64,000 nucleotides of DNA from Syntrophales bacterium (GTDB lineage: Bacteria; Desulfobacterota; Syntrophia; Syntrophales; UBA2210), in contig CAXXKT010000001.1 of the NCBI GenBank assembly GCA_963662405.2, positions 864,001 to 928,000 on the forward strand, written 5' to 3'. Below, in pieces: positions 1 through 64,000 of the stretch. Each line of letters starts with the position of its first letter. The first letter of the stretch is position 1. A model generated the notes under the pieces. That model searched no databases and was not told where the DNA came from. It saw nothing but the letters and a program-made list of their open reading frames with translations. Both the position numbers and the translations under genes were made by a program.

Positions 1-14
1 ATCACGGGTAAAAA

Positions 15-60
15 ACCGGTCTCAACCGTCGACATTCGAATGTCCACTGTCGAGACCGGT
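15..60 (-). terminator. Long hairpin plus U-tract after the M24 gene; member of a GGTCTCAAC...GTCGAGACC palindromic family
   Basis: ACCGGTCTCAAC...GTCGAGACCGGT inverted repeat, followed on the minus strand by a T run (plus A10-15). Confidence 0.7.
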
Positions 61-72
61 ACCTCCTTAATA

Positions 73-1297
73 TCACGCAATCTCCTCGATGGCGAGGGGA
101 TATTTGGACAGCACCTCACACCCGTCCCTGGTGATCACGATATCGTTTTCGTAACGGAACCCTATGTTCTCCTCCGGTGCGGCGTACTGCATGGCGCAGA
201 CGACCATCTCGTTTTCTTGGTAGACGTGGTCCTGATCCGTCCAGTACGGCAGGTCGGGATTTACGACCGCCCCGATCCGCCACTCGTCGCCGAAGAGGCC
301 GATCCCGTGCTCGCAGGCCGGCTGGATGAAATCGCCGCAGCCGCGCGATTCGGCGAAGTCCATCATGAGGGCGGCCAGCGTCCCCGGCGTCGTCCCGGCG
401 CGGTAATTGTCGATCACGGTCTGGACGATGGCGACGAAGTTGTCCGCGTGCCATCGCTGGCGTTTCGACGCCGGCGCGATCAGGTAATTGTGGGAGTGGT
501 CACCCAGGGCCAGTCTGAACATGGCGTGGAAATCGAGCATCAGCGGGTCCCCCGCCTCTATCTCCTTGGTCGTGGGGGGCGTGCAGGCGCCCAGCCCCGT
601 GCGGTAGCCGCTGGATATCTCGTTCAGCCCGGCGAAATTCCACTCCGAGACGCTCCCCCGCCTTGCGCATGGCCAGCGCGGCGATTCCGGCGATGACCGT
701 CTCCGTCATCCCCTTGTAGCCGCCGTTTTCGAGCGCCGCCCGCGCCGCCTTGTGCCCCTCGTCGACGATCAGCGACGCCGTGCGGAACCGCTCGATCGTC
801 CCCTTGTCCTTGATGAGCGACAGGCCGTCGACGATGTCATGGGCGTTGATCCACTCGAAACCGGGGAGGGCCTCCTTGAAATGGGTGTACTCCCAGTGGG
901 AGAGATTTCCCTCGGCTGTCCAGGTGGAGACCCCGTCCTCATAACCGATCCGCCCCTTGGTAATCCCCAGTTCCTCCTTGATATAATCGGTGATGGCGGA
1001 GACCTGGTCCATCCCGCCCATCGGCCCGTATCCGCGGACAAGATCATCGTCGATCCACGTCTCGTCCCCCACGCGGAGCGAGTCGACCACAAAGGTAAAA
1101 TAGGCGGGCTGCCCCTCCGGCGGGATGATCAGATAGCTGCGCCACGGGCAGAAGGCATCCAGGACGAAGCTCATCGTCCGGACACGCGATCCGAGGTACA
1201 CGTCGATATCGCGCCGGTGCATCTCGGCCTGTATCGCCGCGACCCGACCCGGATTGTCGATGTAATACTTGTCATTGGGGTCCAGTATTCTGGTCAT
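73..1297 (-). pseudogene. M24 (Xaa-Pro peptidase/creatinase-like) family protein split by a +1 frameshift (or homopolymer sequencing error)
   Basis: ORFs 500..1297 and 73..540 join into one protein if one C is removed from the C5 run at 655-659 (MRKAG-SVSEWNFAGLNEISSGYR...MLDFH...EHGIGL...RYENDIVIT..GCEVLS). Creatinase-like N-terminus plus pita-bread domain motifs. Confidence 0.75.
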
Positions 1298-1310
1298 TAC
1301 GCACCTCCCT

Positions 1311-1712
1311 TCAGTACTGCGTCGGTATCGTGGCCAGGACCTTGTTCAGGCGGTCCGAGACGGCGGCGAGTTTCAGGGCCTTGGCCAGGTTTCCCTTGAG
1401 CTTCAGCTTGCCGGTCATGAGTGCCTTCTGGGCGCCCAGCTCCGCGCGGGAAATCCGGGCGAAGGTCTCGTACTTCCCGAAGATCCTGAACACCGCCTGC
1501 GGGGCCTCACCGACCCCCGTCTCCACGCGGGTGATCCTGCCGTCCGTGGCCTCGATGAAGAGGAAGTGCTCCTCCCCGTCGGGACAATCCTGATAGATGT
1601 TCGACATCGACGTCGTGACATGATTCATCTTCTCCGGCGTGAGTTCCGTCTGGAGCCGTTTGAGCGCCTCGTCGCGCCACGACGGGCTCAGGTACACGTG
1701 TTGTTCTGCCAT
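1311..1712 (-). CDS. SCP2 sterol-binding domain protein
   Basis: C-terminal LGAQKALMTGKLKLKGNLAKALKL motif typical of SCP2; strong SD GGAGGAGG. Confidence 0.85.
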   Translation of the reverse strand: MAEQHVYLSPSWRDEALKRLQTELTPEKMNHVTTSMSNIYQDCPDGEEHFLFIEATDGRITRVETGVGEAPQAVFRIFGKYETFARISRAELGAQKALMTGKLKLKGNLAKALKLAAVSDRLNKVLATIPTQY

Positions 1713-1741
1713 ATCGATCCCTCCTCCCTTGGTATGTCTTT

Positions 1742-3088
1742 TTACAGCGGTAAATTATATTTCAGGCCGTGCATCTTCCCCACCAGCCAGAGGAATACGA
1801 TCCGGGGGGCGCTCGCCGGGGCCATCTTCAGGGCGTTGACCTTGAGCCGCTTCACGGCGATGTTCAGGATATTGTCGCATCTGCCGCAGGTGTCGAGCGC
1901 GTCCACCCGGCGGTACCGTTCCCTGATCAGGGGGAGCGCCTCCGCGCACGCGCATTCTCCCAGGACAATGATCGGCTCCGCGAGGTTCTCCAACTGGCCC
2001 GGCTCGAAGTTCCGGCCGGCGACGATGGTCAGGGGTCTCCCCTCCAGTTCCTCCACGGAGGCACCGTCGTTCACCACCAGCTCCAGGACCTGCTCGGCAT
2101 GCCCCATACAGCCTTCGTAACAGGCGCGTTCTTTCCCTTTCACGAACCGGATGCTCTTTGGAAAGTGCGTCCGAAATTCCCAGGGAATCGGTTCCATGGT
2201 TTCGGGGAGTTTGCCGTCCAGGGTGATGCGCTCCGGGTCAATGACGCCCAGACCCTGTTCCGCGGCCAGCTTCACATGCCTGATCTCGCGCGGTTCGTGC
2301 CCCAGCACCCGGGCGGCGACGGCATCGGCGGCAACCGTGTCCGTCCCCCCGATGATGAGATCACGATCGTGGAGGAGATCTTTCACGTACCGGCCCGCGG
2401 GCATCGGCCCCCGCGAGACGACCTTGATGGCATCGGTGAGGGTGAAATCTGGGCGGACATACCGGTAGATATCGACGATCTTCTGGTGGAGGTCGAAGTT
2501 GTGGTGGCGGGCCCGGTCCTCGTCGTACAGGAGCCCCATCTGGTTCTTCAGCCCCGCCGTCATCTGCGCCTGGCAGTGGGCCTTGAGGATGGGCATGTTC
2601 AGGTAAAAGGTCTTCTCCGGGTCATGCGTGAAGTGATCGTGCAGGATCTTCGGAAATTCGTACCGCTCATCCGAGCCGGGTGCCAGGGTGACCCGAACGG
2701 ATTTCTCCTCGTCCAGAAAGAGGCATCGCGCGTTCATCCGCTTCGCGAGCCGGTCGATCCCCGTGGCGGCAAAACAGAGCCGGGTGAAGTTCCCCTGCGA
2801 ACAGTTGTCCATGAGATAGATTGTTTTCCGGGGATCGTGCTCCCGGATGTAATCGATCGCCGCGGTGATCAGGGAGGGAGAGGTGAAGAGATGGGGGTGA
2901 AAGTAGACCGCGTTGATCTTGATGAAGACGTGGTCGGAACGGTGGAGGCGCTCCGCCGTTTCCGGAAAACTCTCCAGAAGGTCCCGCACCGCCTCGTGGG
3001 GGTCCGTTCCCACCGTGCGCACGGCGATCCGGACATTTTCCCCGGTGGCGCCCTTTTCTGTCGATTCTTTTTGATCGGTCAGTGCCAT
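1742..3088 (-). CDS. DUF362 domain Fe-S protein
   Basis: VFIKIN...FTSP, NMPILKAH...TAGLKNQMG and DTVAADA motifs; C-terminal Cys motifs (CYEGC, GECAC, CGRC). Confidence 0.8.
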   Translation of the reverse strand: MALTDQKESTEKGATGENVRIAVRTVGTDPHEAVRDLLESFPETAERLHRSDHVFIKINAVYFHPHLFTSPSLITAAIDYIREHDPRKTIYLMDNCSQGNFTRLCFAATGIDRLAKRMNARCLFLDEEKSVRVTLAPGSDERYEFPKILHDHFTHDPEKTFYLNMPILKAHCQAQMTAGLKNQMGLLYDEDRARHHNFDLHQKIVDIYRYVRPDFTLTDAIKVVSRGPMPAGRYVKDLLHDRDLIIGGTDTVAADAVAARVLGHEPREIRHVKLAAEQGLGVIDPERITLDGKLPETMEPIPWEFRTHFPKSIRFVKGKERACYEGCMGHAEQVLELVVNDGASVEELEGRPLTIVAGRNFEPGQLENLAEPIIVLGECACAEALPLIRERYRRVDALDTCGRCDNILNIAVKRLKVNALKMAPASAPRIVFLWLVGKMHGLKYNLPL

Positions 3089-3230
3089 AGATTACCACCT
3101 CTGGAAACGGGTTGTGAATATCTATGAGCTGTGAATCATTGCCCCCCGATGTATCACCTGATCGGCATGCGGGTCTCAACGAACACACATGATGCTGTTC
3201 ACACTGTCAGATCCTGAAATCCTTCCCCAT

Positions 3231-3746
3231 TTATTTCATGTCCATGGCCCGGAGGCGCCGGGCCTCGATTCGGGCGAACTCGCTCATGAGCACATACCCC
3301 AGCCGGGGGTGCTTCTCCATCAGCGCGGTCAGAGCGGCATTATTCAGCTCGATGAGACGGGTGTTCTTGAGGACAAAGACATTCGCGGCGGCCGGAAAGG
3401 CGCCGAGATATTCCATCTCGCCGATGAGAGACTGCGCAGGAAGAACGGCCACGACCTTCCCGCTGACCCTGACCTCCGCCTGACCTTCAAGGACGATCCA
3501 CATATGATCCAGGGTTTTCCCCTGTTCGATGATGCGCTCTCCTTCTGTCCCCTGTCGCACCGTCGCCGCCGATTGCAGCACTGTTTTCTCCGCGTCGGTC
3601 AGCCCCGCGAACAGTTTGATCTGGCCGAGCGCCTTTACGATCTCTGATTCTGATGCCGTGTCCGCGGCAAGAGATTGACACGCGAAACCCGCGAACACCG
3701 CGATAACAACGGCAACAAGCACACGAACCGCCGGTTTTGTAACCAT
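3231..3746 (-). CDS. Cyclic-nucleotide-binding domain protein with N-terminal signal peptide
   Basis: LFAGL...GERIIEQG...WIVLEGQAEV...IGEMEYL cNMP fold; hydrophobic leader ending SLA-AD. Confidence 0.8.
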   Translation of the reverse strand: MVTKPAVRVLVAVVIAVFAGFACQSLAADTASESEIVKALGQIKLFAGLTDAEKTVLQSAATVRQGTEGERIIEQGKTLDHMWIVLEGQAEVRVSGKVVAVLPAQSLIGEMEYLGAFPAAANVFVLKNTRLIELNNAALTALMEKHPRLGYVLMSEFARIEARRLRAMDMK

Positions 3747-3831
3747 AAACTCATCTCCATTCTGTTGATATGTTGTATCCGTCAGAACACCGGATCCATT
3801 CCGGGATAACAGAGGTCCACACCCGTCGCTA

Positions 3832-4140
3832 TTATTGTACGGGAGGATTCTGTATGTCCTTTTCGATCTTCTGGATGACTCCTTTTTGCTGCAGCAGATT
3901 CATGATGTTCTGGAGCTGATTGAACAGATTGAGAAATGCCGCCGGTGTGAGGACCAGACGACACACCGGATACATCTTCGCCTGCGGCGGCTCGGGCGGT
4001 TTCGGTTGATCCATCCGCGTGACGCAGAATTCGAGGCGGGCGGATTGCCCGTCGAACGAGAGATTCCGGAAGGAATCGGCAAACGTCTCGAGGACATCGG
4101 GGATATCGACATACTGCAGGTTCTTAGGGGGATTGTTCAT
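3832..4140 (-). CDS. Hypothetical protein (DUF3467-like)
   Basis: Start chosen at MNNPPK (SD GGAG upstream); ETFAD...RLEF...RLVLTPAAFLNLFNQL pattern. Confidence 0.6.
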   Translation of the reverse strand: MNNPPKNLQYVDIPDVLETFADSFRNLSFDGQSARLEFCVTRMDQPKPPEPPQAKMYPVCRLVLTPAAFLNLFNQLQNIMNLLQQKGVIQKIEKDIQNPPVQ

Positions 4141-4449
4141 GTGAGTTCTCCTGTCGGTGGCATGTTGCGCGCTATTATACCCATTACCGGGCATAAAATA
4201 AATGGTTGATATGCCTCGATACCGGGTTCTCACCTTTCGGGAGCCGCCCCGATACGTTAGAATCCCGGACACCGTTCCCCCATGATTACCGGCTCCCCGT
4301 ATCGTATGTTGCGGCCATTATCGCATTGACTCACACGACTTTTTCCTATACTTCCTTCGCGAAAAAGGGAGTCCTTATCAGAATCAGGGGACATACCGAG
4401 AAATGTGCCACAATTACAAGCATTTCATGGTCAATGTGGAGTAGCTGGT

Positions 4450-7419
4450 ATGATTTCAACAAATAACGTTCATTCTGATTTTTCGACGCATTTTAAGGCG
4501 TTTTATGAACTCATGGCGATTAAGGTGCGGGAGATTTTGCTGGTTTCCAGTTCCTATGATGCCTTCATCATGGAGGAAGATACCACCCTTGCATCAAAGA
4601 TAATAAATGAATACAGCGGCTTGAATCTCAGCACTCCCCCCCGTGTGACACGAACTTCTTCGGCTCATGAGGCGCTCTCCATCCTGATGGAGAAGAAATT
4701 TGATATGGTTATTACCATGCCTCATCTGGAGGAGATGGATTCCTTCTCTTTCGGTTTGAAAATAAAGGAAATAGATCCTTATCTGCCGGTAATTCTGTTA
4801 GCTCACAGCCCAAGAGGTATTTATCCGCTCCCGGAAAACAGAAATTGCGATGGTATTGACAAGATCTTTATCTGGTCAGGCAACTCCGATTTGCTTCTGG
4901 CCTTAGTCAAAAGTACGGAAGATTCCCTCAATGTCGATTTTGATGCCCAAAGGGCCCAGGTTCGTGTCCTGATCCTGGTTGAGGATTCTCCTGTGTACTA
5001 CTCGACGTTCTTGCCACTGATCTACAAGGAAATTGTAAAACAGACACAGGCAGTTCTTGAGCTTGGGCTCAATGAAGAACACCGGCTTCTTACCATGCGG
5101 GCGCGGCCCAAAATACTGGTGGCCGAAACCTATGAGGAGGCCATGGAGCTTGTCCGGAAGTACCGGGATTTCCTTTTTTGCGTTATATCCGATACTCGAA
5201 TTCCAAAAGGTGGAAAATTGGAAGACGATGCGGGGGTTGCTTTGCTTTCTAACATCAAACAGGAAATCGATGACCTTCCCCTCCTCCTGATGAGTTCGGA
5301 ACCGGCGAACAGAAAAAAGGCCGAAAAGATCCCGACGGTTTTCCTCGACAAAAATTCTCCCGATCTTCTCGGCGAATTGCGCGACTTTTTTCTGAGCCAC
5401 CTCGGCTTCGGGGATTTTGTCTTCCGCATGCCGGACGGAACGGAAATCGACCGGGTACCCAACCTTCGCTCACTTGAAGAAAAGATCCCCCTCATACCGG
5501 ACGAATCCATCTATTATCATGCCGAGCGTAATCATTTTTCCCACTGGATTATGGCCCGTTCCGAGTTCACTCTCGCCTCCGCTTTCCGTAAAATGCCGGT
5601 CTCGTCATTCGGCAATGCCGACGAGATCCGCCAGTATCTCATTTCCAATATTCGCTCGTTACGCAAGTGGCAGCAAAAGGGTGTGGTCGTCCGGTTTAAT
5701 CGTAATCATTTCGATCCAAGCATCATGGATTTTCTGAAGATCGGTGAAGGCTCGCTGGGAGGAAAAGCTCGGGGTCTGGCCTTCATGTCCCTCATGTTTC
5801 AGCAGGATTCCGGATTGTATGAAAGATACCCGGGAATAAACATCCGGATCCCCCAGACGCTGGTTATCACGACAGACGGTTTCGAGGCTTTCATAACCAG
5901 GAATCGTCTGGAGCGTTTTTCCAAAGAAGGGTTTACCGACGAAGAAGTGAGAGAGGCCTTTTTGAAGGCCCGCATGCCGGAGTGGCTTGTAAAAGACCTG
6001 GAAGCTTTTATCGCCCAGGTCACGATTCCTCTGGCTGTTCGTTCCTCCAGCCTCCTGGAAGATGCCCAATTCCAGCCCTATGCCGGGCTGTATCAGACCT
6101 ACATGATTCCGAACAACCATCCCGATCCATCCAGGCGGCTTGAGCAGCTGATCACAGCCATAAAATTGGTGTACGCCTCTACCTATTATGAGGGCCCCAA
6201 GACATTTTCCCGGGACACGTTAAATCAGCCCCATACGGAGTCAATGGCCGTCATTATCCAGCAGCTCTCCGGAAGAGAATACGGGGAATATTTCTACCCT
6301 GCCATTTCCGGTGTAGCCCAGTCCCACAATTTTTATCCGGTTTCCCATATGAAATCCGAAGAGGGAATCGCCCATATCGCCCTGGGTCTGGGAAAAACCG
6401 TTGTAGAAGGAGAAAAAGCGCTCAGGTTTTCTCCCCGATATCCGGAGATCATGCCCCAGTTTTCCACGGTCGATGACATGCTGGCGAATTCCCAGCGCTT
6501 TTTGTATGCCCTCAGAATCAGGAATTATCCCGATGATCTCAACTTCGAAGTAAATTCGAACCTGGAAAAACGAGAAGCAAATGACGCGGCACAAGAATCT
6601 CCCGTACAGATGCTTGCCAGCACCTATATCCATGAAGAACACTCCATCAGAGATACGGCCTATGCGAGGGGACCGAAGATCCTTACCTTCGCGCAGGTGT
6701 TGAAATACCATATCTTTCCCTTGCCGGGGCTATTGAGTGATTTGCTGAAATTGGGTCGCAAAGGTTTGGGATGCCCTGTGGAAATAGAATTTTCAGTGGA
6801 TCTCGACCCTGCAAAACAGGGTACGGGCGAATTCTCGTTTCTTCAGATACGGCCGATGGTTGCGGATAAAGAGCGTTTTGAAGTTGAGATCACACCGGGG
6901 GAGATGGAGAGGGCATTCTGTCGCTCGGCCCAGGTCCTTGGAAACGGGAAAAACGAGGAGATGGCAGATATCGTCTATGTCAAACCGGATGCCTTTGAAA
7001 CGAGAGAGACCGTTCAGATTGTAGAGGAAATCGGGCATATCAACGCAGTTCTCGTCAAAGAAAAACGGCCCTATCTCCTGGTTGGTCCCGGAAGGTGGGG
7101 GTCTGCCGACAGGTGGCTTGGCATACCTGTCAGGTGGCAGCACATTTCAGGGGTGAGCGCCATTATCGAACTGAGAAACGAAAATTTGAAAGCCGATCCT
7201 TCGCAGGGGTCTCACTTTTTCCAGAACATCACATCTCTGGGAATCCAGTACATGACAGTCACCGAGAACTCAGGCTCGGACGATTATTTCGACTGGGAAT
7301 GGGTGGGCTCCCTGCCTGTCATACAGGAAACACCTTTTGTGCGGCATGTGAGAATAGACAAACCGCTGATCCTGAAAATCGATGGGAGACAATCCCGCGG
7401 AGTGATAATCAGGTCGTAA
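4450..7419 (+). CDS. Receiver-like domains fused to a PEP/pyruvate-binding (PPDK_N) domain; PEP-synthase-like protein without a phospho-His domain
   Basis: GSLGGKARGL, PLAVRSSSLLED...AGLY and FLQIRPM motifs; N-terminal ILLVSSSYD and ILVEDS receiver-like segments. Confidence 0.85.
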   Translation: MISTNNVHSDFSTHFKAFYELMAIKVREILLVSSSYDAFIMEEDTTLASKIINEYSGLNLSTPPRVTRTSSAHEALSILMEKKFDMVITMPHLEEMDSFSFGLKIKEIDPYLPVILLAHSPRGIYPLPENRNCDGIDKIFIWSGNSDLLLALVKSTEDSLNVDFDAQRAQVRVLILVEDSPVYYSTFLPLIYKEIVKQTQAVLELGLNEEHRLLTMRARPKILVAETYEEAMELVRKYRDFLFCVISDTRIPKGGKLEDDAGVALLSNIKQEIDDLPLLLMSSEPANRKKAEKIPTVFLDKNSPDLLGELRDFFLSHLGFGDFVFRMPDGTEIDRVPNLRSLEEKIPLIPDESIYYHAERNHFSHWIMARSEFTLASAFRKMPVSSFGNADEIRQYLISNIRSLRKWQQKGVVVRFNRNHFDPSIMDFLKIGEGSLGGKARGLAFMSLMFQQDSGLYERYPGINIRIPQTLVITTDGFEAFITRNRLERFSKEGFTDEEVREAFLKARMPEWLVKDLEAFIAQVTIPLAVRSSSLLEDAQFQPYAGLYQTYMIPNNHPDPSRRLEQLITAIKLVYASTYYEGPKTFSRDTLNQPHTESMAVIIQQLSGREYGEYFYPAISGVAQSHNFYPVSHMKSEEGIAHIALGLGKTVVEGEKALRFSPRYPEIMPQFSTVDDMLANSQRFLYALRIRNYPDDLNFEVNSNLEKREANDAAQESPVQMLASTYIHEEHSIRDTAYARGPKILTFAQVLKYHIFPLPGLLSDLLKLGRKGLGCPVEIEFSVDLDPAKQGTGEFSFLQIRPMVADKERFEVEITPGEMERAFCRSAQVLGNGKNEEMADIVYVKPDAFETRETVQIVEEIGHINAVLVKEKRPYLLVGPGRWGSADRWLGIPVRWQHISGVSAIIELRNENLKADPSQGSHFFQNITSLGIQYMTVTENSGSDDYFDWEWVGSLPVIQETPFVRHVRIDKPLILKIDGRQSRGVIIRS

Positions 7420-7504
7420 GAATTTAAGATCAATGCGATCTGCCCTGAAGACCGTCTCCATGCGCAGGGGAACGGTTTTCACCTTTCGGGAACCCTTCTT
7501 CACA

Positions 7505-7782
7505 AACAAAAACCCCTCGCGGAAGATTCCTTCTCACGAGGGGTTTTTGAGAACCGCTTATGCCGTTATGTCTCTACGCGGGAGTCACTCAATCCATATG
7601 CTTGGTCTTTATCGGGTGCCAATCACCACGAAGACCCTGTGGATTACCTTTTTATTTAGCTCCGGTAAGATGACTCTTCACGAGCATCGCAGTATCTCGT
7701 CCGTACAATGCTCTTATCGGCATATCTGCCGGATTCTTTATTTCTTGTCAAAAAACTGTTCCCGGTATTTCACCGTTCCCAT
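7505..7782 (-). ncRNA. Candidate structured non-coding RNA (~275 nt), family not recognised
   Basis: Lies between a sigma70 promoter (7789-7817) and a terminator; nested helices GAGTCA/TGACTC, AATCCA/TGGATT, GGTCTT/AAGACC, GGTG/CACC, GAGCAT/ATGCTC, TATGCCG/CGGCATA; the ATG-started ORFs I found on this strand are only 14 and 23 codons or shorter. Confidence 0.6.
7508..7548. terminator. Bidirectional intrinsic terminator
   Basis: AAAAACCCCTCG...CGAGGGGTTTTT perfect 12-bp inverted repeat with T tracts on both strands. Confidence 0.85.
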
Positions 7783-7788
7783 GGTTAT

Positions 7789-7817
7789 ATAATAATGACG
7801 ATGAGGGAGGTTGTCAA
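7789..7817 (-). promoter_or_regulatory. sigma70 promoter TTGACA-17-TATTAT
   Basis: Minus strand TTGACA acctccctcatcgtcat TATTAT. Confidence 0.75.
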
Positions 7818-7901
7818 GGGGGAAGACTGCTTTCTAAGACTAACAAAAACAGGGTGTTGTTTGAAGGGAAGTTTATGAAAAAACAAAAAAGTGTGCTGCC
7901 C

Positions 7902-8318
7902 CTATTCCTCTAAATTAACCATAAGTAAGATCATGCAACAAATGAAATAAAAAACTCCTGCCAAAAGAATCAATTGCTTTCCAACAAAGAAATATTTGCT
8001 CGACTTGTAATAAATATCATCATAATCATAGTTTGTTTCTTCAATGTTTTGTTCCTGCATTGTGGAAAGCGTTTTCTTGATATTCAGGTATGAAAATAAG
8101 TACTGCAAATAATCAAATGCTAACGCGATCATTGCAATTGTTCCAATTTTGATAAGATGTGGTCGGCACTTTAAGATCGTATCTCTCAAGTAATCCACTT
8201 CTCCCAAAAGTAGGCTCCAAGTTGTTGCCAATAATCCAATTCCAATTATACGAACTTGTGTGCTTATTCGATCAGTTACAAAGCCTCTCTCCTCGATAAC
8301 GTCTTTTAATTTTGGCAT
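7902..8318 (-). CDS. Hypothetical membrane protein (AT-rich)
   Basis: 138-aa ORF with three hydrophobic segments, directly downstream of the HU gene; visibly AT-rich. Confidence 0.7.
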   Translation of the reverse strand: MPKLKDVIEERGFVTDRISTQVRIIGIGLLATTWSLLLGEVDYLRDTILKCRPHLIKIGTIAMIALAFDYLQYLFSYLNIKKTLSTMQEQNIEETNYDYDDIYYKSSKYFFVGKQLILLAGVFYFICCMILLMVNLEE

Positions 8319-8325
8319 TTAACAA

Positions 8326-8631
8326 TCACGCTTTCCTTGGCGGTGGTATTGGCCCACGACTCTTCGAGACCACTGTAAATTTGTGGCTCGCTTTGAATTT
8401 GACGACATTCTTTGCTTTTATGTTGATTTTACTGCCGGTTTGTGGATTTCTTCCCGTTCTTGCTTTTCTTTTGACTACTGAAAAAGTTCCAAATCCGACC
8501 AAGCCCATTTTTCCGGTTTGCTTGAGCTCTTTTGTTACATTGGCAATGTATGAATCTAATGCTCTGGTGGCCTCAGCTTTTGTTATTCCCGCATCTCTCG
8601 CCATTGCTTTTATCAATTCGGCTTTTGTCAT
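8326..8631 (-). CDS. hup: HU family DNA-binding protein
   Basis: MTKAELI...GFGTFSV..RKARTGRNPQTG..I.IKAK.VVKFK signature. Confidence 0.93.
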   Translation of the reverse strand: MTKAELIKAMARDAGITKAEATRALDSYIANVTKELKQTGKMGLVGFGTFSVVKRKARTGRNPQTGSKINIKAKNVVKFKASHKFTVVSKSRGPIPPPRKA

Positions 8632-8707
8632 TTTCCCTCACCTGTAAGAGTGTTTTTTGAATATCAACTCTTTCACGGTTGTCATGTATCCAAGTAATTA
8701 CTCCAGA

Positions 8708-8867
8708 ACACAAAAGCCCCATCTCTCTTTGTGAGAAACAGGGCTTTCGATGATCAGATCATAATCCCCCCTTGATTACATCTGTTCACAAGTGCATACA
8801 ATATCTTCAGAGCAAAACATGATAACCTCTTAACTCTGCTATGGTATCTTGTCAAGAAATATTACGG
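8708..8867 (-). ncRNA. Repeat family copy A: TTGACA promoter + putative sRNA with SD-ATG-ATC-TGA minigene + terminator
   Basis: Shares blocks CCGTAAT, CTTGACAAGAT, GGGGATTATGNNCTGATC with 18195-18356 and 19449-19572, and the AGCCCTGTTTCTC...GGGGCTTT hairpin with 18195-18356. Confidence 0.55.
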
Positions 8868-9074
8868 CGTGCCTTTCGAACGGCAAGAATCGATTTTTTC
8901 CTGAAACAGTTATGGGGTGATGCCGAGGGGAATGGCCCTGCGATGCATCCCTTTGCGACGATCAGTACCGAAGCACACATATGGGGCTATATCTCCTTTA
9001 CTTACACGATCGTTATTCCTATACTGGCCCCCGTCGAAAGTCCCGTCTTTTCAAAAAGGAAGACGGGTGCGATT

Positions 9075-10415
9075 ATGCTTGAACAAAGCGTCGTCCTTAC
9101 AGGAACATACGGTATGATTGATTGGTGGTTTGTCTGGAAAATTTTCAAGGGATTGCTGGCCGTAAGCGCGTTGCTCTTTTCCACTGCCGGTGTGTTTGCC
9201 CTCTGGCGGGTGCGCGGAATTCTGCACTGGCAAGGGTCCCTCCGCGACGAGCTCAAAGGCTTGCAAGAGGCGGCCGACGAGTCGCATGGGGCCCGTCGCC
9301 GGGCACTTGAGGTGGTGGTGGAAAACGGTAACCGGATCTGGCGGTCAAATTCCCTCGATCCCGGGGAAATGCTGCGTCTGAGCGCCTATATCCGTTCGAT
9401 TGCCGCCTGCTATCACCCGGACGCGGCAAGGCCCGAGTTGCGCGTCAGCACCGGGAGTTTTCTAGATGCCGCCGGGGTATTTGCCGATCGTCTGGAGCTG
9501 ATTCTGAAGCGGCCGGGGTTTGAACGGCTGCAAAAGGTGCGTATCCGCCATATCCGTCAGTCCTATGAACGGTATCAGCGGGTGAGCCGATACCGGATTG
9601 TCAAGGGTCTTTACCGATACCGTACCGCATTGCGCAGGGTATCTCGATTGCGCCTGATCATCCTGCCCGACCCCTTTTCCCTGCTCGCCTATTTTTCCAA
9701 TCGCCTGATGATGCTGGTTCTCACCCGTTGTTTATTGCTGGATGTGTATCTGTTCACGGGCAAGATGGCTGTCGACACTTACAGTGAAGCCGCCGGGGAG
9801 GACAGGGTTTTTAATCCGGTCGACGCGGTGGAAAAGGCGCTCGAAGCGCTGGGTGACATCAAACCTTCGGAACCGTATCAACGAGACCCGCGGATTCGGG
9901 AGATACGCAATCGGCTGGTGGGGATCAATAACTTTCTCTTTTCCACCTCCGGGTTTCGGGACTGGAAAGCAGCCGTGCGGGAGAGCGCCGAGGTGATTGC
10001 CGCTCACTATTTCCCGGCTGCCGAGCGCCCGCTGGAGGAGGCCGCCATGGGCCCCCTCCTGTATTGCTGTCAGGACTGGATCAGGACGATTTCCGAAACC
10101 AGAAAAATTCCCATCGTGAAACAGCTCCATCGGGTACGGCTGGAATCACTGTATAATATAAAATCCATCACCGAATTCGCGCTTTCGAGCCAGGCGCTCG
10201 TGTTCGCCAAAAGGACCCTGGATGTGTATCGCTGGATGAAATGGCCGCTCAGGATTTACCGCTGGGTGAAAAGGACGTCGCCGTTGAAAATCGCCATTGA
10301 TACGGGCTGGATACTGACAAGAAAAGGGTTCGTGAATGTCGCGTTACGCTACACCTTTGACACCGCCTGCAGGGAACTGGACGCGGTGTATCGCCAATCC
10401 CGGACAGAGCGATGA
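9075..10415 (+). CDS. Hypothetical membrane-anchored protein with internal domain duplication
   Basis: Long ORF; N-terminal TM segment; IAACYHPDAARP...LQKVRI repeated as IAAHYFPAAERP...LHRVRL. Start uncertain (9075 or 9114). Confidence 0.7.
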   Translation: MLEQSVVLTGTYGMIDWWFVWKIFKGLLAVSALLFSTAGVFALWRVRGILHWQGSLRDELKGLQEAADESHGARRRALEVVVENGNRIWRSNSLDPGEMLRLSAYIRSIAACYHPDAARPELRVSTGSFLDAAGVFADRLELILKRPGFERLQKVRIRHIRQSYERYQRVSRYRIVKGLYRYRTALRRVSRLRLIILPDPFSLLAYFSNRLMMLVLTRCLLLDVYLFTGKMAVDTYSEAAGEDRVFNPVDAVEKALEALGDIKPSEPYQRDPRIREIRNRLVGINNFLFSTSGFRDWKAAVRESAEVIAAHYFPAAERPLEEAAMGPLLYCCQDWIRTISETRKIPIVKQLHRVRLESLYNIKSITEFALSSQALVFAKRTLDVYRWMKWPLRIYRWVKRTSPLKIAIDTGWILTRKGFVNVALRYTFDTACRELDAVYRQSRTER

Positions 10416-10581
10416 TTCCGTCACGTCTGTAACCGGTTGAACTCCCCTTCCATACAGCAATGTCATGCGGGTCAATACGAATTTTGCATTGCGCCCTCAT
10501 TGTGGTAAAATTCAGCATAATCTATTCGAAAAGCGGAGGGCATCGGGGGAGGATCGTGTAACTTCTTCAAGGAGGTTTGCC

Positions 10582-11094
10582 ATGACTGAAAAACAAGGAG
10601 ATGGAGAGGAGCAGAAAGAGGTCGGCCTGTACGAGAAATTGGCTTTACGGTCGAAGGAGCTTATTGAGGAAGCGCGAGAGAAAACAGCCGGGACGGCAGA
10701 GGCGGCCATTGAGAAGGCAAAGGCGGAGATGGTTGCTGCGGGTGAGTTCGGGAGTGAGCAGGGAGAGCGGTTCAAGAATTTTCTGATACGTGATCTCCAG
10801 ATCGCCAGGGATGCCGCTTTGAAAATGGGAGAAACGGCCCGGGAGATGATCGAGCCCCATCGGGTAACGGCAGGTATGCAGAGCTCACTGGCCAGGATTC
10901 TGGACATCGTCGGCAGCACGTTGGAGGAGTGGGGAAGCAAGCTTGAATCGGGGCTGGATTACAAAACGGGGGAGATAACAACCCCGGGAACCCTGACGTG
11001 CAAGGAATGCGGAAACAGCATAAAGATGAGCAATACCGGACGTATCCCGCCCTGCCATAAATGCAAGGGAACAAAATTCAGAAAATCGTACTAG
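10582..11094 (+). CDS. Zinc-ribbon-containing protein (DUF1451-like)
   Basis: YKTGEITTPGTLTCKECG...IPPCHKCKGTKF; SD AAGGAGG. Confidence 0.85.
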   Translation: MTEKQGDGEEQKEVGLYEKLALRSKELIEEAREKTAGTAEAAIEKAKAEMVAAGEFGSEQGERFKNFLIRDLQIARDAALKMGETAREMIEPHRVTAGMQSSLARILDIVGSTLEEWGSKLESGLDYKTGEITTPGTLTCKECGNSIKMSNTGRIPPCHKCKGTKFRKSY

Positions 11095-11203
11095 CGTACC
11101 GCGTCTGACACGGTGCTGCCTGTTGTGTGCGGTGGTGCGATAGGCGATGTTTCATGCCCCCCTCCCTTTCTTTGTTCCGGGAATTTCCGGTCCACCAGTG
11201 GGC

Positions 11204-12325
11204 TCATCTTCTTTTCCTCTTGAAGGCGAACATGGTATTCAGGAGGTCTCCCACCGCCCCGCATTCCAGGCCAAAGGGGAGATATCCCGCGTAGCCGAGG
11301 AGGGGCATCTCGAAGATCCGGAAGCGGTGGACGAAAGGGATACTGTATTCCCACTGTGGAATACTGTGGTAGTTCCACATCTCCCAGAAGAGGCCGCAGA
11401 TGAGGGCGGCGAAGGCCAGTGAGGCCGCACGGGACCAGTCTCCCCGCGCGAGGGGGGAGAAGATCTGCTCTCTCCTGGCGAGGGCCTGGAGGGTGACGAG
11501 GCACAGGAGGGGTGAGACCCAGATGAACGGGAAGAGGATGTCGGGGAAGAGTCCCAGGGCAAACAGGGAGGCCGCGACGAGGATCAGGACCGCTCCGGCC
11601 GTTGTCCGGGGTTGTGCCGGCCGGACGGGGGCAAAATTCCCGTACGCCTGTCTGATGAAAGGGAACGATCCGATCAGTTCCGCCGTGCTGAGGACGGCGG
11701 GGAGGACGGTGGAGAAGCAGGCCGTGGCGAACAAGACGTACTGCCAGGGGCCGAAGGAATCGATCCCGACGTAGTGCCAGTTGAGGACAAATCGGTTCAG
11801 GTATTCGAAGAACCACCAGAAGAGGGCGCTCGCGGGGAAGAGGGCCAGGAAGGAGACTGGCCGCTTCCGGACCAGGCAGCTTCCGGTCCTCCGGTATGTG
11901 AGGGCGTTGACGACGACGGCGTAACCGATCCAGAGGAAGGGGAAGGTATAGGGCTGACATGCCGCGAACCAGGGAAAGCGGTTCCACGCCAGTATCCAGG
12001 CCCCGGCGCAGAGTAGGGCGCCCGCGTATCCCCACAATGGAAATTTTCGGTAGCTTTTCTTTTCCCGCTCCCGGCCGGTGCTGATTGTTCGAATGGCACG
12101 CCGGATGAAGGGCAGGAGAGAGACGAGGATCAGGACCCCCAGGCCGATGAATACGCCCCATGAAAAGGGCGCGTGTTCCACGCCGCCCAGGCGGGGCGGA
12201 AAGGCCAGGTAGTACGCGAGGGGTTCGTCCCGCCAGATCATCGCCCCGACGATGGGCAGGACGACGATGATCCCGGCAAGGGCCAGGAAGATGAAACCGG
12301 ATCGGGACAGCCGGTGTTTTTCCAT
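11204..12325 (-). CDS. Conserved hypothetical multi-pass membrane protein
   Basis: Many TM segments; WWFFEYLN...NWHY and FWEMWNY...FEMPLLGYAGYLPF motifs; SD AAGGAGG. Confidence 0.75.
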   Translation of the reverse strand: MEKHRLSRSGFIFLALAGIIVVLPIVGAMIWRDEPLAYYLAFPPRLGGVEHAPFSWGVFIGLGVLILVSLLPFIRRAIRTISTGREREKKSYRKFPLWGYAGALLCAGAWILAWNRFPWFAACQPYTFPFLWIGYAVVVNALTYRRTGSCLVRKRPVSFLALFPASALFWWFFEYLNRFVLNWHYVGIDSFGPWQYVLFATACFSTVLPAVLSTAELIGSFPFIRQAYGNFAPVRPAQPRTTAGAVLILVAASLFALGLFPDILFPFIWVSPLLCLVTLQALARREQIFSPLARGDWSRAASLAFAALICGLFWEMWNYHSIPQWEYSIPFVHRFRIFEMPLLGYAGYLPFGLECGAVGDLLNTMFAFKRKRR

Positions 12326-12588
12326 GATGGTTCCCTCCTTCATTTCGCGCGGAAGGGCTTATGGGTACCTCCCCTCTTCCGTTAGCGCCGTTGCGTCCGC
12401 CTGTCAAGGGATATCAAGAGGGTCAAAAGAGAACATCACCAGCCTCTTGCCGATCAATTGAAGAGTGCCCGGATTCTCCCGTAAAATTTTTTTGAGGAAT
12501 GTGGTATATAATCTTGCCGCTTTAAATGATCACAAGGGGCTGGAGCCGGGAGGGACCACCTCCCGGTGGATACGGAAAGGAGATTGCA

Positions 12589-13392
12589 ATGGAAGGTTTT
12601 GGACGTCTGAATGGAAAGGTCGCTATTATTACCGGCGCTGCCAGCGGGATCGGAAAGGCAGCCGCTCTCCTCTTCGCACGGGAGGGCGCAAAACTCGCGC
12701 TGGCCGATGTCAGTGAGGAGGCGCTCAAGGAGGTCGCGCAACTCGTTGTCGACGCGGGGGGCACGGCCGTCATGAAGAAGACGGATGTCTCGAATGAGGA
12801 AGAGGTCAAGGAACTGATCGCCCTCGCCCTCAGCGCCTACGGGGAGGTGCACATCCTCTGCAATAACGCCGGAATCACCGGCGGCCATGAAGGAATTCTC
12901 CCGGAGGACCAGGACGGCGCCAACTGGCAGCGGGTCTTTTCCGTCAATGTCCTGGGGGCCGTGTACGCGATCAAACACATCGCCGCGCATATGAAGGAGC
13001 GGGGAAGCGGCGCCATCGTCAATACGGCCTCGGTCGCGGGAATCCGTGCCGGCGCCGGGACCAACGCCTACAGCGCCAGCAAGGCGGGGGTCATCAGCCT
13101 CACCCAGACGGCGGCCTGCGACCTCGGAAAGTACAATGTCCGTGTCAACGCCGTCTGTCCCGGTCTCATCGAAACGGGGATGACCAAACCGGTCTTCGAT
13201 TACGCCCGTGAGGCGGGGAAAGAAGAGAAGCTGGGGAGCCGCTGTGAGATGCAGCGGTACGGGAAACCGGAGGAGATCGCCGCGGCCATCCTCTTTCTTG
13301 CCAGCGATGACGCGAGCTATATTACCGGGCAGGCGCTCCCGGTGGACGGCGGAAATACCGCGTCGCTCAATCTACCGGGGATGAAATTTTAG
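12589..13392 (+). CDS. SDR family NAD(P)-dependent oxidoreductase
   Basis: TGAASGIG, NNAG, YSASK and VNAVCPG motifs. Confidence 0.93.
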   Translation: MEGFGRLNGKVAIITGAASGIGKAAALLFAREGAKLALADVSEEALKEVAQLVVDAGGTAVMKKTDVSNEEEVKELIALALSAYGEVHILCNNAGITGGHEGILPEDQDGANWQRVFSVNVLGAVYAIKHIAAHMKERGSGAIVNTASVAGIRAGAGTNAYSASKAGVISLTQTAACDLGKYNVRVNAVCPGLIETGMTKPVFDYAREAGKEEKLGSRCEMQRYGKPEEIAAAILFLASDDASYITGQALPVDGGNTASLNLPGMKF

Positions 13393-13498
13393 GCATTCAT
13401 GAGGGAGACGGCCCATGAGAATAGGGGCGTGTCCCTCATCGCTCCGGCAATGAGGTTTCCCCATGAAGGACACCGGCCTATACAACAGGGGTACAACA

Positions 13499-14065
13499 AT
13501 GGAACGGTGCGCCTGGGTGACCAGCGATCCGTTGTATATCCGGTACCATGATCGCGAATGGGGGGTGCCGGTCCATGATGACCGAAAACTCTTCGAGTTC
13601 CTCCTCCTTGAAGGGGCCCAGGCCGGCCTTTCCTGGATCACCATATTAAAAAGGAGAGAAGGGTATCGAAAGGCATTTGCCGGGTTTGATCCGGAAAGGG
13701 TGGCAGGATTTACCCAAAAGGAAATCGACCAACGTCTGAAAGATCCGGGTATCATCCGGAACAGGCTCAAGATCAACGCGGCGGTCACCAATGCCCGGGC
13801 ATTCTTGAAGATACAGGCGGAATTCGGATCGTTTGACGCCTATGCCTGGCGGTTTGTCGACGGGAAACAAAAAGTGAACGCCCATGCCCGAGCGGATACA
13901 ATCCCCGCCACGTCGACGGAATCGGATGCCTTTTCAAGAGACCTGAAACAGCGGGGCTTTAAATTTACCGGATCGACGATTATCTACGCCCACATGCAGG
14001 CCACGGGCATGGTCAACGATCATCTGGTCTCCTGCTTCCGGTACCACGAAGTGATGGAGGTCTGA
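13499..14065 (+). CDS. tag: DNA-3-methyladenine glycosylase I
   Basis: RCAW...YHDREWG...LEGAQAGLSW...GIIRNRLKI...GMVNDHLVSC. Confidence 0.95.
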   Translation: MERCAWVTSDPLYIRYHDREWGVPVHDDRKLFEFLLLEGAQAGLSWITILKRREGYRKAFAGFDPERVAGFTQKEIDQRLKDPGIIRNRLKINAAVTNARAFLKIQAEFGSFDAYAWRFVDGKQKVNAHARADTIPATSTESDAFSRDLKQRGFKFTGSTIIYAHMQATGMVNDHLVSCFRYHEVMEV

Positions 14066-14082
14066 GCCCCTTTTTCGTTGTG

Positions 14083-14105
14083 GCAAAAAGCAAGACCTGA
14101 CCCCA
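14083..14105 (+). repeat. 23-bp REP-like element, left copy of an inverted pair
   Basis: GCAAAAAGCAAGACCTGACCCCA is the exact reverse complement of 18148-18170. Confidence 0.85.
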
Positions 14106-14236
14106 TGGATTTCCCCATGGATTTACAGAAATTCTCATTCTCCATTCCCCTAAAAAACTAGGGACATCCATGATTTCCTGATTTATTCGATTTTTCCCAT
14201 ACGTAATGGTTTGGCGTATCGGTGTGTCCGTGTAAA

Positions 14237-14268
14237 AAAGGTCAGGATCTATTACGATCCTGACCTTT
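14237..14268 (-). terminator. Intrinsic terminator of the IPTL-CTERM gene
   Basis: AAAGGTCAGGATC tattac GATCCTGACCTTT, with T tract on the minus strand. Confidence 0.8.
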
Positions 14269-14297
14269 CTGCCTTCAAGTCGTTTATTTCATGATTG

Positions 14298-14936
14298 CTA
14301 TGCAGTGGTGTGTTTTCTCCTCATAGATACAATCGCAGTTCCAGCCACCAGCAGGGCAAAAAGGATCATGCCCCATTCAGAGAGGGTGGGAATGTTAATC
14401 AGATCCTCGATCACTACGTCATCTACCAACCAAAACCAATCCCAGTCTGGTGCAACATAGTGGAATCTGATCAGTACGCTGGCTTGCCCAATGTAGGCGG
14501 AAAGATTAATACTTACCTGATTCGGCCCGACATCAACTCCATCGTAGTGCAGCAGCGTCGTCCAATTGGTCCCCCCATCTAAGCTGATATCCACATATGC
14601 ATCGTCATAATCGCTTAACGATTCAAAATAATTCTGGAAACGCAAAAAGGGATGCGTCGTCCCTACCAGGCTGAAAGCGGGGGTGAGGAGCGAAGCATCC
14701 ATTGCATCGTAATAGTCCGAGTCCGCATCCGCCGCATAGCCGGATCCGTTCGTATAGTTCGTCTGCCCGGTGGTTGCCGTACTCTCCCAATTGTATGTGC
14801 CGCTGTGTATCACACGGGACCAACCTGTGGGCGGGAAACTCCCCTCAAAATCTTCCTGAAGTATCACTGCGGCGGCGGCGGGGTTGAACCAGAAAAGCTG
14901 AAGAATCAAGACAAGCGCAAAAACTTTCGTTTTCAT
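14298..14936 (-). CDS. Secreted beta-sandwich (MAM/adhesin-like) protein with IPTL-CTERM sorting signal
   Basis: Signal peptide; EDFEGSFPPTGW...LVDDV; C-terminal IPTLSEWGMILFALL...RRK. Confidence 0.9.
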   Translation of the reverse strand: MKTKVFALVLILQLFWFNPAAAAVILQEDFEGSFPPTGWSRVIHSGTYNWESTATTGQTNYTNGSGYAADADSDYYDAMDASLLTPAFSLVGTTHPFLRFQNYFESLSDYDDAYVDISLDGGTNWTTLLHYDGVDVGPNQVSINLSAYIGQASVLIRFHYVAPDWDWFWLVDDVVIEDLINIPTLSEWGMILFALLVAGTAIVSMRRKHTTA

Positions 14937-15217
14937 TAGCGTCCCCCCTTTTAAGCGTTGGGATTTATGCTAAAAAACTCGTTATGCTTGCTGCTTTTCC
15001 TAAAGACAATCATTTGATGATTTCGGGCTACTAAAAAACTCCTTTGGGGTCAAGAAAAAACCACAAAAATTCTCCACAGAAACTTTTTGGTTTCATCTGG
15101 TAGTTGCCATATTTGATCGATTAGTCACTCTCCAGCTTTGTAGGTGTCGTGAATTGCCAAAGGTATGGTATCCGGTCTCAACCTTTCTATCGATTCAGAT
15201 TGTTCAATGTCGAGACC

Positions 15218-15382
15218 TGCCCCTGTTTGTCTACTGAGACAGGAGAGCGTTTTGTATGACGCTGTAGCCCTTTTCTGCCATCCTTTCCTCGATATCTTTG
15301 ATATGCTCCTTCCCCTTCGTCTCTAGGATGGAGGATACGTTGATCTCGCCGATGGGCGATCCGCCGGAATAATGATGGTAAA
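15218..15382 (-). pseudogene. ilvA: Diverged copy of the ilvA 3' end
   Basis: Aligns with about 19646-19811, with substitutions and a small indel. Confidence 0.9.
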
Positions 15383-15569
15383 CGCCCATGCCCGCGCGGA
15401 CAAGATCCCCGCAACCACAAAGGAATCGGATGCCTTTTCAAAGGACCTGAAACAGCGGGGCTTTAAATTTACCGGACCGACCATTATCTACGCCCACATG
15501 CAGGCCACATGCATGGTCAACGATCATCTGCTCTCCTGCTTTCGTTACCACGAAGTGATGGAGGGGTAA
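15378..15569 (+). pseudogene. tag: Copy of the tag 3' end
   Basis: 192 bp colinear with 13874-14065 (VNAHARAD...FRYHEVME). Confidence 0.9.
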
Positions 15570-15623
15570 CGTCCGTTCCTCATAGCTGCTTCCTCCTACC
15601 ATGAATTTATATAGAGTGGTGTA

Positions 15624-15785
15624 TAATCGATTAGTCGATGTTCATGGGAAGGCGGGAGGACTCAGTGCTTCCTGGGCGTTAGAGCCCTCATTTCAGTATG
15701 TCCCAAGCCTCTGTGAACCATAATAGGTTGGTTGGATCATTGAATCCTTGTCACGCTGGAGGATTGGTCTGGAGGCTATGGTTCC
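15624..15785 (+). ncRNA. IS110 bridge RNA (5' hairpin, target-binding loop, donor-binding loop)
   Basis: Hairpin ATCGA/TCGAT 15626-15639; stem-loop 15640-15718 with internal loop carrying TGCTTCCT and TTTCAG; stem-loop 15718-15781 with GGTTGGTT and GGAG. Confidence 0.8.
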
Positions 15786-15818
15786 TGCTTTTCCTTTCAT
15801 TCGTTAGGAGGTGAAGCG

Positions 15819-17021
15819 ATGTCAGGATTAACGGACAGCTTTAATGATTTTGTTGGAATAGATGTTTCCAAAGATAAATTCGACGCCTGCGGAATCACAA
15901 GAGATGCAGCACAGCTCTTCCAGTTTTCCGCGAGCATGGATCGTAAGGGCTTCGATAAGTTGAGGGAACATCTTGCTTCTGTTTCCATTTCGTCCGTTTT
16001 AATCGGGATGGAATCAACAGCATCTTATCATATCAATCTTTTCTCGTACTTGATTTCAGAGGGTTACCGAGTGATCATCATTAATCCTCTGCTGATTTCC
16101 AATTACGTGAAGATGCAGCTCCGGAAAACCAAGACAGATAAGAAGGATGCCGCTGTTATTGCCATGTTTCTTCTTGCACACAGAAATACCCTGAGCCAAC
16201 GATCATATTCTCCTTTGATTTCCGAGCTTCGGGATCTTTCACGTCAGCGGGAGAATCTGGTTGATGAGATGACCGCTCTGAAGATCAACATCAAACGGCT
16301 CCTGAATATCACTTTTCCGGAATTGGAGCATATGACGTTGGTCTTTACGAAGTCTATGCTGAAGCTTCTCCAGCAATACCCATCTGCTGTTGCTCTGAGA
16401 AGTGCGGATCCTATTCAATTGTCCCAGACGCTCATTGCAGATTCCTATGGGCACAAAAGAGAAGCATTTACCGCGGAGTTAATGAAGGCAGCTAGAGCGT
16501 CGGTCGGTACCCACAGTGCTGCGAAGGAAGTCATTCTTAAACAACAGGTGACCTTGCTCCTTCACTTTGAAGAGGACCTGCAAGAGATAACCGGCATATT
16601 AATTGAGATGAGCCGAAATCTGATGGAAGAAGACATAAACATTCTGACTTCCATAAAGGGCATTGGTAACAAAACTGCTGTTAATTTTCTCATTGAGATG
16701 GGGGGCGACATCAATCAGTATGATGATTCCGGGAAGATCATTGCCATGGCGGGCTTAGATCCGGCTGTTTACCAGTCAGGCAAACATGAAGGTAAAGGCA
16801 AGATCACGAAACGAGGGAACCGCCATTTACGGAGAGTCATCTGGATGATGGCAACCAGGGTGATCAACTATAGCGATGTTTTCAAGACTTACTACCTCAA
16901 ACGTAGAAAGGAGGGATTGCCGTATAAGATGGCAGTATTGGCCACCGCTCACAAATTGATCCGTGTCATCTATGCCATGCTGACGCAACGGACAACTTTC
17001 TGCCCACAGATAAATTCATGA
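15819..17021 (+). CDS. IS110 family transposase/recombinase
   Basis: DEDD RuvC-like motifs GIDVSK, MESTASY, KTDKKDA; AGLDPAVYQSGK with the catalytic Ser; KRGNRHLR. Confidence 0.95.
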   Translation: MSGLTDSFNDFVGIDVSKDKFDACGITRDAAQLFQFSASMDRKGFDKLREHLASVSISSVLIGMESTASYHINLFSYLISEGYRVIIINPLLISNYVKMQLRKTKTDKKDAAVIAMFLLAHRNTLSQRSYSPLISELRDLSRQRENLVDEMTALKINIKRLLNITFPELEHMTLVFTKSMLKLLQQYPSAVALRSADPIQLSQTLIADSYGHKREAFTAELMKAARASVGTHSAAKEVILKQQVTLLLHFEEDLQEITGILIEMSRNLMEEDINILTSIKGIGNKTAVNFLIEMGGDINQYDDSGKIIAMAGLDPAVYQSGKHEGKGKITKRGNRHLRRVIWMMATRVINYSDVFKTYYLKRRKEGLPYKMAVLATAHKLIRVIYAMLTQRTTFCPQINS

Positions 17022-17294
17022 TAGTTGACTGAAAGGGAATGTTTCGTAATTTTCGAGGGAATGCCTTCTACAAACAGTATTCATGCTTGGCTGCTGCAAT
17101 TTTTCCCATGTTTCACCAACTTGGTTTTTGGTCTTTTGTACCACAAAGGACCCAATGGTCGAAGTTCAATTATGCTCGATACCATGGTGGAACTTTCTCT
17201 TTTCATTTTTCACTCATTGCAGTAGGATTACACAAAAGTGCGGGGAATAGCCATCCAATATACTAATTGTTAGAAGGCATAAAAGGGAAACAGC

Positions 17295-17639
17295 ATGGAT
17301 AGATCAGAAGCAAAGAAGAATTACAAGCAGTCCAGTCGCCCCATGGGGGTATATAGAATAAGCAATACGCAAAATGGTAAAGCATACATCGGTTTCAGTC
17401 TGGATTTGCAGGCCAAGATTAATAGGCACAAAGCAGAGCTGAAATTTGGAAGCCATAGAAACTCAGAGTTGCTTAATGAATGGAAAACGTTTGGAGAATC
17501 GTCGTTTGAGTTTGAGGTTTTGGATGAACTTGATCTTGATGAAAAATCAAAGGCAGACCCTATTGAAGAATTGAATATCCTCAAGGATATGTGGATTAGC
17601 AAACTCGAGGAAGCTGGAAATGCGGTCGTTTCCATCTAA
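17295..17639 (+). CDS. GIY-YIG nuclease family protein in an integron-type gene cassette
   Basis: GVYRISN..NGKAYIG...RH...FEFEVLDE; preceded by GTTAGAA (17269); stop codon lies inside ATCTAAC (17634-17640). Confidence 0.85.
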   Translation: MDRSEAKKNYKQSSRPMGVYRISNTQNGKAYIGFSLDLQAKINRHKAELKFGSHRNSELLNEWKTFGESSFEFEVLDELDLDEKSKADPIEELNILKDMWISKLEEAGNAVVSI

Positions 17640-17731
17640 CATGCGGCGGATGACCTGCCCCAAGGGGGACAAGTCCATCCGCTGGTTCGGGAGGCGCTAC
17701 GCGCCGACCGAAACAGCTCAGGGCAGCGTCC

Positions 17732-17790
17732 GCTGAACAAGGCTTTTGCAGCGGAGCACAATAGGCGCCCGCTGAAAAGCGGCATTCTAC
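17732..17790 (+). other. Degenerate attC recombination site
   Basis: GCTGAAC ... GCTTTT(G)CAGCGG / CCGCTGAAAAGC with one unpaired G ... ATTCTAC (decayed GTTRRRY). Confidence 0.6.
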
Positions 17791-17921
17791 TACACTTCCA
17801 ACGGTAATTCTCAGTATTCCCCTTTGATCGAAATCATTTGTTAGTAGGTGTCGTGAATTGCCAGAGCTATGGTATCCGGTCTCAACATTTCTATCGATTC
17901 AGGCTGTTAAATGTCGAGACC

Positions 17922-18139
17922 TGCCCCTCTTTGTCTACTGAGACAGGAGGGAGCTTCGTATGACGCTGTAACCCTTCTCTGCCATCCTTTCTTCGATGTC
18001 TTTGATATGCTCCCTCCCCTTCGTCTCCAAGATGAAGGACGCGTTGATCTCGCCGATGGGCGATCCGCCGGAATGATGATGGTGAAAGACTTCCAGGAGA
18101 TTGGCGCCTGTCTCGTGAAATACATGCAGTACGGCCTCG
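17922..18139 (-). pseudogene. ilvA: Near-identical copy of the ilvA 3' end (ACT domain part and stop codon)
   Basis: 218 bp colinear with 19646-19863; about 6 mismatches counted by eye. Confidence 0.93.
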
Positions 18140-18147
18140 TGGTATAT

Positions 18148-18170
18148 TGGGGTCAGGTCTTGCTTTTTGC
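18148..18170 (-). repeat. 23-bp REP-like element, right copy of the inverted pair
   Basis: TGGGGTCAGGTCTTGCTTTTTGC is the reverse complement of 14083-14105. Confidence 0.85.
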
Positions 18171-18194
18171 TATTTCAATTAAAACGACCCTTAA

Positions 18195-18356
18195 AATACA
18201 AAGCCCCGCCTCTCATTGTGAGAAACAGGGCTGTATGGCGATCAGATCATAATCCCCTCGGGTACAGAGGTTCAAAGGCACATGATGAGTTCACGATCGC
18301 ATAGAGTACATTAAACCACTAACGCCATGAGGGTATCTTGTCAAGGGACATTACGG
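18195..18356 (-). ncRNA. Repeat family copy B (promoter + putative sRNA with SD-ATG-ATC-TGA + terminator)
   Basis: See copy A; hairpin AGCCCTGTTTCTCA caa TGAGAGGCGGGGCT followed by TTGTATTTT. Confidence 0.55.
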
Positions 18357-18610
18357 TGGGATGGTCACGGGGGAGTCGTCGCATCCGTCCAGACCCCTTC
18401 TCTTGAGCACCTGTCCCCCAGATTTCCGGAGATTTATGGAACCAATAATCAATGCAATTCTGTTGACTATTATAAGCTCCGAGTAATAAAAGGAGGTGTG
18501 AATAAGACACTGCCGAAAGACTAACAGATACACACAACGCTCGTTTTGGTCATCTGATTCTCGCGTACTTCGCTTAAAAACTTTGTTAGGCTAATAACAA
18601 GGGGGGGATT

Positions 18611-19444
18611 ATGACAGCGAAGAAAAAAACGTTTCATTGGAGAGGGTGGACCACGTTTGTGGTCACCATATCCTTTATCGTAGACACCCTGTCGGGAATT
18701 ATTCTTTACATTGCTCCTCCGGGAAGAATCGCCAACTGGACCAACTGGAAGATCTGGGGGCTTACAAAAGAACAGTGGGGAGCGGTGCACACCATATTCG
18801 GGTATGTACTGCTATTCATTGTGGCTGCCCATCTGTATTTCAATTGGAGGATCTTTGTCAATTTCCTCTGGAACAAGGCAAAAAAGGTTTTGAATCTGAA
18901 GTGGGAGCTGGCCCTGTCCATCGTGGTCTGCCTCGTTATATTCCTTGGATCTATCTGGAATATCTTCCCTTTCAGCACCATCATGGAAATCGGGGAGCAC
19001 TTCAAACAGGGTTGGGAACAAAGCGAGGCAAAAGCGCCGCTGGCACACGCGGAGCTGCTCACCCTTACTGATTTTGCCGAGAGCATCAAGGTGCCGGTGG
19101 AACAAATAACGGAGGTACTGAAATCCCGAGGGTATACCTTCGCGGGCACTCATCAGACCGTCGGGGACATTGCCGAGGCCAATACTGTTTCTCCCAACAA
19201 GCTCTATGAGGATATTAAGGCCGGTGGGGTTAACCCCGTTGCTCCTCAAAACGTTGAGGGCTCCGGGATGGGGAAGAAAACTCTGATGGAAATTTGCGAA
19301 GAACAGGGTTTGTTCCTGGAAAAGGTCCTTTCACGGTTGAAAGAACAGGGTGTTGAGGCCAAACCCGATGATCGCCTGAAAGACCTGGCCACACAACTCG
19401 GGAAGCAGCCTACGGAGATGCTTACTATCCTTCGCGGAGAATAG
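18611..19444 (+). CDS. DUF4405 (cytochrome-b-like) membrane protein with C-terminal repeated helical domains
   Basis: SGIILYIAPPG...WGAVHTIFG...AHLYFNW (two TM His); repeated TL.D/E....V..L...G motif. Confidence 0.8.
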   Translation: MTAKKKTFHWRGWTTFVVTISFIVDTLSGIILYIAPPGRIANWTNWKIWGLTKEQWGAVHTIFGYVLLFIVAAHLYFNWRIFVNFLWNKAKKVLNLKWELALSIVVCLVIFLGSIWNIFPFSTIMEIGEHFKQGWEQSEAKAPLAHAELLTLTDFAESIKVPVEQITEVLKSRGYTFAGTHQTVGDIAEANTVSPNKLYEDIKAGGVNPVAPQNVEGSGMGKKTLMEICEEQGLFLEKVLSRLKEQGVEAKPDDRLKDLATQLGKQPTEMLTILRGE

Positions 19445-19448
19445 AGAT

Positions 19449-19572
19449 GATCAGGCCATAATCCCCCCTCCGGGGATGACGGCTGTCCAGAGGCACATAT
19501 GATGAGTTCAAGCTCAGCAGAGTACGCTAAACCACTAACTCCATTATGATATCTTGTCAAGATATATTACGG
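19449..19572 (-). ncRNA. Repeat family copy C (promoter + SD-ATG-GCC-TGA; terminator missing)
   Basis: Colinear with copy B; includes the 17-bp palindrome ATATCTTG-T-CAAGATAT over the -35. Confidence 0.5.
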
Positions 19573-19658
19573 GGAGAGGTCCAGGGGTGGAATCCGGCTT
19601 CGGCATGTGACGCAGGGAAGCGGCTGCGCGTGTGACTGCCACGCTTGCCCCTCATTGT

Positions 19659-20888
19659 CTACTGAGACAGGAGGGAGCTTCGTATGACGCTGTAACCCTT
19701 CTCTGCCATCCTTTCTTCGATGTCTTTGATATGCTCCCTCCCCTTCGTCTCCAGGATGAAGGATACGTTGATCTCGCCGATGGGCGATCCGCCGGAATAA
19801 TGATGGTGAAAGACTTCCAGGAGATTGGCGCCTGTCTCGTGAAATACGTGCAGTACGGCCTCGAGGGCGCCGGGGATGTCTCTGACCCGTGTCTCAACCT
19901 GCATGATGCGGCCGTCGAACGCGAGCCCCCGGGCGATTATGCGGGAGATGAGCGTGACATCTATATTCCCGCCCGACACAACGGCTACCACCTTTGTGCC
20001 CTCCACACCGGGCACCCGGTTGTTGATAAGGGCCGCTACGGGCGCCGCGCCGGCACCCTCTACCACGATCTTTTCCGTCTCCAGGAGATGGAGGATGGCA
20101 TTGGCGATCTCGTCGTCCGTTACGGTCACGATCTCATCCACATACCGGCTGACGATATCGAGCGTGATCTGCCCAACCCGCTTCACCGTGATACCTTCGG
20201 CGATCCTCGACGCGCCGGGGGCCGTGACAACGGAACCGGCCTCGACCGACCGTTTCATCGAAGGACAGTCTGCCGTCTCGACACCGATGACCCGCACCTG
20301 AGGCCGGATGCTCTTAAGATACAAAGCGATGCCGGAAATCAGGCCGCCTCCTCCGATGGGGACGACAACGGCGTCCAGGTCCTTCGACAGTTCGTTGTTT
20401 ATCAGTTCAACGGCCACCGTTCCCTGGCCCGCAATCACCAGAGGATCTTCGAAGGGATGGATGTAGGTTTTCCCTTCTTTTGCGGCCAGGAGGAGGGAGT
20501 GCTCGTAGGCCTCGTCAAAATTCTCCCCTTCAAGGACCACGGCGGCGCCCCAGTACTGTGTCGACGTCACCTTGACGATCGGTGTATTCCGGGGCATGAC
20601 AATAGTGGCGGGGATGCCGAGCCGTCTTGCATGGCAGGCAAGGCCCTGCGCGTGATTGCCCGCGCTTGCGGCGATGACGCCCCGGCGACGCTCTTTCTCA
20701 TCGAGGGAGAGAAGTTTGTTCAGAGCGCCCCGTTCCTTGAAAGACCCCGTGATCTGGAGATTTTCAAGCTTCATCATGACATCGACGCCGCACCGGTCCG
20801 ACAGCCGTGATGATCGGGTCACGGTTGTCTCGACAATATGGGACCGTATCCTCTCATAGGCCCGCTCCACATCTTCTCTCGTCACCAT
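19659..20888 (-). CDS. ilvA: Threonine ammonia-lyase (medium form with ACT domain)
   Basis: KLENLQITGSFKERGA, ASAGNHAQG, PIGGGGLISG, SGGNID; start taken at MVTRED. Confidence 0.93.
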   Translation of the reverse strand: MVTREDVERAYERIRSHIVETTVTRSSRLSDRCGVDVMMKLENLQITGSFKERGALNKLLSLDEKERRRGVIAASAGNHAQGLACHARRLGIPATIVMPRNTPIVKVTSTQYWGAAVVLEGENFDEAYEHSLLLAAKEGKTYIHPFEDPLVIAGQGTVAVELINNELSKDLDAVVVPIGGGGLISGIALYLKSIRPQVRVIGVETADCPSMKRSVEAGSVVTAPGASRIAEGITVKRVGQITLDIVSRYVDEIVTVTDDEIANAILHLLETEKIVVEGAGAAPVAALINNRVPGVEGTKVVAVVSGGNIDVTLISRIIARGLAFDGRIMQVETRVRDIPGALEAVLHVFHETGANLLEVFHHHYSGGSPIGEINVSFILETKGREHIKDIEERMAEKGYSVIRSSLLSQ

Positions 20889-21129
20889 GTCCGTCACTCC
20901 CCGTTGTGAGTTTTTCTCTCTCCGTGCCCTGTAGTACAATCACCGGGAAAAAACAATCATCAGTTCACAATACATTTCTCGCACGGGTCTTGTGCGGAGT
21001 GTGATAATCTTGTATGGATATTTTCAAGTTCGCCGGCGCCTCCAGGTCTGAAGGTGTTGCGGCGATCAAACCCCGGTTATCGTGTCCGTATCATGTTTGA
21101 GGCGTGACATTGATTGCCAGTGAGGGCTC

Positions 21130-23382
21130 ATGCGTCGAATCACCCCGGAGATGTCGTCTCTGAACCATGTCGGCCGGTCCCATCGGGTCCCGGTTTTTTT
21201 CCTGATTATTTTTCTCCTCCTCTTTGTTTCAGTTGCCGCGCACGGTGAACCCCGGCCCCGCATCGGTCTGGTCCTCTCCGGCGGGGGGGCGCGAGGGATC
21301 GCCCATATCGGGGTGCTCAAAGTACTGGAGGAGATGCGGATTCCGGTGGATGTGATCGCCGGGACGAGCATGGGAAGCATCGTGGGGGGGCTCTACGCGT
21401 CGGGGCTTTCGCCCACGGAGCTGGAGGAGCTTGTCACCAGCGTCGAATGGAACAAGGCATTCCAGGACAAACCACCGCTGGAGGAACAGCCCTTCCGGCG
21501 CAAGCGTGACACACAGGATTATCAGATCGATTTCGAGCTCGGGTTCAAAGACGGGCAGTTCGCTGTTCCCCGCGGGTTTGTGCAGGGGCAGGGCCTGAAT
21601 TATATCCTGAATATGGCGCTGATCCACCAGGCAGCGGTCAGGGATTTCGATCGTCTCCCCGTTCCGTTCCGCGCCGTGGCTGCCGATATCGAAACGGGGG
21701 AGGCGGTGGTCATCGGGACGGGGGACCTGGCGACGGCCCTCAGGGCGAGCATGTCCATTCCGGGGGTTTTTACCCCGGTGGAGGTGGAGGGACGGGTGCT
21801 CGTCGACGGCGGGATCGCCGACAATCTCCCGGTGGATGTGGCGCGCCGGATGGGGGCGGATGTCCTGATCTGCGTGGATATCGGGACCCCGCTGAGGCCC
21901 CGTGAAAAGCTCCAGTCGGCGGGGAGCATCACCGCACAGGTCATGACGATCCTGATTCAGCGCAATGTCGCCACGCAGCTCGCGACCCTTGGTCCGGAGG
22001 ATATCCTGATCAGGCCGGAACTCGGCGACGCGGGGACGACGGATTTCACGAAATCTCTCTCGATCCTGAAGATCGGTGAAGAGACGGCCCGGGCGATGAC
22101 GCCGCAGCTGTCGCGGCTATCGCGCCCCGACGCGGAATACGCCGCCTATCTCGCCCGGCAGCGGCAGAGATCGAGAGAGATGCCGGTCATCGACGAGATC
22201 ACGATCGTCAATAAATCAGGCCTTGCCGACGCGGTCCTGGCGGCACAGGTCGAGACGAAGCCGGGAGAGAAACTCGACGAACAGCGACTCTATGAAGACC
22301 TGTCGCGGCTGTATAATCTCGGTACCTTCGAGCGGGTGGATATGAGTCTCGAAGAGGATGCAGATGGCAAAACCGGCCTGACCCTGACCCCGGTCGACAA
22401 GGGGTGGGGGCAGACGAACATCCGCTTCGGCTTCAGTATCGATGATAACTTTCAGGGTTCGAACTCCTATACAGTCTCGGCCATTATCAACCAGATGGAG
22501 ATGAACCGCCTGGGGGCGGAGTGGCGCAACGAGTTTCAGATCGGTGATCTCATGGAGGTCAGGTCCGAGTTCTACCAGCCCCTCGACCCGTCGACGCGGT
22601 TCTTCGTCGCGCCGATCATCGATTACGGGGAACGGAACGTCAATGCCTTCGATGCCGATGGGGACATCGTCGTGCAGCACCGGATCAAGATGCTGGAGGC
22701 CGGGATCGACCTGGGAAGGCAGTTCGGCGATTGGGGGGAATTTCGTGTCGGGCTCCGGAGAGGCTATGGGAGGTATGAGGTCAATGTCGGCGATCCCGCA
22801 ATGGGGTCGGGAAGCTTCAACCGGGGCGGAACGTACGCCGCCTTTCAGTACAATACCATCGACAATTTCAACTACCCCCAGCACGGGGCGGATGCCGCTG
22901 TTATCTGGCAGGCCAATTACAAGGAATTGGGATCGGACATAGACGGGAGCAGTCTGGTCGTGAGCGGTACCAAGGTTATGACATGGGGAGACCATACCCT
23001 GATCCCCTCGTTCGTGGTGCAGACGTCTCTGGAGGGAGATGATCTGATGCAGGATTCCTTCGGCCTGGGCGGGCTCCTCAATCTGTCCGGATACACGCAG
23101 GATGAACTCTCCGGGCAGCATACCGCCCTGGGGTATATCGCCTATCTGCGAAAGATCAGCCGCCGCGGGCTGGGGGACCTCAAGATGCAGCTGTTCTGGG
23201 GTGGGTCGATCGAGGCGGGGAATGTGTGGGACCGCCGCGAGGACATGTCGCTGTCCTCGCTGATGCTGGCGGGGAGCATCTTTGTCGGTGCCGATTCCTT
23301 CATCGGTCCGGCCTATATCGGGTACGGACAGGCGGAGGGGGGACACCGGATGTTCTATTTCACGATCGGCCAGAAATTCTAG
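21130..23382 (+). CDS. Patatin-like phospholipase with POTRA and beta-barrel (PlpD/type Vd-like)
   Basis: LSGGGARG, GTSMG, DGG motifs; C-terminal barrel ending YFTIGQKF. Confidence 0.9.
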   Translation: MRRITPEMSSLNHVGRSHRVPVFFLIIFLLLFVSVAAHGEPRPRIGLVLSGGGARGIAHIGVLKVLEEMRIPVDVIAGTSMGSIVGGLYASGLSPTELEELVTSVEWNKAFQDKPPLEEQPFRRKRDTQDYQIDFELGFKDGQFAVPRGFVQGQGLNYILNMALIHQAAVRDFDRLPVPFRAVAADIETGEAVVIGTGDLATALRASMSIPGVFTPVEVEGRVLVDGGIADNLPVDVARRMGADVLICVDIGTPLRPREKLQSAGSITAQVMTILIQRNVATQLATLGPEDILIRPELGDAGTTDFTKSLSILKIGEETARAMTPQLSRLSRPDAEYAAYLARQRQRSREMPVIDEITIVNKSGLADAVLAAQVETKPGEKLDEQRLYEDLSRLYNLGTFERVDMSLEEDADGKTGLTLTPVDKGWGQTNIRFGFSIDDNFQGSNSYTVSAIINQMEMNRLGAEWRNEFQIGDLMEVRSEFYQPLDPSTRFFVAPIIDYGERNVNAFDADGDIVVQHRIKMLEAGIDLGRQFGDWGEFRVGLRRGYGRYEVNVGDPAMGSGSFNRGGTYAAFQYNTIDNFNYPQHGADAAVIWQANYKELGSDIDGSSLVVSGTKVMTWGDHTLIPSFVVQTSLEGDDLMQDSFGLGGLLNLSGYTQDELSGQHTALGYIAYLRKISRRGLGDLKMQLFWGGSIEAGNVWDRREDMSLSSLMLAGSIFVGADSFIGPAYIGYGQAEGGHRMFYFTIGQKF

Positions 23383-23384
23383 GA

Positions 23385-24824
23385 TCAAAGATACGGGGAC
23401 AGTAGCCATGCCAGCGAGTCGCGCAGCCTGACCGGAAGGGAACGGCCGTCGATAACGTCAAGCTTGACCGCCCGTGAGCGTTCCATCACCCCTTCCACGT
23501 GCTTCGTCAGGGTCGCAGCCAGTGGCGCGTCAAAGACCTCAACGGCCAGCTCGAAATTGAGCCTGAGACTGCGGGGGTCGATGTTGGCGGAGCCGATATG
23601 CACGTAGTATTCGTCGACGATGACCAGTTTGGTATGGGCAAAGGGAGGCGGCTGGTAGTAGACGGTAACCCCCCGTTTCAGGAGCTCCCACAGCATGTTG
23701 CGCGTGGCCCAGTGGACGATGTGGGAGTCGTTTTTCTCCGGCAGGATGATCGTTACCTGCAGGCCACGCAGGGCCGCGGCCTGCAGGACGGAAAGCAGGC
23801 CTCGCGGCGGGATGAAGTAGGGCGTCATGATCACGACGGATTTCCGGGCCGCTGACACCGCGGCCATGAGAATCATGAGGAGTTTGTCCATATCCTCGTT
23901 CGGCCCTTCCGTGATGACACGGCACAGGGCCGAACCTTCCGGCGCCGGCTCAACCGGTTTCGGCGGTGTGTCGATACCCGTAATAAATTGCCAATCATCA
24001 ATAAAGACCTCTTCAATCTGCCGCACCACCAGTCCCTTGAGTCGGAAATGCAGGTCAACGACCCGGTTCGGGTTTTCACGTCGCTCTGCCAGGTGCCGGT
24101 CTCCGATATTGATTCCCCCCGTGAACGCGACCTCCCCGTCCGCGACAAGGATCTTCCGGTGATTGCGGAGGTTGATGGGGGCAAAGGGAGGAAACAGCCG
24201 GGGAGGGAGAAACCGTGCAACGGCGACTCCCCGTTTTTTCAACCACCTGCTGGCACGTCTCATGCGGTACATGTCGCTGAGTCCGTCGATCATAACCCTG
24301 ACATCGACGCCCCTCTGCACCGCCCGCTCCAGCGCGGCGATAAAGGTCTGACCGGTATGATTACCATCGAAGATGTAGGTGGTGAGGAAGAGGGTCCGCC
24401 GCGCGTTTTCGATTGCGTCGAGCATTGCGGGATAGGCCTCCTCCCCGTTGTGGAGGACCTCAATGCGGTTCCCGCCCACAAGTGCCCTGTCGGTAATAAT
24501 ATCAGACACATGAACAAGCTCGGGGAGGTCACTGATACGCGTGCTATCGGCGTTTTCGGTTGCGTCGGCGGCATGGCGGTCAGCCGGCGTGGTCACGCCT
24601 GAGTTCAGTGAATCCGCGCGGTTCTGAAGTTCCTCCGCCCTGGTCCGGACCCGGTTGATACCGAAGAGATAGTATAACAGAGGGCCACCAAAGGGGAGGA
24701 GGATGCAGACGGCAATCCACCCGATCGCCGCTTTCGGATCACGTTTTGAAAGGAGGGCGTGGACCGAACTGATCGTGGCGACGATAATTGCCAACCCTGC
24801 CATCAGTGTGTCGAGGATATTCAT
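23385..24824 (-). CDS. cls: Cardiolipin synthase
   Basis: Two HKD motifs (HRKILVAD, HTKLVIVD); N-terminal TM pair. Confidence 0.93.
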   Translation of the reverse strand: MNILDTLMAGLAIIVATISSVHALLSKRDPKAAIGWIAVCILLPFGGPLLYYLFGINRVRTRAEELQNRADSLNSGVTTPADRHAADATENADSTRISDLPELVHVSDIITDRALVGGNRIEVLHNGEEAYPAMLDAIENARRTLFLTTYIFDGNHTGQTFIAALERAVQRGVDVRVMIDGLSDMYRMRRASRWLKKRGVAVARFLPPRLFPPFAPINLRNHRKILVADGEVAFTGGINIGDRHLAERRENPNRVVDLHFRLKGLVVRQIEEVFIDDWQFITGIDTPPKPVEPAPEGSALCRVITEGPNEDMDKLLMILMAAVSAARKSVVIMTPYFIPPRGLLSVLQAAALRGLQVTIILPEKNDSHIVHWATRNMLWELLKRGVTVYYQPPPFAHTKLVIVDEYYVHIGSANIDPRSLRLNFELAVEVFDAPLAATLTKHVEGVMERSRAVKLDVIDGRSLPVRLRDSLAWLLSPYL

Positions 24825-25043
24825 GGAATGAGATGCCGTCGCTCCTTATCGATCGCAACCGTCACGCGAGCCATACATGCTCTCACCAGTTCTGAAAGCT
24901 CTAGAGAACTCTTACCACAACTGGGAAAACAGGATCAATCGCCTGATCGATTTTTTCCGGAATGATCTTCGTGAATCGCGGGCATGTGCTACCGGTCGGC
25001 ATCGCAGGGGATCCGCGTTGAGAAAAATGGGCGCTGTCCCCAA

Positions 25044-25075
25044 TAAAAAAGGGCCGGTTCTTGAGAACCGGCCCT
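25044..25075 (-). terminator. Intrinsic terminator of glnA
   Basis: AGGGCCGGTTCT/AGAACCGGCCCT plus T tract on the minus strand. Confidence 0.85.
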
Positions 25076-25096
25076 CGGACCCTGTGTTCAGGACGG

Positions 25097-27190
25097 TTAC
25101 AGCTTGAAGAGGAGATCGGTGTACGTCGGGACGGGCCACAGGTCCGCCGGCACCAGCATCTCCAGTGCGTCGATATCACCGCGCAGTGTATGCATGAACG
25201 GGAATACCGTGTCACGATAGGCCTCGGCCTGCTTGACGGTATCATCGATCTTCTGTGCCTTGGCCACAGCCCCTTCCAGCTTCGTCAGGGTCTTATAGGC
25301 AGAAGCCACCACCGCACCGACCTTCTTGAGAAGATCTGCCTGCGCCGGTGCGGGGATCCCCGCACCCTTGAGGCCGGCGAGGGAATCGGCCAATACGGTC
25401 GAATATTCGATCCCCGCGGGGATGAACTGTTTCTTTGCCATATCGATGGCCGTCAGGGCCTCGATATTGATCTGCTTCGCGTAGATCTCGACATAGATCT
25501 CGTAGCGCGAGTGCAGCTCCTTGTGCGAGAGGACCGCGTACTTCTCGAAAAGCTTCAATGCCTTCGGCGTTACAAAGGCCTTCAGGGCGTCCACGCTGTT
25601 CCGCACGTTGGGCAACCCTCTCTTTTCGGCCTCTTTCACCCAGGCGTCGGAGTAGTTGTCGCCGTTGAAGAGGATCCGGTTGTGCTTCTTGTAGATTTCC
25701 TTGATAATCGCAGCCACTTCAGCATTGATATCCTTTGCCTTTTCCAGGCGGGTGGCGATCTCGTCGAGTGCCTCGGCCGCGATGGTGTTCAACGCCACAT
25801 TCGCCCCGGCGATCGACTGGGCGGACCCGACCATCCGGAACTCGAACTTATCTCCGGTAAAGGCAAACGGCGATGTCCGGTTACGGTCGGTGTTGTCCTG
25901 CGGAATCGCGGGAAGCGTGTCGACTCCGACATGGAGGACCTGCGGATCTCTCGTGGAAAGCTTCTCACCCTTTGAAATCTTTTCGAGTATCTCCGTCAGT
26001 TCTTCTCCCATGAATATGGAGATGATGGCCGGAGGCGCTTCGTTGGCACCCAGACGGTGATCGTTCCCGGCGCTGGCGCAGGTGGCCCGCAGGATGTCGG
26101 CATGGGTATCGACGGCCTTGATCATGGCGCTCAAAAAGATGAGGAACTGGACGTTATCGCTTGCCGTGTGCCCCGGCTTCAGCAGGTTGATGCCGTCGTC
26201 TGTGGAGAGAGACCAGTTGTTGTGTTTCCCCGAACCGTTGATCCCGGCATAAGGTTTCTCATGGAGCAGGCAAACGAGGTCATGCCGGAGCGCGACCTTC
26301 TGCATCGTCTCCATGACCAGTTGGTTGTGGTCGGTCGCGATGTTGGCGGTCGCGAAGATGGGGGCCATTTCGTACTGCGCCGGTGCGACCTCGTTGTGCT
26401 GGGTCTTGGAGGTGATGCCCATCTTCCACAGTTCGTTGTTCAGGTCCCACATGTAATCGGCGACCCGATCCTTGATGGAGCCAAAGTACTGGTCATCCAG
26501 TTCCTGCCCCTTGGGCGCGGGGGCGCCGAAGAGCGTCCGTCCGGTCAGCATCAGGTCGAGTCGCTCCAGGTAAAAGTCCCTGTCCACGAGGAAATATTCC
26601 TGCTCCGGACCGACCGTGGAGACAACCCTGGTGGTAGTGTTGCCCAGTGCCTGCAGGACCCGCACGGCCTGTTTGGAGACAGCCGCCATGGACCGCAGGA
26701 GGGGGGTCTTCTTGTCGAGGGCCTCTCCATGATAGGAGTAGAAGGCCGTCGGAATCGTCAGGGTCACATTCCCGCTTTCATCGGTCTTCAGAAAGGCGGG
26801 AGAGGTGCAGTCCCATGCCGTGTAACCCCGGGCCTCAAAGGTGGCACGCAGACCGCCGCTTGGAAAGGAAGAGGCGTCCGGTTCACCCTGGATGAGCTGT
26901 TTGCCGGAAAATTCGGTGACGCAACTACCGTCCGCGGTCGCGGATATGAATGAGTCGTGCTTCTCGGCGGTGAATCCGGTCAGCGGCTGAAACCAGTGGG
27001 TGTAATGGGTGGCGCCTTTCTCTATCGCCCAGTCTTTCATGGCGTTGGCGACTACATCGGCGATATCGGGTTTGAGGGGGGTGCCGTTTTCAATCGTTTC
27101 CCTCAAGGCCTTGCAGGTATCCTTGGGCAGGCGCTCTTTCATTGCCTTATGGTTAAAAACATTCGAACCAAAAATTTCTGTCACATCCAT
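25097..27190 (-). CDS. glnA: Glutamine synthetase type III
   Basis: [60 protein letters not shown]. Confidence 0.96.
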
Positions 27191-27273
27191 AGTGTTGTTC
27201 CCCTTTCAATGGGTATCGGGTTGTCGTTGCGTGCGATACAGCACCGAATCCGTTGTCCCTGTCCGAGAAGTAA

Positions 27274-27290
27274 AGCAAAGGGCGTGCCAA
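27274..27290 (-). promoter_or_regulatory. sigma54 (-24/-12) promoter of glnA
   Basis: Minus strand TTGGCACG ccct TTGCT. Confidence 0.9.
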
Positions 27291-27307
27291 TACTTATTTC
27301 TCTTGTT

Positions 27308-27320
27308 TATCAATATGTTG
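27308..27320 (+). promoter_or_regulatory. IHF binding site
   Basis: TATCAATATGTTG fits WATCAAN4TTR exactly, just upstream of the sigma54 promoter. Confidence 0.7.
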
Positions 27321-27507
27321 CGTTTGAGATATCATTTCGGATCGTTCCCGTTATGGGACAGAGGTGTTGGGCACATGCGTGAATCCTACAATTTTGTAAG
27401 AATTAATTCGCTTTTCGACTGACGTATGACTCTAACGTAAGAGAGATGCTCTTGTCAAAACAAGAAATGATGGAAGGGCGTCTGAGGGGATTAATCCCGA
27501 AAGATAT

Positions 27508-27536
27508 TTGACGAAGGTGGACTTTTTGAGTATAAA
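27508..27536 (+). promoter_or_regulatory. sigma70 promoter of the pur operon
   Basis: TTGACG-17-TATAAA, 38 bp before the purD start. Confidence 0.65.
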
Positions 27537-27574
27537 CTCGAATCTTATTCTATAATCTCCAGGCGGAGGAAAGC

Positions 27575-28900
27575 ATGGTCAGAATACTCTTGATTGGCAA
27601 CGGCGCCCGGGAACATGTCATGGCGGAGACGCTCAAACGCTCGGGTCATGCAACCGAGCTTTTTTCCTGTATGAAAGCCAACAATCCCGGCATTGCATCC
27701 CTTTCGGATGATGTCTTGCCGGGAAACTATAGTGATCGGGAGGGGATCGCACAATTCGCGAAACGGTGCGAGGTCGATTTTGCGATTATCGGCCCGGAGG
27801 ACCCCCTGAATAACGGCATTGTCGATGCCCTCCAGGCGAACGGGATTCCGTCCGTCGGTCCGACCCGGAGTCTGGCGCGGCTGGAGACGTCAAAGACCTT
27901 CACACGAAATCTGCTGGAAACGTATGGTATTCCGGGAAATGCACGTTTTCGAACCTTTTCTTCCATGAATGGAATCGAAGCGTTTGTCGGGAAACTCGAC
28001 GGGGTCGTGATCAAACCGGACGGCCTCACCGGGGGAAAAGGGGTTATGGTCCAGGGCGATCACTTCCAGACAAAGGAGGAGGTCCTCGACCTCTGCCGGC
28101 AGATCCTGGATGACCACCCGTCGGTAATCGTGGAGGAGAAATTCGAAGGGGAAGAATTTTCGCTCCAGTGTCTGTGCGACGGGACGACGGTGGTGGCAAC
28201 CCCGCCGGTTCAGGATCACAAGCGGCGGTTCGTCGGTGACCGGGGGCCGAATACCGGAGGCATGGGATCGTACTCCCTGCAGAATCACTCACTTCCCTTC
28301 CTGAAGGAGGAGGATGTCGCCCAGGGGCTTGCCATTACGCAAAAGGTCGCGGAGGCGATCTATCGGGAAACCGGCGCGTACTACAAGGGGGTCATGTACG
28401 GCGGTTTTATCGTGACGCGGGAGGGGGTCAGACTGCTCGAGTACAATGCCCGGTTCGGCGACCCGGAGGCGATGAATATCCTCCCCCTCCTGAAGACGGA
28501 TTTCGTCGACATCTGCGGGGCCGTCATCGATGGAACGCTGAAAGATATGAAGATCGAGTTTGAGAAAAAGGCCACGGTTTGCAAGTATATCGTCCCCACG
28601 GGGTACGGTCTCCCCGCGGATCATCCGGACGCCCGCTCCACCTCCGCGAAGATCGAAGTCGCGGACACGGGGGAGGCACGGCTCTACTTTTCTTCCGTCG
28701 ACAAGAGGGAGGACGGCCTCTACATGACGACGTCGCGGGCCATCGGCGTCGTGGGGGTTGCCGATACCCTGAACGACGCCGAGCGGGTTGCGGAGGGGGC
28801 AATCGCCGCGATCACGGGGCCGATCGATCACCGGCCCGATATCGGGACAGAGGCACTGATAGAAAAACGAATCCAACATATGAAAGGAATACGGGGATAG
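27575..28900 (+). CDS. purD: Phosphoribosylamine-glycine ligase
   Basis: GNGAREH, GPEDPL, KPDGLTGGKGV, QDHKR, GPNTGGMG, EYNARFGDPE. Confidence 0.96.
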   Translation: MVRILLIGNGAREHVMAETLKRSGHATELFSCMKANNPGIASLSDDVLPGNYSDREGIAQFAKRCEVDFAIIGPEDPLNNGIVDALQANGIPSVGPTRSLARLETSKTFTRNLLETYGIPGNARFRTFSSMNGIEAFVGKLDGVVIKPDGLTGGKGVMVQGDHFQTKEEVLDLCRQILDDHPSVIVEEKFEGEEFSLQCLCDGTTVVATPPVQDHKRRFVGDRGPNTGGMGSYSLQNHSLPFLKEEDVAQGLAITQKVAEAIYRETGAYYKGVMYGGFIVTREGVRLLEYNARFGDPEAMNILPLLKTDFVDICGAVIDGTLKDMKIEFEKKATVCKYIVPTGYGLPADHPDARSTSAKIEVADTGEARLYFSSVDKREDGLYMTTSRAIGVVGVADTLNDAERVAEGAIAAITGPIDHRPDIGTEALIEKRIQHMKGIRG

Positions 28901-28906
28901 GACACC

Positions 28907-30469
28907 ATGAGCAGGATACGAAAGGCACTGATAAGCGTCACGGACAAAACGGGGATTGTTGATTTTGCCCGGGGGTTGAAGGGATTTGAGGTGGAGATAC
29001 TCTCTACGGGGGGGACGGCCGCACAACTGAGGGAGGCTGGAATTGACGTCACCGATGTTTCCGACTACACGGGGTTCCCGGAGATGATGGACGGGAGGCT
29101 GAAGACCCTCCATCCGAAGATCCACGGCGGTCTTCTCGCCCTCCGGGACAATGAGGGGCATATGCAGGCGGCCGGGGAACACAACATCGAGATGATCGAC
29201 ATGGTCGTCATCAATCTCTATCGCTTCGAGGATACGGTCGCGAAAGAGGGGTGCTCGCTGGAAGAGGCCGTCGAGAATATCGATATCGGCGGCCCCACCA
29301 TGCTGCGGGCGGCGGCGAAGAACCACCGCTTTGTCTCCGTGGTGACCGACCCGGCGGATTATCCCCGGATCATCGAGGAGATGAAACAGACAGGGGGAAC
29401 TATCGCCGAGGCGACCAATTTCGCCCTCGCAACGAAAACCTTCCAGCTCACGGCGCGCTATGACGGTGCCATCTCGAATTACCTCGGAACCATGGAAACG
29501 GGGAAGAAGATCAAGAAATTTCCCGACACCTTCACCCTGCAGTTCGACCGGGCACAGGAACTCCGGTACGGGGAAAACCCCCACCAGGACGCGGCGTTTT
29601 ACCGGGCGAAGAACGCCCCTGTTTCTTCCATCTCCATGGCGCGGCAGCTCCACGGCAAGGAATTGTCGTACAACAATATCATGGACAGCGATGCGGCGTG
29701 GCAGATGGCGTGCGATTTCGATATCCCGGCCGCGGTCATCATGAAGCACTCGAATCCCTGCGGCGCGGCCACGTCCGACGGGAGTCTGAAGGATGCGTAC
29801 GTCAAGGCCATGGCGACCGATCCGGTATCGGCCTTCGGGGGAATCGTCAGCTTCAACCGTCCCGTGGACAAGGAGACGGCGGAAGAGCTTGCCAAGACCT
29901 TCCTGGAGGTCATTATCGCCCCCGGCTTCGACCAGGATGCTATCGACATACTGACCGGCAAGAAAAATGTGCGGCTTCTGGAAATCTCGGAACCGGGAAC
30001 GGGTCGGCCGGCTGACCTCGATTTCAGGAGGGTTGTGGGCGGACTCCTCGTCCAGGATCGTGATCCGGGGAGGGACGACATCATGCAGGCAAAGGTGGTG
30101 ACCAAGCGGGCACCTACGGCGGAGGAGTATCAGGGTCTCGATTTCGCCTGGCGGGTGGTCAAGAGCGTCAAGTCCAACGCCATCGTCTTCGCCACGAAGG
30201 ATCAGCTGGTCGGCGTAGGAGCGGGGCAGATGAGTCGGGTGGATTCCGTTACCATCGCAAAGATGAAGGCAAACCTCCCCACAGAGGGGACGGTCCTTGC
30301 CTCCGATGCCTTCTTCCCCTTCAGGGACGGAGTCGATATGGCGGCAAAGGCAGGCGTCACGGCCATCGTACAGCCCGGCGGATCGATCCGTGACGAAGAG
30401 GCGATACAGGCCGCGGATGAGCACGGTATTGCCATGATCTTCACCGGTACACGCCACTTCAGGCACTAG
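28907..30469 (+). CDS. purH: Bifunctional AICAR transformylase/IMP cyclohydrolase
   Basis: [47 protein letters not shown]. Confidence 0.97.
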
Positions 30470-30519
30470 CGCGCACTGAAAGCAGCCGGTCGGACAATCT
30501 CGAAAAGGGAGCAAACGAA

Positions 30520-31017
30520 ATGAAAGAGAAAGCCCTGGTCAGTATCGTCATGGGGAGTGATTCCGACCTCTCCGTTATGGAGAAGGCGGCAACCGTTCTC
30601 GGGGAGTTTGATATCTCCCATGAATGGTTCCTGACATCCGCTCACCGCTCACCGGAGCGGACGACGCGATTTGCTGCCCAGGCCGCCGAGCGTGGCATCA
30701 AGGTCATTATCGTGGGGGCGGGGATGGCGGCGCACCTCGCCGGTGTTATCGCGTCACAGACACCCCTGCCCGTCATCGGTGTCCCGCTCGATTCATCCGC
30801 CTCTTCCCTGGGTGGGTTCGACGCGCTTCTCTCAACGGTTCAGATGCCGGGAGGAATCCCCGTGGCCACCATGGCAATCGGGGAGGCGGGGGCAAAAAAC
30901 GCCGCCCTGATGGCGATTCGGATCCTTGCCCTGAGTGATGAGAATCTCCTTAAAGAGTTGGGTGCCTATACGAAGAAGATGGCCGATACGGTCGAAAGAA
31001 AACAGCAGGAGCTGTAA
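30520..31017 (+). CDS. purE: N5-CAIR mutase
   Basis: MGSDSD, SAHRSP, AGMAAHL, VQMPGGIPVAT. Confidence 0.97.
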   Translation: MKEKALVSIVMGSDSDLSVMEKAATVLGEFDISHEWFLTSAHRSPERTTRFAAQAAERGIKVIIVGAGMAAHLAGVIASQTPLPVIGVPLDSSASSLGGFDALLSTVQMPGGIPVATMAIGEAGAKNAALMAIRILALSDENLLKELGAYTKKMADTVERKQQEL

Positions 31018-31046
31018 CTTCCTGTCCGCATGCATGGCGGCACGCT

Positions 31047-31685
31047 ATGACCCTTGTTATCACACCAGATCCGGACGGATCATCAATCGTGACGGCGGTG
31101 AGAATCGTCGCGAGGGGAGGGGTTATCGCCTATCCCACCGAGACCTTTTACGGCCTGGGGGCGGACATCCGAAACGACCAAGCCGTGGAGAGACTCTATG
31201 CCATCAAGGGAAGGAGCTTCGATAAGCCCATCTCCATCATCATCGGGAGCCACGACGATCTGCCGCGTTTTGCAGAGACGATCACCCCTTCGGCTGAGAT
31301 TCTCATGAAACAGTTCTGGCCGGGGGGGGTCACCCTGCTCTTTCAGGCATCCCCGGCTATCCCCAAGAGATTAACGGCGGGGACCGGGAAGGTCGGCATC
31401 CGCCTGTCCAGTGATCCGGTCGCTACAATCCTTGCCAAAAATCTGGCCGGTGCCATTACCACCACGAGCGCCAACCGGTCCGGAGAAAGAGAATGCGCCT
31501 CGGCCCGAGAGGTCATCGAGAATATTGGAGGAGAGGTGGATGCGGTGCTTGACTGGGGAAGGACACCGGGAGGGGCGGGGTCCACCATCGTCGATACCAC
31601 TATTGACCCGCCGGTGATCATCCGGGAAGGCATCGTACCATCGGCGGAGATATCCCGATGGATCGGGATCGTCCGGGGATCATAG
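31047..31685 (+). CDS. tsaC: L-threonylcarbamoyladenylate synthase (YrdC/Sua5 family)
   Basis: YPTETFYGL, IKGR, FWPG, TSANRSG, STIVD. Confidence 0.93.
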   Translation: MTLVITPDPDGSSIVTAVRIVARGGVIAYPTETFYGLGADIRNDQAVERLYAIKGRSFDKPISIIIGSHDDLPRFAETITPSAEILMKQFWPGGVTLLFQASPAIPKRLTAGTGKVGIRLSSDPVATILAKNLAGAITTTSANRSGERECASAREVIENIGGEVDAVLDWGRTPGGAGSTIVDTTIDPPVIIREGIVPSAEISRWIGIVRGS

Positions 31686-31711
31686 CAAAACGATAGACCG
31701 GTAATGTATCT

Positions 31712-32710
31712 TTATCCCCGACAGACCTGCGCAAAGGCGGTGAGATTCTTTTCTTCCCCCAGGGCAATCAGCTTATCTCCCGATTGAATGACGTATGACG
31801 CTACCGGATTAAACACCATCTGTCCAGTCTCCTTCATGATGGCGACCACGATCAGACCGTATCTCTTTCGCAGGTCCGATGCCTCCAAGGTCTTACCGAC
31901 AACCGGTGCCGTCTCATGGATATAGAGTTCTTCCATCCGGAGCTCGAGACTCTGGCGTCCTGTGGTAATCTCGATGAAATCCAGCATAGCGGGTCGCAGG
32001 ATCGCCTGCGACATCCGCATGCCCCCCACCATGTACGGCGATATGACCCGGTCAGCCCCCGCCTTGATCAACCTGCGTTCCGAGGCGTTATCCTCGAACC
32101 GGGACAAGACAAAGACATCAGGATTCAGCTCTTTGGCGGTCAGGACAACATAGAGATTGTCGGCGTCCGTCGGAAGCGCGCATACCACCCCTTTGGCCCG
32201 CTGGATTCCGGCCCTCAGGAGGGTGTTGTCATCGGTCGCGCTTCCGTTGACATACACAAAGCCGTCTTCCTCGATCCTCTCTACCACCTTCGGCCGATTG
32301 TCCACGACGACAAAGTCAACTGCTTCATGGGCCAACTCCCGACAGACAAACCCGCCGATTTTTCCGTAACCGCATACGATATAATGGTCGTGCATATTCC
32401 GTATCCGCTTTTCCAATTTACCCCTCCCCAATATCCGCTGCAATCGACCCTCCATGAAGGTCTCCATGACCACGGCAAAGGTATATGCCATCGTTCCCAC
32501 ACCGAACACGATCAGAAAAATCGCAAAGGACTTTCCCGCCGGCGTGACGGGATAGAAATCACCGAAACCGACCGTGCCGAGGGTGACGATCGTCGCGTAG
32601 AATGAATCTCCCCAAGACCATCCTTCAAGAAGGTGGTATCCCGCCATTCCCGAAATGATCGTTAAGATGAGGAACGAGAACGCAATCTTGAGTTTCAGCG
32701 TCGATAGCAC
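31712..32710 (-). CDS. Potassium channel protein with TrkA-N/TrkA-C domains
   Basis: TVGFGD filter, CGYGKIG Rossmann motif, C-terminal RCK domain. Confidence 0.92.
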   Translation of the reverse strand: MLSTLKLKIAFSFLILTIISGMAGYHLLEGWSWGDSFYATIVTLGTVGFGDFYPVTPAGKSFAIFLIVFGVGTMAYTFAVVMETFMEGRLQRILGRGKLEKRIRNMHDHYIVCGYGKIGGFVCRELAHEAVDFVVVDNRPKVVERIEEDGFVYVNGSATDDNTLLRAGIQRAKGVVCALPTDADNLYVVLTAKELNPDVFVLSRFEDNASERRLIKAGADRVISPYMVGGMRMSQAILRPAMLDFIEITTGRQSLELRMEELYIHETAPVVGKTLEASDLRKRYGLIVVAIMKETGQMVFNPVASYVIQSGDKLIALGEEKNLTAFAQVCRG

Positions 32711-32756
32711 GGGGGGCCCTCCCCTTCAGCCAATGATACCCGGTGGTAGACTCAGA

Positions 32757-34379
32757 CTAATCGCCTTGAGAGGCCTCAATGCCTATCAACTCGACAACCA
32801 GCTCACTCGCCTCCTCATCAGGCATGGTGAAGACCAGCATGAAGGGGATCACTTCATCCGGTTTGATAGCTGCGTTGCGATAATCTCGCCCATAAGGATG
32901 GGAGAGTTCTTTTTTGATTTCGTCGTTGGTCATGCCCTTCAATTCATCATCGGTGAGGATCGTTCCGCAGCTGGCCTCTTCTTTGGCAATCACAGCTCCG
33001 GTTGAATCCAGAATTTTACCCTGGACGCGTATGCTGGAAACCGGAACGGTGTTGGTATTCACGGCCGAACCTTCAACAACCATGATGGTCTGGTTGGTCC
33101 ACCCCTTGACGAACCGCTCCGCCACGTCTTTAAGAATGACCGTCAATTCGAGGGGTGTGCCCTGGGCGGCGTTTTGCTTTTCCGACTTCGACGTGCCGGG
33201 TGAAACGGCGGGGAGGACATCTTTTGCCTTTTCTGCACTTTCTTTGCCCAAGAGCTGTTCTATCGGTGCAAAAAGCCTCTTCGAAACCGACTCCCGCGCC
33301 TCAGGGAACACCCAGAGATATGCGCACGCCAACAGCAGGGCGATCAGTATAAAAATCAGCCCTATCTTTCTGACAAGGTGCCATCCCCTTCCGTGCCCTG
33401 TTTCCTTCGCGGTCCTCTCGTTGTACAGATCGTCGCCTACATCACCGAAGGTCCATGGTTCTTGTACCCGTTCTCCTCGGTCGGTTTTCTCACCGTCTGT
33501 TTCTTCACTATACTCTTCTTCTGAGCCTTCTTCCCATGGAAGATCGTGCTCGGCGGCACCTGTTTGGTCTTCGTCTCCGACAGGGTCTTTATCCTCCAAC
33601 GAATCGTACGCTTCTCGGTCAACCCCCAGCCTTTCACCGGTGTCTCGGGAGTCATGCCCTTCAATATCCTCGACCTCTCGGCAGGCATCTTCCCAGCTGG
33701 GCCCTTGTTCCAGACCCTTCGTTTCGATTTCGCCAAGGATATCATCTGACTCGCTACTTTTTTCGATTGCGATGCCTTCATCGGTCTCCTGGAAGGCCTC
33801 GTCCCAGCCGGGTTCCTGCGCGTCTGTCCCGACCGCGGGTTCTTTCGCCTCTGCATCCCCACCGGTCTCCCCGAAGGCATCGTCCCAGCCAGGTTCCTGC
33901 GCGTCTGTCCCGACCGCGGGTTCTTTCGCCTCTGCATCCCCACCGGTCTCCCCGAAGGCATCATCCCAGCCAGGCTCCTGCGCGTCTGTCCCGACCGCGG
34001 GTTCTTTCGCCTCTGCGTCCCCACCGGTCTCCCCGAAGGCATCATCCCAGCCAGGCTCCTGCGCGTCTGTCCCGACCGCGGGTTCTTTCGCCTCTGCATC
34101 CCCACCGGTCTCCCCGAAGGCGTCGTCCCATGAGGGCTCCTGATCGGCTTCTTCGCGGGCCTCTGTCGTAGCGGGGATGTCGCTTCTTTCTCCCGTTACC
34201 TCGTCCGGGGGTTCCTCTTCCTGTCCCATCAGATCCATCAGCGACGAGATTTCCATTGACGGATTTTTCTGAAAGAAGACCGTTTCGCAGTTGCGGCACC
34301 TAACCCATATCCCCTTGCCGGTTATTTTCTCCTTATTAAACCGGTATCTCGTCCCGCATTTTCTACATTGAATAATCAC
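32757..34379 (-). CDS. MJ0042-type zinc-ribbon protein with acidic repeat linker, TM segment and DUF3426-like domain
   Basis: MIIQCRKCGTRY...VRCRNCETVF; TM segment; C-terminal PDEVIPFMLVF. Confidence 0.88.
   Translation of the reverse strand: MIIQCRKCGTRYRFNKEKITGKGIWVRCRNCETVFFQKNPSMEISSLMDLMGQEEEPPDEVTGERSDIPATTEAREEADQEPSWDDAFGETGGDAEAKEPAVGTDAQEPGWDDAFGETGGDAEAKEPAVGTDAQEPGWDDAFGETGGDAEAKEPAVGTDAQEPGWDDAFGETGGDAEAKEPAVGTDAQEPGWDEAFQETDEGIAIEKSSESDDILGEIETKGLEQGPSWEDACREVEDIEGHDSRDTGERLGVDREAYDSLEDKDPVGDEDQTGAAEHDLPWEEGSEEEYSEETDGEKTDRGERVQEPWTFGDVGDDLYNERTAKETGHGRGWHLVRKIGLIFILIALLLACAYLWVFPEARESVSKRLFAPIEQLLGKESAEKAKDVLPAVSPGTSKSEKQNAAQGTPLELTVILKDVAERFVKGWTNQTIMVVEGSAVNTNTVPVSSIRVQGKILDSTGAVIAKEEASCGTILTDDELKGMTNDEIKKELSHPYGRDYRNAAIKPDEVIPFMLVFTMPDEEASELVVELIGIEASQGD
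33791..34141. repeat. 81-bp (27-aa) coding tandem repeat, about 4.3 copies
   Basis: TCCCA anchors at 33802, 33883, 33964, 34045, 34126; unit EPGWDDAFGETGGDAEAKEPAVGTDAQ. Confidence 0.95.
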
Positions 34380-34902
34380 CGTTTCCCTCCTTGATCACGT
34401 AAATGTCCGGCGAACACCTGAACTTTTCATCGAAATCAAGCCCGTATCCGACAAGGAACCCCTCATCCAATGCAAACCCCACATAGTCAACGACAAGCGT
34501 CCGTTCCCTTCTTTCTTTTTTGTCTATCAGGGTACATATCTGTACAGAGGCTGGATTTCGTCCCTTCAGTCGCTCTTGCAGAAACGCCATTGACTCTCCG
34601 GTATCGATGATATCTTCCACAATCACCACGGCCTTTCCGGCTATATCCGTTTCTAGGTCCTTTGACACGGTTATTTTCCCTGAACTGACCGTTCCGGAGC
34701 CATAGCTTGCCAACCGTACAAAATCGACCGTGTGCGGGATCTTCAGACACCTCGCCAAGTCCGCCAGGAAGATAAAGGCGCCCTTGAGCACGCCGACCAG
34801 CACGACATCCTTCCCCGCGAGGTCGCGGGAGATTCTCTCGGCCAGTTCTTGCACCCGTCCGGTAATTACCTCTCTTGAATACAGGAGCTTTTTCTCTTCC
34901 AC
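34363..34902 (-). CDS. hpt: Hypoxanthine phosphoribosyltransferase
   Basis: GVLKGAFIFLADL, VEDIIDTG, FLVGYGLD. Confidence 0.95.
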   Translation of the reverse strand: MEEKKLLYSREVITGRVQELAERISRDLAGKDVVLVGVLKGAFIFLADLARCLKIPHTVDFVRLASYGSGTVSSGKITVSKDLETDIAGKAVVIVEDIIDTGESMAFLQERLKGRNPASVQICTLIDKKERRERTLVVDYVGFALDEGFLVGYGLDFDEKFRCSPDIYVIKEGNGDYSM

Positions 34903-34945
34903 AATATCCCCTTCTTGTTCAATAAAGATATGATATACACCCTTC

Positions 34946-35773
34946 TCAGAGAGTTTCCCCTGTGTAACAGGCGATAAATGCCTCGATCTTGTCCTGAATA
35001 ATCTCTTCCCCTCTTCTGAGTTCCTCGAGGGTCTCGAACCGTGAGGTGAGACTCAGAAATATCTTGTCGAATCTCGATCGTGCGCAGCCGAGGGCATCAT
35101 AATCAATGTGACTGATCATGTACTGTGAGCCGTCAAAGTAATATTTCCCGAAGCGGTTCGCGTCCGGGGACCGGAAAGGCCAGGAGATTTTCAATGAAAA
35201 AAAGTCGAGGGCGATTGCTTTGAGTGTACCCCGTATCCGCTCCGGGCGCACCGCCTCGTAGATCCCTTCACCGATAAAGCGGAAATACTCTTTGACCAGA
35301 TCGATATCGGTAATGCACAGGCCATACAGGTACCAGTCGTCAATAATCCTGATCAGGGCCTGCTTCTCCTCGCGGGAGATAAAGTGATAGCTGGGGCAGA
35401 AATGCCCATCACACAACTCCACTCCGTAGAATGACACGTCACGCATGTCCACCCCGCTGTTTTGAAGAGGATGGAGGAGACATCCCACCCTCCTCTCATC
35501 ATCATCGAGAAATCCCAGGTATTCACAGCAGTATATCACCTCGTAGAGCCGCTCACTCGGTTCCCCCCCTTTGACCCTATCCGAAAATCGTTTGAGATCG
35601 GCAGGAGAACCGACCATTTCGTGAAACAGCCTCGTCCGTTCCCTCAGTTTCGCGGTCAGTGCTTCCCGCGAACTGTCGGCATAGTTATAAAGGCCGCAAC
35701 AGGCTCCACAAGATTTATCGGTATCCGGCTGACAGAGGTGTATGAGGTCTTCTCCCTTCATAAAACGATCCAT
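34946..35773 (-). CDS. Cys-rich hypothetical protein (putative Zn/Fe-S cluster)
   Basis: CGACCGLYN, CCEYLGF, GCLLHP, CDGHFCPS motifs. Confidence 0.75.
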   Translation of the reverse strand: MDRFMKGEDLIHLCQPDTDKSCGACCGLYNYADSSREALTAKLRERTRLFHEMVGSPADLKRFSDRVKGGEPSERLYEVIYCCEYLGFLDDDERRVGCLLHPLQNSGVDMRDVSFYGVELCDGHFCPSYHFISREEKQALIRIIDDWYLYGLCITDIDLVKEYFRFIGEGIYEAVRPERIRGTLKAIALDFFSLKISWPFRSPDANRFGKYYFDGSQYMISHIDYDALGCARSRFDKIFLSLTSRFETLEELRRGEEIIQDKIEAFIACYTGETL

Positions 35774-35973
35774 GCTATCCTTCCCGATCGATTTTCTTTA
35801 TATAGTCAAGCAGCCTCAAAAGGCAAGGATATTATGGTTGTAATCAGGAGCAAAACAGTATAGGTAGACTCGGTAGAAGGATCTTTACGAGATTCGAACG
35901 AGGAATGATACTGCCCTCTACACGCGAATCTCCTCTGGGTATTTCAAAACGAAACGGTAACAGGAAGGTCACC

Positions 35974-37425
35974 ATGGATACAGGTAATCACCACATACGG
36001 GTTCGATTTGCCCCCAGTCCGACAGGATACCTCCATGTCGGCGGGCTGAGAACGGCTCTGTTCAACTATCTTTTTGCACGCAAAGGGGGAGGGAAATTTA
36101 TTCTCCGTATTGAAGATACGGACCAGAAACGGTCCATTCCCGATGCCCTCGAAAATCTTATCTCCACGCTGACGCGAGCCGGGCTCCAACACGACGAAGG
36201 GCCCGATGTAGGGGGAGAATACGGACCGTACATCCAGTCACAACGAGTTGAAATCTATCAGGAACATATCCGGAAACTCCTGGATGCCGGGCATGCCTAC
36301 TACTGTTTCTGCGACGAGGAACGCCTGGAAAAACTCAGAGACGAACAGCGGAAGAGAAAGCGGCCGCCCATGTACGACGGTCGATGCAGGAACCTATCGA
36401 AAGAAGATGTCGCCGACAAACTCGCACGGGGGGTGCCCTTTGTCATCCGCCTGCGTTATCCCCAGGAGGGAAAGACCGTTTTCGACGATATCGTACGCAA
36501 CCGGGTCGCAATCGATAACTCCCAGGTCGATGATCAAGTCCTGATCAAGTCCGATGGTTTTCCCACCTACCATTTTGCGAGCGTCGTGGACGATCACCTG
36601 ATGAAGATTAGCCACGTCATACGCGGTGAGGAATGGCTCTCCAGCGTGCCGAAGCACATCTTTCTGTACAAAGCCTTCGGGTGGGAGGTCCCCGTTTTTG
36701 TGCATCTCCCCCTGCTTCTCAATACCGACCGGAGCAAGCTGAGCAAACGCCAGGGTGATGTCTCCGTCGAGAGTTACCTCGAAAAGGGGTATCTTACCGA
36801 GGCGCTGCTCAACTTTATCGCCCTTCTCGGTTGGCATTCGGCGGATGACCGGGAGATTTACTCCCTACAAGAGCTGGAAGAGGTCTTTTCCCTGGAGAGA
36901 ATAAACAAAGCCGGGGCCGTTTTCGATATGGAGAAGCTCAACTGGATGGGGGGATACTACATCCGGCACCTCGACGTTCCCTATATCGCCGACCAGGCGA
37001 GACGTTTCTTCGAAGAGGCCGGAATCGATATCAGCGATACCGAAAAGTATCTGAAGGTCATCGCCACCGCCCGCGATTATGTCTCCTGCCTTTCGATGAT
37101 CGTGGAACATGCCCGCATGTTCTACGATACGCTGACCGTCTCGGAAGAGGACAAGGAACTCCTCGAAAAGGAAGATTCGCAACGTATCATCGCATACTGG
37201 GTCGAGGCGCTCGGTCGAAGGGAGAAATGGACGCCGGATGATGTGTCGGCCCTTGTCAAGAAGGCCATCGGCGAGCTGGGCGTCAAGGGAAAGGGCTTCT
37301 ATTTCCCTCTCCGTCTCGCTCTTTTCGGAAACTGTCATGGGCCCGACATCCCAACACTGATTGATATCCTCGGGAGGGAGGAGTCCGTCGAGCGGCTGAC
37401 CCGGGCCATGCAACTCGAGCGGTAG
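35974..37425 (+). CDS. gltX: Glutamate--tRNA ligase
   Basis: RFAPSPTGYLHVGG, LRIEDTD, KLSKR. Confidence 0.97.
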   Translation: MDTGNHHIRVRFAPSPTGYLHVGGLRTALFNYLFARKGGGKFILRIEDTDQKRSIPDALENLISTLTRAGLQHDEGPDVGGEYGPYIQSQRVEIYQEHIRKLLDAGHAYYCFCDEERLEKLRDEQRKRKRPPMYDGRCRNLSKEDVADKLARGVPFVIRLRYPQEGKTVFDDIVRNRVAIDNSQVDDQVLIKSDGFPTYHFASVVDDHLMKISHVIRGEEWLSSVPKHIFLYKAFGWEVPVFVHLPLLLNTDRSKLSKRQGDVSVESYLEKGYLTEALLNFIALLGWHSADDREIYSLQELEEVFSLERINKAGAVFDMEKLNWMGGYYIRHLDVPYIADQARRFFEEAGIDISDTEKYLKVIATARDYVSCLSMIVEHARMFYDTLTVSEEDKELLEKEDSQRIIAYWVEALGRREKWTPDDVSALVKKAIGELGVKGKGFYFPLRLALFGNCHGPDIPTLIDILGREESVERLTRAMQLER

Positions 37426-37767
37426 GAGACCCTTATCTACTCTACCCCTCTCCGGTCTTTCCTTGCCAGGCGGCATAGATTGCAAGGGCGATGATGCCAG
37501 CTCTCGTAGATATGCCGATCCTTTCCATGGCCATGATCCCATAGGACACATCACCGCCCCCGATGGGCATGGGGATGATGAGGAGGGTACGCGCTCATGG
37601 CCTGTTCCTCTGTCTCGCCTCGGGCGGCAGCCTCCCAAAGGTTTCCTGTATGATTCCCGTGCCATGGCATAATGGATTGACTGCTCATCTCACGGAGAGA
37701 AGAGAAAAATGGAGGCGGCGGATCATCGGTTGAACGATGGTCCGCCGGCCTTCCACAATCACACGAG

Positions 37768-39117
37768 CTATACGATACCCTGGGCCATCATCGCCTCTGC
37801 CACTTTTGTGAAACCGGCGATGTTCGCGCCGTTGACGTAATTGCCGGGCGTGCCATACTCATTTGCGGCCTCGACGGAGGCGGTGTGGATACTCTTCATG
37901 ATCCGTTTCAGATAATCATCAACCTCCTCGCGGGTCCAACTCAGACGCATGCTGTTTTGTGTCATCTCAAGACCGGAGACGGAAACACCGCCGGCATTCG
38001 CGGCCTTTCCGGGCGCGTAGAGGATCCCGGCGTCGATGAAGGCCTCCACCCCTTCCGGGACGGTCGGCATGTTTGCACCCTCACTGACAAACTGGATCCC
38101 ATTGGCGACGAGATTCTTCGCGTCCTTCGCGTTGATCTCGTTCTGGGTCGCGGAGGGAAATGCGCCGTCCGCCTTATGATTCCAGAGGGGATTGTAATCG
38201 AGCGAGGGATCGATCGGGGTATAAACGGCATCGGGATACTTATCGGCATATTCCTTGATGCGGCCGCGCTTGAAATTCTTGAGATCCATGACGAAATCCA
38301 GTTTGCCGCGATCGATGCCTTCTTCATCATAGATGTATCCCGAGGAATCGGAAAGGGTTATCGCCTTGCCTCCCAGGTCAAGGATCTTTTCCACCGCATA
38401 CTGGGCCACATTCCCGGAGCCGGACACGAGACAGCTCTTCCCTTCGAGTGTCTCGCCGCGGGTGGCAAGCATCTCCGCGGCAAAGTAGACCGCCCCGTAT
38501 CCCGTCGCCTCGGGACGGATCAGGCTGCCGCCCCAGGTCAGTCCCTTCCCGGTCAAGACACCGGTAAACTCATTACGCAGTTTCTTGTACATGCCGAAGA
38601 GGAACCCGATCTCCCTTCCTCCGACGCCGATATCCCCGGCGGGGACGTCCGTGTGGGGGCCGATGTACCTGAATATCTCGGACATGAAGCTGTGGCAAAA
38701 ACGCATGACCTCCGTATCCGACTTCCCCTTGGGATCAAAGTTGGAACCCCCCTTCGCCCCGCCCATCGGGAGGGTTGTCAGGGCGTTCTTGAATACCTGC
38801 TCAAACCCCAGAAACTTGAGGATGCTCAGGTTGACCGACGGATGAAACCGGAAGCCGCCCTTGTAGGGCCCGATTGCGCTGCTCATCTGAATACGATAGC
38901 CCCTGTTGATCTGGACCTCGCCGCGGTCGTCCACCCAGGGCACGCGGAACAAGATGACACGCTCAGGCTCAACCATCCGCTCAAGAATCTTTGCCTTGCG
39001 GTATTCAGGATGCTTGTCCAAGACCGGTGCCACCGACTCGGCCACCTCCGAAACAGCCTGAAGAAACTCCGCTTCCCCAGGGTTACACTCTTCACACATC
39101 TTCATAAAATCCAACAT
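37768..39117 (-). CDS. gdhA: NADP-specific glutamate dehydrogenase
   Basis: GPYKGG, MGGAKGG, DVPAGDIGVG, RPEATGYG, SGSGNVAQ. Confidence 0.97.
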   Translation of the reverse strand: MLDFMKMCEECNPGEAEFLQAVSEVAESVAPVLDKHPEYRKAKILERMVEPERVILFRVPWVDDRGEVQINRGYRIQMSSAIGPYKGGFRFHPSVNLSILKFLGFEQVFKNALTTLPMGGAKGGSNFDPKGKSDTEVMRFCHSFMSEIFRYIGPHTDVPAGDIGVGGREIGFLFGMYKKLRNEFTGVLTGKGLTWGGSLIRPEATGYGAVYFAAEMLATRGETLEGKSCLVSGSGNVAQYAVEKILDLGGKAITLSDSSGYIYDEEGIDRGKLDFVMDLKNFKRGRIKEYADKYPDAVYTPIDPSLDYNPLWNHKADGAFPSATQNEINAKDAKNLVANGIQFVSEGANMPTVPEGVEAFIDAGILYAPGKAANAGGVSVSGLEMTQNSMRLSWTREEVDDYLKRIMKSIHTASVEAANEYGTPGNYVNGANIAGFTKVAEAMMAQGIV

Positions 39118-40111
39118 TGCTGCGCTCTCCCTTCATTTGTTTTTATATATTTTATTCTGCATTGTGGCGTGAGAAGGAATTATCCTCTCCCCGTCATACG
39201 ACTGCAAGCCGCCTCTAACGAAGCAGCCGCATACTTGCAGTACAATACCCCGAGCCACCATACAGCCCACGCCAAATGGCGGTACGTTTCACCAGAGTAA
39301 TGAATGCCATCGCTCACGTAAGGTCGGTTACAGGGGCAAATCAAGAAGCGTACCATTTGAACGGGAACCACTTTTTAGTAAATACTACATTTGTGTTAAA
39401 ATGCAACTAAAAAGAGCTCCGATCAGACAGATCGTCAAGCGAAACTTACACCTGCGCAGATTTCTCCCTTCCCAGAAGCGAACAGTCCGTCATCCCCTTT
39501 TGACCATTGATTATACCGTCCACCAAGGCACCCCACAGATCCGGCACCCTCTCTCAAAGGAAGCCGTCGTATCGAGTACGCAGTAGTTACTTCCCTCGAG
39601 GTGTATGATTATGAGATGGGGGTAATGAACGTTACGTCTTGGTAGAGGCAAAGAACGTAAGCGCAAAAAATACCGGAGCCATCACAGGGAGGGCCTCCCC
39701 CCCATGAATGCGATGGCGGCAGAGATTTCTTTGGTGCAAAGAGGAAATATCGCCTTGAGATATCGAGTTCAAGAAGTGGATTACCCCGTCCACAGAGGGG
39801 TATCCGAAAGGCTTAAATGAGGGGAATGGCATCCCCTGCCCTTGTTTCACATTCATCGCCATCCACAGGACACGCTATTTCATAAATGAAGACATCGATT
39901 CACCTGAAATTGTGTCCTCATACGATTTTGTCGTCAACATCGGGAGAGAATGCTTCTTGCACGCTAGCGGAGGGAAGACCCCATCGCTTGAGATAGTCCG
40001 TACTGATCCGAAAAGGCATATCGACTCCGCGCAAGAGGTGATCACAGCACCTCCAAAAGACCAGACGCTAAACACGTCTTCGCCATGCCTTAACCACCAT
40101 GATCTGATTTT

Positions 40112-41161
40112 TTAGGAAAATTTGTTTTTCAGCGCGTTTGTCGTCTGCTCCGCTTCGGACACCGTCCGTTCTATCAGTTCCTTGACGGTGGGCAGATCCT
40201 GAATCCCGCCGACGTTCTGTCCCACAAACAGGACTCCCTGCTTCATGTCACCTTCGTAGATGGCTTTCATGGATCTCACGGCGCCGACGGCCTGCCGAGC
40301 CTGTGTCCACAAGGAGGCGCCGTCTTCACCGGCCAGCATAGTTTTAAACCCCATGGAGAAGAAGGCCGGATAGGACATATTCAAGACCTTTCGGATCTTC
40401 ATGGCCGCTTGGAAGCGTTCCAAGAGCCCGAACCGATTTTTTTGTACGTCTTCAGCTCCTTTGCTTTTCAAAACACGGCTCCACATGCCGTCGAAAACCG
40501 TGTCATAGAAGGTATCCTGCTCCGTCGCAGCCAGACACAGCTGCTTGAAGTTCTCATGAAGGACACACTCTTTCGTCAACATGAAGCGGGTGCCCATGGA
40601 AACCCCTTCCGCCCCAAGGGCCAAAGCGGCAGCCAAGCCCGGACCGTTATAGATGCCACCGGCGGCAATGACGGGAACCTTAATGGTACTGGCGGCAACG
40701 GGAACGAGAACCATGGAGGTTGCCTTGTCCCCGTGGGCGGCCGCTTCGTGACCTGTCACAACGACGGCATCACATCCCAGCTGGGCCGCCTTGGCGGCAT
40801 GCTTGGCCAGGGCGGTTGTCCCGAGGACCTTACCTCCGTAGGCATGAACTTGATCGATAAACCAGGGCTTGCCCAGAGTATAGTTGAGAATAGGCACCTT
40901 CTCCTCCACGGCCACTTTGATTTTCTCCTGAGAACCGGGACGGAGAATCACGTTTACACCAAAGGGTTTATCCGTCAGTCGTCGGATCTCCCGTATATTT
41001 TCCCGCATCTCATCGGGGGTACACCGGGCGGTGGCAAATACCCCCAATCCACCGGCATTGCTGACCGCCGCGACCAATTGGGTATCCGTAATCCAGTTCA
41101 TTCCTGCTAGCATGATAGGGTATTCAATGTCGAACAGTTCCGTCATTCGTGTTTTTAACAT
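40112..41161 (-). CDS. Nitronate monooxygenase/FabK-like flavoprotein
   Basis: AVSNAGGLG, PFGVN, GHEAAAHG, AAGGI, MGTRF. Confidence 0.9.
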   Translation of the reverse strand: MLKTRMTELFDIEYPIMLAGMNWITDTQLVAAVSNAGGLGVFATARCTPDEMRENIREIRRLTDKPFGVNVILRPGSQEKIKVAVEEKVPILNYTLGKPWFIDQVHAYGGKVLGTTALAKHAAKAAQLGCDAVVVTGHEAAAHGDKATSMVLVPVAASTIKVPVIAAGGIYNGPGLAAALALGAEGVSMGTRFMLTKECVLHENFKQLCLAATEQDTFYDTVFDGMWSRVLKSKGAEDVQKNRFGLLERFQAAMKIRKVLNMSYPAFFSMGFKTMLAGEDGASLWTQARQAVGAVRSMKAIYEGDMKQGVLFVGQNVGGIQDLPTVKELIERTVSEAEQTTNALKNKFS

Positions 41162-41257
41162 CTTTTTCTTCTTCTCCTCACTCCTTCAATTTTATTTGCA
41201 CATCCGGATGAATTCCACTGTTTTGAGGGTCAGCATGAGCACCGCCATGGACAGATG

Positions 41258-42115
41258 CTACTTGAAAGAACGCTCCTTCCACCAAGGAAAGAAGGGGGGC
41301 ATATCAGTGCTCAGCTTCTCGGGGAATTGAGGCGGCCGCTTCTCCATAAAGGATGTTACGCCCTCCTGGGCATCCGGAGATTTGCCGGTATAATACATGC
41401 CCAGAGAATCCACCTTGTGGGCCTGCATGGGGTGATCCTCCCCCAGCATACGCCACATCATTTGGCGAATGAGTGCAACTGAAACGGCAGATGTGTTGTC
41501 GGCGATTTCCCGGGCTACTTGATTCGCAACGGTTAACAGATCTTCCGATGTGTGAACGCTCCGAATCAGACCGCCTTTCAGGGCCTCATCCGCTGAGAAA
41601 ACCCGTCCTGAAAATGTCCATTCCAGGGCCTGGTTGATGCCGACGATGCGGGGTAAAAACCAGCTCGAGCAGGCTTCAGATAAGATCCCGCGGCGGGCAA
41701 AAACAAAACCGAAACGGGCATTGTCTGAAGAGATACGGATATCCATGGGCAATGTCATTGTTGCCCCGACGCCTACCGCCGGGCCGTTGATGGCGGCAAT
41801 GACCGGTTTGAGGCATTCGAAGATGCGCAGCGTCACGAGACCGCCCCCGTCACGATGTGCCGCAGCGCCGGCATGATCCTCCCGCGATGTAAAATCGAAG
41901 GTACTGCCGGCGGGGGCAAGATCGGAGCCGGCACAGAAGGCCCGTCCGGCACCGGTAATAATGACGACCCGAACGTCGTCATCCGCATCCGCCCTGCCAA
42001 AAGCGTCGATGAGTTCATTTCTCATGGTTGTTGTGAAGGCATTGAGCCGGTCGGGGCGATTGAGGGTAATGGTCAAGATTTGATCCTGGACGTCGTAAAG
42101 CAACTGTTCATACAT
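41258..42115 (-). CDS. Enoyl-CoA hydratase/isomerase family protein
   Basis: LNRPDRLNA, AFCAGSDL, KPVIAAINGPAVGVG. Confidence 0.93.
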   Translation of the reverse strand: MYEQLLYDVQDQILTITLNRPDRLNAFTTTMRNELIDAFGRADADDDVRVVIITGAGRAFCAGSDLAPAGSTFDFTSREDHAGAAAHRDGGGLVTLRIFECLKPVIAAINGPAVGVGATMTLPMDIRISSDNARFGFVFARRGILSEACSSWFLPRIVGINQALEWTFSGRVFSADEALKGGLIRSVHTSEDLLTVANQVAREIADNTSAVSVALIRQMMWRMLGEDHPMQAHKVDSLGMYYTGKSPDAQEGVTSFMEKRPPQFPEKLSTDMPPFFPWWKERSFK

Positions 42116-42432
42116 TTTTTTACACTCCTTGAAAATGGGTTAAGAAATAGAGATCAATCGAACAAACAGTATCACTACATAGGGAAAAAGGTCGCTGCCG
42201 GACTCATGGATAGGCAGCTCATCCAAGCATTGTTACAGAGGTAAAATAACAAAGAGGTCACCGATGAAATAGGCGGATACAATCATCGTAACACGTTGAA
42301 ATTCGATAGTGGTAGGGTATGAATGCACGAAACCATACGATGCTCCCCGCTTCTTGCAATGCGTAAAAAACGTATGCACCATACGTCATACATCACAGAA
42401 AAAACGGTCTCGCTCCTGTCGCAAAGGGATTA

Positions 42433-42690
42433 ATGGGGGCAAACCACCGGAACCGTTTCCAGAAGGACGTGCCGGAAGAGTTCGTCTCCATTGATCACTC
42501 AAAGATTTCCAAGAATCTAAGCTGTTTGTTTAAAATCAAAGAGCAGCACGTTGTGGCCGTCCGTGATGATTACCTCAGACGAGCTTACGGGGAAATCAAA
42601 CATCCATACACGGTCGCACAGACCACGGACGAACGGAGAGATTGAAGCCTTCAGACGCGTATTGAAACGGGAAACCTTCTTCCCATATTC
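42433..42690 (+). pseudogene. Decayed IS481-like transposase (integrase core) remnant
   Basis: RFQKDVPEEFVSID, VAVRDDYLRRAYGEI, IKHPYT, then frameshifted SHRPRTNGEIEAF resemble RYE..PGELVHID, DD.SR.AY.E and P.TNGK.ERF. Confidence 0.6.
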
Positions 42691-43065
42691 CTTCTCATTT
42701 GTTCCTTACTATCTTTTCAATCAGTCCTCGGTCATTGCCTGCAAGACAGCACCACGGTTATTACCCGCATCTCTCAACCTTGGAGCGAATCCCTTTTCGT
42801 CCCCTTGGCAATGATGGATTTCTGATATAGGAGCTTGATATATATTGCAAGAGAAAAAGAGGTCCCTCGGGAGCTATAGTCTACAGGAGCAGACAGGGCG
42901 TGATGTCTTGCTTGTGTGATACCCCGTCCTTTTCTGACGGGACGATTCCCCCTTTTTTGCTTTTTTGCACCGGGATCACCACACCCTCCGCCGTTCAAAC
43001 GAAGGGTACCCATCCTCCTTTTTGTCAAAGGGGAACGGGAACGTTCCTCCGGGTTTCCGCCGATC

Positions 43066-43572
43066 TTACAGCCCCTCTTCCTTGTACTTCAGGGCGGCGG
43101 CCCAGTATCCCTCGATGTCCTCCTTGAGTCGGTGGATCTGCTCGTCGGTCACCTCCCCCCGGATGGTGGCGGGAGTGCCGACGACAAAAGAGCGCGGGGG
43201 AATGATCGTGTCCGGCGTGACGAGGCAGCCCGCCCCGATGATGCACGAATCGCCGATCACGGCCCGGTCGAGGACGGTGGCGCCACTTCCGATGAGGACG
43301 TTGTTTCCGATCTTCCCGCAGTGAACAACGGCGCCGTGCCCCACGATGATATAGTCGCCCATGACAAGGGGGGTGCCGCAGTGGACCACGCAGTTGTCTT
43401 CGAGGTGGACGTACTTGCCGATCGTCACCGGGGCGTAGTCGCCCCGGATGACCGCCCCCGGCCAGACGGATGAGTGACCGCCGATCTCGACGTTTCCCAC
43501 GACGTACGCGGCCTCACTGATAAAGGCCGGTTCTCCTATCCGCGGCGCCTTTCCCCCGAAGATCCTGATCAT
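43066..43572 (-). CDS. Gamma carbonic anhydrase family protein
   Basis: Hexapeptide repeats, VIRGD, EDNCVVH, GHGAVVH. Confidence 0.9.
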   Translation of the reverse strand: MIRIFGGKAPRIGEPAFISEAAYVVGNVEIGGHSSVWPGAVIRGDYAPVTIGKYVHLEDNCVVHCGTPLVMGDYIIVGHGAVVHCGKIGNNVLIGSGATVLDRAVIGDSCIIGAGCLVTPDTIIPPRSFVVGTPATIRGEVTDEQIHRLKEDIEGYWAAALKYKEEGL

Positions 43573-43611
43573 ATTGTTTTCCTTTGGTTATTGTCTGAAC
43601 AGTACCGGGGG

Positions 43612-44607
43612 TCAGGCCGGGACGAAATCGGCGGCCCGGGCCTCCACCAGCCGCATGGCCTCCGTGGGACAGGTGACGGTGCACACGCCGCAGCCCAGAC
43701 ACTTTTCCTCGTCTACTATTGCCAGGTCGTCATCATCAATGGTGATGGCGTCGAAGAAACACCGGTCGACACAGGCCTCACAGCCCGTGCACAGATCGTG
43801 GTCAACGACGGCCTTGAAGCGGCTGGGGGCGACCCATTTCTTCGGCCCGTTCATAACTGACCAGTTCAGGCAACAGTCCCGGCAGCAGTTGCAGATGACG
43901 TGCCCCACTACCTGACGGTTGTCGGCGACATGCACGAGTCCCTCTTCCTCGCACATCTTCAGGATGTCGACGGCCTCTTTCTTTGACAGGGGCCTCCCCG
44001 TCCCCCGTTCTATGTTGTACTCAGCGGCACGATCCACCTGCATGCAGACCTCCAGCGGTTTTCCGCAGGCACCGTCGATGACGCGGCAGGAGCAGTTGGT
44101 AACGCTCAGGATCTTTGCATCCTCAATAATTTTGATCACATCATCATAGGCGAGTATCTGCGATTCCGGTTCGACACTCTCGTTGACCGGTATCACCCGC
44201 ATGATGGAGCCGGGAAGCATCTCCATGATCTTTCCACCGTATTCCGGCCATTCCGTCTTCATGTACTCTTTCCAGAGTTCCAGGATGTCCTTCGATATGC
44301 CGGGGGTCAGAGAGGTGGAGTCGTGCATCTGCGGGACGCTCTTCACGCGATAGTATTTGATCTCCTCACCCTTCGTCGATTTGAAAATGAGTCCCCGCTG
44401 GAAGAGCGAATCCATCATGGTGGCGATCGTGTCAGGTGAAAGACCCGTCTTGCCGGCAAGCTCCCCCACCGTCGCCGGCGGCGCCGCCGCGAGGAGGACC
44501 TTCGCCTCATCGCCGTTGACGAGCGCTTCGAATATTCGGGGCATCAGGGGAGAATTCCCCGCACCAATCCCTTCGGCCAATTGCCTGCACAGTTCCCTAT
44601 ACGCCAT
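43612..44607 (-). CDS. wHTH + Cys-rich + 2x[4Fe-4S] protein (paralogue 1)
   Basis: CSCR, GLVH, ICNCCRDCC, CTGCEACVDRC, CLGCGVCTVTCP. Confidence 0.88.
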   Translation of the reverse strand: MAYRELCRQLAEGIGAGNSPLMPRIFEALVNGDEAKVLLAAAPPATVGELAGKTGLSPDTIATMMDSLFQRGLIFKSTKGEEIKYYRVKSVPQMHDSTSLTPGISKDILELWKEYMKTEWPEYGGKIMEMLPGSIMRVIPVNESVEPESQILAYDDVIKIIEDAKILSVTNCSCRVIDGACGKPLEVCMQVDRAAEYNIERGTGRPLSKKEAVDILKMCEEEGLVHVADNRQVVGHVICNCCRDCCLNWSVMNGPKKWVAPSRFKAVVDHDLCTGCEACVDRCFFDAITIDDDDLAIVDEEKCLGCGVCTVTCPTEAMRLVEARAADFVPA

Positions 44608-44825
44608 TTATGTTCCCCCCTTCATGGTCTGATACAACGAGTATCGAAAAAAACGAGAGGCATGTCAAGGGTAATAGGTTGAAAGAAGGCCGGATCGCAC
44701 CGGTTGACCCCACACACAACAAGTAAAATCTTGAAATATTCCCTCCATGATATAGGATAACTATCGAGTGAAGCACCTGCCGGCTATCCGGCGGCAGGCC
44801 GAAAAGAAAAAGGGTCAGAGATCAC

Positions 44826-45176
44826 ATGCACGAGCTTCCCATTACCGAGAGTATCCTGCGAGTCGTCCTGAGACACGCAGAGAGTCAGAACGTCCGCAGG
44901 GTGGTAACCATCCGCCTGCAGATCGGCAGGCTCAGCGATCTGGAAGACGAATGGATTCAGCGGTATTTCGATTACCTGAGCAAGGGGACCATCGCCGAAG
45001 GGGCACGGCTGGAGATCGAGCGGACACCTATTGTGATACAGTGCGGCTCCTGCGGCACCTCCTACGAGACGGAGACGGGGCGGGCGGATGCCCTGATCTG
45101 CCCCGACTGCGGGGAGAGGGGCGGCACCCTCCTCTCCGGGAGAGAATACCATATCAAGGAGATGGAGGTACAATAA
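44826..45176 (+). CDS. hypA: Nickel metallochaperone HypA
   Basis: MHE start, CGSC and CPDC, SGRE. Confidence 0.95.
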   Translation: MHELPITESILRVVLRHAESQNVRRVVTIRLQIGRLSDLEDEWIQRYFDYLSKGTIAEGARLEIERTPIVIQCGSCGTSYETETGRADALICPDCGERGGTLLSGREYHIKEMEVQ

Positions 45177-45865
45177 TGGGGGATGAGATACGGCTCATTG
45201 AGGTGAAGGAGGAGATCCTCTCCGATAACATCAGACTGGCCGACGAGGTCAGGGAGAACTTCCGGGAAAAGAAGACGATGCTCCTCAATCTCATGTCTTC
45301 ACCGGGGTCGGGGAAAACAAGTCTCATTCTCCGCACGATCGAGGGACTGAAGGATGCGGTGCGGCTGGGCGTTATCGAGGCGGATATCGATTCCACGGTC
45401 GATGCGGAGAAGGTCGCCGCCGTGGGTGTACCCGCCATCCAGCTCAGGACGGGGGGATTCTGTCACCTCGATGCGGCCATGGTCACCAAGGGAATCGAAG
45501 CCATGGAGGCGGAGGCACTCGACCTGATCATCATCGAAAATGTGGGGAACCTGGTCTGTCCCGCCGAATTCGACACGGGGGCCCACAAAAACGTGATGAT
45601 CCTGAGTGTCCCCGAGGGGGACGACAAGCCCCTCAAGTACCCCCTGATGTTTTCCATATGCGACCTCCTCCTGGTCAATAAAATCGATTACCTTGCAGTG
45701 AGCGACTTCGACATGGCCGCCCTGCGAAAGCGGGTGACGGCCCTGAATCCCCGGATCACCATCCTGGAGGTATCCTGCACGACCGGGGCGGGTATCGAGG
45801 AATGGATTGACTGGCTGAAGGGTGAGGTGAAGACGTTCGCCGGGATCACCGCTGGAGCACCGTGA
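45176..45865 (+). CDS. hypB: Nickel incorporation GTPase HypB
   Basis: SSPGSGKT, CHLDA, ENVGNLVCPA, KPLKYP, NKID; TAATG coupling with hypA. Confidence 0.96.
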   Translation: MGDEIRLIEVKEEILSDNIRLADEVRENFREKKTMLLNLMSSPGSGKTSLILRTIEGLKDAVRLGVIEADIDSTVDAEKVAAVGVPAIQLRTGGFCHLDAAMVTKGIEAMEAEALDLIIIENVGNLVCPAEFDTGAHKNVMILSVPEGDDKPLKYPLMFSICDLLLVNKIDYLAVSDFDMAALRKRVTALNPRITILEVSCTTGAGIEEWIDWLKGEVKTFAGITAGAP

Positions 45866-46928
45866 GGAAGGATTCGAGCTTTCCCTTCTCTTCGGCCATC
45901 TTCATTGTCAGCTCCTGGGCGGTGGCAAAGACCTCCGGGGGCTCTTCCCGTTTCACCAGTTCGATGGCATCGACGGGACAGGCCGAGACACACAGGCCGC
46001 ACCCGATACACCGTTCGGGGATCAGGACCGCCACGTCGTCGAGAATCTCGATCGCTTTCATGGGACAGCGCTCATCGGCACAGATCCCGCACCCCGTGCA
46101 CCCGTCGGTATCGATTTGTGCCTCATAGGTGCTGGTGGCGAAGGCGTGGGGGTTATTCTGCTCGGTCCTGCCGCGCAGGATTGAACAGCAACAGGGGCAG
46201 CAGTTGCAGATAAGATTCGCCCTGTCCGCACTGTTGTTGCTGGTATGGACAAGCCCCGCCTCTTCGCAGAGATCGAGGACCCGCATCGCTTCTTCCTTGC
46301 TGATTTCCCGGGAAAATCCCCGTTCCACGAGGAAGCGGCCCATGTCGCCGAAGGACAGGCAGACCTCCAGGGGGGCATCGCACCTTTTGAGACTGACCCG
46401 GCAGGCGCAGTTGGTGAGCGCCCGGTAGTCCGTTTCTCCGATCAGGCGCGCGACCTCTTCATAGGGGTGGACATGTGTCTTGGAAGTAAGGGCTTTTTCG
46501 ACGGGGATGACCCGCATCGCGGGGGAAGGGTTGCCGCTGAATGCCTCTCCCAGGGCCTCCCGGTGATACTCCTCCCAGAGACTCCCCAGCTTCTCCTGCA
46601 TCGGACCGGTCTCACCCCGCATGAAGGGAAACTCAAAGAGCCCCGGTATGGTCGGCAGGAGACCGTATGCACGCATCCCTTTTTTATCACGGGAGAAGAT
46701 GACACCGCGATCGCACAAGGTCTCGAGCATATCCCTTACCGTATCGGCGGGGAGATCCGCCGCTTCCGCTATCATTTCAGCTGTCTTGGGCCTGAAGCTC
46801 ATGCGGACTGCCACGGACGCCTCTTCGGGGGTGTAGAGGATTTTCAGTATCTCGTCAAAGGTTCCCGTTTGGGGGGCTCCCGATGGGTGTGTGTCAAGAA
46901 TTTGCCTGAGTTCCTCATAGACGTTCAT
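45846..46928 (-). CDS. wHTH + Cys-rich + 2x[4Fe-4S] protein (paralogue 2)
   Basis: CACR, GLVH, ICNCCPCCC, two ferredoxin motifs; 3' end overlaps hypB by 20 bp. Confidence 0.88.
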   Translation of the reverse strand: MNVYEELRQILDTHPSGAPQTGTFDEILKILYTPEEASVAVRMSFRPKTAEMIAEAADLPADTVRDMLETLCDRGVIFSRDKKGMRAYGLLPTIPGLFEFPFMRGETGPMQEKLGSLWEEYHREALGEAFSGNPSPAMRVIPVEKALTSKTHVHPYEEVARLIGETDYRALTNCACRVSLKRCDAPLEVCLSFGDMGRFLVERGFSREISKEEAMRVLDLCEEAGLVHTSNNSADRANLICNCCPCCCSILRGRTEQNNPHAFATSTYEAQIDTDGCTGCGICADERCPMKAIEILDDVAVLIPERCIGCGLCVSACPVDAIELVKREEPPEVFATAQELTMKMAEEKGKLESFLTVLQR

Positions 46929-46967
46929 TGCGTGACTCCTGTCGGAAAGACTTGTAGTGCCGAACCG

Positions 46968-47864
46968 TTACGCCAGGCAGTAGATACTATCCTCCTGCCG
47001 GATGGTCCCCCGGTCCTCAAGGCGCCGGAGGTGCTTGTCCATCATTATCCGTTCGCTCAGTTCCAATTCCCAGGCTCCGCCGGAGACGCTCCGCCCCCCG
47101 TATATGATCCCTTCTGCGGTGATCTCGTCCAGGTTCTTGGGCCCTGACGCCAGGAGGGCCAGCAACCGCTCCTCTCTGGTGTAGATGACGTCCAGGTACC
47201 GTTGAATATGTATCGGGTCGGCTTCGATGACCCCCTCTCTCCCGTGGGCCACCAGATATGTGTCCACATCAATTGCCGCCACCCGCTGCAGTGATGCGAT
47301 CGTGTCATCGATGCTGGACCCTTTATCGCCGTAGTAGGGACCGAATTTCACCAGATCCAGATCCGCCAGATAGATGACCCGCTCTTCGGGAAAGTGAAAT
47401 GAGAGGTGCCCCGGGCTGTGACCGGGGGTGTGCAGGACCCGGGCTCGGGTCTGCCCGAAGATGAGGAGATCCCCATCGTCCAGCAACCGGTCCGGTTCCC
47501 GGGGTTGATACCGAACGACCTCGGCAAAAAATGCGCCCCAGGCTGCCTGAGTTTTTTCGTCGACACACCCGGATTCATAAAACTGATCGTAGAAGGCTTC
47601 GATATCTCTGAACCCGGCCGCTTCGAGCCTGGGGACCCAGAGATCGGCGTCCGGAAAACGGGAATTGAGGAGGAAGTGGTCCTCGTGACAATGGCTGTTG
47701 ATGATGACCTGGATCGGACGCTGCCGGTGAATTGTCAGGAGTTTCTTCTCATCGCTCGCCGGATCGATAACGGCCCGGATCTCATCGTCGATAAAAACGG
47801 AATGACAGGTGGGATACTTTCCCCCACGGATGAACCGGATCTTGCCTGCCTCAAAATCAAACAT
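46968..47864 (-). CDS. MBL-fold metallo-hydrolase
   Basis: SHCHEDH, HTPGHSPGH, ADLD, AHG. Confidence 0.9.
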   Translation of the reverse strand: MFDFEAGKIRFIRGGKYPTCHSVFIDDEIRAVIDPASDEKKLLTIHRQRPIQVIINSHCHEDHFLLNSRFPDADLWVPRLEAAGFRDIEAFYDQFYESGCVDEKTQAAWGAFFAEVVRYQPREPDRLLDDGDLLIFGQTRARVLHTPGHSPGHLSFHFPEERVIYLADLDLVKFGPYYGDKGSSIDDTIASLQRVAAIDVDTYLVAHGREGVIEADPIHIQRYLDVIYTREERLLALLASGPKNLDEITAEGIIYGGRSVSGGAWELELSERIMMDKHLRRLEDRGTIRQEDSIYCLA

Positions 47865-48014
47865 CGTGTGCTCCATCTTCCCCGACAGAGAGTACGGATG
47901 GCTGCCTCCCCGTATCGGTAAACCATCAAGAGGGTTTTGGTTTTGATAATGAGATATAGGACGGACACCTTTGTCTGTCAACGGAATAATGACCGCACAC
48001 GACGTGTGGAAACG

Positions 48015-49100
48015 CTACTTGAATTCGGAGAAGTCGATCCCCCGCATGCGACCCCGTTCCTCAAACCAGTCATCCTCCGTGAGGGGGGGCGTCACGATTT
48101 CGTCCGGGGTCCGGCGGACCAGGCGAACGGCATCCACGGGGCAGGTGCTGATACACAGGCCGCAGCCGATACACCGCTCCGGCACGATTGTATACCTATT
48201 GTGCTCTTCGACGATGGCGTCCACCTGGCACCGTTCCTCGGCGCACAGGCCGCAGGCGGTGCACGCTTCACTATTAATCTCGGCGTAATAATGGGAGTTG
48301 ATGACGAGGGAAGCCGGAATGCCCAGTTCGGTGATGGAGCGCAGGATACCGCAGCAGCACTTGCAACAGTTGCAGATGTAGATCTGGCCCACCTGGACGT
48401 TCATCGTGAGGTGAACGAGGGCCGCCTCTTCCGCGTTTTTCAAGAGATCGTACGCCTCTTCCTTTGAGATGACCCGACCGGTGGGAGAATCGTCGAACAC
48501 GCCGGGGACGGGAGCGATCGCGAGACAAACCTCGGTCGGCCTGTCGCAGGGATACCCCAGAAGCCCCCGCTCCTTCTTGCAGATACATTCGCTGACACGG
48601 AACGATTGGTTGGCGTCGATAAGCGACGAGACCTTCTCATAGGGGAGGGCCTCCTGATGGGCGGGGATGGTCTCTTCCACGGCGAGGGTCTGCATGAGCT
48701 GCGGCTTCTGCGCGGTGAATTGCCGGGAATAGGCGGGATGATATGCCTCGCTCAGTTCGGCGAGTTCCCGGTCGAGGCGACCCAATTGAAACTCGTAGAT
48801 CCCGAAGACCCAGGGGAGCATCCGGAAAAACCGGGTGCCCCCCAGATCGAGCATGAAGACCTGCCCCTTCTCCGCCATGGTGGCCAGCATCTCTTCCAAC
48901 CCTTCCACCGGAAGAGCTGTCCGCTCGGCGATCTGCGCGGCGGTCTCGAAGGTCAGACGGAGCCGGCAGAAGAGATCGGCCTCTTCGGGGGTAAAGATCT
49001 TTTTCAGGATCCGGATCTCGACGCCGCTCTCCGTTGCCGGGAATCCGTTGGGGAGGGTATCCAGGACCTCCGCCAGCCTGTGGTAGAATTCGTCATGCAC
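48015..49100 (-). CDS. wHTH + Cys-rich + 2x[4Fe-4S] protein (paralogue 3)
   Basis: CICK, ALVH, ICNCCKCCC, two ferredoxin motifs. Confidence 0.88.
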   Translation of the reverse strand: MHDEFYHRLAEVLDTLPNGFPATESGVEIRILKKIFTPEEADLFCRLRLTFETAAQIAERTALPVEGLEEMLATMAEKGQVFMLDLGGTRFFRMLPWVFGIYEFQLGRLDRELAELSEAYHPAYSRQFTAQKPQLMQTLAVEETIPAHQEALPYEKVSSLIDANQSFRVSECICKKERGLLGYPCDRPTEVCLAIAPVPGVFDDSPTGRVISKEEAYDLLKNAEEAALVHLTMNVQVGQIYICNCCKCCCGILRSITELGIPASLVINSHYYAEINSEACTACGLCAEERCQVDAIVEEHNRYTIVPERCIGCGLCISTCPVDAVRLVRRTPDEIVTPPLTEDDWFEERGRMRGIDFSEFK

Positions 49101-49111
49101 GAGATCGTCCT

Positions 49112-50716
49112 TTACCCCAGTTTCCGCAGATTTCTGCGCAGTGTCTTTCCGAGGGCGCTCTTGGGAAGCTCGTCCATGAACTGGATCGCCTTCGGCCTCT
49201 TGTAGGTGGGGAGGTGCTCCCGGCAGAAACCCATGATGTCTTCCTCGCAGACCGCGCCGGGGGTCTTGAGGGTGACGAATGCCTTGACCACCTCGCCGTA
49301 CACGGGATCGGGGATACCGACCACCCCTGCCTCCAGGACCTCCGGGTGCATATGGAGGATATTTTCTATCTCCTTCGGGTAGATGTTCTCTCCCCCCCGG
49401 ATGATGAGGTCCTTCTTCCGGTCCGTGACGTAGAGGTAGTCGTCTTCGTCCATGTACCCCACATCGCCGGTATGGAGCCAGCCGTCCCGCAGCGCCTCGG
49501 CCGTCTCCTTCGGCTTGTTCCAGTACCCCTTCATGACACCGGGGCCCTTGATGACGATCTCGCCGATCTCTCCCCGGGGGACTTGCCGGTCGTCTTCATC
49601 GAATATCCTGATCGTGTTGCACTTCTGGTAACACTTGCCGATGGAGCCGTACTTGGGTGGGCGCCTCCCGGCCACGTTACCACAGTTGACGGTCGTCGCC
49701 TCGCTGAGGCCGTACCCCTCCCAGATATCGATCCCGTACCGCTCCTGCCACTGGCGGGCTACCTCCATCGGCATGGGGGCCGAGCCGCAGATACAGGTCT
49801 GCAGGGAGCTCAGGTCGTATTGAGCGGCGGCGGGGTGGTTCAGGAGCTGGATATACATGGTCGGGACACCGCGAAAATCCGTGACCCTGAATTGTTCGAT
49901 GCAGCGCATCGCCTCTTCGGCGTCCCATCGGTCGATAACAACAAGCTTCCCCCCCGTCAAAAACTCGAGACTCAGGGCGAAGACCCCGTAGCCGTGGAAG
50001 AGGGGAAGGGTGATGAGGGAGACACGGTCCCGGCTAACGCCGTACACCGCCATCTCCCGATCCCCGATCTTCCCCCGCCGTGCGTCTTCCTCCAGGACCG
50101 CTCCCCGCGCCGTGACCCCCCACGCATCGAGGAGGACCTGGTCGTAGTACCCCGTCACATGGGTGTACCAGTTGTAGTGTGTCAGCATCACCCCCTTGGG
50201 GTTCCCCGTGGTGCCGGCGGTGTAGATCATCACGGCCGTGTCGTCGTTGTCCGTGTCCTCCGGGGCCAGCGCGTCCGACTGTCCCTCCAGGATGGCGTCA
50301 AAGGAGAGGGCGTCTTCGGGAATTGCCTCCCCGGTCAGGATGATGTGCCGCAGCGCTTCCGCCCCTGCCCGGGCCTGATTGATGGTATCGATGTAGTCGG
50401 CGGTGCTGATGAGGGCGACCAGACCTGCGTCCTTGTACAGATAGGCAAGGTCACTTACGCGGAGCGACGGGTTGATGGGAACTATGATCGCCCCGATCTT
50501 GAAGGTGGCGAAGAACGCCTGCAACAGTTGCGGGCAATTGAGCATCTGAACACCGACCCGGTCTTCCCTCTTGACCCCCAGATCCTTCAGGGCATTCCCC
50601 AGCCTGTTCGCGATCCGGTTCATCTCGACGTTTGTGTGCCACCGCCCTCCGAACCAGACAAAATCATATTCACCAAACCTGGTGATGTTGTCGTCAGCCA
50701 GTCTCCCGATATTCAT
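49112..50716 (-). CDS. Long-chain-fatty-acid--CoA ligase family
   Basis: YTAGTTGNPKG, EGYGLSE, WLHTGD, DRKKD, LPKSALGK. Confidence 0.93.
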   Translation of the reverse strand: MNIGRLADDNITRFGEYDFVWFGGRWHTNVEMNRIANRLGNALKDLGVKREDRVGVQMLNCPQLLQAFFATFKIGAIIVPINPSLRVSDLAYLYKDAGLVALISTADYIDTINQARAGAEALRHIILTGEAIPEDALSFDAILEGQSDALAPEDTDNDDTAVMIYTAGTTGNPKGVMLTHYNWYTHVTGYYDQVLLDAWGVTARGAVLEEDARRGKIGDREMAVYGVSRDRVSLITLPLFHGYGVFALSLEFLTGGKLVVIDRWDAEEAMRCIEQFRVTDFRGVPTMYIQLLNHPAAAQYDLSSLQTCICGSAPMPMEVARQWQERYGIDIWEGYGLSEATTVNCGNVAGRRPPKYGSIGKCYQKCNTIRIFDEDDRQVPRGEIGEIVIKGPGVMKGYWNKPKETAEALRDGWLHTGDVGYMDEDDYLYVTDRKKDLIIRGGENIYPKEIENILHMHPEVLEAGVVGIPDPVYGEVVKAFVTLKTPGAVCEEDIMGFCREHLPTYKRPKAIQFMDELPKSALGKTLRRNLRKLG

Positions 50717-50889
50717 TATCGTGTTTCCTTCCTCGTTCTGTAAAATCCATGGTGAATACCGCTACCCGTCACACGGGATATATGCTTTTCACATCGTCTC
50801 CACACCCGTGCACCCACTCATGGATGAACCAGGATATCGTCCCGGGAATCTAACCCCGAGCATATAACGGGAGAACCACGTTGCGTTCC

Positions 50890-51097
50890 TCGGGACACTT
50901 TCACCGTCGGTCCGGTTGAGAAGGGCGTTCTGGAAAGGCGGGAGCAAAAGAAACCGATGATATCCGAGAGACAGAAGCACCTCATCACCAAAGCAGGGGT
51001 CAAAGAGGAGATCAGGAATCGGGGCCGAGGTCTCGCGCCGGATAGCGATATCCGCCCCCCTGTGACATCGCCCTTATCACCCTGGTCAATTCATCCG
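50890..51097 (+). pseudogene. Decayed partial copy of the downstream GPP34-family gene
   Basis: Colinear with about 51696-51905 (AAGGGCGTTCTGGAAAGG.GGGAGCAAAAGAAAC...), one frameshift. Confidence 0.8.
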
Positions 51098-51409
51098 GTT
51101 GAATTTTTCGATCAGGTCCAGAGCGGATTGCGGGACGTCCCCCATCGTCACCTCTTCCTTTCAGTTCAATCCGGCAGCGATGCCCGTGAGAAGCTTCATA
51201 GATCAGTCGCAAACAATCATAATACAATCGGTATGATTTGGCAATTGCATTGTGCCCCGGCGATGTGGTGTGAAACGGGCACGGGGTGGAAAAGCCGAAC
51301 GGTCAAGAGGTACATGAGGAGGATGGAATATGGAGAACACCTTTGATTTTTTCAAATATAATTGTTTTGTCATATCTGTTTCTGATATGGTGGCCGCCGT
51401 GAGGTGATG

Positions 51410-52054
51410 ATGCTGACATTTGCCGAGGAATTGCTATTATTGGCTCTGGATGATGAAACGGGGAGCTTCCATATATCGTCGACCGCAAACTTTCGTCTTG
51501 CCCTGGCCGGGTCAATCCTCATGGAACTGGCGTTCATGGACAGAATCGACACCGATCTGAAAAAACTGGTGGTGGTAGATGGGACTTCCACCGGTACCCC
51601 CATCTTCGATAAGGCCCTTGCAATGCTCAAAGAGTCCCCCCACCCGCGATCCACGGCCCACTGGGTGGACACGATCAGCCAGGAATTCAGCGATCTCCGT
51701 GAACTCTTCATCGGCAGTCTGGTGAAAAAGGGCGTTCTGGAAAGGAGGGAGCAAAAGAAACTGGGGATATTCAAGAAGCAGAGATATTTCATCACCGAAT
51801 CCGGGGTCAAAACGGAGATCCGGGAAAGGGTCCGGCATCTTGTACTGAATGGCGATATCCCCGACCCCCGCGACATTGTCCTCATCACTCTGGTCAAGTC
51901 ATCCGATCTGATCGATCACATCTTCGCAAAGGAAGAAAGGGAAACGGCTGAGAAGCGCGTGTATCATCTCTCCCAGATGGACCTGATCGGACAGGCCGTC
52001 ACCAAGGCGATTATCAGGGATATCATTTCGCCCGGCGCGTACATGTCATATTAA
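51410..52054 (+). CDS. GPP34/GOLPH3-family protein
   Basis: LTFAEELLLLALDDETG...LAGSILMELA...LVKKGVL...K.LGIF...RY. Confidence 0.85.
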   Translation: MLTFAEELLLLALDDETGSFHISSTANFRLALAGSILMELAFMDRIDTDLKKLVVVDGTSTGTPIFDKALAMLKESPHPRSTAHWVDTISQEFSDLRELFIGSLVKKGVLERREQKKLGIFKKQRYFITESGVKTEIRERVRHLVLNGDIPDPRDIVLITLVKSSDLIDHIFAKEERETAEKRVYHLSQMDLIGQAVTKAIIRDIISPGAYMSY

Positions 52055-52447
52055 ACCAGATACACCGCCCGATTTAAGTAAAACCGGGCTCTCAACTCTT
52101 AACCATTCTGTGTCTTATGAATCGTCGAGGTATCCTTTCTTTCTTCTCGCCTCATCGGACGGACGGCTCGAATAGCGCGATCTCTGGAGCGGGTAGATTC
52201 TCCTGAACCCTGGAGTCAGGGGAAATCGATCAGAGGCTGTTCCGTTGCCTCCGGGGGGAGTCCGGCAGAGGGAACGGTGACCAGGATGTACTGGTATATC
52301 GGATCGGCGATCAGCGCCTTCCCCAGGGTATGTAGTACGGTCATTCCAACCTGCATGCTGGATGCTCCCCCCTTCCGTTCATATCGAAGCTCCATCGGCA
52401 CTTCGGCCATTGCTATATTAAAGTTAGGGAACAATATCGCCAAGGGG

Positions 52448-55400
52448 TTACGTGCGGTCGCCTCTGGATCTTTCCCCGATATGGAGCAGATCCTCGAGGA
52501 TGAGATAGATGCTCGGGATAAGGAGCAGCGTGATGACCGTGGCGAAGAGCACCCCGAACCCGAGACTGACCGCCATGGGGATCAGAAATTTTGCCTGGAG
52601 GCTCTTCTCCAGGATGATGGGGGTCAACCCGGCGAAGGTGGTGAGGGAGGTGAGGATAATGGCCCTGAACCGCAGAACTCCCGCCTGTATGACCGCGTCC
52701 TGTGCCGTGGCGCCGTTGCGCCGCAGCGTGTTTGTCAGGTGGATCAGGACCAGCGAGTCATTGACGACGACCCCTGCCAGCCCGACGATCCCGAAGAGAC
52801 TGATAAAGGTAATGTCGAGCCCCATGATGAGATGTCCAACGACGGCCCCGACCATACCGAAGGGGATCGCCATCATCACCACAAACGGCTGGGAAAACGA
52901 CCGGAAGGGAACGGCCAGGAGGGCGTAGATGCAGAAGAGGGCAAAGACAAAACCCAGTTCGACATCGGCCAGTGATTCCTTCTGCTCCTTCCCCTCCCCC
53001 TCCATGGAATACCGGAGACCGGGATAGCGAGAGGCGAGGCGCGGGAGAAACTCCCGTTCGAGGGTTCGCCGCACGTCATTGGCGTTGCTGATCGTCTCAT
53101 CCACGTCGGCGTAGACCTTGATCACGCGCCGTCTCTGGGCATGTTCGATGGAAACGTACCCCTGCTCCATGGTCACATCGGCCAGCAGGGTGAGGGGTAC
53201 CGCGGATCCGTCGGCGGTCCGGATCCTCATCTCTTCGACGTTTCCGGGGGACGTGCGCTCCCGTTCAGGGTACCGTACCAGGACCTTGATCTCGTCCTGG
53301 TCCCGCTGCATACGCAGGGCTTCGGCGCCGTAAAAGGCATGCCGTACCTGCGTGGCGATATCGTTGAGGGTGAGCCCCAGGCTTCGGGCGGTCGGTTTCA
53401 GCGAGAGCTGCATCTCCTGTTTCCCCGGCAGGAAGCTGTCACTGATATCGTAAACGCCGGGATAGCTCTTCAGTTCGTTCTTCAGTTCCTCGGTCGCGGT
53501 CAGGAGCGTTGCCTGTTCGTCGATTGAAAGGTGCACTTCGATCGATTTCCCGGCACTCTGGAGGACACTCTTGAAGGTGATGGATTCGATCCCCGGGATC
53601 GTCCCCGCATTTTGGCGCCAGAGTGCCGCGAGCCGGGCCGTGCTCGTCTTCCGTTTCTCCCCTTCCAGCACCTGTATCCAGATATGGGCGAGGTGCCCTC
53701 CCGTATCGCCCAGACCGCCGCGTTCATCCATCTGCGCGCCGATCAGGGTAAAGCTGTGTTCGAAGAGGGGGTCCTGTCCGGGATGTTCCCGATCCGCGTC
53801 CGCAAGGGTGGTGCGGGCGGTCTCCACCAGATACCCGGCCACATCGGTGGTCTCTTCCGGAAGGGTGCCCGTGGGGAGGGAAAAGAGGCACTCCAGCATG
53901 TCCCCTTCAACCTTCGGGAAAAACACGAATTCGACAATACCCCCCCGGACAATCCCGATGGTGACGAAGAGCAGGGCAATGCCCAGGGCAACCGTGGCAT
54001 ACCGCCACCTCGTACAAAAGATGACCGCCCTCCGGTATGGACCGTTGATGAACGCCTTCAGACGGCGCGCCATCCACTTCTGTTCCAGCTTTTCGGCATC
54101 CCGGCTGCGCTTCTCGCCATGCCCGATCCCCGCAAGATGGGACGGCAGGACGAGGAGCGACTCAACCAGCGACCCGAAGAGGACGACCATGATCACGATC
54201 GGTACGCCGCGCATCATCTTTCCCATCATCCCGGTTGCGATCAGGAGGGGCGCGAAGGCCGCCATCGTGGTAAGAACGGAGAAGATGACCGGATGGCCGA
54301 CCTCGAAGGCGCCGGTGGTTGCCGCCTCCAGAGGGAGGAGCCCTTCCTCCTGTTTCCGGAATATGTTCTCCCCGACGATAATGGCATCGTCGACCACGAT
54401 CCCCAGGACCATGATGAAGGCGAAGAGGGATATCATGTTGATGGTCACATCCAGTGTGGGGAGCGCGGCAAGACCGGCGAGGAACGATATGGGGATCCCG
54501 AGGGTCACCCAGAACGAGAGCCTGAGGGTGAGGAAGGTCCCGAGTATCAGGATCACCAGGACAAGACCGATTGCCATGTTCCTGAGCAGGAGCTGGAGAC
54601 GGCTGTGCAGGATCTTGGACATGTCGGCAAAGGTGGCGATCCCCACTCCGGCGGGGAGGGTGGGCTCGATATCGCCAATGAATCGCTTGACCTTCTGGGC
54701 GACGTCGAGGGCGTTCTGATCCGCCACACGGAACACCTGGATCATGGCCGATGGTTTCCCCTGGAATCGGGCAAAGATATCGACATCCTCAAAACCGTCG
54801 GAAAGGATCGCAATCTGATCGAGGGTCACGACGCTGCCGTCGGCACGGGTAATGACGGCGATATCGGCGAATTCATCGGCGTAGTATCGTTTTCCCGTGG
54901 TCCGGATCAGGACCTCGCCCCCCTTCGCCTTGACACTCCCCGCCGGAAGGTCGAGACTGGTCCGTCTCACCAAGTCGGCGACCTGTCCGAGTGTCAGGCC
55001 GTACCGGCGCAGTGTCTCTTCGGAGATCTCGATATGGACCTCCGCGTCAAGCACCCCCACGACCTCGGCCGAGGTGACACCGGGGAGGTTGGTGATGTCA
55101 TCCTTGATCTTCTCAGCGAGAAATTTGAGCGTCGTATCCGGGACATCTCCGTAGAGGACGACATGGATTACCTCAATCCGCTGGACGATCTCCCGAATGA
55201 TCGGTTCTTCCGCTTCATCGGGGAAGGTAACGATGCGATCCACCTCCGCCTTGACCTCATCGAGGAGTTCCTGCACGTCCCACCCCTTGATGACCTCGAC
55301 GATCACGACACTGACCCCTTCATAGGACGTGGAGTCGATCCGCTTGATCCCGGACAGACCGGCCACCTGTTCCTCGATCCGGCGGGTAACGGCCTCTTCC

Positions 55401-55579
55401 ACCTCTGAAGGGGAGGCACCCGGATATTCGGTGGTGATGGATATCTTATCGAGAGATGTCTCGGGAAACACCTCGATCTTGATGGAAAAAAGTGTGAAGA
55501 TCCCGGCCAGAACCAGGAACATCATAAGCAGGTTTGCCGCAACGTAGTTTTCGGCAAACCAGGCGATGGCTTTCCTCAT
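52448..55579 (-). CDS. RND efflux transporter permease
   Basis: YPGASPSEVE, GIVVDDAIIVGEN, GVVVNDS, RFRAIILTSLTT. Confidence 0.96.
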   Translation of the reverse strand: MRKAIAWFAENYVAANLLMMFLVLAGIFTLFSIKIEVFPETSLDKISITTEYPGASPSEVEEAVTRRIEEQVAGLSGIKRIDSTSYEGVSVVIVEVIKGWDVQELLDEVKAEVDRIVTFPDEAEEPIIREIVQRIEVIHVVLYGDVPDTTLKFLAEKIKDDITNLPGVTSAEVVGVLDAEVHIEISEETLRRYGLTLGQVADLVRRTSLDLPAGSVKAKGGEVLIRTTGKRYYADEFADIAVITRADGSVVTLDQIAILSDGFEDVDIFARFQGKPSAMIQVFRVADQNALDVAQKVKRFIGDIEPTLPAGVGIATFADMSKILHSRLQLLLRNMAIGLVLVILILGTFLTLRLSFWVTLGIPISFLAGLAALPTLDVTINMISLFAFIMVLGIVVDDAIIVGENIFRKQEEGLLPLEAATTGAFEVGHPVIFSVLTTMAAFAPLLIATGMMGKMMRGVPIVIMVVLFGSLVESLLVLPSHLAGIGHGEKRSRDAEKLEQKWMARRLKAFINGPYRRAVIFCTRWRYATVALGIALLFVTIGIVRGGIVEFVFFPKVEGDMLECLFSLPTGTLPEETTDVAGYLVETARTTLADADREHPGQDPLFEHSFTLIGAQMDERGGLGDTGGHLAHIWIQVLEGEKRKTSTARLAALWRQNAGTIPGIESITFKSVLQSAGKSIEVHLSIDEQATLLTATEELKNELKSYPGVYDISDSFLPGKQEMQLSLKPTARSLGLTLNDIATQVRHAFYGAEALRMQRDQDEIKVLVRYPERERTSPGNVEEMRIRTADGSAVPLTLLADVTMEQGYVSIEHAQRRRVIKVYADVDETISNANDVRRTLEREFLPRLASRYPGLRYSMEGEGKEQKESLADVELGFVFALFCIYALLAVPFRSFSQPFVVMMAIPFGMVGAVVGHLIMGLDITFISLFGIVGLAGVVVNDSLVLIHLTNTLRRNGATAQDAVIQAGVLRFRAIILTSLTTFAGLTPIILEKSLQAKFLIPMAVSLGFGVLFATVITLLLIPSIYLILEDLLHIGERSRGDRT

Positions 55580-56757
55580 TTTCCGCCGCCCTCCATTGCC
55601 GCACGAACGGTCATCCCGTCCGCCGGCGCCCTGAGGGACGAAAAGACGACCTTCTCGCCATTTTCAAGTCCGGCCTCGATAACGATCTCTTCCCCCTGAT
55701 ACCGCGCGACGGTGACCGGCCGAAAATGGAGGATCCCCTCTTCATCAACGACCCAGACGATGTCCCCCTGACGGAGGGCCGCCCGGGGAATCACGGCGGC
55801 GGCGGGCAGGGTCCGTCCCGTGATATCGACCGTGACGAAGAGGCCGACCGCGAGGGGAGGCCTGGTGGCGTACGGTCTGTCAACCCTGACAACAACCGTC
55901 ACCATCCGTGTTTTCTCATCCACCGTTCCCGCCGCACGGACCACCGCGCCCGCGAAGGTCAGGGGATGTCCGGCGATTTCGGCATGGACGACGGCCGCTG
56001 ACCCGGGCGCGCCTCCCGGGGAAAAGCCGGGAACGTCGAACCAGAAAAGGTCTTTGTCCTCCAGAGGCAGGGCTATCTCCACCGTCTCCGTGGAAAAGAG
56101 CGTCGCCAGGGTCTGTCCCGGTGTCACATACTGCCCCGCGTCGACATGCTTTTTGCTGACCCGGCCGTCGAAGGGGGCCTTCAGGACCGTCCGCTCTCGG
56201 TTCAGGAGAGCCCGTTTCAGTTCGGCCCGGCCGGCATCAAGCCGCGCCCGTGCCGCTTCCAATTGCGGTTTCTTGGCCACCAGCGGGGGTGGCTCTTCAA
56301 CGGCGCGAGACGCATCCGAGAAATGACTCCGCCACTCCTCCCGTGCCACCAACGCCTCCTCCCGGACCAGTGTCAGGTTGCTTTCCGCATCCTCCACCTG
56401 GGCCCGTGTCAGGGTTACGGCCAGATCATAGTCGACGGGATCGATCACGAGGAGTTCCTGTCCCGTGGTAAAGGCACCGCCATCGACCAGCGCGGCGGAG
56501 GTATGAATAATCTTCCCGCTGACCTGCGGAACGAGGCTGATCTCCTTTTGGGGTCTCACCGTTCCTTCACCCCTGATCGTGATGATCCGCGGCTCGCGTG
56601 AGATCTCCATGACACGAACCATGGGGGCCGGCGTCGTGGTCTCGACCTTCTCGATACGAGATTTGCCTGCCGTGAGCGCCCCCATGACGATAACCCCCGT
56701 CACGACAAGTATGATACTGAGGACAATATGAAGAAGGCGTTTTCCTTTCCGGTCCAT
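55576..56757 (-). CDS. RND periplasmic adaptor (MFP)
   Basis: PQVSGKI, LKAPFDGRV; start at MDRKGK with SD GGAG (alternative 56811). Confidence 0.92.
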   Translation of the reverse strand: MDRKGKRLLHIVLSIILVVTGVIVMGALTAGKSRIEKVETTTPAPMVRVMEISREPRIITIRGEGTVRPQKEISLVPQVSGKIIHTSAALVDGGAFTTGQELLVIDPVDYDLAVTLTRAQVEDAESNLTLVREEALVAREEWRSHFSDASRAVEEPPPLVAKKPQLEAARARLDAGRAELKRALLNRERTVLKAPFDGRVSKKHVDAGQYVTPGQTLATLFSTETVEIALPLEDKDLFWFDVPGFSPGGAPGSAAVVHAEIAGHPLTFAGAVVRAAGTVDEKTRMVTVVVRVDRPYATRPPLAVGLFVTVDITGRTLPAAAVIPRAALRQGDIVWVVDEEGILHFRPVTVARYQGEEIVIEAGLENGEKVVFSSLRAPADGMTVRAAMEGGGK

Positions 56758-56807
56758 ATTCACTCCGCTGGTCGACTGGATATGGTCTGTCGATCGTCCG
56801 TTTTCTT

Positions 56808-58265
56808 TCATTCTGTATTCCCCGTCTCGGGTCTCCCCGGGTTGCCCCATCCCCCCCCTAGTGCGCGGTGGAGGGAGACCCGGTTGGTGAGGATGGCCAG
56901 TTCCACCTGGACGATGGTGTCTTCCGCCTGAAAGCGGGCCTGCTGGGCGTCAAGCACGGCAAGGTAGTCGACCAGTCCCCGTTCATAGCGACTCTCCGCC
57001 ACCCGTTGCGTCTCCCGCGCCTCGGTGAGAAACGTCATCATCCGATCCCGTTGTTCCATCAGCTCCTTTCGCGCCAGGAGGGCACTCTCGACTTCGGAAA
57101 AAGCGTTCAGGACGACCTTGGTATACTCGGCCATCCCCTGCCGGAACTGCGCCTCGGTGGCACGCTGGGCGGCTTTGAGTTTTCCCGCATTGAAGAGGGG
57201 ATGCAGTATCCCGAAGGAGATATTCCACACCTTGCTCCCCGGCGTAACGAGATCATCGAGTTCACTGCTCGAATAGCCGAAACTTCCCGTCAGTGTTATT
57301 GCAGGGAACCGGCTCGCCTGGGCGACGCCGATCTTGGCGTTCAGCGCCCGCAGTTGTGCCTCTGCCGCCCTGATGTCGGGGCGACGCAGGAGGAGTTGAG
57401 AGGGCAGGCCGGGTGGGACGGGGGCGGGGAGCGAAAAATAGTCATCCGGTTGCTCCCGTGGCGGTCTCGTCTCCGGATATCGCCCCGAAAGGACACCCAA
57501 CTGCTGCTGGTTAACACCGAGTTCCTGCCGGAGCGGGGGGAGAGACGCCTCCGCCTGGGCCAGGGCGCGCCGCGCCTGTCTCAGGTCGAGGATGGAGACC
57601 AGACCTCCTTCATAGCGTCGCTCTATCACCGAGAGGTTTCGACGGTAGCTCTCTATGCTCATCCGGGCGATCTGAATCCTCCGCTCCAACGATTCAATCC
57701 GGAAATAGATCCCGATGGCCTCTGCAATAATACCCTGGGTAATGGTTCGGGCATTTTCTTCCGTCTGCAGGAGGGTTGCCAGGGCGGCCTCTTCGGCCCG
57801 GGCCAGCCGTCCCCAGAGGTCGATCTCGAATGACGCCGGGAGGGAAAGGACATAGGAGTTCGCTATGACGGATTCGGGCAGGGGAAAGGGGTATGTACCC
57901 GCATCGGCCCCGGTCAGGGTGCGACTTCGCCCTGCTGATCCCTGAAGAGAGATTCTGGGATATCGATCCGCCCGGGACTGCACAAAATAGGAACGGATCT
58001 CCGAGATCGCAGCCAGGGCCTTCGCGATCTCCGGATTCCCCGCTCTGATCCCTTCCACCAACTGACGCAATGCGGGATCGTTGAATGCCGTCCACCATCG
58101 GTCGGTATCTTCGTGTGCCCCGGTTTCCGTCAAGATATGCTGATAGGTGTCCCGGGTCCGGGACGCCATGTCGGGCTCCTGAAAGTCGGGACCCATCTTT
58201 ACGCATCCCGCGAGCACCAGTGCGGAAAAGAAAATCGCGAACGGAGAAAAACGCAGGCCTTTCAC
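56808..58265 (-). CDS. Outer-membrane efflux factor, NodT-type lipoprotein
   Basis: Lipobox LAGC; FEIDLWG, LLRRPDIRAAE, ALGGGW. Confidence 0.95.
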   Translation of the reverse strand: MKGLRFSPFAIFFSALVLAGCVKMGPDFQEPDMASRTRDTYQHILTETGAHEDTDRWWTAFNDPALRQLVEGIRAGNPEIAKALAAISEIRSYFVQSRADRYPRISLQGSAGRSRTLTGADAGTYPFPLPESVIANSYVLSLPASFEIDLWGRLARAEEAALATLLQTEENARTITQGIIAEAIGIYFRIESLERRIQIARMSIESYRRNLSVIERRYEGGLVSILDLRQARRALAQAEASLPPLRQELGVNQQQLGVLSGRYPETRPPREQPDDYFSLPAPVPPGLPSQLLLRRPDIRAAEAQLRALNAKIGVAQASRFPAITLTGSFGYSSSELDDLVTPGSKVWNISFGILHPLFNAGKLKAAQRATEAQFRQGMAEYTKVVLNAFSEVESALLARKELMEQRDRMMTFLTEARETQRVAESRYERGLVDYLAVLDAQQARFQAEDTIVQVELAILTNRVSLHRALGGGWGNPGRPETGNTE

Positions 58266-58268
58266 TGT

Positions 58269-58520
58269 TCAACCTCCTTCAACGGCAGGCCGGAGATGCA
58301 GAAAGTGACGATTTGAAATGGATAACCACCGTTCACGAAACACCTGCAGATAGAGGGATTGTTTGGTGCCGAAATGATAATTAACGGCGGCGATATTACA
58401 ATCAGCGGCGGTCGTAATCTCACGGACGCTCACCGCATCATACCCTTTTTGGGCGAACAGCTTCTCGGCGATCTTCAGCAGATGATCACGGGTTGTGCTG
58501 TCTTTACTCTTCGGCATCAT
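58269..58520 (-). pseudogene. TetR-family regulator retaining only the HTH domain
   Basis: AEKLFAQKGYDAVSVREIT...AAVNYHFGTK; ends after 83 aa, overlapping the SD of the next gene. Confidence 0.75.
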
Positions 58521-58549
58521 ACGATGTCGCCCCCATAAAAACATCTGTA

Positions 58550-58565
58550 TCAAACAAACGTTTGA
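58550..58565. promoter_or_regulatory. Putative TetR operator
   Basis: Palindrome TCAAAC-aaac-GTTTGA 30 bp upstream of the tetR start. Confidence 0.65.
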
Positions 58566-58672
58566 ACGTCAACATGCTTCACTGAGGATATGCGCACCCG
58601 GCTGTTCCCTCAGGAACAGCCGGGCGATATGCGGAGAGTGGATAGACCTACCTATGTGTCACAGTGAATTCA

Positions 58673-59347
58673 TTACGAATTATTCAATACCACCAAGGCG
58701 TCCACGGCGATGGGCTGGTCCCCGGAGATGATAACGGGGTTGATGTCTATCTCAGCGATCTCGTCGTGTTCATTCCCGAGGTTGCCGATGCCGACCAGCG
58801 CCTTGACGAGGGCCTCCCGGTCAACGGCGGGACTCCCGCGGAATTCATCAAGGAGCTTCTTGGTCTTGATCTCTTCGATCATCTCCCGGGCGTCGATCTC
58901 CGTAATGGGGGCCACCCTGAAACTGACATCATTCAAGACTTCCGTGAATATACCGCCCAGACCGAACATGACGCAGGGGCCGAATTGGGGATCACGGGTG
59001 AGACCGATGACAAATTCGCGCTGTCCCTTGACCATCTCCTGCACCAGGACACCATCGAGTTCCAGACCGGTGGCCATGATCTCGTCATATGCCCGTGCCA
59101 CATCATCGCTGCCGCTCAGTCCCAGCTTGACCATCCCCATCTCCGTCTTGTGGGTTAACGTACTGGAACACCCCTTCAGGACAACGGGAAACCCGATCTC
59201 TTCGGCCAGCCTGACGGCCTCGTCTCGGGATGTTGCAAGCCCTTCCTTCGTAATCGTTACCCCGGCCGATGCAACAACACGTTTCGAATCATACTCGGAA
59301 AGGGCCTTCTGTTTGTTTTCAATTGCCTTCTGCAGTATTTCTTTCAT
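58673..59347 (-). CDS. ADP-forming acetate/acyl-CoA ligase, ATP-grasp (beta) subunit
   Basis: LSEYDSK, GFPVVLK, HKTE, QEMV, FGP.VMFGLGG, DINP. Confidence 0.9.
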   Translation of the reverse strand: MKEILQKAIENKQKALSEYDSKRVVASAGVTITKEGLATSRDEAVRLAEEIGFPVVLKGCSSTLTHKTEMGMVKLGLSGSDDVARAYDEIMATGLELDGVLVQEMVKGQREFVIGLTRDPQFGPCVMFGLGGIFTEVLNDVSFRVAPITEIDAREMIEEIKTKKLLDEFRGSPAVDREALVKALVGIGNLGNEHDEIAEIDINPVIISGDQPIAVDALVVLNNS

Positions 59348-59415
59348 TATGTCCTCTCTCCCTTTTACACGTCGGTGGCACTACCCGGCGCCACGTCATC
59401 GTGTTTGATGGTATC

Positions 59416-61308
59416 TTATTTTCCCAGGCCTAATTCTTTCGCCGCCTCTTCAATCCCGCCCAGAACCGTTTCATCTTCGATCGTGGAGGGAACCACGTAC
59501 TCTTCCCCATTGGCTATCTTGCGCATGGTCGCCCGCAGGATCTTCCCCGAACGGGTCTTGGGGAGGGCCGTGACGATGGCGCACTGCTTGAAACAGGCAA
59601 CGGCCCCGATATCCGCCCGCACCATCTGCACCAGTTCCTTGACGATCTCCGCCGGATCGCGGTCAACCCCCGCCTTCAGGACGGCGAACCCGACGGGCAC
59701 CTGACCCTTGAGCTGCTCGTTCGCCCCGAGGACGGCGCATTCCGCCACATCCTGGTGCTTCGCCACCACTTCTTCCATGGCGCCGGTGGAGAGTCGGTGT
59801 CCCGCGACATTGATCACGTCATCGATCCGTCCCATGATGAAGAGATAGCCATCTTCATCAACATGCCCCCCGTCTCCGGTCACATAGAATCCCGGAAGCT
59901 CGTTCATATACTCAAGAAATCGTTTGTCGTCGTTCCACAGCGTCGGGAGACACCCAGGGGGAAGGGGAAGTTTGATGGCGATGATGCCGTCCTCACCGGC
60001 GGGGAGTTCGTTCCCCTCGGAATCCACGATCTGGACGTTGTAGCCGGGGACGGCCTTCGTGGGCGATCCCGCCTTGACGGGAAAGGGTTCGATCCCCATG
60101 CAGTTGGCGGCGATGCCCCATCCCGTTTCCGTCTGCCACCAGTGGTCGATAACCGGTATCTTCAGGATAGCAACGGCCCAGTGGTAGGTGTCCGGATCGA
60201 GACGTTCACCGGCCAGAAAGAGATAACGCAGAGGGCCGATATCGTAATTCTTCAGGTACGTAGCGTCCGGATCTTCCTTCTTGATGGCGCGAAAGGCCGT
60301 GGGGGCCGTAAAGAGGACAGAGACGCCGTGCTCAGAGATAACCCGCCAGAATGCCCCGGGATCAGGGGTTCCGACCGGCTTCCCTTCGTAAACGATGGTC
60401 GTACAGCCCGCCAGAAGGGGGGCGTAGACGATGTACGAATGGCCGACCACCCACCCCACATCGGATGCCGCCCAGAAGACCTCACCGGGCTGGATACCGT
60501 ACAGATATCGCATCGACCATTTCAGGGCAACGGCATGGCCGCCGTTGTCGCGCACAACTCCCTTCGGCCTGCCGGTCGTCCCGGAGGTGTAGAGGATATA
60601 CAGGGGATCGGTCGCCTTCACCGCGACGCAATCCGCCGGCTCTGTTGTCCTCATCAGGGTTTCCCAGTCAAAATCCCGTCCCTGTACAAGAGACGCCTCG
60701 ACCTGGGGACGTTGGTATATGACACATTTTTCCGGCTTGTGAGCGGATATCTCAATGGCCTCATCCAGGAGCGGTTTGTAGGGAATAACCTTCTTTCCCT
60801 CAACCCCGCAGGAGGCGGAGACGACCACCTTCGGCTTCGCGTCTTCGATACGGATCGCCAGTTCGTTGGGCGCGAAACCGCCGAAGACCACGGAATGGAC
60901 GGCGCCGATTCGCGCGCAAGCGAGCATGGCAACCGGGGCCTCCGGGATCATCGGCATATAGATGACAACCGTGTCGCCCTTGGAAACCCCCAGGTTTCTA
61001 AGGGCACCTGCAAATTTTGAGACTTTCTCGAGCAACTCGGCGTAGGTTATTTTCCTTACGGTACCAGTGACCGGACTGTCATAGATGATGGCCGTCTGAT
61101 CACCCCGGCCGGTCTCCACGTGATAATCCACCGCGTTGTAGCAGGTGTTCAGCTCCCCTCCGACAAACCACCGATAAAAGGGTTTGTTCGTGTCGTCCAG
61201 GACCGCGTCCCACTTCTTCCCCCACTGCAGCGCCTCGGCAGCCTCCCCCCAGAAAGTCGCGGGGTGGTTGATGGAGCGCTCATATATCTCAGGATATGCA
61301 GCTACCAT
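59416..61308 (-). CDS. prpE: Propionyl-CoA synthetase
   Basis: YTSGTTGRPKGV.RD.GG, DHWWQTETG, VAGHRLSTG, LPKTRSGK. Confidence 0.9.
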   Translation of the reverse strand: MVAAYPEIYERSINHPATFWGEAAEALQWGKKWDAVLDDTNKPFYRWFVGGELNTCYNAVDYHVETGRGDQTAIIYDSPVTGTVRKITYAELLEKVSKFAGALRNLGVSKGDTVVIYMPMIPEAPVAMLACARIGAVHSVVFGGFAPNELAIRIEDAKPKVVVSASCGVEGKKVIPYKPLLDEAIEISAHKPEKCVIYQRPQVEASLVQGRDFDWETLMRTTEPADCVAVKATDPLYILYTSGTTGRPKGVVRDNGGHAVALKWSMRYLYGIQPGEVFWAASDVGWVVGHSYIVYAPLLAGCTTIVYEGKPVGTPDPGAFWRVISEHGVSVLFTAPTAFRAIKKEDPDATYLKNYDIGPLRYLFLAGERLDPDTYHWAVAILKIPVIDHWWQTETGWGIAANCMGIEPFPVKAGSPTKAVPGYNVQIVDSEGNELPAGEDGIIAIKLPLPPGCLPTLWNDDKRFLEYMNELPGFYVTGDGGHVDEDGYLFIMGRIDDVINVAGHRLSTGAMEEVVAKHQDVAECAVLGANEQLKGQVPVGFAVLKAGVDRDPAEIVKELVQMVRADIGAVACFKQCAIVTALPKTRSGKILRATMRKIANGEEYVVPSTIEDETVLGGIEEAAKELGLGK

Positions 61309-61647
61309 CAAATTGCTTCCTCCTTATTACAACGCCTTTCCCCCGAGTTGTAATCAATATCCGTGTATGATCTCAAGTTAATCTGCCGCGTGGTCGACAG
61401 CCTCCGGCTCCCCCCGAATACCGGTTGATATGCATGGCACCTTGGCCGGGGTACAGGCAAGAGAAACGACCAACCCGGACCAGGTCATCTTCGCATTGCA
61501 ACCCCGCCGTCTCGATTTTATATCGTGCTTCCCACCCTTATTCAAGAAGTTTTCCGTCTTTGCAGCTGTGGCAATGATTCGTTCCGGCACGCCGAGGAAC
61601 ACGGGGCGCTCACACTTTTTCAAATGGAGAAGCGCTGTTGTTACCGT

Positions 61648-62187
61648 TCAGCAATGGGGAGCAGAAGAAGCATCCGTCTTTTTCCTGCGTTCAAGTTCGG
61701 CGGCATAGCGATCGCGCAACAGTTGCAAGAACGAGAGGATGGTTGAATAAATGAAACGACCGTCCTCGCTCCCTTCCTGCTCCGCCATCGGCTTCGCCTG
61801 CTCAAAGTCTTCGATCTGCTCGTCAAGGGAGATGATCTGCTGTTCGAACTGATGGAGGATGTTTTCCTGATCAAGGAATCGGAAAAAGAACAGCTTGGTC
61901 AGGAAGTCAAAATCATAATCGACGGGATCCGGAGGTGCAGTGAGACTTTGCGTGAACGCCTTTTTCCCCGCCTCGGTAATGGTATACATATGTTTGTTTG
62001 GTTTGCCGGTCTGGAAAACCACCTCTTTGCGAACCAGATCGGCCATCTCAAGTTTCCGCAGTGCGGGATAAATCTGGTTCAGGCTCAGGTTGTAAGCGAT
62101 CATCATCTTACCGGTTATATTCTTGATACGGTAACCGGTTTTCGGCCCTGACATCAAAAAACCGAGTATCATCATATCTGTTTCCAT
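61648..62187 (-). CDS. PadR-family transcriptional regulator
   Basis: ILGFL..GPKTGY...QIYPALRKLE...YTITEAG; start at METDMM. Confidence 0.92.
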   Translation of the reverse strand: METDMMILGFLMSGPKTGYRIKNITGKMMIAYNLSLNQIYPALRKLEMADLVRKEVVFQTGKPNKHMYTITEAGKKAFTQSLTAPPDPVDYDFDFLTKLFFFRFLDQENILHQFEQQIISLDEQIEDFEQAKPMAEQEGSEDGRFIYSTILSFLQLLRDRYAAELERRKKTDASSAPHC

Positions 62188-62365
62188 CAATTCCCCTCCC
62201 ACGATATCGTTAGTGAAACCAATTCTCAGCAATATACTGTTTGTGAAAAGTATAAGACCGGCGCCTCTCTGTCAAGGCAAATGTGCCCCTGTGACGCATG
62301 GTTATGTCTCCCCGGGCAAGGCGATATTCCCGGGGAGGAAGGGAATTCATTAAAGATGAGTCTTA

Positions 62366-63757
62366 CTATTTCAATAGCTGCGGAACGTCCAGCGGGACAT
62401 CGACGGGTGTTACCACTCTGTCAACAATTTCCCTGGTTCCGGACAGGTTGAGTTTGCCGAAGAGGAAAACAAACTTCTCTTCCAGTTCCGCCCCTATCGC
62501 CTCCAGTACGGTGGGCGGGAGGTCCCACATATCCTTCTTGAAGCGGCCGAACCCCTTCTTTCTGGTCTTGTAGATGAACTGCTCCTCGGAATCTTTTTCC
62601 TTCTTCTCACCCCGCAGATCGGTTTTGATGTACGTGTATATACGTTCTTTCAGGTCCGCAGGGAACGGTCCACTGTCATAGATAATATTCTGGAATCCCG
62701 TCGCCAGATGCACCTCCGACGTCCCCGTCTCCGGGAAACGGTGAAACGCCTCGTCGGGAAGGGTCGATGCCCCGTGTTGCACGGCCCCCGACAGGCCGTA
62801 CCTGGATTTTGCGACCCGGGAGATGTCCTCCAGGGTGCCGAAATCCAGTTTGACCTCGGCGATCGAACCGTCAGGGAGCGGGACACCCCCGTGGGTTGTC
62901 CCCGTCTGGATGCTGATCTTGCTGATCCCCTTCAGCCCGTCTCCTTTCTTTTTCAATTCGACGAGATAATTGTCCATAAAGACATTAAATTCTTCCACGG
63001 TGGTGTTTTTATCGCCGATCTCGCCGATCTCACCCCCGATCGAGACCGTGACTCCGTCCGGTTCTATCTCACGTATCAGGGCGGTTATATCTGCTGTGAC
63101 GGTATAATTCCGTTCCTGCTGTTCCCTGATGGAGGGCCAGCTGAGATCGGCCAGCGTGGAGGCATCGACGTCGATATTGTAAAATCCCGCACCGATTGCT
63201 TCCCGCACCAGCGACGTGACTGACTCATGCTCCGCAGCGGGATCCACGGCATACTTCTTCGCATTGAGCTGGAAGTGGTCACCCTGCAGAAAGAGAGGTC
63301 CCCTGTATCCCGTCTTTATCGCGGCGGCGGTTATAACGGCGGTGTACTCCGCAGGGCGTTGCTCGGTGTACCCGATCTCCGAACGGGCGATCTCAAAGAT
63401 GACGGGTCCGACACCTGCCTTTATGGCCGCCCGGAACACCGCCTGGGCACTGTGATAGGTGATCCCGCGCAGGTTGATCGCCGGTACGGTGAATCCCGAT
63501 ACGCTCCCGCTCCCCATTGCCTCGTACAGGGACTGGATCGATGAGGCCACGCAGCCCCTCTGTACGCCGGCCCTTCGGATCAACCACCGTGAGGCTGTCT
63601 TGACTTCCTCGTCGGGGCTGAAGACGGCGGTGTACACCAGATCATCGATCAGCGTCTCCCGCAGGCGTTGTTCATCGGATAAACTGATATCCCCTGTGTC
63701 GATTGCCAACACGCCGGAGATACCCTGTTTGAGTTGGTCTATTGTCTCGTATATCAT
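62366..63757 (-). CDS. Class II fructose-bisphosphate aldolase (long form)
   Basis: VPAINLR, QGDHFQ, GGEIGEIG, TGTTHGG, VQHGASTLP, HLATGFQ; start at MIYETI. Confidence 0.9.
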   Translation of the reverse strand: MIYETIDQLKQGISGVLAIDTGDISLSDEQRLRETLIDDLVYTAVFSPDEEVKTASRWLIRRAGVQRGCVASSIQSLYEAMGSGSVSGFTVPAINLRGITYHSAQAVFRAAIKAGVGPVIFEIARSEIGYTEQRPAEYTAVITAAAIKTGYRGPLFLQGDHFQLNAKKYAVDPAAEHESVTSLVREAIGAGFYNIDVDASTLADLSWPSIREQQERNYTVTADITALIREIEPDGVTVSIGGEIGEIGDKNTTVEEFNVFMDNYLVELKKKGDGLKGISKISIQTGTTHGGVPLPDGSIAEVKLDFGTLEDISRVAKSRYGLSGAVQHGASTLPDEAFHRFPETGTSEVHLATGFQNIIYDSGPFPADLKERIYTYIKTDLRGEKKEKDSEEQFIYKTRKKGFGRFKKDMWDLPPTVLEAIGAELEEKFVFLFGKLNLSGTREIVDRVVTPVDVPLDVPQLLK

Positions 63758-64000
63758 AACAGATCCCCCTGTATGTTTAGAATGGGCCGTGGAGCGACCA
63801 TCGATCAATCCCCGAGGAATTCCTTTGCCCGTTCCACCTCATGTCTGCTTCCTATATAGATGGGGCAGCGCTGATCGAGTGCCTTCGGTTTCAGCGAAAG
63901 GATGCGCTGCCTCCCGTCCGTCGCCATCCCCCCCGCCTGTTCGACAAGAAATCCCATGGGCTGAAGTTCGAAGATGAGGCGGAGTTTTCCGTCCGGCGCC

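Follow-up and report, generated by a model that had tools for sequence, protein, structure and literature searches.

In the window, by which we mean the whole 64,000-nt stretch analysed, three copies of a leader-like element (A, B and C) lie on the minus strand, each at the place given in the preliminary description. The minigene codons are also as claimed there, ATG-ATC-TGA in A and B and ATG-GCC-TGA in C. Chance matches can be ruled out: an exact match is expected 2e-7 times per window for the promoter (19 fixed bases) and 1e-4 times for the minigene (15 fixed bases). The features at the three copies are as follows.

8326..8631, minus strand: HU-family gene (hup), the first gene 3′ of copy A (PF00216, E 1e-29)
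8707..8747, minus strand: copy A, intrinsic terminator predicted by folding, a G-U rich hairpin (8713-8745) with an interrupted U tract
8750..8789, minus strand: copy A, candidate hairpin H1, in which the start and stop codons are paired and the SD lies partly in the loop
8754..8762, minus strand: copy A, mini-ORF ATG-ATC-TGA
8763..8773, minus strand: copy A, Shine-Dalgarno (SD) sequence and spacer (anti-SD duplex −10.8 kcal/mol)
8827..8832, minus strand: copy A, weak −10 TAAGAG with a 17-nt spacer (the family keeps only the first two bases, T and A)
8845..8867, minus strand: copy A, promoter block predicted from conservation among the genome's own copies, an A/T-rich upstream block and the TTGACA −35 hexamer (8850-8855)
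18194..18232, minus strand: copy B, predicted terminator hairpin (18200-18232) and U tract
18242..18258, minus strand: copy B, SD and mini-ORF ATG-ATC-TGA (18242-18250)
18316-18321, minus strand: copy B, weak −10 TAGTGG
18334..18356, minus strand: copy B, promoter block with TTGACA (18339-18344)
18611..19444, plus strand: DUF4405 gene, between copies C and B
19446..19470, minus strand: copy C, SD and mini-ORF ATG-GCC-TGA (19451-19459)
19532-19537, minus strand: copy C, weak −10 TAGTGG
19550..19572, minus strand: copy C, promoter block with TTGACA (19555-19560)

Copy A lies 80 bp from the HU-family gene, and its start and stop codons stand 18 and 9 nt, respectively, before the first strong pair in the terminator stem. 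The terminator of copy B is followed by a REP-like arm and then by a duplicated 3′ piece of a threonine dehydratase gene, with no intact gene. Copy C is truncated at ~19446, and its broken end adjoins the 3′ end of the opposite-strand DUF4405 gene; the hairpin ends described earlier hold for A and B, while the terminator of C has been lost. The hairpins of A and B fold better on the minus strand, as had been proposed (A, −21.3 versus −14.0; B, −22.4 versus −13.6 kcal/mol), and the same own-strand preference is seen in 49 of 51 family copies. Folding of the whole leader gives z-scores of −4.4 for A, −4.2 for B and −0.2 for C. No attI-like or attC-like sites were seen at these three copies.

Family size, spread and downstream genes

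The family is considerably larger than the three copies first reported, with 60 matches at E<1e-4 in the 3.8-Mb source genome. Its presence is strong in several families of Syntrophales and becomes weaker over the phylum Desulfobacterota as a whole. As ATG-bearing copies served to train the search models, the match lists are biased towards such members, and the copies are related by descent, so that counts do not represent independent events. In each unit, a −35 box and a weak −10 are followed by a leader of ~115 nt, an SD with a start, 1-5 codons and a stop, and an intrinsic terminator. TTGACA positions are kept in 51-56 of 56 own copies. In the −10, T is kept in 48/56 and A in 49/56, but the final T is absent in 49/56 (present in 7/56), which makes promoter strength uncertain. 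On C1, 31 of 43 copies lie on the leading strand, compared with 1146 of 1861 genes (origin placed roughly), a difference too small to be informative. The Rfam scan called for in the preliminary description matched no family: at the gathering score Rfam 15 gave 0 matches in the window, copy A had only hits with E>0.1, and across 10 related loci a tRNA was the sole match. Literature searches returned no description of the family, although supplements of RNA-motif screens, which lay outside the search, could list the element. This family of portable promoter-plus-leader units is apparently undescribed.

The gene following an own copy is on the same strand in 51 of 60 cases, versus 999/1754 control gap ends, and in 48/55 when only copies with a terminator are considered. 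Among relatives' copies, 95 of 105 scored are followed by a same-strand gene, 4 by an opposite-strand gene and 6 by none, with 7 more too short to score. This bias speaks for a leader that acts in cis and against a free sRNA, and the "portable attenuator" is the best fit of the three options offered earlier. Copies B and C belong to the 9/60 without a same-strand gene next, so the contexts in the window, which do differ as described, are atypical of the family. Promoter-like sites between terminator and gene were found for 18 of 126 copies versus 280/1090 controls over 200 nt, the spacers of the former being shorter than the control length (median 134 nt).

Defence genes, integron integrases and integrase-less attI arrays are frequent among the cargo. 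PADLOC matches at E<=1e-15 were obtained for 15/91 first genes in relatives versus 1/48 window genes; the other 76/91 had no match, many of them being truncated, and most cargo is not defence. In the source genome, 9 of 27 hand-picked genes pass the same threshold, including GajA, PD-Lambda-5_A and ThsB. Where the leader precedes intI, the distance is constant at 159-162 bp, and the element itself is related to the intI leader (68% over 153 bp) and is also joined to intI-less attI segments. Integrase-less cassette arrays are known as CALIN. About 10 of the 60 copies are followed by attI-like segments, with the leader 55-200 bp before attI, and 7/60 have attC-like sites downstream compared with 3/150 random windows; the latter scan was a looser version that recovered the positive control missed by the stricter one.

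Dispersal of this kind raises the possibility that the unit is mobile but non-autonomous, or is a recombination end (MITE-, REP- or IS200-like); its hairpin would then be a DNA recognition structure and its SD-ATG a relic of a deleted transposase or integrase gene. The ~60 scattered copies, the kinship and junctions with integron segments and the G-U/G-T-rich hairpin would suit it, as would the orthologous sites in relatives that lack the element; sequence comparison establishes mobility for at least two sites. We nevertheless consider this reading very improbable. No second end or inverted repeat was evident in the flanks listed, and in the 61 upstream ORFs inspected there is no common carrier gene or recombinase, the neighbours being unrelated. 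Nearest-copy identity is 57-96% and no pair is identical over the 3′ 96 nt, which speaks against a recent burst; a relic, moreover, would not retain the start-codon class, stop exchanges and spacing described below. REP-like half-sites occur 3′ of only a few copies. Of two matches to the pattern in viral contigs, one contig was inspected and contained no carrier. A RAYT/Y1 transposase relic was rejected, because despite 13 Y1 matches in the genome none of 53 scanned downstream ORFs is Y1. The element itself does not qualify as attC, as H1 is too short and the core sites are missing. A possible LexA, Rex or CRP consensus box in the GAACAGCTGTAAC segment was set aside, as divergent members have lost this stretch.

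Mini-ORF, terminator and RNA folding

A start codon (ATG/GTG/TTG, 118/9/6) lies 14-21 nt before the stem in 133 of 142 anchored copies and is missing from 9. An SD of −4 kcal/mol or better accompanies 127 of the 133. Start-to-stem distance is 17-19 nt in 120/133 copies, across families and despite diverged flanks; in some ten of the two-codon copies, 19-20 nt separate start and stem. A stop precedes the stem in 106/133 copies and is absent there in 27; the resulting ORFs have two (n=87), four (n=13), five (n=4) or one (n=2) codon, and TGA, TAA and TAG interchange. Within the source genome, 41 of 56 anchored copies have a start and an in-frame stop at codon 3, four further copies being unanchored. 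In other orders, 10 of 23 weak matches have SD, start and stop before the stem, with 1-5 codons (TGA 3, TAA 5, TAG 2). The hairpin-only search, the only one free of the ATG training bias and limited to one genome, found SD plus start in 40/43 known and 2/3 new matches, compared with 14/178 ordinary gene-end terminators.

The preliminary description regarded SD, start and stop as fixed, interpreted them as a ribosome-binding-site mimic, and named the loss of ATG/TGA in further copies as a refutation. The start is indeed nearly fixed and hardly ever lost, whereas the stop is not fixed and its loss is partly seen. With the start so consistently kept, the SD-ATG looks like a working initiation site and not a mimic. 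Likewise, the mini-ORF looks selected for translation, since starts are kept while stops switch among the three codons. Reading TGA as selenocysteine with a SECIS element, judged by eye, was dropped given the TAA, TAG and shifted stops.

The U tract is often interrupted (TTTTGTTTT in 15/51 copies) and reaches 8 T of 8 in 1/51. When pairing was blocked from the AUG onwards, with assumed ribosome footprint sizes, the copy A hairpin stayed intact up to +16 (−19.7 kcal/mol), lost two basal pairs at +19 (−15.5) and collapsed at +22 (−6.3); in copy B, blocking to +19 cost only 0.9 kcal/mol. Ordinary terminators of the source genome fall within the first 12 nt after a stop in 24 of 172 cases (crude calls), and the genome encodes Rho. 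The rarity of terminators just after stops, together with Rho, fits translation coupled to transcription. Long-range 5′ antiterminator pairing appeared in some single folds but was missing from the consensus and was discarded.

H1 is confined to the core subfamily and weakly supported: pair-keeping transitions number 76/732 versus 15/253 pair-breaking ones, the median z is −1.0, and RNAalifold on the 51-copy alignment did not predict it. It can display a purine-rich loop, the folds giving one such region. This bears on a possible role in trans, where the terminated ~115-nt RNA would itself be the product, a multicopy sRNA titrating ribosomes, initiation or release factors, or CsrA via GGA motifs in the H1 loop. 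Sponge sRNAs of the CsrB/RsmZ type are multicopy, have their own promoter and terminator and carry SD-like GGA sequence. The present family resembles them in all these respects, with promoter and terminator predicted in each copy, termination probably the default state, and csrA present in the genome. It differs in lacking an Rfam match, in having a single GGA region instead of several GGA hairpin loops, in its conserved translatable ORF and in its strong same-strand cargo bias. The fixed position before intI and the poor showing of H1 also argue against an sRNA, which we consider improbable, even though two-codon minigenes can drain tRNA in trans according to the accessible part of PMC8708949. 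Of the ~115-nt RNA unit originally put forward, the predicted promoter, the structure, a real ribosome-binding site and the lack of an Rfam match stand, whereas the decoy or sponge is not favoured.

Possible attenuation and comparison with known systems

On balance, we regard it as probable that the element is a portable, ampC-like cis attenuator in which a ribosome at the mini-ORF stop blocks the terminator base. An intrinsic terminator is predicted between the promoter and the next gene, and in 133/142 copies there is a start whose ribosome could reach the terminator 5′ arm (with an assumed footprint length). The module, heading horizontally acquired genes, would run from a promoter of the sigma70 type through a leader of ~75 nt and a translated mini-ORF to an intrinsic terminator. 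By default, RNA polymerase would halt at the terminator, releasing the ~115-nt RNA. A ribosome that loads in time on the SD and start and makes at least one elongation step would sit at the stop and cover the stem base, so that the hairpin could not close and transcription would read through into the cargo gene. Ribosome loading may thus decide whether cargo genes are transcribed, their expression being tied to initiation speed and dwell time at the stop. Transcription, termination, translation, ribosome-driven read-through and a sensed signal are what we infer from sequence for this module. According to the available part of PMC4824070, an E. coli terminator a few bases after a stop was almost fully repressed by the ribosome, while termination at tR2 fell by only ~10% when a start site lay 30 bp ahead of it, since a ribosome catches up with the polymerase only over 100-200 nt or at a pause. 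The tR2 case, the 27/133 copies without a stop, the 9/142 without a start, the weak −10, the small cost in copy B, the two-codon copies with the stem at 19-20 nt and the predominance of non-defence cargo all count against an attenuator.

The same observations could instead reflect a fixed dimmer, a portable promoter with a leaky terminator that would keep the output of foreign and in many cases toxic genes low and constant. The ribosome loaded by the mini-ORF would then only protect the untranslated leader against Rho or decay, and the stop would prevent non-stop complexes on terminated RNA. Interrupted U tracts and the presence of Rho agree with a dimmer, as does the available text of PMC4824070, where early starts hardly weakened E. 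coli terminators and a start without a stop before the terminator destabilised RNA. So does that of PMC8708949, where axe-txe two-codon minigenes boost downstream expression in cis, possibly via mRNA stability. It leaves the 17-19 nt start-to-stem spacing unexplained, and since the source genome has no RNase J match, the version with a road-block to a 5′-exonuclease falls away. We think such a dimmer rather unlikely.

Among the closest known counterparts of the proposed attenuator is that of E. coli ampC, whose mechanism was reportedly worked out by Jaurin et al. 1981. Both have a sigma70 promoter, a start followed almost immediately by a stop, and an intrinsic terminator before the regulated gene. 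In ampC, ATG-TAA stands directly 5′ of the attenuator hairpin in a 41-nt leader at a single locus, with no SD and no sense codon, and the stem begins ~10 nt after the A of the AUG, so that an initiating ribosome covers it. The present family is accordingly not ampC proper, which has an SD-less AUG-UAA near the 5′ end upstream of ampC: it has a strong SD, 1-5 codons, the stem 17-19 nt from the start, a ~115-nt leader and dozens of dispersed copies before unrelated cargo. Attenuators of the pyrBI type are similar in that a ribosome close behind the polymerase prevents terminator folding and an antiterminator hairpin is unnecessary, but their leader peptide is long and they rely on a pause that responds to UTP (PMC4824070, available part). 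The family ORF has 1-5 codons, and no metabolite link is evident. Another two-codon regulatory minigene is lambda bar. Two-codon ORFs, SD-less or SD-led, in the leaders of axe-txe and LEE1 ler also affect the next gene in cis, acting on translation of the adjacent cistron or on mRNA stability; the accessible part of PMC8708949 describes none that precedes a terminator or forms a dispersed repeat family. The integron Pc promoter with attI1 ORF-11 is likewise a portable promoter with a short ORF upstream of attI, serving promoterless cassettes, but ORF-11 spans attI and acts by translational coupling with no terminator (PMC8876359, available part). The family leader lies before attI, heads co-oriented intI and mostly has no attI.

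Tentatively, and with more doubt than belief, we also envisage a genome-wide translation-sensing regulon for acquired DNA, in which one portable leader, reused across Desulfobacterota and at dozens of loci, would act as a one-translocation switch. Slow release or recycling, or fast initiation, would leave a ribosome waiting at the stop and so open transcription of anti-phage systems, integron integrases and cassette arrays at the same time, for instance if infection or stress upset the termination of translation. To our knowledge, known ribosome-occlusion attenuators are single loci, each tuned to one operon; here one design appears as a dispersed cassette, in 50-60 copies per genome, travelling with foreign genes. 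If it works in the way proposed, transcription of acquired genes would be linked to the state of translation, and newly acquired, potentially toxic genes (defence systems, cassettes) could be domesticated without a dedicated regulator for each. The leader unit could then serve as a compact synthetic part, and the family as a natural series of mini-ORF lengths, stops and spacings for studying how a new ribosome competes with intrinsic termination.

A dispersed leader family

The preliminary description recognised three minus-strand copies of an RNA-like element in the window, and all three are there as described; the list adds a transposase:

8708-8867, minus strand: copy A
18195-18356, minus strand: copy B
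19449-19572, minus strand: copy C
15819-17021: IS110-family transposase, 400 aa

The motifs common to the copies far exceed chance occurrence, and the hairpin ends of copies A and B, as claimed, fold far better on the minus than on the plus strand. Copy C ends abruptly 5 nt past its stop, at the end of an opposite-strand DUF4405 gene. Rfam gave no match in the window or at copy A, and a scan of ten related loci returned nothing except a tRNA.

The family proved much larger than three copies. Iterated nhmmer finds 60 matches at E<1e-4 in the 3.8-Mb genome, and the proposed covariance model, built from the 3′ 96 nt, finds 55 at E<0.001; within the genome, nearest-copy identity is 57 to 96%. By BLAST the element occurs in 17 of 24 genomes of the same family and in none of 16 from the order's other families. 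Of 101 genomes searched with the model across the order, 39 were positive (three families strongly, others weakly), as were 16 of 141 across the phylum; plain terminators may be among the weak matches. The exact core pattern is present at 25 loci in named records, mostly Syntrophales, Syntrophaceae or Deltaproteobacteria bins, three being labelled otherwise. No account of the family was found in the open literature searched, motif supplements of RNA screens aside (further sources: PMC8708949, PMC8876359, PMC7858274, PMC12190993, PMC13285730). The leader family is real and, as far as searched, undescribed. Four divergent tandem copies at G000:C1:433090-437469 (L028) are interleaved with single genes in a leader-gene-leader-gene order; their −10 is good, their SD spacer differs from the usual one, and ATG-GYC-TGA is kept.

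Promoter, mini-ORF and terminator

The −35 hexamer is almost invariant; the −10, rightly called weak, keeps only its first two bases across the family. A further ~75-bp upstream block is shared by 56 copies and contains a conserved near-palindrome, TTGAAAGTCTCA, about 12-25 bp before the −35, which could be an activator site making up for the weak −10. About 85-108 bp separate the −35 from the start codon.

Starts and stops were tallied in 142 copies that could be anchored, drawn from this genome and from relatives; the 25 loci chosen by the exact ATG/TGA pattern, matches below 18 bits and two copies lacking a usable arm were excluded. SD, start and stop had been described as fixed. This holds well for the start, with ATG, GTG or TTG (118, 9 and 6) located 14-21 nt ahead of the terminator's first strong pair in 133 copies (17-19 nt in 120 of them), and for the SD, good in 127 of the 133. 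It does not hold for the stop, which precedes the stem in only 106 and may be TGA, TAA or TAG. The mini-ORF has two codons in 87 cases, four in 13, five in 4 and one in 2. Because the family models contain ATG, a hairpin-only search was also run: SD and start at family spacing accompany 40 of 43 known and 2 of 3 new matches, compared with 14 of 178 ordinary terminators. Among 23 weak matches from other orders, 10 have SD-start-stop with 1-5 codons; in the remaining 13 a start, a convincing SD or an early stop is missing. Exchange of start codons and of stop codons at constant spacing is the trace expected where translation itself, rather than a peptide or a DNA palindrome, is under selection.

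Across 51 copies the terminator stem keeps 93% pairing, changes being mostly one-sided. In the core subfamily another hairpin, H1, is able to bury the start and stop of the mini-ORF. It is paired 77% in the copies compared, with pair-keeping transitions at 76/732 and pair-breaking ones at 15/253 (median z −1.0); the full alignment gave no prediction of H1, and divergent members retaining the mini-ORF lack it. Support for H1 is no more than modest on this comparison.

Downstream genes and proposed attenuation

The next ORF is on the same strand after 51 of the 60 copies (opposite in 7, none in 2), versus 999 of 1754 control gap ends; several of the exceptions come down to IS insertions, mis-calls or truncated copies, C among them. 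In relatives the corresponding counts are 95 same-strand, 4 opposite and 6 none, with 7 too short. Beside these orientations, an RNA acting in trans appears improbable. First genes in this genome include Gabija GajA, PD-Lambda-5_A, a Thoeris-like TIR protein and restriction nucleases (defence scan of 27 proteins hand-picked from 59), as well as c-di-GMP enzymes, surface proteins and, behind copy A, HU. From relatives, 91 of the 99 first ORFs were scanned; 15 of the 91 match PADLOC at E<=1e-15, including SIR2, HamA, BrxA, DrmD, Cas3, a DRT-type RT and type I-III methyltransferases, compared with 1 of 48 window genes; the majority of cargo is without a defence match.

The HU protein (window 8326-8631) matches Pfam over residues 1-85 only, its C-terminal tail being unusual, basic and proline-rich, and a low-GC 138-aa orphan gene starts 7 bp after it. 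Farther along the minus strand, a sigma70 promoter (11/12, 7789-7817) leads into ~230 nt with no long ORF, then a strong hairpin and U tract near 7510-7550; this stretch (7530-7790) is possibly a separate small RNA or leader.

The E. coli ampC attenuator serves growth-rate control. Its leader is the closest natural design, with ATG-TAA just ahead of the attenuator hairpin, but, unlike this family, it has neither SD nor sense codon; hairpin mutations raise ampC transcription (PMC9241650). The family is predicted to work like an ampC-type attenuator, without being a member of that locus family.

Assumed ribosome footprint sizes provided the edges for a folding test. In copy A the hairpin stays intact with the edge near +16 (initiating ribosome), loses basal pairs near +19 (ribosome at the stop) and collapses one step further; copy B loses little stability with the block at +19. 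An initiating ribosome would accordingly spare the terminator, and one advanced to the mini-ORF stop would remove its basal pairs, at least in copy A. Ordinary terminators of this genome lie within 12 nt of a stop in 24 of 172 cases, mostly farther, and Rho is present, which fits coupling of transcription to translation. In E. coli, according to PMC4824070, a ribosome almost fully represses a terminator close to a stop, and a start 30 bp before tR2 cut termination by only ~10%. The latter is the main objection, since attenuation would then need a pause or a slow polymerase. The leader might instead be a fixed leaky dimmer, which we consider rather unlikely; ribosome-controlled attenuation of the cargo is the reading we somewhat favour.

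Mobile surroundings

Upstream of each of the genome's two integron integrases lies a divergent member of the family. A hairpin leader lies 159-162 bp before intI in 4 of 21 intI loci examined, one without a start codon; attI is downstream of intI in three, and an IS intervenes in the fourth. The two integrases here (G000:C1:2211990-2212934 and 30608-31553; L057 and L058) are co-oriented with downstream attI and cassettes; the former is separated from attI by an IS, the latter is broken across two frames. Behind two copies, with no integrase between, comes a 165-bp segment that matches the intI2 attI region at 93-94% identity, and attC-like sites occur downstream of 7 of 60 copies versus 3 of 150 random windows. 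A 1.15-kb islet at a tRNA-Gln 3′ end, a site empty in four relatives, has one copy at its head. Two relatives carry orthologues of the gene upstream of copy A, with no element next to them. Among 61 upstream ORFs inspected there was no shared carrier gene. That the leader is a mobile-element relic strikes us as very improbable.

Three copies of a 322-aa transposase, IS110-type as judged from sequence (G000:C1:158562-159530, 305373-306341 and 1415794-1416762; L021, L025, L032), all sit in the same CT core, some 60 bp ahead of the −35 region of the element; the leader's upstream block is an IS110 target. IS1595-family transposases directly follow the U tract, in opposite orientations, at G000:C1:441985 and C3:212049 (L028 and L053). 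The window also holds a series of partial duplications (15137-15564, 17841-18142, 19646-19866, 13874-14060): there are two further partial copies of the threonine dehydratase 3′ end (221 bp at 97%, 165 bp at 92%) and one of the methyladenine glycosylase 3′ end (187 bp at 90%), and a REP-like arm flanks the duplicate adjoining copy B.

Follow-up and report, generated by a model that had tools for sequence, protein, structure and literature searches.

An IS110-group bridge recombinase element of a Syntrophales bacterium and the putative site family into which its clade inserts

The element and its boundaries

The window analysed here is a stretch of 64,000 nucleotides from the genome of a Syntrophales bacterium, and all features given below lie on its forward strand. 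At 15595..17030 it carries an IS110-group element whose ends were fixed by comparison with a second copy in the same genome (G000:C1 128734-130183). The two copies are 99.9% identical, with one difference in 1450 nt that is located in the flank. The second copy is bordered by CTTC-CT on the left and CT-GAAAG on the right, and since the two loci share only CTTC and GAAAG beyond the CT cores, the element is 1436 bp long with one core included. Its parts are: the left target half TGCTTC (15587..15592), host DNA whose last four bases together with CT-G make up the core CTTCCTG of the site family discussed below; the left copy of the CT core (15593..15594), placed by both own copies and by the ends of relatives; a left non-coding end (15595..15818), which holds the right donor arm CCTAC, a sub-terminal repeat, a -10 box, the predicted bridge RNA and a ribosome-binding site; the recombinase gene (15819..17021); the left donor arm TAGTTGA with the right CT core (17022..17030), which contain the -35 box TTGACT (17025-17030); and the right target half GAAAG (17031..17035), identified as host DNA through the second copy. 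The long non-coding end of 224 nt 5' of the gene and the short right end of 7 nt are the layout of the IS110 group. CT stands at both ends in both own copies, with no target duplication beyond the 2-nt core.

Relatives were gathered from genomes (the best 80 of 278 loci) and metagenomes (the best 80 of 517 loci), and the left end was located in 140 loci, the own two copies included. Flanks shorter than 100 nt or with N, two near-duplicate left flanks, ten near-duplicate right flanks and unparsed loops were omitted; the set used for guide parsing retains five rows parsed one base off. The core is CT in 64 of the 65 genome loci with both ends located and CA in the remaining one, a result toward which the procedure is biased, as the relatives' ends were located by motif. 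Empty members of the site family carry a single CT, and C occupies position -1 in 68 of 71 distinct left flanks at the relatives' loci. On contig C2 there is a 5'-truncated relative (64% identity, residues 248-394) with an identical right end.

The initial annotation had described an apparently intact element with an IS621-type mechanism and a CT core, and all the strings that it quoted are present at their positions. The unbroken frame of 400 codons, the catalytic residues and the second near-identical copy, which has the same ends and a matching target as that annotation had anticipated of further copies, bear out the first part; protein family and fold, catalytic residues, second copy and guide-target covariation bear out the second. 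By sequence, then, this is predicted to be an intact, recently mobile IS110-group bridge recombinase element. Close relatives were absent from 60 related genomes at E 1e-60, and no empty allele of this exact locus was found among the genome strings or the contigs of four sequencing runs. Likewise, the circle-junction 15-mer had no match in this genome, and no end-to-end joint was seen in contigs of 4 of 23 runs. One of these four runs (X5) contains a relative of about 90% identity with the same boundaries and different flanks; in the small share of the RNA run that was covered, one contig of a relative spans 15675-15831 (15 differences in 155 nt), and no transcript of the present element was found.

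The recombinase

The gene at 15819..17021 encodes an uninterrupted IS110 recombinase of 400 residues that comprises a RuvC-like domain, a coiled coil with a helical insert and a Tnp domain (Pfam PF01548, E 9e-42; PF02371, E 1e-25). Both by sequence and by predicted fold (mean pLDDT 85) the nearest solved structures are those of ISCro4 (fold match E 3e-15) and IS621 (E 8e-15). The RuvC-like residues D15, E65, D107 and D110 align with D11, E60, D102 and D105 of IS621, and the catalytic serine is S320, in the G--P----SG motif of the Tnp domain; E65, D107, D110, S320 and G321 are invariant, and D15 is present in 39 of 40 sequences. The helical insert of about 75 residues (about 166-240) in the coiled coil is absent from IS621.

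Junction promoter and sub-terminal repeats

Joining of the ends would create TTGACT-17-TAGAGT ahead of the RNA, as the initial annotation had proposed: the -10 box TAGAGT (15612..15617) is brought to the -35 box of the right end in the correct geometry, and near-consensus -10 boxes are common in the clade. Among the 140 left ends a 5-of-6 match to TATAAT lies at a spacer of 17, 18 and 19 in 64, 34 and 11 cases, respectively. In its integrated state the element lacks a sigma-70-type promoter. This geometry predicts a circle-junction promoter like that of the IS110 group.

The left sub-terminal inverted repeat (15600..15610) matches the right one (17010..17020) at 11 of 11 positions, the latter overlapping the last codons and the stop codon of the recombinase. 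The two arms tend to covary across 79 distinct end pairs (mean 8.2/11 against 6.7 permuted). Sub-terminal repeats are given as 2-3 bp in the IS110 group and 7-17 bp in the IS1111 group (PMC11208160; PMC11187229). The repeat thus has the length of an IS1111-group repeat (11-13 bp), and the remaining IS1111-group features are absent: the RNA lies upstream of the gene instead of downstream, and the spacings from repeat to core are 5 and 8 nt in place of extensions of 7 and 3 bp.

Bridge RNA and guides

The structured body of the predicted bridge RNA (15649..15791) is bounded by an enclosing stem (15649-15656/15784-15791) and, in the alignment-based model, contains a target-binding loop (15658-15703) and a donor-binding loop (15707-15776). 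When 32 left ends are aligned, the enclosing stem and the two stem/loop/hairpin domains are paired in 96.9% of cells, with two-sided change in 8 of 32 pairs, a level equalled by 3 of 500 shuffles; controls with slid partners reach at most 63.6% paired, and RNAalifold recovers the same helices. The fold of the single sequence is no better than shuffles (z -0.88), so that the two-loop structure rests on the alignment; its minimum-energy form (-58 kcal/mol) hides the guides, and the open-loop model (-32 kcal/mol) exposes them. The two domains of the initial annotation are retained, and its 5' hairpin needs correction in extent. The long form given by the single-sequence fold (15599-15646) already begins ahead of the junction -10 box, and a transcript from the junction promoter would keep just the hairpin at 15627-15640 (-3.4 kcal/mol); the leader is not conserved, with 31 of 81 distinct leaders reaching -3 kcal/mol or better. 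The sole Rfam match within 14000-19600 scored 21.9 bits against a cut-off of 51 and was discarded.

Loop 1 contains the left target guide (15665..15673), which matches its own flank at 8 of 9 positions and the flank of the second copy at 6 contiguous ones: TGCTTCCT is found both in the flank (15587-15594) and in the loop (15666-15673). The right target guide TTTCAG (15691-15696) is the reverse complement of CTGAAA at 17029-17034; guide-flank covariation and the loop alignment assign it together with a handshake position (15697-15698) to 15691..15698. U15697 is invariant in 32 of 32 left ends, and the opposite donor position 7 is A. Both target guides occurred together in 3 of 20000 shuffles of the left end. 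Across the relatives, and with the core excluded, the left guide matches its own flank at 5.35 of 7 positions against 4.33 when permuted (121 loci) and the right guide at 3.44 of 4 against 2.40 (103 loci), values reached in 0 of 5000 permutations in either case, counts which cannot be read as probabilities because the loci are kin. Altered guides accompany altered flanks in the relatives L017-L020, L054, L058, L059, L069, L070 and L081. These data uphold the initial claim that loop 1 reads both flanks. Towards its outer end the left guide agrees with the flank in roughly half of the loci only (54 to 79 of 121, depending on the position), and at right position +2 there is agreement in 76 of 103; the working guide is therefore short. 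In L035 and L036 the right guide mismatches the element's own flank; these guides may have changed after insertion or been supplied in trans.

In loop 2 the left donor guide (15725..15733), which includes GGTTGGTT at 15726-15733, has a mismatch at position 1 and wobbles at positions 2, 7 and 8. The wobble-rich guide with three such pairs noted initially is real and typical of the whole clade, since its states recur across 118 loci: U:G at position 8 in all 118, and A or G in all 118 at position 7 and in 111 at position 2. For the right donor guide we differ from the initial annotation, which chose GGAG at 15771-15774. That segment is a strand of the closing stem of the donor loop, pairs with 15707-15712 and is retained in 99% of cells; covariation among 137 loci instead identifies the other GGAG (15758-15761), which with the donor-loop handshake GA (15762-15763) occupies 15758..15763. 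The guide reads GGTG in L080, the sole relative with a CA core. In 136 of 137 loci, two with T or G at target position 7 among them, that position is complementary to the first handshake base; target position 6 is complementary to the second in 120 of 137. Donor covariation is thin in that few changes bear on it: L037 and L159 at donor position 6 and L080 at the core. Handshake guides are likewise described for IS621 (PMC11208158). Overall, sequence and comparison establish the predicted ends, core, guides, handshake bases, junction-promoter geometry and catalytic residues.

The target site and its distal motif

The initial annotation credited the element with a specificity of its own. It does have a readable target, and yet the inner 9 guide positions are common to most of the clade and are aimed at a multi-copy site with a distal motif. 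The proposed empty site GCTTCCTGAAA does have two exact matches in this genome, as that annotation's check called for, and both are unoccupied, lie inside long ORFs and are free of the motif.

When the right flanks are stacked, positions from about +31 to +58 are conserved, far past the guide, and the left flanks show nothing comparable. The conserved stretch of 28 bp is roughly palindromic, has the core GATTWC-N5-GWAATC at +37 to +53 and is centred about 45 bp from the CT core, on one side only. A profile from 63 genome flanks was applied to 46 metagenome flanks held out from it: they score +9.75 bits at offset 0, the score is negative at all 63 other offsets, and shuffles give -7.3 (sd 0.67, best -5.4 of 2000). 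In a leave-one-out test, 83 of the 111 distinct flanks, and 75 of the 89 that belong to the main class, pass 6 bits, against 5 of 111 for a control window 40 bp further on; the 28 flanks that lack the motif at its usual place include most rare guide classes. At the window's own site the motif (17060..17087) lies one base closer (offset -1) and scores 5.3 bits, under the cut-off of 6; the site of the second copy scores 17.5 bits. The 230 bp past the window's core align with an empty member of the site family at G000:C1 249891 (65.6% over 227 columns, E 7e-19).

Several accounts of the motif were rejected. It is not part of the element, as identical copies diverge straight after the core; nor is it a second guided site, as it is unchanged where the right guide differs (L058, L059, L081); nor is it linked to one neighbouring gene family, as the 85 nearest ORFs span many unrelated Pfam families. 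A symmetric unit of 100 bp bearing both cores of the family is not general, since no more than 2 of 115 first-type sites have GTAGG at +94 or +99. Compared by eye with the consensus sequences of IHF, Fis, dif, res and sigma-54, the motif fits none.

Relatives with other guides are related to the same structure in other ways. Those with a CAC-CT-AC guide (L058, L059, L081) insert into the second core on the opposite strand, with the motif at mirror distance, and four copies of one relative with a GTAATC-CT-CAA guide (L017-L020) insert directly beside the motif, at +54/55. Read in this manner, the three guide classes of the clade are predicted to aim at three positions of the site structure.

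Distribution and architecture of the site family

A combined score finds 32 empty sites in this genome and none in either of two shuffled genomes. A profile built from just the right flank yields 17 genome matches above 26 bits (0-2 in five controls), most of them preceded by CTTC-CT, which was not scored. A strict pattern is present in 29 of 61 related genomes, with 0 for the reversed control, its count per genome being highest in G047 (57) and 5 in the present genome; it is also found in 26 of 301 genomes of the phylum and in 4 of 5 hosts of relatives. From these sequences the site family is judged to pre-exist the insertions.

There is a second site type, in which the motif is followed after about 30 bp by GTAGGTG, with a peak at offsets 56-58 above 12 bits; it is clear only at high scores, the null being 33-34 at 5 bits. 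Sites of the two types tend to follow one another in turn, with a single orientation: a site of the first type, 1.3-7 kb of cargo, a site of the second type, 150-300 bp, and the next site of the first type. This alternation is imperfect, and exceptions are present. The window itself holds such a unit: the IS110 element in a first-type core, a small GIY-YIG gene as cargo between the site types (17295..17639, from ORF and Pfam) and the closing partner site of the second type (17787..17850), with its motif at 17787-17814 (15.2 bits) and its core GTAGGTG at 17844-17850.

Further elements use these sites. An element with a pair of recombinases (G000:C1 131293-133417) is flanked by duplicated CTTCCTG, and GTAGGTG is duplicated around a tyrosine-recombinase pair in L206; the 7-bp overlap duplicated around the elements is what would be expected of tyrosine-recombinase att sites. 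The motif follows the recombinase-pair elements in 5 of the 6 closest of 25 loci, the sequence of the sixth ending too early. A family with a single tyrosine recombinase ends at core and motif in 8 of 8 loci of at least 57% identity, four of which were first chosen for adjoining a site, whereas none of 14 more distant loci does so. The IS110 element lies directly at the end of a recombinase-pair element in 5 of 137 left flanks. We infer that the sites are att-like ends of gene modules that tyrosine recombinases would handle. Other classes of site fit poorly: 0 of 93 IS110 flanks pass a strict home-made attC test (run without the attC covariance model), no site lies near either integron-integrase gene, as an attI site would, and 60 sites folded as single strands have a mean z of -0.2, unlike REP or stem-loop targets. 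Among the papers that a literature search listed, none was on a distal motif in IS110 targets or on the site family; the orthologues tabulated in PMC11208160 may well include this clade.

How the sites are chosen

We consider it quite probable that the locus is best explained as an intact bridge element aimed at a pre-existing site family. In this model, joining of the ends would form the promoter and the left end would give the bridge RNA, as inferred from work on IS621; a recombinase tetramer would bring the target to loop 1 and the circle junction to loop 2 for pairing, and strand exchange would take place at CT. The target would be the 7-bp core CTTCCTG of pre-existing intergenic sites and not any guide match. 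We lean slightly towards the further step that insertion at the core is favoured by a motif-bound protein, of host or module-system origin, which bends or opens it, the guide supplying no more than its inner 9-10 bases. The position of the motif beyond the reach of the guides hints at a second way of site choice. More tentatively, and with rather less than even confidence, we propose that the clade needs a signal that is neither RNA nor hairpin: a protein-bound palindrome 45 bp from the core would license recombination, as part of an undescribed, widespread module system (7-bp cores CTTCCTG and GTAGGTG; Desulfobacterota and Nitrospirota) that is parasitised by at least three unrelated element families.

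The principal alternative is that the recombinase reads only the inner guide CTTC-CT-GWA, the guide having evolved toward an abundant harmless site, insertions elsewhere having been lost and the motif being a passenger. Many non-coding matches to the guide are indeed family members in this genome (CTTCCTGWA, 21 of 49; CTTCCTGAAA, 9 of 13), 72 of the 78 empty sites that could be reconstructed fall outside long open reading frames, and IS621 and ISPpu10 are likewise reported to target repeats. Yet the insertions exceed what the guide would predict: 56 of 66 insertions at CTTCCTGWA are at motif sites, against those 21 of 49, and so are 10 of the 12 insertions off this consensus, compared with 7 of 378 sites. 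The motif is present at 54 of 64 insertions, where 6.1 would be expected if any non-coding site with the same degree of guide match (wobbles allowed) served, and at 37 of 43 insertions with at least two guide mismatches against about 2 expected, although in these expectations the present genome represents hosts that differ tenfold in site number and the enrichment is overstated by an unknown amount, because some hosts hold far more sites than it does. Purifying selection was partly controlled by masking ORFs of at least 150 aa. We regard choice by the guide alone as somewhat unlikely. It is less plausible still that the recombinase itself reads the motif at a set distance from the core, for instance through its helical insert. 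The fixed offset in the main class, the mirror distance in the CAC-CT-AC class and the lack of the segment at about 166-240 in IS621 would all suit such contact, but L017-L020 insert with another geometry, a protein of such length is common among the IS110s of unrelated hosts (1520 plasmid records cover at least 80% of the query), and the sites occur in genomes where this IS110 was not found.

We doubt still more that the sites are promoters or integron leaders and not module ends, with an element that prefers open or harmless DNA. They are intergenic, and attC-like hairpins abut 1 of 32 of them under the strict test and 3 of 32 at an alignment score of at least 7; however, the nearest long ORF past the site shares its strand in 14 of 32 cases and runs on the opposite one in 18, the DNA 5' of the two integron-integrase genes is unalignable to the sites, and both this and the attC result above sit badly with integron leaders, as does the duplication of the 7-bp cores around tyrosine-recombinase elements with either role. 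Gating of insertion by a stem-loop in the target DNA, as reported for ISPpu10, would draw on a weak inverted symmetry of positions 0-13 and 30-43 (the best of 1420 windows has z 4.0, with a spread of 1.3), but the single-stranded folding of the sites is no better than that of shuffles and there is no covariation between the two arms of the motif (the observed value is reached in 56 of 1000 permutations), and we give this reading hardly any credence.

The choice between a motif-bound protein and a passenger motif has practical weight, as bridge recombinases are under development as genome-editing tools, with the weak point that a 14-base guide with tolerated mismatches is too unspecific. If the preferred reading is true, a clade that inserts correctly despite guide mismatches, at a set distance from a motif, would offer a further copyable layer of target choice. 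The module-end sites, a family that seems not to have been described and that reaches dozens of copies in the genomes of some anaerobes, may in addition be a separate gene-shuffling system. Should the motif be a passenger, this is an ordinary new member of its group whose guide has been read well.

Relation to known systems

The IS1202 family, at dif and pdif, and the res hunters of the Tn5053 type likewise insert at a set distance from the site of another protein; they are DDE transposases without RNA guides, unlike the present element. As judged by eye, the motif described here resembles neither dif nor res.

Aim at multi-copy harmless sites, among them REP, attC and Tn21 ends, is known in the IS110 family (PMC11187229). 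According to the same source, the IS1111-group elements IS4321/IS5075 (Tn21 terminal repeats) and ISKpn4/ISPst6 (attC) are also RNA-guided into sites of other elements and share with the present one a sub-terminal repeat of 11-13 bp. In contrast to these, the RNA is here upstream, the right end has 7 nt and the offsets are 5 and 8 nt, not 7 and 3, and the target family matches none of the sites given there for the four. Closer in one respect is ISPpu10 (10.64898/2026.03.19.712850), which is reported to have the same IS110 CT core, tolerated wobbles, a multi-copy intergenic target and an extra determinant outside the guide-paired bases; that determinant is an adjacent 5' stem-loop, whereas the motif found here lies 31-58 bp 3' of the core, shows no folding signal and has a putative role. 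Whether elements of this kind exit by cutting or by copying is unsettled in the field (10.1101/2025.10.25.684509; 10.64898/2026.08.31.748434).

With IS621 (Durrant 2024, PMC11208160; Hiraizumi 2024, PMC11208158) and ISCro4 (PDB 9t56) the element shares the DEDD and Ser active site and the CT core, together with the bridge RNA in a long left end, the order of left before right guides in both loops, the handshake bases and the promoter at the joined ends. Mechanism and layout match those described for IS621 (PMC11208160; PMC11208158; PMC13626964). The mechanism is already known, as an IS621-type one, and the novelty lies in the target. At about 21% identity to IS621 (326 aa), the present recombinase has 400 aa with a helical insert, the sub-terminal repeat is 11 bp long against 2-3 bp, and the wobbles of the donor guide are conserved; the target of IS621 is REP, and that of the present element is a site with a distal motif.

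Leader and donor loop of the bridge RNA

The left non-coding end of the IS110 element holds, besides the -10 box of the junction promoter, a perfect TATAAT (15622-15627), which in the joined ends is spaced 27 bp from the -35 box of that promoter, TTGACT (17025-17030); at the same spacing a match of at least five of the six bases to TATAAT is present in 32 of the 140 left ends. In the integrated state this motif could serve as a second, weak start of the RNA. Within the donor loop, RNAalifold pairs 15729-15732 with 15750-15753; the former bases belong to the left donor guide and the latter form a conserved stretch across the loop. At the A/G wobble position of this guide the pair with the opposite side of the loop is kept with either base: the wobbles of the donor guide may thus be explained by this retained intra-loop pairing. 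The left end of one relative, L015, has a long perfect hairpin of about -49 kcal/mol inserted in the RNA leader.

Guides and flanks among the relatives

Two related elements, L035 and L036, come from the same genome as the elements L017-L020 and share the target loop of the latter, while their leader is close to that of L014. Their flanks match their own target loop on one side only or not at all. Hence, a natural swap of the target loop is possible, as is insertion in trans. The near-identical elements L086-L089 have one right flank common to all and two different left flanks, a pattern that we read as a rearrangement at the core. In the left flank of a further relative, L081, the 11-mer just upstream of the insertion is identical to the XerC-side arm of dif in E. 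coli; this is a single case and probably due to chance.

Other IS110 copies in the genome

A 5'-truncated relative of the element with the same right end (L005) is found on contig C2 (328461-328931) of the same genome. Its flank is the fourth-best site of this genome (31.5 bits), despite having A rather than G as its first base. The genome also carries nine copies of a second IS110 family, with 27% identity to the protein of the window element: these are at C1 387975, 1518049, 2085060, 2113123, 2216839, 2568221 and 25410, C2 378496 and C3 116723.

Repeats around the insertion locus

The methyladenine glycosylase and threonine dehydratase genes of the window face each other with their 3' ends, and repeats of these ends, ~90% identical, lie between the small genes of the cargo (IPTL-CTERM, GIY-YIG and DUF4405). 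There are two sets of such repeats: 13874-14060 and 15378-15564; and 15137-15382, 17841-18086 and 19646-19810. They look as if units with host flanks had been added in tandem. A perfect 23-bp inverted pair with arms 4 kb apart (14083-14105 and 18148-18170) presumably resembles the REP-type repeats of tyrosine transposases.

Recombinases and the site family

Single tyrosine recombinases of ~280 aa form a family, with genes ending ~110-125 bp ahead of a CTTCCTG core and its distal motif. The members are L246 (C2 404829-405665 of the same genome), L248-L250 and L265-L268. This family may supply the enzyme that handles the putative gene modules, whose cargo the two site types bracket, or might be one more parasite of the sites. 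Near the two integron integrases of the genome, one intact and one split (C1 2211990-2212934 and 30608-31553), no site of the CTTCCTG/motif family was found. Strict matches to the site pattern number 57 in genome G047, 45 in G301, 23 in G457, 21 in G126 and 20 in G236, and these site-rich genomes are good material for defining the module system.
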